This document shows positions 1-10,342 of a stretch of 10,342 nucleotides of DNA, piece after piece. The translations under genes were made by a program, and so were the position numbers. This stretch comes from a virus. How positions within the stretch are numbered: position 1 is the stretch's first letter; the number at the start of each line of letters is the position of its first letter. The notes under the pieces are model-generated. The model saw only the letters and a program-made list of their open reading frames with translations. It did no database searches and had not been told where the DNA came from. Where the stretch lies: the UHGV virus genome UHGV-0155330. The stretch is one strand, 5' to 3'.

Positions 1-26
1 GCTTTCTATTATGTGAAGGGTAAACA

Positions 27-110
27 ATGAAAGAGCTATTCGACTGGCTGGAAGTATTAACATACTGCGCAAGTTTTGTGGCTTGCGTATATATCATCAA
101 TAAATATTGA
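27..110 (+). CDS. Hypothetical 27-aa hydrophobic peptide (MKELFDWLEVLTYCASFVACVYIINKY), possible small membrane peptide
   Basis: ATG at 27 preceded by AAGGG (16-20) at SD-like spacing; stop TGA 108-110 lies 10 nt before the terS start. Hydrophobic core could form one short transmembrane helix. Not in the supplied ORF track (too short). No homology can be checked. Confidence 0.25.
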   Translation: MKELFDWLEVLTYCASFVACVYIINKY

Positions 111-120
111 GAGGTGAAAT

Positions 121-606
121 ATGGCCCGCACTAAAAAGGCAAAGGCTGACGATAAAAAGCCAGCAGCCAAAAAGACGGGCCGTCCACATGGCTATTCAGA
201 AGAAAAGGCATTGGAGATCTGCGAGCTTGTGTCGGACGGCGAAAGCATTAACAAAATTTCGAAGATGCCTGGTATGCCTGCACGTTCAACAATCCTCAAG
301 TGGTTCCGTGATGTGCCAGAGTTTTCGGACATGTATATGCGCGCGAAGGAGATCGGTTTTGAGGTATTGGCTGATGAGATTATCGATCTTGCTGATGCGC
401 CAGAGAACATCAAAAAGGAAGAATTGAACAGACATCATTTGATGATTGAAACGCGTAAATGGTTACTGGCAAAACTGCAACCGCGTAAATATGGTGAACG
501 CGTCACGCAGGAGATCGTCGGCAACAGGGAAGAAGCGCCAGTCCAGGTTGAAGTCACGAAAGAAGAGATCGCCCGCATCGTCCAGGAAGTAGAAGACGAG
601 GTGTGA
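121..606 (+). CDS. terS: Terminase small subunit (DNA-recognition subunit with N-terminal HTH)
   Basis: 161-aa ORF immediately upstream of, and stop-overlapping, the large terminase gene. Basic N-terminus (MARTKKAKADDKKPAAKK), HTH-like segment (EEKALEICELVSDGESINKISKMPGMPARSTILKWF) and acidic C-terminus are typical of TerS. SD GAGGTGA at 111-117. Confidence 0.75.
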   Translation: MARTKKAKADDKKPAAKKTGRPHGYSEEKALEICELVSDGESINKISKMPGMPARSTILKWFRDVPEFSDMYMRAKEIGFEVLADEIIDLADAPENIKKEELNRHHLMIETRKWLLAKLQPRKYGERVTQEIVGNREEAPVQVEVTKEEIARIVQEVEDEV

Positions 607-608
607 TT

Positions 609-2087
609 ATGTTGACAATCAGAGAACGAGTAATTCAGTCCAAATGTGAAAACGATGGCCTGTTTTTCAATCGCTACTTTTACAAGCAAGCGAATGGAAC
701 GAAGATGTTAATCTCAGGCCATCATTTAGCTATCCGCGACGCACTGCAACGCGTTATCAAAGGTGAGATAACCCGACTCATCATCAACATCCCCCCAGGG
801 TACGGCAAAACCATGATCGCCACTATCAATATGATGGCGCGGTCCCTCGCAATAAATCCCCGCACACGATTCCTTCACGTTTCCTATTCCAACAACCTGG
901 CACTACTCAATTCCTCGACCGTAAGAAACATGATCTGCACGCCTGAGTATCAGGCAATGTGGCCCATGAAGATCCGCAACGATGCAAACTCAAAATCGAT
1001 GTGGTGGACCGAATACGGTGGCGGCGTGTATGCAACGTCATCGCTGGGCCAGGTAACTGGGTTCCGTGCCGGGTATATGGAACCGGGATTTAACGGCGCG
1101 TTAATCATAGACGACCCATTAAAACCCGCTGACGCTTACTCCGATGTTGTGAGAAAGCAGGTAAATACCAACTATAACGACACGCTTGCTTCACGTCTGG
1201 CAGTGCAAACGACGCCTGTTATCGTCATCATGCAGCGCATCCACTACGATGATTTGTCAGGCTACCTGCTACGCGGTGGAAGCGGTGAAAAGTGGTATCA
1301 CCTGAACCTGCCAGTGAAGATCGATAACGGTCTGGACTACTGGGATCTGTACCCTGAAAACGAGTTCGCTATCCCTATCGCTCACAACCTGCCAGATGGC
1401 TGGCTATGGCCTAAAAAGCACAATGACGCCCATGAAGCTGGACTGAAAGCACACAGGCGGTCATTTGAGGCCCAGTACATGCAGCGCCCGCGTAAATTCG
1501 ACGAAGAAGGCGCATTGTGGACTGAAGCAATGATAACCGCAGCGCACCGGATGCAGATAACGCAGGACAAGATCCGCACGGTAATAGCCATCGACCCGGC
1601 GACAACCTCATCGGAAGAATCGGACGAAACGGGGATCATGGCGTGTTCCGCCTATGGTGGCGGCAAGAATGCTCAGTATTCTGTTGATGGTGACTATTCA
1701 GGCCGCATGTCGCCTAACGACTGGGCGCACGCAGCAATGAATGCCTATGACATCCATGAGGCTGACGCGATGGTTATCGAAACCAACCAGGGCGGTGACA
1801 TGGCAGAGGCCACACTACGCAATGCCGGATTCAAAGGCCGCATTGTTAAGGTGCACGCAAGCAAAGGTAAATTCGCCCGTGCCGAACCAATATCTGCACT
1901 GTATGCGCAAGGAAGGGTGGCACACACTGGTGAACTGTACACGCTGGAAAATCAAATGATGGAATACGTGCCAGCTACAGCCAAAAAATCCCCTGACCGT
2001 ATGGACGCAATGGTCTGGGGTATTACCGAATTAAGCCAGCCACAGGCGATGGGCCTCATGTTACCGAAGCGCCTGCGCGGATTTTAA
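609..2087 (+). CDS. terL: Terminase large subunit (ATPase + nuclease)
   Basis: Walker A-like P-loop PPGYGKTM (about nt 790-816), Walker B-like hydrophobic stretch ending in DD (ALIIDDP), and a C-terminal RNase H-like nuclease region (IAIDPATT ... MVIETNQGGD). ATG 609 follows GAGGTG (598-603) and overlaps the terS stop (TGA 604-606). The ORF track starts at GTG 603; ATG 609 is preferred. Confidence 0.9.
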   Translation: MLTIRERVIQSKCENDGLFFNRYFYKQANGTKMLISGHHLAIRDALQRVIKGEITRLIINIPPGYGKTMIATINMMARSLAINPRTRFLHVSYSNNLALLNSSTVRNMICTPEYQAMWPMKIRNDANSKSMWWTEYGGGVYATSSLGQVTGFRAGYMEPGFNGALIIDDPLKPADAYSDVVRKQVNTNYNDTLASRLAVQTTPVIVIMQRIHYDDLSGYLLRGGSGEKWYHLNLPVKIDNGLDYWDLYPENEFAIPIAHNLPDGWLWPKKHNDAHEAGLKAHRRSFEAQYMQRPRKFDEEGALWTEAMITAAHRMQITQDKIRTVIAIDPATTSSEESDETGIMACSAYGGGKNAQYSVDGDYSGRMSPNDWAHAAMNAYDIHEADAMVIETNQGGDMAEATLRNAGFKGRIVKVHASKGKFARAEPISALYAQGRVAHTGELYTLENQMMEYVPATAKKSPDRMDAMVWGITELSQPQAMGLMLPKRLRGF

Positions 2088-2165
2088 AATCTGCCTCACA
2101 ATCCCCCACAAGTTTTTCTATTTTTCGCGTAGCAACGCGTAAACATGTATTCAGGAGTAAACATT

Positions 2166-3536
2166 ATGCCATCCAATTTAGAATTGGCGGTTAATGCTGC
2201 CTTGTCTCAACGCCAGGCGGCCTACGCCCGCTATGCAGCCGCCAACCCATTCACTATGGGGATAGATGCCAAACGCGATGCTGCGTGGAGTGAATACGGA
2301 TTCAAAGAAGAGATCACGTATGACGATCTATACAAACTGTACAGGCGCGGTGGTATCGCTCATGGTGCTGTAGAAAAGATTATCACAACTTGCTGGCGCA
2401 CCAGGCCAACGATGATTGAAGGAACCGAAGACGAGAAAGCCGAAACGGAAACACCCTGGGAAAGAGAAATCAAGAAACAATTTGATAACAGATTTTGGCG
2501 TGTCATTGCCGAATGCGACCGCCGCCGCCTCATCGGTCGTTATGCTGGCCTGTTAATTCATGTCAGAGATAACCAGCCGTGGGATCAGCCAGTAACAAAA
2601 GGCGTAGGCATTGCCAAATTTACCCCCGTATGGGCTGGTGCTCTTACACCGAAGGACTTCGAAGAAAACCCGGATAAAGAAAACTATGGCCTGCCTACAT
2701 GGTGGGAATACAAGGAGCGCATTAACAATAAGACCATAGCAAGAAAGATACATCCAGATCGCATATTTATCTTCGGTGATTATTCTGATGATGCCATTGC
2801 TTTCCTTGAGCCGTCCTATAACGCATTCGTTTCGCTGGAGAAAGTGGAAGGCGGCAGCGGTGAATCATTCCTGAAAAACGCAGCACGTCAACTTGCTATC
2901 TCGTTCGATAAAGAAATTGATTTCCGTTCTCTGGCTGCAACATACGGATGCGACGTCACAGAGCTGCGCGAAAAATTCAACGAGGCAGCGGCTGAAATGA
3001 ATAAGGGTAACGACGTGATGATGGCATTACAGGGGGCAACAGTAAGCCCGCTAGTGACTGCCGTATCTGACCCGTCAGCAACCTATGACGTAAACCTGCA
3101 AACTGCCGCCGCTGGTATTGATATTCCGACCCGCATCCTGGTTGGTAACCAGCAGGGCGAACGCGCATCAACCGAAGATCTCCGCTACTTCAACAGCCGC
3201 TGTATGACCCGCCGCGAGGAAATCGGAGGCGAGCTTGAGGAACTATTCCGCAAGATGGCAGATCTCCGCCTTATCAGTATGCCAATTGATGTATCAGTTA
3301 TATGGGACGACCTGAACGCCATGACTAAAGCCGAACTACTGGAAGCGGCATACAAAATGGCACAAATCAATCAGGCTTGTCTGGCTACTGGTGAAGAAAT
3401 ATTTAGCGGTGACGAGATCCGCGAGGCTGCCGGATACGATGGCCCTGCCAGTGTAGTAGAAACGGAAGAGGAAAACGATGATGAAGGTGAAGAAGATAAT
3501 CAGGCGAATACCTCCAGCCGCTATAATGCCATCTAA
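2166..3536 (+). CDS. Portal protein
   Basis: About 457-aa ORF between terL and the Mu F-like head protein, the canonical portal position. Highly acidic C-terminal tail (ETEEENDDEGEEDNQ). ATG 2166 preceded by AGGAG (2153-2157) at 8-nt spacing; the in-frame upstream ATG 2145 lacks an SD. Confidence 0.75.
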   Translation: MPSNLELAVNAALSQRQAAYARYAAANPFTMGIDAKRDAAWSEYGFKEEITYDDLYKLYRRGGIAHGAVEKIITTCWRTRPTMIEGTEDEKAETETPWEREIKKQFDNRFWRVIAECDRRRLIGRYAGLLIHVRDNQPWDQPVTKGVGIAKFTPVWAGALTPKDFEENPDKENYGLPTWWEYKERINNKTIARKIHPDRIFIFGDYSDDAIAFLEPSYNAFVSLEKVEGGSGESFLKNAARQLAISFDKEIDFRSLAATYGCDVTELREKFNEAAAEMNKGNDVMMALQGATVSPLVTAVSDPSATYDVNLQTAAAGIDIPTRILVGNQQGERASTEDLRYFNSRCMTRREEIGGELEELFRKMADLRLISMPIDVSVIWDDLNAMTKAELLEAAYKMAQINQACLATGEEIFSGDEIREAAGYDGPASVVETEEENDDEGEEDNQANTSSRYNAI

Positions 3537-4422
3537 CACCGAAGACCCGACCATGACAGGTAAGTTACGGTCGGGAGCTATCAAGCGTTTTAAAGCCTGC
3601 CTGAAGAAAGTCGCGGATCCGTATATTGCCATACTGGACAGAATACAATATACCCTGGCTGTTAATAAGAAGTACACCTTCCAGATCTACATTGACGAAT
3701 TGCATGATTTGCTGGAAGACGCCAGCGACATGATTGATGAAATATTCGAGTTAACAGACCCTGAAAACTTCTGGTTCTGGCAGAATTACGTGAAGGTGGC
3801 ATATCAGCGCGGCACTTCACAGGAATATGCCAACCTCTCTAACCAGTCAGTCACATATTCCAGAGCTTATCCAGAAGTGTCGGCGGTATTAACCAGTCAG
3901 ACATATCGCACACGCCTTGCCCTGGTCCGTACCCGTGTATTTGAAGAGATGCGCGGGCTTACAGCACAGATCAAGAAGGATATGGCTCGCCGATTAACTG
4001 AAGGCATGGCCCGTGGCTTAAACCCACTGGAAATAGCACGCACATTGCAGCAGGAAACGCAATTGCCGCTATACAGGTGTAAACGTATTGCCCGTACTGA
4101 AATATGCACAGCGTTACGCACAGCTCGTATGGATGAGGCAGAGGCCGCATCGGATGAGCTTAACTTGCGCACTATGCAGATGCACATTTCTGCACTGTCA
4201 CCGACTACCAGGTTATCACACGCACAGCGGCACGGGAAAACGTACACCATAGAAGAGCAGCGCGAATGGTGGAGCAGATCCCCAAATTCAATTAACTGCA
4301 AATGTAGCACTATTACCGTGATGGTCGATGAATCTGGTAACATATTAAACAAACGAATATTAGATCGGGCGCAAGAAAACTATAAGGTTGCGCACGCTAA
4401 ATATGGCGAAGATTGGGAGTAA
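3526..4422 (+). CDS. Phage Mu F-like / SPP1 gp7-like minor head (head morphogenesis) protein
   Basis: Motifs characteristic of the Mu F family: RIARTEICTALRTAR, HISALSPTTR, AQRHGKTY, NCKCS. Start is ambiguous: in-frame ATGs at 3478, 3526 and 3553. I chose 3526, which overlaps the portal stop (3534-3536). Confidence 0.75.
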   Translation: MPSNTEDPTMTGKLRSGAIKRFKACLKKVADPYIAILDRIQYTLAVNKKYTFQIYIDELHDLLEDASDMIDEIFELTDPENFWFWQNYVKVAYQRGTSQEYANLSNQSVTYSRAYPEVSAVLTSQTYRTRLALVRTRVFEEMRGLTAQIKKDMARRLTEGMARGLNPLEIARTLQQETQLPLYRCKRIARTEICTALRTARMDEAEAASDELNLRTMQMHISALSPTTRLSHAQRHGKTYTIEEQREWWSRSPNSINCKCSTITVMVDESGNILNKRILDRAQENYKVAHAKYGEDWE

Positions 4423-4427
4423 AAACC

Positions 4428-5717
4428 GTGAATAAAGAACTGATTCAGGTTAATACCAAATTAACCGCTAATACCATCCGCCGGGAAACATATAACGGTC
4501 GCGAACACATTGTGGTTCCGTCGTATACGTTGCCCTTTAATATCGTTATGAATCGGGAATATTACCCGGAAGCTGAAATCATTGCTAATTATCAATCTTT
4601 GGAAGGTACGCTTGCGCCGCTGGGTCATCCTACCGTAGACGGTGAATTTGTTTCCGCATTTAGCCCGGAAGGTCTGAATATTGGCTTTTGCGGAGCGTGG
4701 AACAGAAATGTTGAATTACGTGGCAACCGTGTTTATGTGGAAAAATGGGTGGATGTTGAAACCGCCAGCCATTCAGAACAAGGTCGCGAATTATTAAGCC
4801 GACTCGAAGCACTGGAAAAAGGTGAAAGCAAAGATCCGATCTGGTCATCTGTTGCCGTATATCGTCAGCGTATGCCAGCTACTGAAGAAATGAAAGCACA
4901 GGGTGCTGACAGCGTGGTTAAAATCATGTCAATCGACCATGACGCCATCCTACTTCATGAACCGCCAGCCGCATCGCCAGAACAGGGTGTTGGCCTGATG
5001 GTTAACACTGACCAGGCGAAGCCGTTAATGGCGGTGGCAATGAAAGAAAACAGCTATCGCACGCTTGAGAAACAATTAACTGACGCGGCGCGGGAATTAT
5101 TCCCTGATGCCGATTATGTGTATGTGGTGGACTTCACTGATAAAGAAGTGACGATCGCCACTAATACTGAAAGTGCTCAAGTTTGCACGTATGAAAAACA
5201 GGCTGATAAAATAATTCTCAATAATGGCGAGCTTGCAACCAATGAGGAAAGTAAATCGTGGTTCGCTCAGTTCGCTGAACACTTATCTAATCTTTTCTCC
5301 CTGAATGAAAAAATTAAGGCCAATAAATCGGAGGGTGAACCCATGCCTTTGACCAAAGAAGAACGCGCCGAACTGGTAAAAGAAATTAACGAAGGTTTAG
5401 CCGCTAATATCGCCAGTGCAGTAGCTGAAGCACTTAAACCAGTACAGGCAAGCGTTGAAGAATTACAGACCAACCAAAAAGAATTGCAGACCAACCAGAA
5501 AGCGATTAAAGAAGAGATCGCAGCAAACGCAGATAAAGAAGTAGCAGAAAAACGCGCCGCAGTAGCAAAAGTACACGGCGAAATTGTTGCTAACGCATTA
5601 AGTGGTGAAGCGTTAGAAGCAATGTTTAAATCCCTGGGCAAAGCAGCGCCGATGGCAACCAACGCAGCAAGCGAAGGTAAAAAAGGCGAAGTACCAGACT
5701 TTAACACTTATTTCTAA
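4428..5717 (+). CDS. Head maturation protease / scaffolding-type protein with C-terminal coiled-coil (putative)
   Basis: Large ORF between the Mu F-like gene and the capsid genes. The C-terminal third is Ala/Glu/Lys-rich with heptad-like repeats (ELQTNQKELQTNQKAIKEEI), typical of scaffold domains. Preferred start is GTG 4428, preceded by GGGAG (4415-4419); the ORF track's TTG 4413 overlaps the upstream stop. Whether the N-terminal part is a protease cannot be decided by eye. Confidence 0.55.
   Translation: MNKELIQVNTKLTANTIRRETYNGREHIVVPSYTLPFNIVMNREYYPEAEIIANYQSLEGTLAPLGHPTVDGEFVSAFSPEGLNIGFCGAWNRNVELRGNRVYVEKWVDVETASHSEQGRELLSRLEALEKGESKDPIWSSVAVYRQRMPATEEMKAQGADSVVKIMSIDHDAILLHEPPAASPEQGVGLMVNTDQAKPLMAVAMKENSYRTLEKQLTDAARELFPDADYVYVVDFTDKEVTIATNTESAQVCTYEKQADKIILNNGELATNEESKSWFAQFAEHLSNLFSLNEKIKANKSEGEPMPLTKEERAELVKEINEGLAANIASAVAEALKPVQASVEELQTNQKELQTNQKAIKEEIAANADKEVAEKRAAVAKVHGEIVANALSGEALEAMFKSLGKAAPMATNAASEGKKGEVPDFNTYF
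5460..5501 (+). repeat. Imperfect 21-bp tandem duplication (GAATTACAGACCAACCAAAAA / GAATTGCAGACCAACCAGAAA) inside the scaffold coiled-coil region
   Basis: Two adjacent 21-nt units differing at 2 positions, in frame, encoding ELQTNQK twice. Confidence 0.9.
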
Positions 5718-5733
5718 TTAAAAGGGGATCACA

Positions 5734-6156
5734 ATGTTTCGTTTTCGTCGTGTAAATATTGATGGTAAATCCATCACAGAAACCCGCCTCGCTGGTGCTG
5801 AATTAAAACCTGGTGAACTGGTTAAACTTGAAGGCGGTAAATTCGTTAAAGCGGCCCCTGCTGATGTTGGCAAGGGACAGTTGTATATCGTTAACCCGGC
5901 ATTCCATGAAGGTAAAACCATTGCTGATGCAATCGCTGCAAATGCAACCGTTGTAGCCGATTATGTGGAACAGGGGCGTGAGTTTGCTCTCCGTGTTCCT
6001 AAGGCCACTTATGCCAAAGGCGCAGCCATTTCCCTTGCGGCAGATGGCGCTAAATTGTCTTCTGCTGTGGAAGGCGGCTCAGCACCAATCATTGCATTCT
6101 GCCAGGAAGATGTGACCCTGACCGCAGAAGACTTCATCCGAGTTCGCGTCGCTTAA
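5734..6156 (+). CDS. Small capsid-associated protein, possibly a head decoration protein (or small head subunit precursor)
   Basis: 140-aa Gly/Ala-rich ORF directly upstream of the major capsid gene. Strong SD AAAGGGGA before ATG 5734. Codon usage is biased like the capsid gene, suggesting high expression. The function is inferred from position and composition only. Confidence 0.4.
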   Translation: MFRFRRVNIDGKSITETRLAGAELKPGELVKLEGGKFVKAAPADVGKGQLYIVNPAFHEGKTIADAIAANATVVADYVEQGREFALRVPKATYAKGAAISLAADGAKLSSAVEGGSAPIIAFCQEDVTLTAEDFIRVRVA

Positions 6157-6173
6157 TTTAAAAGGGGAAAAAC

Positions 6174-7226
6174 ATGTACTTTACCAAAGAAAACCTTGCT
6201 ACCAACGCCCGTATGCAGGGCCATTGGAACGAACTGTGGGCGCAACGCAATATCTTCAACGCTCAACATGACGCCATGATTGCAGCGAACAAAGCAAACA
6301 TGACTTCTGAAATGTTGGCCTGCAACGCTGTTGGTGGCTTCGCAAAAGAGTTCTGGAAAGAAATCGATAACCAGATCATCGAACTGAACACCGAGGAAAT
6401 CGGTATTGAAATCGTCAACGACCTGATGGGTGTTCAAACCGTACTGCCTATCGGTAAAACGCTGAAAATGTACAGCGTATCCGGTGACATCAACGATGAA
6501 GTCGTAATGTCTATGGATGGCCAGGCACCGCACGGCTTTGATCACACCGAATACGGCAGCGATGGCGACCCGATCCCGATGTTCGCGGCTGGTTATGGTG
6601 TCAACTGGCGTCTTGCTCAGGGCCTGAATACTGTAGGCATTGACCTTGCCCTTGACAGCCAGCGCCTGAAACTGAAAAAATTCAACAAAGCACGCGTTAA
6701 CTTCTATCTGAACGGTAACGAAAACATCAAGGTTGATGGTCATAAAGCTATGGGTATTAAAAACCACAAAAACACCCAGCAACTGACCCTGACAACTGAC
6801 CTGACCACTGCGCAATTTGACGCACTGATCGACTTCTTCACCATTGGTGAATTCGGCGTTCTGGCCCGCAATAACTTCGTTGCTAAATATGATGTTATGT
6901 GGGTATCACCTGAAATCATGGCTAACCTGGCACGTCCGCACATCGTTAACGGTGCTGTGGTTGGTAGCGTGCTGCAAACGGTTATGCCGTTCGCCCCGGT
7001 AGGTGAAATCCGCCAGACCTTTGCACTGAAAGGAAATGAAATTATTGCTTATCAGCGCCGCCGTGATGTCATCACCCCGCTGATCGGTATGACTACTGGC
7101 GTTGTACCTGTACCGCGCTTTATGCCGACTGATAACTATAACTTCAAAATCATGTCTGCCGAAGGTTTACAAATCACCTGCGACATGTTAGGCCGTTCCG
7201 GTGTCGTTTACGGCAAAAATTCTTAA
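6174..7226 (+). CDS. Major capsid protein
   Basis: 350-aa ORF in the canonical position after the scaffold/decoration genes. Strongly optimised codon usage, strong SD AAAGGGGA before ATG 6174, and a strong intrinsic terminator immediately downstream. The size fits an HK97-fold capsid protein without a long delta domain. Confidence 0.75.
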   Translation: MYFTKENLATNARMQGHWNELWAQRNIFNAQHDAMIAANKANMTSEMLACNAVGGFAKEFWKEIDNQIIELNTEEIGIEIVNDLMGVQTVLPIGKTLKMYSVSGDINDEVVMSMDGQAPHGFDHTEYGSDGDPIPMFAAGYGVNWRLAQGLNTVGIDLALDSQRLKLKKFNKARVNFYLNGNENIKVDGHKAMGIKNHKNTQQLTLTTDLTTAQFDALIDFFTIGEFGVLARNNFVAKYDVMWVSPEIMANLARPHIVNGAVVGSVLQTVMPFAPVGEIRQTFALKGNEIIAYQRRRDVITPLIGMTTGVVPVPRFMPTDNYNFKIMSAEGLQITCDMLGRSGVVYGKNS

Positions 7227-7245
7227 TTAGAACGCTTCCTGTAAC

Positions 7246-7275
7246 TCCCCGGCGCGATGCCGGGGATTTTTTTTT
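7246..7275 (+). terminator. Rho-independent terminator downstream of the major capsid gene
   Basis: Perfect 8-bp GC-rich stem TCCCCGGC (7246-7253) / GCCGGGGA (7259-7266), 5-nt loop GCGAT, followed by 9 consecutive T (7267-7275). Confidence 0.85.
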
Positions 7276-7293
7276 GTATGTGGAGCAAACAAA

Positions 7294-7680
7294 ATGGTCA
7301 CTACAGAACAGGCGCGGGAATATCTTGAAAGCCAGGGTATTGACCTGCCAGACGTTATCTTATCATTGCTGGTGGAGCAGGCAAACAGCGTTAACGAATG
7401 CCTTGATGCCAACTATCCGGCCTCCACTGCAACATTAATTCAACTTTACCTGATTGGCCTGTTGGGGCTCACCCAGGCTAACAAATACGTTTCCTCGCAT
7501 ACTGGTACGAACGGTGCAAGCCAGTCATACCGCTATGTCGATTTCAATAAAAAATGGAAGGCAGCACACTCGTTGCTTTACTCCCTTGATAAGAATCACT
7601 GTACAGCCGAATTAATTCCAGCAGATCCAGAAAACACCGCGCACGCTGGCTTGTGGATAGGTAAAAGCGGGAGGATGTAA
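7294..7680 (+). CDS. Putative head-tail adaptor / connector protein
   Basis: 128-aa ORF right after the capsid terminator. SD TGGAG precedes ATG 7294. Position is typical for head completion/adaptor proteins. No diagnostic motif recognised. Confidence 0.4.
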   Translation: MVTTEQAREYLESQGIDLPDVILSLLVEQANSVNECLDANYPASTATLIQLYLIGLLGLTQANKYVSSHTGTNGASQSYRYVDFNKKWKAAHSLLYSLDKNHCTAELIPADPENTAHAGLWIGKSGRM

Positions 7681-7682
7681 CA

Positions 7683-7868
7683 ATGTGGAATGACCTTACA
7701 TTACCGGATCCGTTATTGCCAAAACTGTTTACCCGCGTATGGGTGAAGACTGACACCGGGCGACAGGTTGCGGCATATCTCAATGACGCTGGCGAATGGG
7801 TGATTCTTTGCCCACGCGTGGCGAAAACCCATCCGAAAATCGTCAAATGGAGCTATGGCTATGAGTAA
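7683..7868 (+). CDS. Hypothetical small protein (61 aa) in the head-tail joining cluster
   Basis: Strong SD GGGAGGA (7669-7675) before ATG 7683. Start lies 2 nt after the upstream stop and the ORF overlaps the downstream gene start, suggesting a translationally coupled real gene. Confidence 0.45.
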   Translation: MWNDLTLPDPLLPKLFTRVWVKTDTGRQVAAYLNDAGEWVILCPRVAKTHPKIVKWSYGYE

Positions 7869-8229
7869 GATCGCGAGATTCAGTTACAAGGCATTAGCCA
7901 CCATTTACCCCGTAACGCGTGACGACTGGACAAACTCAGACGTATACGGAACGCCATATCTTATTGATTGTGCATGGGAACGCACTGACGGAACCGCAAC
8001 AGACGCAAACGGGAATGAGGTTAGCAACACGATAACCGTATATACCGAACTGCTTCACAAGATGCAGCCAGTACAGCGCCCGGAAAAAGGGTGGATGATT
8101 GCCACTGGGGACACTACTGCTATTGCTGACCCGCTGGCGGCTGGGGCCAACTTTATAACCGGGATCGTTGAATGGGACATGAGTATATTTAACGACACGC
8201 CGGATTATAAGATCGTTACAGGGGGTTAA
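7861..8229 (+). CDS. Putative head closure / head-tail joining protein
   Basis: About 122-aa ORF. ATG 7861 lies 8 nt after GGAG (7849-7852); the ORF track's ATG 7855 is 6 nt upstream in frame. Size and position fit small head-closure proteins. Assignment is positional. Confidence 0.35.
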   Translation: MSKIARFSYKALATIYPVTRDDWTNSDVYGTPYLIDCAWERTDGTATDANGNEVSNTITVYTELLHKMQPVQRPEKGWMIATGDTTAIADPLAAGANFITGIVEWDMSIFNDTPDYKIVTGG

Positions 8230-8231
8230 TT

Positions 8232-8672
8232 ATGCCTATTAAGGGCGTCAAACGTGTCAGGGAGCGATTAAAGCAGGAGCTAAAGGAAATCACAGACAAG
8301 AAAACTTATGAGGTGTTATGGCGAGTAGGGATGCTGGCTGGTGGCTTCGCGGCGAACATGACCCCAGTTGACACGGGTTTTTTAATTAACAGTCAATTTC
8401 AGTATATAGGTAACACGGCGGAGGGTATGCAATTACGGCTGGGATATACGGCCCGTTACGCTGAATGGGTGCATGACATGCCGGGTAAATTAAAAGGCCA
8501 GCCGCGCAAACATTTCGGCAAAACCAGAGAGGGCGTCGAATTTGGCGGCGGCACTGGTAAGGGTAATTATTGGGACCCAAACGCGGAGCCGGAATTTTTG
8601 CGTAATGCATTTGAAGATCCAAACAACGCTGACGATATTTATAAAGAGATTGTAGAAGGTTACAAAACATGA
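8232..8672 (+). CDS. HK97 gp10-like neck / tail-completion protein (putative)
   Basis: 146 aa. N-terminal segment with PVDTGFLINS resembles the DTG(x)LxxS signature I associate with the HK97 gp10 family. GGGGG precedes ATG 8232. Recognition is from memory of the family pattern, not a search. Confidence 0.45.
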   Translation: MPIKGVKRVRERLKQELKEITDKKTYEVLWRVGMLAGGFAANMTPVDTGFLINSQFQYIGNTAEGMQLRLGYTARYAEWVHDMPGKLKGQPRKHFGKTREGVEFGGGTGKGNYWDPNAEPEFLRNAFEDPNNADDIYKEIVEGYKT

Positions 8673-9055
8673 AACGCAGCGAAGTATATGACGAAATAAG
8701 GGATTGGATTAAGTCCCACGGGTACGACGAAGGTTATATTTTGCAGGCCCGTTTCTGGAATGAGCGATCCAATTCTAATAACGACAGGTACATTGTCATA
8801 CAGCAAAACGGCGGTGCGGCTGGTGAAGAAGCAGTAACCCGTGACTATTTCCGCATCCTGGTTATTTCAGCGCGTAACGATGCAAATATTAGTGAAGTGG
8901 AAGATCTCGCCGACGCAATACGCCAAAGTATGATAACCGAGTATAAAACTGATAAAATTACACACATGAAACCAATTGGCGCTATTCCTGCAATGCAGAC
9001 AAGAGAAGGGCGCTTTATTTTCACCGTAGCTTTCCAAACCATCATATCTAGATAA
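8669..9055 (+). CDS. Putative tail terminator / tail completion protein
   Basis: 128-aa ORF whose start overlaps the upstream stop (ATGA at 8669-8672). Lies immediately upstream of the major tail protein gene, the usual position of the tail terminator. Confidence 0.35.
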   Translation: MKRSEVYDEIRDWIKSHGYDEGYILQARFWNERSNSNNDRYIVIQQNGGAAGEEAVTRDYFRILVISARNDANISEVEDLADAIRQSMITEYKTDKITHMKPIGAIPAMQTREGRFIFTVAFQTIISR

Positions 9056-9068
9056 GAGGTAAATAAAC

Positions 9069-9545
9069 ATGTCTCAGACTTGTGATAAAGGTTCGTTCTT
9101 AGGCCGCGACGTTGCCGTATTTTACGCTATCGCCTGCCCTAATGCGAAACCTGAAGAAAGCGCTTATAAAGCGTTAGGCATGATGCGTGGCAAATCTCTT
9201 TCCGTAGAATGGGAAACCGCAGACGCCACCGCTGACAAATCAGCAGACTACACCAAAGAATCAATGGTCACTTACAAATCTGTTTCTTTCTCAGGTGACG
9301 GCGTATCCCGTACTGAAGAAATTCATAATCAGAAGGCACTTAAACGCCACGTTATTAACCCTGGCGAAACAACTGGTGCGCAGCCTTACGTCTGGCTGAA
9401 ACTTGTTTCACCGCTCGATGTAACCGAAGGTCCGTTCCTTTGCACCTCCTTTAAAGAAGAGGATCCTCACGACGATGTATCAACCTGGTCCATTGAGTGC
9501 GAAAGCGCTGGCAAGGTCACAGTTGGCGACGTTCCTGTATTGTAA
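9069..9545 (+). CDS. Major tail (tube) protein
   Basis: 158-aa ORF with a strong SD AAGAGGT (9054-9060) and optimised codons, followed by an intrinsic terminator. Size, composition and position are typical of siphophage major tail proteins. Confidence 0.6.
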   Translation: MSQTCDKGSFLGRDVAVFYAIACPNAKPEESAYKALGMMRGKSLSVEWETADATADKSADYTKESMVTYKSVSFSGDGVSRTEEIHNQKALKRHVINPGETTGAQPYVWLKLVSPLDVTEGPFLCTSFKEEDPHDDVSTWSIECESAGKVTVGDVPVL

Positions 9546-9563
9546 CAGCAAATATTAACATCG

Positions 9564-9587
9564 GGGCCATTTGGCCCCTTTATTTTT
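9564..9587 (+). terminator. Rho-independent terminator / attenuator downstream of the major tail gene
   Basis: Stem GGGGCC (9564-9569) / GGCCCC (9574-9579), loop ATTT, followed by TTTATTTTT. The next gene starts 13 nt later, so partial read-through is implied. Confidence 0.7.
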
Positions 9588-9599
9588 AGGGTGACAACT

Positions 9600-10272
9600 A
9601 TGATTCACGTTCGAACAGGACAGTTTGCGGTTGTAGTTGATGGCAGGCGTTACGAATTTAATCCCTGCTTTGCTGCAATGGCTAAGATCGGCAGTGACAG
9701 GGAACTGGTCGAATATTTCGCAACGGTTCACGGTGGCAGATACCCACAACGTTTGCCAATGGATACAGACCTCCGCAATCGCATTCTGGCGCGTTGTTAT
9801 GGTGAACTTGTGCAAACATCCATCCACGTACTGAAATGTTGCTCAGAGTGCGAAATAGGCCCGTTATTGGGCGAATGCAGCTTTACTCCTTCGGGTAAGT
9901 TAAGACTGAAACCTGGATTGATGCCAACCTGCGACGTTATCACGCTGGCGCAACACTGTATGTATCACGGTTTAATTGGTGACGGTCCAGAAGAAGACAC
10001 GGGCACAACCCAGGATGGCGAGTACAAGCCAACATTCGACATCCTTGAGTATGTTTACTCCGCCGTTGCTCACCTGGGATTGTCTGAATCTGAAGCATGG
10101 GGCATGACAATGACCGGGTATAGGGCCGCTGTACGCGCTAAAACGCCACCAGACGAAAGAAACGAGAAAGGCAAACCAAACGTTCATATAAATAAACGTG
10201 ATTATGATGAGCAAATGGGAGCGGCTAAAAGGGTGCTGGAATTGATGAAAAAACGCGAGCAAGAAAAAGCCC
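9600..10272 (+). CDS. 3'-truncated ORF in the tail assembly chaperone position; cysteine-rich hypothetical protein
   Basis: ATG 9600 (ORF track starts at in-frame GTG 9591) preceded by AGGGTGA. Native sequence ends at 10272 where the adapter begins, so the track's stop at 10293-10295 and final residues IGRAHV are artefactual. Eight Cys including CCSEC...C. Chaperone assignment is by position only. Confidence 0.4.
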
Positions 10273-10336
10273 AGATCGGAAGAGCACACGTCTGAACTCC
10301 AGTCACCTTGTAATCTCGTATGCCGTCTTCTGCTTG
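10273..10336 (+). other. Illumina TruSeq indexed adapter (index CTTGTA) read-through; sequencing artefact, followed by poly-A (10337-10342)
   Basis: Exact match to AGATCGGAAGAGCACACGTCTGAACTCCAGTCAC + CTTGTA + ATCTCGTATGCCGTCTTCTGCTTG. Confidence 0.97.
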
Positions 10337-10342
10337 AAAAAA

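Follow-up and report, generated by a model that had tools for sequence, protein, structure and literature searches.

The stretch of DNA analysed here, referred to as the window, comprises 10,342 nucleotides of the virus genome UHGV-0155330. Near its 5′ end lies a mini-ORF, F00, which runs on the plus strand from an ATG at positions 27–29 to a TGA at 108–110 and consists of 27 codons followed by the stop, with the predicted product MKELFDWLEVLTYCASFVACVYIINKY. A Shine-Dalgarno (SD)-like AAGGG is located at positions 16–20 of the same strand, 6 nt 5′ of the ATG, where it overlaps the stop codon of a preceding mini-ORF. AAGG or AAGGG is kept in most of the 40 distinct upstream contexts that we compared; in a few, for example the mEp021 type and L052, the motif is weak or missing. 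The preceding mini-ORF is cut by the window edge: translation of bases 1–16 (plus strand) gives its 3′ end, ...ALSIM followed by a TGA at 14–16, and its 5′ part lies outside. It belongs to a family termed F07′. In the closest prophage, L055, which aligns with window positions 1–620, F07′ is MDNMRESDFIYMVLAIVLITWALSIM, encoded by an ORF at 3436..3516 that ends at the base equivalent to window position 16.

On the 3′ side, alignment defines the junction between F00 and the next gene (positions 108–120, plus strand). The F00 stop codon at 108–110 directly abuts the SD sequence GAGGTGA of terS at 111–117, and a 3-nt spacer leads to the terS ATG at 121; in all, 10 nt (111–120) separate the two genes. 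The junction sequence is TGAGAGGTGA, and T(G/A)AGAGGTGA does not vary across the alignment. The terS gene (121..606, plus strand) encodes an Sf6-type small terminase of 161 residues with an N-terminal HTH (PF20901, E = 3e-36; phrog_1482, E = 4e-49). It is followed by terL, the gene for the large terminase (603..2087, plus strand; phrog_38, E = 3e-98; Terminase_6C), and then by genes for the portal, a MuF-like protein, the capsid, the tail terminator and the tail tube. Because terS, terL, portal, MuF-like, capsid and tail genes come next, F00 stands at the head of the late operon for packaging and morphogenesis. The initial annotation of this DNA had placed the ATG at 27, the TGA at 108–110, an AAGGG upstream and terS 10 nt downstream, and had noted that the upstream context is lost at the window edge; the sequence confirms each of these positions, the profile matches confirm the next gene as terS, and the first 16 bases are indeed the end of another gene of the same kind.

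The length of F00 as a bare ORF is within chance: 23 ORFs of at least 20 residues overlap the first 1200 nt. What raises F00 above chance is the comparative evidence, namely that it is open in all relatives and that its substitutions are of the coding type.

F00 is missing from existing annotations

Seven GenBank phages of the mEp021 (mEpimmI) group align with the region at 85–94% identity: mEp554, mEp013, mEp044, mEp010, mEp515, mEp021 and MagusPhagus. The region also matches prophages in 35 of 5426 complete E. coli genomes and 47 IMG/VR contigs, and phages of this group are reported to be prevalent in the human gut (PMC11893012). Among phages with differing upstream genes, similarity starts at about window positions 13–16.

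None of the seven GenBank phage records annotates F00 in its own frame. In three of them (mEp013, mEp044 and mEp515) PHANOTATE annotates an overlapping ORF in another frame, and in the closest prophage PGAP leaves about 930 nt 5′ of terS without genes. The expectation that ORF callers overlook proteins of this kind therefore holds for both the phage and the prophage annotations. The virion proteomics of the mEpimmI paper was likewise run against annotations that lack F00. The peptide has no match in Pfam, PHROGs, NCBIfam, PADLOC or the PDB, and a tblastn search of 50,697 phage records returned it only from the same seven phages. The exact peptide is missing from a collection of 15 billion proteins, in which sequences as short as 27 residues are not stored, and a TerS scan of genome contigs gave no matches. 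In the literature we found no description of the F00 family, nor of a dense array of about ten different mini-genes at one phage locus.

The F00 reading frame is conserved as a coding sequence

For comparative analysis, we used a set of 58 sequences composed of the window, the seven phages, 47 IMG/VR loci, one prophage and two metagenome contigs. F00 is intact in all 58, in the form of 38 DNA haplotypes and 16 peptide variants, and its length differs by whole codons only (27 or 28). The start codon is ATG in 56 sequences and GTG in two, and both GTG alleles are preceded, three codons earlier, by an in-frame ATG. As the stop codon, 40 sequences use TGA and 18 use TAA.

The variation within the main clade (30 haplotypes from 48 loci) is of a distinct kind. 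We count 18 synonymous and 14 nonsynonymous changes, an approximately 3-fold synonymous excess that corresponds to an omega of about 0.18. Under random mutation a synonymous fraction of 0.19 is expected, and the departure from it is significant at p = 2.6e-6 in a substitution test that disregards phylogeny and counts each allele per site once. Variable sites fall at third codon positions in 14 of 27 cases, and 42 of the 48 loci encode an identical peptide. When the same sites are read in frames +1 and +2, omega rises to about 1.1–1.4, which looks neutral, and three stop-creating alleles appear in each frame. By the same crude estimator, terS has an omega of 0.43. The diverged alleles, which share 44–78% amino acid identity, keep 27 or 28 codons and the hydrophobic character of the peptide; M1, K2, L4, Y13, A15, C20, Y22 and I23 are retained. 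Examples are the mEp021 type, MKYLSSWFGVSIYFATLIECLYIVNKF, and a type of 28 residues, ...CATLIACLYILCKWF.

The pattern in the relatives is thus one of varying DNA and a preserved peptide. It is the opposite of a frame broken within conserved DNA, the outcome that would have pointed away from a gene; no disruption of the frame is seen in any of the 58 sequences. From these substitution patterns, we consider it very probable that F00 is a protein-coding gene under selection. The universal retention of F00 may owe something to its linkage with the conserved region around the terS start.

F00 is the last member of a mini-gene array

In the relatives, F00 is one of several mini-ORFs located between terS and a PolyVal-like HExxH gene (~180–194 residues), which itself lies 3′ of the lysis cassette. 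The 318–1154 nt between these two genes are filled by 2–13 mini-ORFs (median 9) of 20–47 codons that are arranged head to tail on the plus strand; at the four loci examined, they take up 79–97% of the gap. The same ORF search finds one on the reverse strand, and shuffled sequence yields a mean of at most 1.3 with a maximum of 4. Across 55 loci, we identified 490 mini-ORFs in about 20 families, which occur in at most one copy per locus and in colinear order, giving 41 architectures. The peptides share a common design in which a short N-terminus, acidic in most cases (M-x-x-x-[D/E]-hydrophobic), precedes 15–20 apolar residues.

Synonymous changes are enriched in the proposed frame in each of the 15 families that could be tested (p from 9e-3 to 1e-6). 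Pooled over families the counts are S282/N282/X3, compared with 91 and 35 alleles that create stops when the other two frames are read. As judged from these substitutions, all 15 testable families are under purifying selection. Neighbouring units mostly overlap by 8 or 4 nt or are separated by spacers of 4–11 nt, and most of them carry an SD match of at least 4 nt, exceeding control positions. A consensus scan, in itself weak evidence, found no promoter-like sites on the plus strand inside the array, which is thus most simply read as part of a late polycistronic message that continues into terS. On the minus strand there are three promoter-like sites, compared with 5.3 ± 2.1 in shuffled sequence, and none lies opposite F00.

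The array contains no tandem repeat at the DNA level, only short similarities around SD sequences and starts, and its concatenated peptides match no family. Comparison of family HMMs links F01-F13-F08-F20, F03-F07 and F10-F14-F15 (E values of 1e-5 to 1e-10, set of 204 sequences). In addition, F07 fills two slots and one contig has an in-frame F04/F01 hybrid. The array thus expands and is rearranged through duplication and recombination.

We also considered two other origins or uses of the array. Decay of a multi-pass membrane-protein gene was rejected, as the concatenated array has no family match and selection acts on every unit in that unit's frame. A RiPP-like system, in which the HExxH enzyme modifies the neighbouring peptides, is unlikely because the match reaches 11.7 bits against a cut-off of 40 bits and the ST64T homologue occurs without an array. 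In ST64T-like phages, the HExxH homologue (orf129) is located before terS and is followed by an ordinary gene of 134 residues. Searches beside distant Sf6-type terS genes and orf129 homologues found no array outside the mEp021 group. In these searches, the array is confined to this group.

F00 is the only family found in every locus and is invariably the last member of the array. It shares the general design, an acidic N-terminus followed by an apolar helix, and the genomic position of the other families, and has no detectable similarity to them (best cross-match E = 0.03–0.15). Lacking such similarity, F00 may act differently from the rest of the array.

Possible membrane association of the F00 peptide

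The best 15-residue segment of F00 has a mean Kyte-Doolittle hydropathy of 2.18. On a simple additive insertion scale, its best segment of 17–19 residues scores +1.1 to +4.2 kcal/mol, compared with −2 to −5 kcal/mol for most other array members. F00 is the least hydrophobic member of the array, and D6 and E9 (E19 in the mEp021 type) are placed within its apolar stretch. Because of this low hydrophobicity and the acidic residues in the apolar stretch, insertion of F00 into the membrane is uncertain. The flanks are charged, with a net −2 on the N-terminal side and +1 on the C-terminal side. Across the families, an acidic residue is found within the first seven positions in 19 of 23 and a basic residue within the last seven in 15 of 23. 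The hydrophobic moments of the array peptides are low (0.02–0.25). A grouping of the conserved residues on a single helical face was considered and rejected (p = 0.28).

The initial annotation had offered a translated small membrane peptide as one of two possibilities. The comparative data support a coding, selected peptide; its transmembrane nature is borderline on the simple additive scale. Taken together, the predictions tip the balance slightly in favour of a membrane-associated product.

A proposed role for F00

We favour, at a probability of roughly 0.7, a composite reading in which F00 is a real peptide gene of the mini-gene array and not a dedicated leader. F00 is then the terminal, universally conserved cistron of an unannotated array of 2–13 mini-genes in the temperate coliphages of the mEp021 (mEpimmI) group. 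Its peptide would be made late in infection, from the late transcript, and would associate with the inner membrane as a single helix. Under the positive-inside rule, an N-out/C-in orientation is predicted because the N-terminal flank is acidic and the C-terminal flank basic. The peptide may act by contact with a membrane component or with another helix rather than enzymatically, and termination of its translation on the next SD would bring about coupling as an incidental effect. Candidate roles include the timing of lysis, exclusion, and interference with a membrane protein of the host or of a competitor; each of these, taken singly, is doubtful.

The idea can be extended to the array as a whole. 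A ‘mini-protein cassette array’ would supply up to 13 independently translated single-helix peptides of 20–47 residues, each aimed at its own membrane component in the host or in competing phages. We regard this extension as speculative and unlikely. The units would diversify through duplication, in-frame recombination, and gain and loss; possible targets are the transmembrane effectors of abortive infection, the lysis machinery and DNA-entry channels. The one member that cannot be dispensed with would be F00, whose conserved role would be linked either to the onset of packaging or to the close of the lytic cycle. If true, the array would represent a new phage arsenal for counter-defence or exclusion, composed of proteins below the annotation threshold.

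Toxic or lysis-related peptides

A more specific version of the composite reading is that F00, its neighbours, or both are toxic or lysis-related membrane peptides (type I toxin-like, Sgl-like or holin-accessory) that depolarise or otherwise perturb the inner membrane late in infection. Such peptides would tune lysis or block superinfection. In size and composition F00 resembles the class of DinQ, TisB, Ibs and ShoB (for DinQ, PMC3567139), and it follows the holin-endolysin-spanin cassette, with both transcribed in one direction. The array member F11, of 47 residues, weakly matches a holin PHROG (E = 0.029), and both the presence/absence variation of the array and its fast divergence resemble an arms race. 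However, the phage already has a class II holin, F00 itself has no charged C-terminal domain, and nothing matches PADLOC. The locus also differs from that of a type I toxin, as there is no long structured 5′ UTR and the antisense promoter signal is not above chance, with fewer minus-strand sites than expected. We therefore consider this version improbable.

Possible translational coupling to terS

A rival reading holds that F00 serves solely to deliver ribosomes to terS or to unmask the terS SD, and that the peptide is functionless. The geometry is that of a coupled pair: the F00 TGA abuts GAGGTGA, the ATG at 121 follows within 10 nt, and the junction is invariant. Moreover, F00 alone among the array units is never lost and always comes last. 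The MFE fold of the window pairs five nucleotides of the terS SD with F00 codons 23–24, and this pairing is possible in 86% of alignment cells.

The peptide itself argues against this role. Pure delivery of ribosomes requires no specific peptide sequence, yet F00 is selected at the peptide level (omega ~0.18) and is the same in most of the main clade despite many synonymous changes. The terS gene owns a perfect 7-nt SD at optimal spacing, and every array junction has the same arrangement of stop and SD. F00 and terS are not adjacent in 5 of the 57 related loci; an unrelated acidic ORF of 47–48 residues is inserted between them and is flanked by a repeated ATT-TRA-GAGGTGA junction. The recurrence of this junction after the inserted ORF indicates that it serves any gene that follows.

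Nor does the RNA show a conserved element. The fold is no more stable than shuffled sequence (z = −1.46), the alifold consensus structure reaches only −2.7 kcal/mol, and the candidate SD-masking helix has no compensatory pairs and breaks in diverged alleles. Co-evolution of F00 with TerS was rejected, as their divergences are uncorrelated (Mantel r = −0.03, p = 0.41) and F00 alleles reassort independently of TerS. In contrast, terS and terL co-vary (rho = 0.53). As variation in F00 does not follow that in TerS and no RNA structure is conserved, F00 is unlikely to be a dedicated leader, and a small chance is all that we assign to the reading with a functionless peptide. The suggestion in the initial annotation of a leader ORF for terS is not supported, on the same grounds together with terS's own SD, the gene inserted in five loci and the conservation of the peptide. 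Some translational coupling from F00 to the next gene is nevertheless likely, since ribosomes that end translation of F00 stop on the SD of that gene. The coupling is generic to all array junctions and is not the reason why F00 exists.

Two further features of this region were inspected. A 9-bp hairpin at window positions 67–88 was discarded as a by-product of the Cys-Ala...Ala-Cys codons, and it is missing from the mEp021-type allele. On the plus strand, no terminator-like site adjoins terS.

Non-coding and alternative-frame explanations

The conservation at this site might instead belong to a non-coding element, either a DNA site for pac or terminase recognition or a regulatory RNA, in which case the ORF would be incidental. 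Headful phages have their pac sites in or near terS, F00 lies directly 5′ of an Sf6-type terS, and the invariant junction would fit such a site. The distribution of variation is that of a gene, however, being concentrated at third codon positions and synonymous in one frame only. Diverged alleles keep frame, length and key residues despite differences at about 30% of their nucleotides, and neither repeats nor a conserved structure are present. We consider a non-coding element very improbable.

Weakest is the proposal that the true gene is the +1-frame ORF (called by PHANOTATE in three records, open in many loci and ending 17–18 nt before terS), or that F00 is a chance or pseudogene fragment of a decayed larger membrane-protein gene: the +1 frame has an internal stop in MagusPhagus, lacks a start codon in the window, mEp554 and mEp010, and accumulates mostly nonsynonymous changes including stop-creating alleles (S5/N24/X3), while each unit across 55 loci has its own start, SD and stop and the concatenated array has no Pfam match, so that the probability of either is close to negligible.

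Implications for phage annotation

What is new here is a phage mini-protein, so far unannotated, at the unchanging end of a mini-gene array that is itself diversifying. F00 and about ten neighbours are invisible to PGAP, largely mis-framed by PHANOTATE and missing from Pfam, PHROGs, NCBIfam and the collection of 15 billion proteins, yet they are kept by selection. As a result, an ‘intergenic’ stretch of 0.3–1.2 kb before the terminase genes becomes the most gene-dense region of the genome, and the annotations of mEp021-group phages and prophages need correcting. The finding bears on the phage coding capacity that is hidden under the 30-codon cut-off. Small hydrophobic phage proteins are known but poorly charted, and F00 is an unusually clean and statistically solid case. 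The phages concerned infect E. coli K-12 and have lysogens, and they offer a tractable system for the birth, shuffling and roles of arrays of single-helix mini-proteins.

Comparison with known systems

Small membrane peptides of E. coli include DinQ (27 residues), TisB (29), ShoB (26) and Ibs (18–19), as well as the regulators MgtS and AcrZ. Type I toxins are encoded at stand-alone loci, each with a separate promoter, an antisense RNA and a structured 5′ UTR, and ldr, ibs and zor occur as tandem copies. DinQ is a single transmembrane peptide of the inner membrane (PMC3567139), and small membrane proteins have been reviewed (PMC12648545). F00 resembles these proteins and toxins in having about 20–35 residues, one hydrophobic helix (in F00 a predicted one) with few flanking charges and no signal peptide, and in being routinely missed by annotation. 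Unlike type I toxins, it lies as a cistron inside a phage late operon whose spacers measure 10 nt, without an antisense promoter signal and without sequence similarity to them.

As a group of genes, the array can be compared with S. aureus PSM-alpha1-4 (about 21 residues each) and the aureocin A70 genes aurABCD (30–31 residues each). By analogy, it would likewise consist of distinct genes of 20–30 codons arranged head to tail on one transcript, with separate leaderless translation of each. The PSM-alpha and aureocin A70 peptides are cationic, amphipathic and secreted, act as cytolysins or bacteriocins, have dedicated ABC exporters and are encoded on Gram-positive chromosomes or plasmids. The array peptides, in contrast, are phage products with an apolar core behind an acidic N-terminus, and no gene for an exporter lies in the vicinity.

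Among phage proteins, LysM is a single-gene lysis peptide of 37 residues that targets MurJ, and Sgl proteins come from ssRNA phages. Small phage membrane proteins of the Sgl, holin/antiholin and exclusion types act by contacting a host membrane protein, as F00 may do. Like Sgl proteins, holins, antiholins and exclusion proteins such as HK97 gp15, F00 is phage-encoded, has one transmembrane helix (here a predicted one) and is located near the lysis module. Holins have at least about 57 residues and charged C-terminal tails, whereas F00 has 27 residues, ends in NKY and matches no holin in Pfam or PHROGs, and a separate class II holin is encoded upstream. To our knowledge, no known Sgl, holin or exclusion protein forms an array of at least ten different units.

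F00 has in common with leader ORFs and coupled cistrons a stop codon that abuts the SD of the next gene, no more than 10 nt from its start. It differs from leader ORFs in that its peptide is conserved, there is no conserved attenuator or SD-masking structure, and adjacency to terS is not obligatory.

Finally, Fremin et al. 2022 reportedly predicted families of small phage genes. ‘The Cryptic Bacterial Microproteome’ (PMC11188072) describes conserved intergenic smORFs of Enterobacteriaceae that are under purifying selection, mostly hydrophobic, possibly transmembrane and often co-directional with their neighbours. F00 fits the broad class of conserved hydrophobic smORFs that emerges from the phage and enterobacterial surveys. 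These surveys report single families, whereas F00 belongs to a dense array of many families.

The mini-ORF array before terS

The region before the small terminase gene terS, shown as 'intergenic', is densely packed with unannotated mini-ORFs, numbering 2-13 in the related loci. They are 20-47 codons long, fall into about 20 families and encode one hydrophobic helix each. Purifying selection is observed in every testable family of the array. Among 55 loci we count 41 architectures, exemplified by the arrays at 2697-3610 in the closest prophage (L055), 2029-3095 in L003 and 349-1490 in L042. Positions 1-16 of the window are the truncated edge of such an array.

At one related locus (L059), a hybrid mini-ORF at 4558-4802, MDDYIIAGLIGISVFLVSFVIAVDVYREIKK, joins the N-terminus of family F04 in frame to the C-terminus of family F01, and a degraded F03 unit is fused to F05, indicating that the units of the array recombine and occasionally decay. 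An ORF of 47-48 residues, MVSNEELKMADEIRKALDAAENNETVYFSEREVEKMMDEFKLKFEKDN, is inserted between terS and F00, the last array member, at L017 (1335-1500), L028 and L029 (1336-1500), L032 and L054. The encoded protein is acidic, hydrophilic and unrelated, and no family match was found for it. A stop/SD junction of the form ATT-TRA-GAGGTGA is repeated around the inserted ORF. This insertion is probably also present in two E. coli genome matches, H18 and H20.

Other genes of the region

HNH_3 homing-endonuclease-like genes are present in some relatives, within or after the lysis cassette, and the MuF-like head gene of one relative contains an intein domain. These entries (L058, 2752-3273 and 8491 onwards; L059, 2194-2718 and 3413-3985) represent mobile elements that have inserted into the late region.

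The portal gene (window 2145-3536, equivalent to 5666-7036 in L055) matches Pfam Phage_portal_3 with an E-value of 3e-19. PGAP names the L055 protein 'anti-CBASS protein Acb1 family protein', a label that the annotation pipeline probably assigned as an artefact. As listed, the portal ORF overlaps the MuF-like ORF, with its ATG at 3478, by 59 nt (3478-3536). The true MuF start is uncertain, as relatives are annotated with different starts, for example a later one in mEp021. Further downstream, a 61-residue ORF on the + strand (7683-7868), beginning MWNDLTLPDPLLPKLFTRVWVKTD, is likely to be a genuine small gene. It takes up precisely the space left between the DUF7370 gene (7294-7680) and the head-tail gene that follows (7855-8229), and it shares 14 nt with the latter.

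Upstream of the array and outside the window, L055 contains a gene (2122-2694) for an HExxH-motif protein of about 180-194 residues, a member of phrog_1365 with the motif LVHECAHTT. Compared with an HExxH peptide hydroxylase the protein scores 11.7 bits, far below the cut-off of 40; a 62%-identical relative is named 'PolyVal Metallopeptidase superfamily domain' in one source. In ST64T, L and epsilon34 its homologues (orf129) are likewise located between the lysis genes and terS.

Follow-up and report, generated by a model that had tools for sequence, protein, structure and literature searches.

Nested head genes in described phages and the gene in the window

The C and nu3 genes of phage lambda have been presented as the classic overlapping morphogenetic genes (Shaw & Murialdo 1980, as cited in PMC8508860). 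RefSeq annotates nu3 inside C; the two products are read in one frame and end in the same C-terminus, and their gene lies between the portal gene and the decoration and capsid genes, in the order C/nu3, D, E. Phage Mu has an in-frame nested gene, Z, that has the C-terminus of the head protease I and encodes the scaffold (p20); RefSeq annotates Z inside I. In herpesvirus UL26/UL26.5, the shorter product has a separate internal promoter and mRNA. In phage T4, the scaffold proteins gp22, gp67, and gp68 are encoded by separate genes, and the internal start of gene 21 lies near the N-terminus and hence yields no scaffold. The "prohead protease" of Drexlerviridae (T1-like phages) has been described as a single fusion of a protease and a helical scaffold, and that description mentions no nested product.

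We analyzed a 10,342-nt stretch of virus genome UHGV-0155330 (hereafter the window, meaning the whole stretch; the features below lie on its plus strand unless stated otherwise), in which a preliminary description had proposed a nested scaffold start within a 434-aa head-morphogenesis gene. The length of 434 holds for the mechanical open reading frame (ORF), which runs from TTG 4413 to position 5717 and has 434 codons, and not for the likely protein. GTG 4428 is the most likely start of the full-length protein, in agreement with the mEp021 annotation and with the N-termini of homologues, and the gene (4428-5717) then encodes 429 aa (47.4 kDa). Its Shine-Dalgarno (SD) sequence GGGAG (4415-4419; duplex dG -6.8) is recognized in the sequence, and mEp021 is annotated with the same ribosome-binding site and start. 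The upstream Mu-F-like gene runs to its stop codon at 4420-4422 and so includes this GGGAG at its 3' end, which probably couples translation of the full-length gene to that of its neighbor. The window protein matches PHROG 760 (function unknown) over residues 8-433 with an E value of 1.9e-134, and a Pfam search with it returned no match, even at E<=10.

The gene order is portal, Mu-F-like gene, window gene, decoration gene, and capsid gene, and between the portal and capsid genes nothing else in the head module is a scaffold candidate. The major capsid protein gene (6174-7226) encodes 350 aa; only about 50 residues remain N-terminal to the capsid Pfam domain, so that a delta domain is unlikely. 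In GenBank, the mEp021 orthologue gp54 lacks the "virion structural protein" label that its neighbors carry, which fits a protein that leaves the capsid. The published proteomics text of mEp021 and two of its supplements do not name gp54, and the detected proteins are not listed there.

The N-terminal domain (4467-4985, residues 14-186) is modeled with pLDDT >90 in a T4 gp21/assemblin fold and shows three-dimensional similarity to assemblin, T4 gp21, and the HK97-type prohead serine protease. Judged from this model, the N-terminal part is a capsid maturation (prohead) protease with predicted activity, and "prohead protease-scaffold fusion" describes the gene better than the "head-morphogenesis" label. 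The candidate catalytic His is the invariant His67 (4626-4628, motif PLGHP), which we liken to His85 of T4 gp21 (ELNHP) and which pairs with it in a weak hhalign alignment. The candidate catalytic Ser lies at Ser140-Ser141 (4845-4850, IWSSVAV), which resembles the gp21 motif GVS140S141RG in a mapping based on motif and order; the H85A/S140A form of T4 gp21 is catalytically dead. His67 is invariant in both homologue alignments (A1 and A2) and Ser141 is invariant; taken together, His67 and Ser140/Ser141 are invariant or nearly so. Asp170-His171-Asp172 (4935-4943, IDHDAILL), invariant in alignment A2, is the candidate third triad member by analogy with assemblins, which use a Ser-His-His triad.

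The proposed expression strategy is that of lambda C/Nu3 and Mu I/Z, without detectable sequence homology to either. The lambda-like logic of the preliminary description survives as a functional analogy and not as homology. gpC is an S49/ClpP-type peptidase of another fold (PF01343, 1.5e-44), whereas the window protein has no PF01343 match and an hhalign probability of 0.5% against gpC. In addition, it is the full-length start that has the stronger SD in lambda (C -12.0, nu3 -6.9), unlike here, and nu3 begins at 54% of C. In Mu, the internal SD outscores the full-length one, as here (Z -7.4 versus I -2.8), and the neighborhood is also the same (portal, Mu-F-like protein, protease/scaffold, and major head protein). 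However, the window protein and Mu I show no detectable homology (hhalign probability 0.6%), Mu I matches PF10123 at 2.3e-98 while the window protein does not match it, Z starts about 49% into I while the nested start here lies at 71%, and a decoration gene separates the window gene from the capsid gene. The identity to T4 gp21 is 13%, with no significant hhalign profile match. The T4 gp21/assemblin fold makes Mu I/Z and herpesvirus UL26/UL26.5 closer analogies than lambda.

Proteins of the T1-like phages Bas04-Bas13 are putative distant relatives of the window protein. Macdonaldcampvirus SB28 and phage Bas78, found by tblastn at 27-30% identity, have an SD-like element and an ATG at the domain boundary. 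Two of the distant relatives, ENT47670 (29.2 bits) and, at the cut-off, SB28 (22.0 bits), match PF09979 (DUF2213), and UniRef names one homologue cluster DUF2213. Since these relatives match PF09979 and the window protein does not, the window gene is related to DUF2213 but outside the model.

The proposed internal start and the part behind it

The element GGAGGG (5330-5335) and the in-frame ATG (5343-5345) are separated by the 7-nt spacer TGAACCC (5336-5342), exactly as had been reported for this locus. The ATG is in frame with ORF 4413-5717, since (5343-4413)/3 = 310, and it encodes Met306 in the 429-aa protein (codon 311 when the 434-codon ORF is counted). The nested ORF (5343-5717) has its C-terminus in common with the protease and encodes a predicted scaffolding protein of 124 aa (13.2 kDa, pI 5.0), one residue shorter than the 125 aa first given. 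The Ala/Glu/Lys-rich character noted for this part is real (Ala 20%, Glu 14.5%, and Lys 10.5%), and the three residues make up 45% of the product.

The anti-SD duplex energy at ATG 5343 is -10.0 kcal/mol, which ranks third among all 237 plus-strand ATGs of the window. It is outscored only by ATGs 7683 and 8232, both of which are starts of ORFs read as real genes; the ORF starting at 7683 is absent from the mEp021 annotation. We also considered the other in-frame Met codons of the gene as nested starts and rejected them, because none in the window has an SD duplex energy below -6.1. The internal site at GVG-M-MVN, which is strong in some relatives, was likewise set aside as lineage-specific; it reaches only -3.9 in the window. 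A search of positions 4300-6200 found no plus-strand promoter-like site, which speaks against a herpesvirus-style internal promoter and implies that a short product must arise by internal translation initiation from a ribosome-binding site. Gene callers pick the equivalent of ATG 5343 whenever the upstream part of the gene is missing; this shows that the sequence signal is strong and says nothing on expression.

The internal start falls between two structurally different parts of the protein. The middle region (5046-5306, residues 207-293), which is mosaic between close relatives, comprises a domain of a small helix and a four-stranded sheet (residues 207-268), a low-confidence loop (269-277), and a helix (278-293). 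It is followed by a low-confidence, non-helical inter-domain linker (5307-5354, residues 294-309; AlphaFold2 (AF2) pLDDT below 50 for 292-303), which contains the internal translation initiation region and in which the amino acids are variable while the nucleotides are conserved. AF2 thus places the internal start in a disordered linker just before a 74-residue alpha-helix, the scaffold "spine" (5355-5576, residues 310-383), modeled with pLDDT of about 80-97. Within the spine, TRF and the homologue alignment reveal a 21-nt tandem repeat of 2.1 copies (5458-5502) that encodes the heptad ELQTNQK, and its copy number differs between homologues in units of 7 residues. The C-terminal tail (5634-5714, residues 403-429) is disordered through residue 422 in the AF2 model and ends in the conserved motif PDFNTYF; common to both products, it is a candidate capsid-binding or targeting end. 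Searches of known scaffolds and solved structures with the C-terminal part yielded only coiled-coil noise and no sequence or profile link. The 124-aa part alone matches positions 342-445 of the PHROG 760 profile (E 5.7e-20). Its position, helicity, and composition suggest a scaffolding function.

The family comprises 1,447 clusters at 50% identity and reaches Jersey-like and possibly T1-like phages, Pseudomonas and Bordetella prophages, and environmental phages, and a close version of the window gene occurs in 35 of 5,426 complete E. coli genomes. PHROGs and most of the GenBank/RefSeq records examined label the gene "hypothetical protein" or "unknown function"; some records say "coat protein" or "capsid protein", which is wrong, and a few say "prohead protease". 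The database records examined give one protein each and none annotates a nested product. In the literature searched on DUF2213, nested scaffolds, internal starts, and Drexlerviridae, no nested product is described for the family of the window gene. The many stand-alone "scaffold" proteins of 114 or 124 aa that a search with the 124-aa product returned proved to be gene-caller artefacts at contig edges, as their contigs begin 18-57 nt upstream of the ATG. In one 25-kb contig (L209), probably the result of a deletion or a chimera, the nested ORF is joined to a terminase fragment. Stand-alone protease genes of about 200 aa have ends that look frameshifted or truncated and give no sign of natural fission, and our search of the family for a split protease gene with a separate scaffold gene found no genuine case. 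The antisense 146-aa ORF (5267-5707) was also rejected as a by-product of GAA/GCA/AAA-rich coding that lacks conservation (stop-free run: median 85 codons, minimum 43).

Conservation of the proposed internal start and competing explanations

We compared the internal start among homologous loci with 47-97% identity from Enterobacterales, Pseudomonas, Bordetella, Achromobacter, Pusillimonas, and others. Of the 123 loci, 122 retain the ATG, and GGAGG or GAGG always lies 4-8 nt upstream, while the residues encoded at the SD vary (EGEP, EDDP, EETD, EDLD, TEGD, and KEAE). Third-position entropy, computed over 86 non-redundant homologues, reaches its lowest values for the gene in four 5-codon windows directly 5' of the internal ATG, and amino-acid entropy is high in the same windows. 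The Glu codon of the SD is GAG in 86/86 homologues, compared with 37% GAG elsewhere in the gene. All 86 also have G as the wobble base before it, whether the preceding codon encodes T, E, K, M, L, S, Q, or P; given the shared ancestry of the homologues, such counts exaggerate how many independent events they represent. Synonymous choice is restricted at the codon after the ATG as well, with CCT in 82/86. When synonymous codons were resampled, the median chance of an equally strong SD was 13% per upstream peptide context, and an equally strong SD is present in all 21 of the 21 contexts. The full-length start has the weaker SD in 82 of the 86 homologues and is often GTG or TTG, and predicted mRNA structure is weakest around the internal start, as it is at true starts.

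The signal extends to more distant members of the family. Met is found within +/-4 alignment columns of the boundary in 43 of 46 distant cluster representatives, with Val in two more, and branches with unrelated C-terminal sequences carry, at relative position 0.65-0.75, an ATG with an SD-like element. The GC-rich and environmental branches have a weak SD-like element (-4 to -6.6 kcal/mol), and in some loci another internal site scores higher. Taken across the aligned sequences, the internal ATG and its SD are under nucleotide-level selection throughout the family and do not reflect chance.

This pattern bears on two explanations that involve no internal start. The peptide Glu-Gly-x-Met-Pro-Leu-Thr could act at the level of the protein, for instance as an autoproteolytic cleavage site that sets the scaffold domain free or as a helix cap, with the SD-like sequence as a by-product of Glu and Gly codons. 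T4-type prohead proteases cleave after Glu, a Glu always lies 2-4 residues before the Met, MPLTxEE is conserved in the protein, and the Gly-rich GVG-M-MVN elsewhere in the gene makes chance SD-like sequences in some lineages. However, the chance element at GVG-M-MVN is not conserved and is weak in the window, branches with very different peptides retain the ATG and a purine-rich element at the boundary, and a peptide signal leaves unexplained the fixed GAG, the invariant wobble G in eight different codons, the third-position entropy minimum amid high amino-acid entropy, and the resampling result. A protein-level signal and internal initiation are compatible with each other; the version that dispenses with initiation we regard as quite improbable. 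The element could instead be a pause or regulatory site for ribosomes elongating the full-length protein, for example giving the protease and middle domains time to fold ahead of the scaffold helix. Intragenic SD-like sequences have been proposed to slow elongation, an idea that is contested, and the element does coincide exactly with the domain boundary, within a disordered linker. A pause would require no start codon, yet an ATG stands at the proper distance in nearly all loci, Met is retained in most of the distant representatives, the codon after the ATG is constrained, and local mRNA structure is reduced, which makes a mere pause site the least probable of the explanations considered.

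A further alternative accepts the short product but gives it another role than that of a classical scaffold: it could act on the protease, as a regulator or inhibitor that competes for the shared C-terminal binding site, or interact with host defense. Scaffolding is a predicted function, and in distant T1-like relatives the scaffold domain alone triggers CBASS-dependent toxicity, with escape mutations mapping there. On the other hand, nothing else in the head module qualifies as a scaffold candidate, and a delta domain seems to be missing from the capsid protein. A long helix, a composition rich in Ala, Glu, and Lys, and length changes in heptad units are typical of scaffolding proteins, and the same arrangement yields scaffolds in lambda and Mu. 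We give this alternative little credence, about as much as the protein-level signal.

Proposed mechanism and significance

Based on the comparative and structural evidence, we consider it highly probable that 4428-5717 is a protease gene with a nested scaffold that is translated independently from ATG 5343. The proposal of a nested in-frame scaffold start is strongly supported by the conservation of the internal start, the synonymous constraint that reveals selection on ATG and SD, the strength of the internal SD, the position at the linker-helix boundary, the protease fold, and a gene context that offers no other scaffold candidate. From these observations we infer translation from ATG 5343, the ratio of the products, the scaffolding activity, and the proteolytic removal, which may be combined as follows. 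GGAGGG 5330-5335 and ATG 5343 would let ribosomes translate the last 124 codons separately, on the late mRNA that also serves the full-length gene, and the nested product would be a 13-kDa scaffold identical to the C-terminus of the protease. The weak GTG start upstream, coupled to the preceding gene, would provide little full-length protease-scaffold, and the strong internal start would provide far more free scaffold. The helical spine and the C-terminal tail, present in both products, would allow them to co-assemble with the major capsid protein around the portal, and because spine and tail are shared, we propose that a few protease molecules would be carried into each procapsid. After assembly, the protease would degrade the scaffold and itself, and the shell would be emptied for DNA packaging.

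A broader reading is that the internal start is ancient and family-wide rather than peculiar to mEp021-like coliphages, that the product ratio is hard-wired by the weak coupled upstream start and the strong internal one, that the arrangement arose independently on an assemblin-fold protease and converged with those of lambda, Mu, and herpesviruses, and that the free scaffold, rather than the fusion, is the abundant late species met by defense systems such as Type I CBASS. We put this forward tentatively, as slightly less probable than its negation. In the distant T1-like relatives, the scaffold domain helps to determine both CBASS activation and escape from it, and for this reason a separate and abundant production of that domain would matter.

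Any deletion, tagging, or recoding of the window gene must reckon with a second start site inside it. Recognizing the gene as a fusion with a nested scaffold gene would account for the scaffold and protease functions that are so far lacking from the head modules across a very large family of phages and prophages. It would also add a further sequence-unrelated lineage with the answer found in lambda, Mu, and herpesviruses, in which one frame gives two products with a shared C-terminus, and such convergence would lend weight to the idea that a common C-terminus offers a general means of packaging a protease by co-assembly.

Probable internal start site within the head-assembly module

The window comes from an mEp021-like ("mEpimmI") temperate E. 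coli siphophage and represents its head-assembly module; positions 4300-5800 are 88-93% identical to mEp010, mEp044, mEp554, mEp013, mEp021, mEp515, and MagusPhagus. The genes for the small terminase (121-606), large terminase (603-2087), portal (2145-3536), and a Mu-F-like head morphogenesis protein (ending at 4422) are followed by the long ORF containing the nested start (4413-5717), the head decoration protein gene (5734-6156), and the major capsid protein gene (DUF6260; 6174-7226). The first ATG of the portal ORF (2145) has no Shine-Dalgarno (SD) sequence (predicted anti-SD duplex +0.6 kcal/mol), while the in-frame ATG 2166 has one at -6.9, and in the mEp021 record the portal "ribosome_binding_site" falls within the CDS as annotated. 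Translation of the portal gene therefore probably begins at ATG 2166 rather than at 2145. The mechanical start of the Mu-F-like ORF (3478) creates a 59-nt overlap with the portal gene, and the mEp021 annotation starts this gene at the equivalent of 3553 (MTGKLRSG...).

The preliminary description proposed an in-frame internal ATG with a near-consensus SD inside the head gene, and the positions confirm it: GGAGGG (5330-5335) is separated by a 7-nt gap from ATG 5343-5345, in frame with the long ORF. The predicted nested product (5343-5717) is Ala/Glu/Lys-rich as described (45% Ala+Glu+Lys; 13.2 kDa, pI 5.0), but it is 124 aa long, not 125 aa. The long ORF itself most likely starts at GTG 4428, after GGGAG (4415-4419), in line with the mEp021 annotation and with the homologues. 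The predicted protein would have 429 aa; residue numbers follow this protein, in which the internal Met is Met306.

The predicted anti-SD pairing of the internal site (-10.0 kcal/mol) ranks third among the 237 plus-strand ATGs of the window, exceeded only by ATGs 7683 and 8232, the starts of ORFs read as real genes. The long gene's own start and that of the capsid gene pair more weakly (-6.8 and -7.8), and no other in-frame Met of the long gene falls below -6.1. We found no plus-strand promoter-like site in 4300-6200, so a separate short product must come from internal translation initiation on the late mRNA. The 61-aa ORF at 7683-7868 has the strongest pairing of all plus-strand ATGs (-10.3 kcal/mol). 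The mEp021 GenBank record lists no gene at this place, between gp57 and gp58, but on a metagenome contig (L216, 2376-2561) the ORF was picked up by gene calling. The reference annotation has probably overlooked a real small gene here.

Conservation and relative strength of the predicted internal start

We compared 123 homologous loci from viral and bacterial genome collections (protein identity 47-97%), including Enterobacterales, Pseudomonas, Bordetella, Achromobacter, and Pusillimonas. The codon aligned to the internal start is ATG in 122 of them, and all 122 have GGAGG or GAGG 4-8 nt 5' of this ATG, while the residues encoded at the SD vary (EGEP, EDDP, EETD, EDLD, TEGD, KEAE, and others). 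Among 86 non-redundant sequences, the lowest third-position entropy of the whole gene occurs in the four 5-codon windows directly 5' of the ATG, where amino-acid entropy is high. The SD Glu codon is GAG in 86/86, compared to 37% in the rest of the gene; the wobble base completing GGAGG is also G in 86/86, in codons for T, E, K, M, L, S, Q, and P, and the codon following the ATG is CCT in 82/86. Synonymous resampling with family codon usage gives a median 13% chance of an equally strong SD per upstream peptide context, and all 21 distinct contexts carry a strong SD. These contexts are related and hence not 21 independent trials, but despite this kinship the direction of the resampling points unambiguously toward selection for the SD.

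A motif acting at the protein level alone (a cleavage site, for example) cannot explain these data, since it leaves the synonymous-site pattern without explanation. A translational pause element needs no conserved ATG, and it would not require an ATG to be kept at start-site spacing.

In 82/86 homologues the internal SD outranks the best one available to the full-length start (means -9.9 and -5.8 kcal/mol), the full-length gene starts with GTG or TTG in 35/86, and predicted local mRNA structure reaches its minimum between about -70 and +30 relative to the internal ATG. Together, these features predict scaffold in excess of protease, the stoichiometry needed by the procapsid. The asymmetry is shared by Mu (Z -7.4, I -2.8) but not by lambda (C -12.0, nu3 -6.9).

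A complete search of 1.84 billion representative proteins yields 1,447 clusters at 50% identity that match with E <= 0.001. Of 46 full-length representatives that were aligned (30-61% identity), 43 have a Met no more than 4 columns from the boundary, with the loose motif M-[PTD]-x-x-E-E, and in two of the three Met-less representatives Val occupies exactly the equivalent position, which would be compatible with GTG starts. When 160 more distant loci were scanned without alignment, SD-like elements with ATG again appeared at relative position 0.65-0.75, such as "gaaggggaaatctca ATG MTNEEL" in Macdonaldcampvirus SB28 and phage Bas78, and elsewhere "gaggaagtcgat ATG MTPEEL", "aaggagatgtggaa ATG MAVTDEQF", and "gaggataacgct ATG MRDxIIAEL". 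The C-terminal sequences of some of these branches are unrelated, and the signal is weak or ambiguous in GC-rich branches. In contrast to the conserved internal start, a strong SD-like sequence at the GVG-M-MVN Met occurs in some lineages only and is absent from the window.

Protease fold and predicted scaffold

The AlphaFold2 model of the full-length protein (46-sequence alignment; mean pLDDT 81.5) contains a confident alpha/beta domain (residues 14-186), a disordered linker (187-206), a small helix plus sheet domain (207-268), and a helix (278-293). Met306 lies in a low-confidence linker (292-303, non-helical to 309), followed by a single 74-residue helix (310-383), two short helices (385-390 and 393-402), and a tail (403-429) disordered through 422. 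A Foldseek search of the PDB gives a single significant match, the capsid assembly protease gp21 of T4 (5jbl; E 5.7e-5, probability 1.00, TM 0.62 on target), and the named significant matches in a viral predicted-structure library are mostly prohead, HK97-family, or capsid maturation proteases. Family-invariant residues include H67 (PLGHP), S141 (IWSSVAV), and D170-H171-D172. The H67 and S141 motifs occur in the same order as ELNH85P and GVS140S141RG of T4 gp21, whose H85A/S140A form is catalytic-dead, and H67 pairs with gp21 H85 in a weak hhalign alignment. From these we infer H67 and S141 as candidate catalytic residues. Gene 21 in the T4 reference genome (L208 6449-7087) likewise carries an annotated in-frame internal start, at codon 23, which is too near the N-terminus to yield a scaffold.

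The middle domain shows weak cystatin/NTF2-like matches. Mosaic joints seem to flank it (window about 5046-5342; loci L210-L216): in proteins P0088 and P0089 it is replaced, with a 17-aa insertion, and the protease and scaffold parts on either side are nearly identical. Many independent short-read assemblies break 18-57 nt 5' of the internal ATG.

The nested product is modeled as one long helix and is acidic. A 21-nt tandem repeat (5458-5502, 2.1 copies) encodes the heptad ELQTNQK within this helix, and the copy number in close homologues is one, two, or three, so that helix length shifts in whole heptads, as expected of a coiled coil. The capsid protein has 350 aa and its domain covers residues 51-347, leaving little room for an HK97-style delta domain, and we found no other scaffold candidate in the head module. 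The mEp021 record, from the group that ran virion mass spectrometry, labels gp54, the orthologue of the long ORF, "hypothetical protein" and gp55, 56, 57, 58, and 60 "virion structural protein", which would fit a protein that leaves the head. The short product may possibly be made and serve as something other than a scaffold, but the phage would then be left without one. By its predicted structure and context, the short product should be the scaffold, and sequence, structure prediction, and comparative genomics support the nested-scaffold proposal to the extent that such methods can.

An antisense 146-aa ORF (5267-5707, minus strand) is not conserved (open for at least 120 codons in 21/86 homologues, minimum 43), indicating a by-product of the GAA/GCA/AAA-rich sense strand. 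In a 25-kb metagenome contig (L209 2189-3345), a large-terminase C-terminal-domain gene directly adjoins a 114-aa nested ORF, with no portal, Mu-F-like, or protease part present; the contig represents either a defective prophage that has suffered a deletion or a chimeric assembly.

Family assignment and annotation

A scaffold gene nested within a protease gene is an established strategy that will not surprise a specialist, and herpesviruses use it with an assemblin-fold protease via an internal promoter. Reference genomes annotate the nested pairs of lambda (nu3 in C) and Mu (Z in I), and the lambda case goes back to Shaw and Murialdo 1980 (cited in PMC8508860). The long-ORF protein does not match PF01343 or PF10123, and hhalign found no relation to lambda C or Mu I; judged by these comparisons, the long gene is not of either family. 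It belongs to PHROG 760 ("unknown function"); Pfam DUF2213, matched by two distant relatives, narrowly excludes it. A preprint on T1-like Drexlerviridae describes a "prohead protease" with an N-terminal protease and a C-terminal helical scaffolding domain that by itself triggers CBASS-dependent toxicity; the protein is handled as a single fusion, and a nested product is not mentioned.

No second CDS is annotated in seven close phages, 60 sampled phage records, Midgardsormr38, Bas78, or 25 E. coli genomes sampled from the 35 carriers of the gene among 5,426 complete E. coli genomes. Several Salmonella, Escherichia, and Klebsiella phage records (including NC_054638.1, MN737551.1, and PQ280049.1) label the homologue "coat protein" or "capsid protein", almost certainly wrongly, because the true capsid gene is two genes downstream. 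The value of the finding is that a very large "hypothetical" family would gain a protease function, a scaffold function, and a nested gene so far left out of annotations, with a possible link to CBASS sensing of late phage proteins.

Follow-up and report, generated by a model that had tools for sequence, protein, structure and literature searches.

A DUF6246-family gene next to the tail tube gene of an mEp021-like coliphage: a candidate single-frame tail assembly chaperone

The window analyzed here is a stretch of 10,342 nucleotides of the virus genome UHGV-0155330 that encodes a head-and-tail structural module and is approximately 90-92% identical over 10.3 kb to the phages mEp044, mEp554 and mEp021; its source is an mEp021-like (mEpimmI) temperate siphophage of E. 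coli. The genes for the small terminase, large terminase, portal protein, head morphogenesis protein and a 434-aa protein are followed by those for a decoration protein, a DUF6260 capsid protein, connector proteins, the tail terminator (PF23842) and the PF06199 tube protein. The tube protein gene, whose counterparts in mEp554 and mEp021 are annotated as encoding the tail tube protein, is located directly upstream of the gene that is the subject of this work (Table 1). An intrinsic terminator lies between the two genes, and equivalent terminators are annotated in mEp554 (T13), mEp021 (TERM_8) and ES18 (after gene 16).

Table 1. Features at the 3' end of the window (positions are those of the window)
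Feature	Coordinates	Strand	Basis and remarks
Major tail (tube) protein gene	9069..9545	+	158-aa product; Phage_tail_2 (PF06199), E = 1.5e-8; PHROG 853 'major tail protein', E = 1e-48
Intrinsic terminator	9563..9587	+	GC-rich hairpin GGGGCC-ATTT-GGCCCC, then T-run TTTATTTTT; terminator scan
Shine-Dalgarno-like AGGGTG	9588..9593	+	6 nt before ATG at 9600; read from the sequence
DUF6246-family gene	9600..10272	+	224 complete codons (9600-10271) plus 1 nt; candidate single-ORF tail assembly chaperone
N-terminal domain (aa 1-127)	9600..9980	+	Model: beta-hairpin, three helices, second hairpin, helix
Cys81 codon	9840..9842	+	Cys in 140 of 147 family representatives
Acidic linker (aa 128-145, pI 4.05)	9981..10034	+	Composition
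C-terminal 'T-like' domain (aa 144-209)	10029..10226	+	Phage_TAC_6 matches in family members, hhalign, hmmsearch
C-terminal long basic helix (aa 199-224)	10194..10271	+	Model helix 199-223; cut by the contig end
Illumina TruSeq adapter and poly-A	10273..10342	.	Exact string match; not biological sequence

At the start of the gene, a ribosome binding site is annotated in the mEp021 record at the place equivalent to the AGGGTG motif, and the N-terminal residues M-I-H are common to close relatives. At its 3' end, the gene is cut short by the end of the native sequence. The remainder of the contig consists of an adapter with the layout AGATCGGAAGAGCACACGTCTGAACTCCAGTCAC, index CTTGTA, ATCTCGTATGCCGTCTTCTGCTTG and then poly-A; the 234-aa ORF listed for this region (end at 10295) reads into the adapter, and its last residues are therefore adapter-encoded. 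In the 97%-identical viral contig L003, the native sequence differs from that of the window beyond 10272, and the gene reads ...GAA AAA GCC CGG TAG (...EKAR and stop), followed by a hairpin. Compared with L003, the window copy is therefore short by just 5 nt, that is, one codon and the stop. The relatives' proteins are 225-227 aa long. The truncation of the ORF recorded in the first-pass annotation is thus a real cut but a trivial one, an artefact of the adapter that removes only the last codon and the stop codon.

The encoded protein matches the Pfam family DUF6246 (PF19759) over profile positions 1-184 of 185 with a score of 186.6 bits (E = 5.1e-55; gathering score, 27 bits) and PHROG 791 (phrog_791) over positions 3-226 of 227 with a score of 219 bits (E = 1e-64); both families are labelled function unknown. 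Relatives in E. coli prophages are 96-58% identical and 225-227 aa in length, and a 'DUF6246 family protein' appears in the NCBI annotation of 32 complete E. coli genomes. An exhaustive profile search (E<=1e-3) yielded 372 family representatives at 50% clustering, with protein lengths mostly of 190-235 aa among the matches listed. Using tblastn, the family was found in 328 phage records, among which those of Salmonella (137), Klebsiella (56) and Pseudomonas (45) phages are prominent alongside others, gp17 of ES18 included, and the gene occupies the same position in all 7 mEp-like phage records. The paper on the mEpimmI phages does not discuss the DUF6246 gene. Judged by these matches, the window gene is a full-length, ordinary DUF6246 member of a described phage group. 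It shares its size, the conserved motifs and the post-tube position with ES18 gp17, mEp021 gp62, Seszw_1 gp31 and phi297 gp55, and nothing essential distinguishes it from the rest of the family; its lineage is richer in cysteine (8 residues vs a family median of 3). An AlphaFold2 model built from a 141-sequence alignment has a mean pLDDT of 93.3 and a pTM of 0.80.

The window shows only the upstream (tube) side of the gene, and its tape measure side is taken here from relatives. In mEp554 and mEp021, the tube gene is followed by a terminator, the DUF6246 gene, a further terminator, variable genes and the gene for a 782-aa tape measure protein; across 47 close viral loci, the gap between the DUF6246 and tape measure genes is 640-1275 bp. 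The arrangement in ES18 is the same; three annotated morons precede its tape measure gene, and the spacing is about 2.5 kb. In Skatevirus Seszw_1 (gp31) and Pseudomonas phage phi297 (gp55), the end of the gene is the start of the tape measure gene; in L052 (36% identical), the gene overlaps the start of the tape measure gene, and in the distant clade 60 of the 70 loci have it adjacent to, or overlapping, the tape measure gene. Five phage lineages have the DUF6246 gene between those for the tube and tape measure proteins, an interval in which the respective records annotate no other chaperone candidate.

This is the slot in which a tail assembly chaperone is expected, as had been noted from the window alone, with the tube gene upstream and, in relatives, the tape measure gene downstream. 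It had also been proposed that the gene might be an unrelated insertion; it would then be a moron that merely happens to follow the tube gene. The terminators that precede the gene and, in relatives, also follow it are in line with such an origin, as are the true morons found immediately downstream in relatives. However, the gene holds the same position in the 7 mEp-like records, the 32 E. coli genomes and the 328 phage records, which represent many genera, and its place beside the tube and tape measure genes is kept while the adjacent morons vary. Because the position is constant in every lineage examined, we regard the gene as a fixed part of the tail module that occupies the chaperone slot; a chance insertion is extremely improbable.

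The feature that originally attracted attention to this ORF of at least 224 codons is its cysteine content. The eight cysteines, at residues 23, 66, 80, 81, 84, 93, 111 and 120, and the strings CCSEC, GEC, PTC and QHCMYH are all present in the translation as first described, and all the cysteines fall within residues 1-127. The cysteine content of 3.57% is about 4-fold higher than the 0.87% found for the remaining 13 window proteins, and a Poisson estimate of the probability of 8 or more cysteines with 1.95 expected is about 1e-3. Conservation of these residues was assessed in 147 family members with pairwise identity of at most 50%. Cys81 is the sole cysteine conserved family-wide (140 of 147), with flanking columns that are partly Cys. 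The remaining positions are occupied predominantly by other residues, namely Ser at position 23 (128 of 147), mostly Ala at position 80, Asp or Glu at position 84 and Leu at position 120 (128 of 147), whereas positions 66 and 93 are variable or gapped and position 111 is Cys in a single member. The cysteine pattern already varies among the E. coli relatives.

A metal-binding or zinc-ribbon-like module, the interpretation offered in the first-pass annotation, for a chaperone or for some other protein, would draw on this enrichment of 8 cysteines within 127 residues, including CCSEC, and on the individually high conservation of Cys81, His123 (115 of 147) and His158 (128 of 147). A zinc ribbon is characterized by four conserved Cys/His ligands typically arranged in two CxxC/H knuckles and by a beta-hairpin knuckle fold, and neither is found here: seven of the eight cysteines are not conserved, the family alignment contains no conserved CxxC pair, and in the model CCSEC sits where a long helix (residues 56-81) ends rather than in a beta-hairpin knuckle. 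Furthermore, His123 and His158 vary independently of Cys81, and sequences that retain Cys81 can have Phe, Tyr, Trp, Asn, Ser or Met in place of His123, so there is no coupled ligand set. No metal-binding fold was detected in structure searches of the PDB or BFVD, and no zinc-finger Pfam family matches the window protein. A weak match to the ZPR1 zinc ribbon (E = 0.045) is seen in one of 141 family members. A four-ligand metal site is thus largely refuted, and a Cys/His module of this kind is highly unlikely. The protein belongs instead to a common phage family that does not conserve the cysteines, and all eight of them represent a compositional trait of the N-terminal domain in this lineage, not a metal-binding module.

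The affinity of the family with tail assembly chaperones is most apparent in the C-terminal region. The most conserved motif of the family, YVYSAVAHLGLSESEAW-MTMTGYRAAVRAK-PP, sits inside residues 144-209, which follow an acidic linker of variable length and sequence (pLDDT of about 80 at residues 131-140) and extend into a basic C-terminus (pI 9.6 for residues 192-224). The window protein itself has no Pfam or NCBIfam match to TAC families at E values up to 10, either as a whole or as halves. Among 141 family members, 29 match Phage_TAC_6 (PF09550), always in the C-terminal region; the best match (P0045, residues 148-200) scores 25.3 bits, above the gathering score of 23.4, and the same protein also weakly matches TIGR02216, the 'rcc01693 family'. 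The relation between DUF6246 and Phage_TAC_6 is accordingly one at the superfamily level rather than membership.

A further link comes from genes of the Phage_TAC_11 (PF11836, GTA-gp10) family, which encode proteins of 125-147 aa and are located downstream of a PF06199 tube gene. In these loci, a conserved extension of about 60 residues is encoded in the -1 frame, past an A-run of lysine codons close to the end of gene G, and stops just before the tape measure gene, i.e. the classical G/GT layout; of the 58 viral TAC_11 loci examined, L098 is the only one in which this extension was not seen, and it is also present in L055. Comparison of the DUF6246 profile with 51 such -1-frame T extensions using hhalign gave a probability of 85% and E = 6.2e-6 (E = 0.59 for the reversed control), with DUF6246 residues 144-209 aligned end to end with columns 2-65 of the 66 columns of the T extension. 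In an hmmsearch with the T model, 14 DUF6246 proteins were matched at E<0.01, each at least partly in the 144-209 region, whereas the best match on shuffled sequences was 0.23. In DUF6246, the region of highest conservation is therefore homologous to the T domain but read in the zero frame; at the level of sequence profiles, homology between the C-terminal domain and the T extensions reached by frameshifting is well established. No signal was obtained by hhalign of the family profile against phage lambda G and lambda T. It had been suggested that the protein might be a chaperone with an unusual accessory domain. The chaperone part of this suggestion appears likely, but the extra length corresponds to the in-frame T-domain homologue and not to an accessory domain.

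For the N-terminal domain (pI 8.1), the indications are fainter. Sub-threshold matches to Phage_TAC_11 occur at the N-terminus of 7 of the 141 family members, the best of which reaches 21.6 bits compared with the gathering score of 27.8 bits, and the window protein itself yields none. In P0133, residues 20-105 align with profile positions 14-93 of 96 (E = 2.3e-4), and in P0177 a TAC_11 match at residues 7-45 precedes a TAC_6 match at residues 125-159, that is, in the G-then-T order. In a Foldseek search of BFVD, the closest fold outside the family is gp16 of RcapNL (E = 2.6e-3, 217 columns, covering the whole model), which consists of a TAC_11 domain (35.4 bits, above threshold) followed by an in-frame T-like tail; the weak end of the same match list is enriched for proteins annotated 'tail assembly chaperone', including GT of N15. 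No solved chaperone structure was matched in structure searches of the PDB, and when PDB sequences were searched with the family profile, only chance matches were returned (E>=0.85). Comparisons by hhalign with alignments of RcapNL-type TAC_11 G domains produced nothing in local, low-mact or global modes, and the case for a G-like N-terminal domain is therefore weak, such that G-likeness is best described as possible.

We next consider whether translation of the gene involves a programmed frameshift. The window ORF contains no in-frame X_XXY_YYZ heptamer, in agreement with the first reading, in which no convincing slippery site had been found; the two heptamers that do occur, AAAGGGT (10228) and AAAAAAC (10248), are not in register, and both alternative frames of the ORF are closed. 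An overlapping -1-frame ORF leading into the tape measure gene, for which a search had been recommended, did not materialize: across the 47 close loci, the -1 and +1 extensions past the stop codon are short, inconsistent in length and not conserved, and the gene that follows in mEp021 and L003 is encoded on the opposite strand. The -1 frame of L052 stays open for just 10 codons before the stop. In-frame C_CCC_CCA heptamers are present in the distant clade and are probably no more than the codons of the conserved K-x-P-P motif. We conclude that a conserved frameshift is absent from this family.

A canonical G-type gene with a cryptic 3' programmed frameshift, the extension of which was lost to the contig cut, might nevertheless be considered given that the native sequence past 10272 lies outside the window, that an A6 run (AAA AAA C) is located 9 codons before the end of the window ORF, and that the ES18 record carries on gene 17 the remark 'possible +1 frameshift at 3' end of gene'. 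In ES18, however, both alternative frames close within about 25 codons. The short and inconsistent frames in the 47 close loci and the opposite-strand neighbours in mEp021 and L003 also argue against such a frameshift, as do the tape measure genes that start at the stop codon in L052, phi297 and Seszw_1 and, finally, the T homologue that is already in frame. We consider a cryptic frameshift quite improbable.

In phage lambda, G and the G part of GT bind and coat the tape measure protein, whereas T, which is added by a rare -1 frameshift, binds the tube protein and starts its polymerization; G and GT are absent from the virion, and a balanced G:GT ratio of about 30:1 has been reported to be crucial (PMC5009743). 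Among phages with long tails, the G/GT frameshift counts as a conserved hallmark. The absence of an evident frameshift has been remarked upon for other phages, e.g. RcZahn (PMC8601537), so the idea of a chaperone without a frameshift is not unprecedented. Taken together, the position of the gene, the T-domain homology and the fold similarity make the DUF6246 protein a probable single-ORF G-T tail assembly chaperone that needs no frameshift. In the mechanism that we infer, handling of the tape measure protein would fall to the N-terminal domain and recruitment of the tube protein to the T-like domain. The N-terminal domain, the acidic linker and the T-like domain would all be read in one frame, so that every molecule would carry both parts and recoding would be unnecessary. 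The intrinsic terminator after the tube gene might hold the level of the chaperone well below that of the tube protein.

Several observations do not fit this assignment comfortably. The window protein has no direct match to a TAC family, the TAC_11 matches in other members are sub-threshold, and there is no profile-profile similarity of the N-terminal domain to RcapNL-type TAC_11 or of the family to lambda G or T. The protein, with a pI of 6.39 for 225 aa, is not acidic and is much longer than a typical G protein, and thus is neither small nor acidic (225 aa, pI 6.4) as a G-type chaperone would be. An all-fusion form departs from the lambda model with its G:GT ratio of about 30:1 (PMC5009743), and a terminator together with variable genes spanning 0.6-1.3 kb (mEp-like phages) or about 2.5 kb (ES18) separates the gene from the tape measure gene.

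An alternative is a tail-morphogenesis protein with a role other than that of G/GT, for example, one that has only the T-like tube-binding module in common with chaperones and works in the initiation or termination of the tube or in handling of the tape measure, or else a minor virion component. Only the C-terminal stretch of about 65 residues is robustly related to chaperones, whereas the N-terminal domain has no significant G-type match, the size and pI of the protein are atypical, and in two lineages a terminator and morons intervene before the tape measure gene. Against such a role, there is no other chaperone candidate between the tube and tape measure genes in the five lineages, the fold similarity to RcapNL gp16, which bears a significant TAC_11 domain, extends over the full length of the protein, and the TAC_11 matches at the N-terminus recur in the right register. 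To this can be added that mEp021 gp62 lacks a virion-associated label. On balance, a role outside the G/GT function is unlikely. With regard to the virion, the mEp021 record gives the label 'virion structural protein' to neighbours of gp62 that virion mass spectrometry had detected and the label 'hypothetical protein' to gp62 itself (PMC11893012); this is a weak and indirect indication that gp62 is apparently absent from the virion.

If the DUF6246 protein is a chaperone as proposed, it resembles lambda gpG/gpGT in its position between the tube and tape measure genes and in its two-part architecture with a C-terminal homologue of the T extension. It differs in the lack of a programmed frameshift, so that there is no G-only product and no G:GT ratio, and also in that it is larger than G, not acidic and without detectable sequence similarity to G or T. 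The similarity is closer to the GTA-gp10-type systems (TAC_11 plus TAC_6) of Rhodobacterales prophages and Rhodobacter phage RcapNL, in which the T extension is homologous, the tube protein also belongs to PF06199 and weak N-terminal TAC_11 matches are shared with some DUF6246 members; gp16 of RcapNL, as deposited with 7 A in the A-run of its gene, is likewise a single in-frame G-T ORF. In contrast to DUF6246, where the T part is in frame, the T part in all but one of the TAC_11 loci examined is in the -1 frame after an A-run, and the DUF6246 N-terminal domain is longer by about 30 residues that form an extra hairpin and helix.

For the window itself, these findings mean that the gene is ordinary for its phage group, that the cysteine pattern is not a functional motif and that the contig ends in an untrimmed adapter. 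The modestly new element is that DUF6246 may be read as a family of chaperones whose T domain is fused in frame. More tentatively, and with somewhat less than even confidence, the phages that carry DUF6246 may represent a large class with a hard-wired G-T fusion that has dispensed with the programmed frameshift, which is near-universal elsewhere; this class would comprise at least 328 deposited genomes, including ES18, Skatevirus, phi297-like Pseudomonas phages and the gut-prevalent mEpimmI coliphages. If this is the case, a low GT:G ratio would not be required for correct tail assembly, and its place would be taken by some other device, such as the post-tube terminator or the extra N-terminal elements. 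These phages would then provide a natural counter-example that is useful for testing what the G:GT ratio is for, and the DUF and the PHROG, which now carry the label unknown in hundreds of phage genomes, would gain a function.

The last 70 nt of the window (10273-10342) are not viral but consist of an Illumina TruSeq adapter (index CTTGTA) followed by poly-A, which were left untrimmed at the contig end and give the ORF listed as 9591-10295 a false C-terminus, …QIGRAHV*. The sequence breaks off within the position of the terminator hairpin of the relatives, where this hairpin overlaps the stop codon. An intrinsic terminator also follows the tube gene in the window and, in the relatives, a terminator is annotated after the capsid gene; together, these suggest attenuation behind every highly expressed structural gene.

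Features in the window and in related viral loci (L-numbers; each in its own coordinates)
Feature	Location	Context
434-aa protein	window 4413-5717	between head-morphogenesis and decoration genes
Terminator equivalent site	window 7227-7290	3' of capsid gene, just after 7226; annotated in relatives
Intrinsic terminator	window 9563-9587	3' of tube gene
119-aa ORF, Ala/Ser/Thr-rich	L052 1695-2054	between tube and DUF6246 genes
ORF 5' of DUF6246 gene	L136-L215 clade; e.g. L218 2979-3974, phi297 gp54	
RcapNL gene 16	L054 10354-10926	Rhodobacter phage RcapNL
Terminator-flanked variable block	L001 8256-8972; L002 8271-8995; L216 5134-7649	mEp-like/ES18 phages; past window's end

The 434-aa protein of the head region, which contains the direct peptide repeat ELQTNQK ELQTNQK within a long, helical, Ala/Glu/Lys-rich C-terminal part, may be scaffold-like.

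In the distant relative L052, the 119-aa ORF upstream of the gene for DUF6246, the candidate tail assembly chaperone, has no family match. In the distant clade that includes Pseudomonas phages, the ORF upstream of the DUF6246 gene shares a 4-nt overlap with the DUF6246 start and is mostly 245-344 aa long, versus 158 aa; it presumably encodes a tube protein extended by a further C-terminal domain.

In the deposited record of RcapNL gene 16, the chaperone domain G (TAC_11) and the extension T share a single 190-aa frame with a run of seven A; in relatives up to 93% identical, a stop follows KKK and T lies in another frame. Either G and T are naturally fused in RcapNL, or the record contains a homopolymer sequencing error.

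In mEp-like phages and ES18, a variable, terminator-flanked block of small genes on either strand separates the DUF6246 gene from the tape measure gene downstream. In mEp-like loci it spans 0.6-1.3 kb; the block of ES18 reaches about 2.5 kb and includes a DUF4041 protein. This block, a moron hotspot within the tail operon, leaves the tape measure gene uncoupled from that of the candidate chaperone.

Follow-up and report, generated by a model that had tools for sequence, protein, structure and literature searches.

The sequence studied here is a stretch of 10,342 nucleotides from UHGV virus genome UHGV-0155330, which we refer to as the window and which ends in 70 nucleotides that read like an Illumina library adapter followed by a run of A. 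This raises the question of whether the 3' end of the window, and with it the end of the gene that runs into it, is phage DNA, and whether position 10272, immediately before this tail, has any bearing on the termini of the phage genome. An earlier note on this DNA, made from the letters alone, had proposed that 10273-10336 are library-derived rather than phage sequence, that the adapter encodes the stop codon and the final residues of the last open reading frame (ORF) and that the junction might, with some hedging, bear on the genome termini of a pac-type phage. By an exact protein look-up followed by sequence comparison, we found the window to be identical to the whole of contig ena:ERZ773516:NODE_2140_length_10342_cov_5.549830, whose source is a metagenome assembly. 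The adapter is located at the extreme 3' tip of NODE_2140, 6 nt from its end, and points outward. The name of this contig is in the SPAdes format, in which the value of ~5.5 is the k-mer coverage.

We evaluated the identity of the tail by exact string search with the reference TruSeq indexed adapter, which we take to be GATCGGAAGAGCACACGTCTGAACTCCAGTCAC-CTTGTA-ATCTCGTATGCCGTCTTCTGCTTG, trying each of the classic TruSeq indexes 1-12. Window positions 10274-10336 (+ strand) were an exact copy of the 63-nt adapter with index 12, and this index (CTTGTA) was the sole match, as the other 11 indexes gave none. Every coordinate that the earlier note had assigned, namely a base-for-base TruSeq match at 10273-10336, the index at 10307-10312 and then A6, was correct. 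The end of the window thus reads, from 5' to 3', ...GAAAAAGCCC, A, GATCGGAAGAGCACACGTCTGAACTCCAGTCAC, CTTGTA, ATCTCGTATGCCGTCTTCTGCTTG and AAAAAA (Table 1), and the number of exact 64-mers expected by chance in a window of such size is ~6e-35. Elsewhere in the window, left end included, neither strand contained a further 12-mer from the indexed, universal or Nextera adapters, and the left end of the contig was native from base 1. The terminal 88 nt folded no better than shuffled sequences (z = 0.18), and Rfam and tRNA scans over the window returned no matches.

Table 1. Positions in the window of the features at, upstream and downstream of the junction between phage DNA and adapter.
Feature	Position	Strand	Remark
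Small terminase gene, Sf6-type	121-606		E = 3e-36
Terminase genes together	121-2087
Native part of the DUF6246 gene, between the tail tube and tape measure genes	9600-10272	+	224 full codons and the first base of codon 225
Hairpin remnant (AAAAAGCCC)	10264-10272	.	In relatives AAAAA-GCCCGG-N6-CCGGGC between convergent genes
Single A upstream of the adapter	10273	+	G in all relatives fetched; first base of the usual AGATCGGAAGAGC trimming string
Constant 33-nt segment GATCGGAAGAGCACACGTCTGAACTCCAGTCAC, read-1 read-through sequence	10274-10306	+	Exact match
Spurious TGA stop of the chimeric ORF, within the adapter	10293-10295	+	ORF listing, translation
Sample index CTTGTA, TruSeq index 12	10307-10312	+	Exact match, index 12 only
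24-nt post-index adapter segment ATCTCGTATGCCGTCTTCTGCTTG, ending in the P7 flow-cell sequence	10313-10336	+	Exact match
A6 run, terminal in the window	10337-10342	+	Presumably base calls beyond the end of the library molecule

The native 10272 bases comprise the packaging, head and proximal tail module of a temperate coliphage of the mEp021 group (mEpimmI), with genes for an Sf6-type small terminase (E = 3e-36), a large terminase, a portal, a Mu-F-like protein and a tail tube, and with the DUF6246 gene as the last. They were 86-92% identical to mEp044, mEp010, mEp554, mEp515, mEp021, mEp013 and MagusPhagus, in alignments that ran from window position 13 or 16 to 10272; two of these seven phage alignments reached only ~10162, and none passed 10272. 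Homologues of the last 1.5 kb of the window were present in 37 of 5426 complete E. coli genomes, all of them chromosomal, and these alignments stopped at 10271-10275. The best match of the phage strain in the searched collections was 93% identical, and the native sequence after 10272 is extrapolated from relatives. At the other end of the window, just before the small terminase gene, there is a short ORF at 27-110 (MKELFDWLEVLTYCASFVACVYIINKY), which is conserved in mEp044 as an annotated CDS of 156 nt; the 26 bases upstream of it (1-26) diverge from mEp044 and match some E. coli prophages from base 1. We also observed that the portal gene (end 3536) and the Mu-F-like head morphogenesis gene (start 3478) overlap by 59 nt (3478-3536) in different frames, and that this overlap is likewise annotated in mEp044.

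Comparison of individual bases at the junction showed where the phage sequence is lost. After AAAAAGCCC, the window continues with AGATCGG, mEp021 and E. coli GN05505 continue with GGGGTTAGCCGGGC, and mEp044 and E. coli N921 continue with GGAATTAACCGGGC, so that GCCC is followed by GG(GG/AA)TTA(G/A)CCGGGC in the relatives and by AGATCGG in the window. As the relatives' alignments all stop at 10271-10275, this base-level comparison places the end of the native sequence at 10272. The 61 nt spanning the junction gave no matches in exact scans of IMG/VR and of the GTDB species genomes.

The native DNA of the contig stops 4 nt into the 5' arm of a hairpin (GCCCGG-N6-CCGGGC) that folds at -15 to -16 kcal/mol in the relatives, and at whose site terminators are annotated in mEp021 and mEp044. 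From its sequence, this hairpin looks like a bidirectional terminator common to the DUF6246 gene and a convergent small gene. In the relatives (L001 5271-5288; L006 11756-11796), the DUF6246 stop codon sits in the loop of this G+C-rich hairpin, with A5 upstream, and a T-rich run is present downstream of the hairpin in mEp044 and N921. The convergent gene between DUF6246 and the tape measure gene is 417 nt long in mEp021 and GN05505 (L001 5323-5739, L004 3021-3437), and the same slot holds a gene of 303 nt in mEp044 and N921 (L003 2995-3297, L006 11794-12096); it is a variable, moron-like small slot inside the tail operon, located just past the contig end. A terminator-like match on the - strand (10273-10256) was dismissed, being a weak match to the consensus that takes in the A-tail base.

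The ORF that crosses the junction matched Pfam family DUF6246 (PF19759) with E = 5.5e-55 and 186.5 bits (cut-off 27) over profile positions 1-184 of 185, and its siblings in a cluster built at 90% identity carry the name DUF6246 family protein. The gene call on the source contig spans 9600-10295 and treats the chimera as a complete protein of 231 aa, and the translation ends in ...EQEKAQIGRAHV before the stop. The ORF aligned with its relatives as far as ...EQEKA. Twelve further full-length proteins in the 90% cluster (89-96% identical), which are all its other full-length members, end in ...EQEKAR (225 aa) or ...EQEKARS/N (226 aa), the phage and prophage relatives that were fetched end in ...EKARG or ...EKARN followed by the stop, and among the full-length members of the cluster only the window's protein has the QIGRAHV tail. 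The exact chimeric protein is a member of this 25-member cluster in a public protein collection. Codon 225 (CAG, Q, 10272-10274) straddles the junction, with the native C in first position, the A-tail base in second and the first base of the adapter in third; the adapter supplies codons 226-231 (IGRAHV) as well as the TGA stop. The proposal that the stop and the final residues are adapter-encoded was therefore confirmed, with the refinement that seven residues (QIGRAHV) rather than six (IGRAHV) are non-native, because the Q codon straddles the junction. The accompanying claim that the gene is truncated at about 10272 was right as to the position of the cut but implied too large a loss: judging from the ends of the siblings, the gene probably lacks only 1-2 codons and its stop, about 5-8 nt, and gains seven false residues. 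Start calls for this gene disagree, in that the first in-frame start is a GTG at 9591 and the ATG at 9600 is used by the source gene caller and the RefSeq relatives; in the mEp021 record (L001 4572) the DUF6246 start lies 30 nt further upstream.

We compared the terminal 70 nt with the GenBank phage collection, in which all matches were remnants of adapter in unrelated records, most of them at the record ends. More than 20 unrelated GenBank phage records contained the constant segment of the adapter; they belong to phages that infect Salmonella, Bacillus, Klebsiella, Enterococcus, Caulobacter, Pseudomonas, Staphylococcus, Paenibacillus, Mycobacterium and other hosts, and MS2 is among them. In the literature, this constant segment is quoted by 296 papers in which contamination is also mentioned. 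As a control, we scanned IMG/VR for the 34-nt constant part of the adapter and found that at least 120 contigs carry a match, with 123 copies among the matches listed. Among these listed matches, the copy started no more than 80 nt from the end to which it pointed in 93 of 123 cases and no more than 300 nt from it in 121 of 123 (median 58 nt). Full-length copies among the matches listed numbered 27, of which 24 had poly-A (an A run 1 to 16 long) directly after the adapter, two had one C and then an A run, and in one the contig ended at the adapter. On this geometry and these poly-A counts among the matches listed, contig tips at which an outward-pointing adapter runs into poly-A are a common assembly signature that does not depend on the organism.

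Not every adapter fragment in the public records lay at an end. Internal fragments were observed in PP582185.1 (17845-17916), MN106245.1 (64527-64591), PV611058.1 (295321-295355), KY555145.1 (150479-150544) and OU343167.1 (104833-104894), which suggests chimeric joins or false coding sequence in such records. Some of these fragments lie under annotated features, as a 'hypothetical protein' in vB_Efs26_KEN12 and in Klebsiella phage EI and as 'Sir2' in the jumbo phage WPEC3.

We are nearly certain that the last 70 bases of the window are not phage DNA and instead represent untrimmed TruSeq adapter read-through plus poly-A, an artefact of sequencing and assembly. The earlier note's view that this sequence is library-derived is upheld by the exact synthetic adapter, by the loss of the relatives' homology after 10272 and by the tail matching only adapter remnants. 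In TruSeq library chemistry, fragments receive a non-templated A to which the adapter is ligated, and on four-colour Illumina instruments cycles without template are usually called as A. We propose that DNA of a temperate coliphage of the mEp021 group, or of its E. coli prophage, gave a library fragment with an end at 10272, and that this fragment was sheared, end-repaired, A-tailed and then ligated to the indexed adapter, in which case 10273 would be the A-tail base. If read 1 was longer than the insert, it would have run through this A and the 63-nt adapter into template-free cycles called as A, which would account for the terminal A6. With adapter trimming absent or incomplete, adapter k-mers would have entered the assembly graph, and, with true coverage exhausted on a contig of ~5.5x k-mer coverage, the adapter branch would have had no competitor and could have been kept as the contig end. 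The gene caller then read the DUF6246 gene across the junction, giving the 231-aa chimera with QIGRAHV and the adapter TGA. It is also conceivable, as a speculation, that the region downstream, which is variable among the relatives (different convergent genes), added to the break at this point.

A join made by the assembler, through a de Bruijn k-mer misjoin, was rejected as the origin of the junction, since phage and adapter share no sequence there; the only shared word seen was a 7-mer ~60 nt downstream in mEp021. As no sequence is common to both at the junction, the join must have been present inside at least one read. It could also be argued that the 64 nt are genuine phage sequence, acquired or convergent, and that the C-terminus of the ORF is real, given that the gene caller accepted the ORF and that the protein is present in a public collection, and nothing else speaks in favor of this. 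However, the match to a synthetic oligonucleotide is base for base and contains a valid sample index, at a chance expectation of 6e-35; the 64 nt are absent from all relatives; contigs of unrelated viruses carry the identical string at their tips; and the run of poly-A after the adapter is typical of read-through. We regard genuine phage origin as effectively refuted, with a probability that is close to nil.

With read-through as by far the best account of the tail, 10272 could still have significance if the adapter, itself artefactual, had been ligated to a preferred physical end of the phage DNA, such as a cut made in headful packaging or a point in the terminator hairpin at which breaks are frequent. 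Adapter ligation needs a free DNA end, adapters can in principle mark true ends (as at both ends of the Andhra record, discussed below), the Sf6-type small terminase is consistent with headful packaging, and the junction falls within the G+C-rich arm of a hairpin. Yet any sheared fragment yields the same junction, and at 5.5x k-mer coverage one read is enough to do so. The pac site of well-studied headful phages, P22 and Sf6 among them, is within the small terminase gene or close to it, and subsequent cuts are not made precisely. Here, the terminase genes lie ~10 kb upstream of the site considered, which falls in the final codons of a tail-module gene and maps ~37-38 kb inside the 53-55 kb records of the relatives, and inside prophages. 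The 7 phage genomes and 37 prophages are contiguous across it, no relative's record ends there, and the window has the adapter on one contig end only, its left end being native from base 1. The contig comes, moreover, from a metagenome assembly, and phages of this group are known to be temperate and to occur as prophages. In the mEpimmI genome paper (PMC11893012), data on the termini of this group were not found, and packaging was mentioned once, in generic terms.

We therefore consider it very improbable that 10272 is a preferred end of the phage DNA, and we give equally little weight to the notion that this position, 4 bases into the terminator hairpin after DUF6246, is a recurrent break or packaging end that was recorded by accident. 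The hedged idea that the junction bears on the genome termini of a pac-type phage survives in the trivial sense that 10272 is by definition the end of a library fragment, and the Sf6-type small terminase fits the description 'pac-type', but a phage terminus is unsupported at a site 10 kb from the small terminase gene, across which relatives are contiguous and for which the left contig end has no adapter counterpart. Nothing points to 10272 as a terminus of the phage genome.

The adapter tail, which the earlier note correctly recognised as an artefact, is thus not a real feature of the phage, and finding it is of value for data hygiene only, with no biological message on the phage. The contig needs to be cut back to 1-10272, with the DUF6246 gene labelled 3'-partial. 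A public protein collection already contains the 231-aa chimera with its false QIGRAHV C-terminus, and many public phage records and viral contigs retain this adapter, in some cases within annotated genes or repeat features. Adapter tails of this kind can give rise to C-termini and terminal repeats that are false, and can make unrelated genomes look similar.

The native part of the window has the same gene order as the mEp021/mEpimmI group (PMC11893012), and its last gene is the DUF6246 homologue, which in mEp021 is gene mEp021_62. In that group, however, the DUF6246 genes are complete and the sequence continues to the convergent small gene and the tape measure gene, whereas the window stops 4 nt into the hairpin. 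The tail, in turn, does not differ in any respect from read-through of the TruSeq index 12 adapter (AD012), with which it agrees over all 63 nt, in the A-tail base, in the poly-A and in its location at an outward-facing tip. The closest counterpart in a public record is Salmonella phage TS13 (MK249308.1, bases 1-69), in which the index-12 adapter and AAA occur at the record end with a 100% match to window positions 10271-10339. Unlike the source of the window, TS13 is an unrelated chi-like phage (Chivirus) whose genome is declared complete and circular, and its adapter consequently sits at the circularisation point rather than at a contig tip. Staphylococcus phage Andhra (KY442063.1 / NC_047813.1) also has the TruSeq adapter on its record ends, where it has been carried into the annotation: in KY442063.1 (18300-18546 and 1-250), the annotated terminal repeat_region (14-168, 18380-18534) includes ~42 nt of adapter, so that the true inverted terminal repeat is shorter than annotated. 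The Andhra adapter has index 5 (ACAGTG), faces outward at both ends of a small linear genome and follows the same terminal sequence ...CCTTAATATTT directly at each of them, as would be expected of an adapter ligated to true ends, and it probably marks real genome ends. The window, by contrast, has its adapter at one end only, in the middle of an operon.
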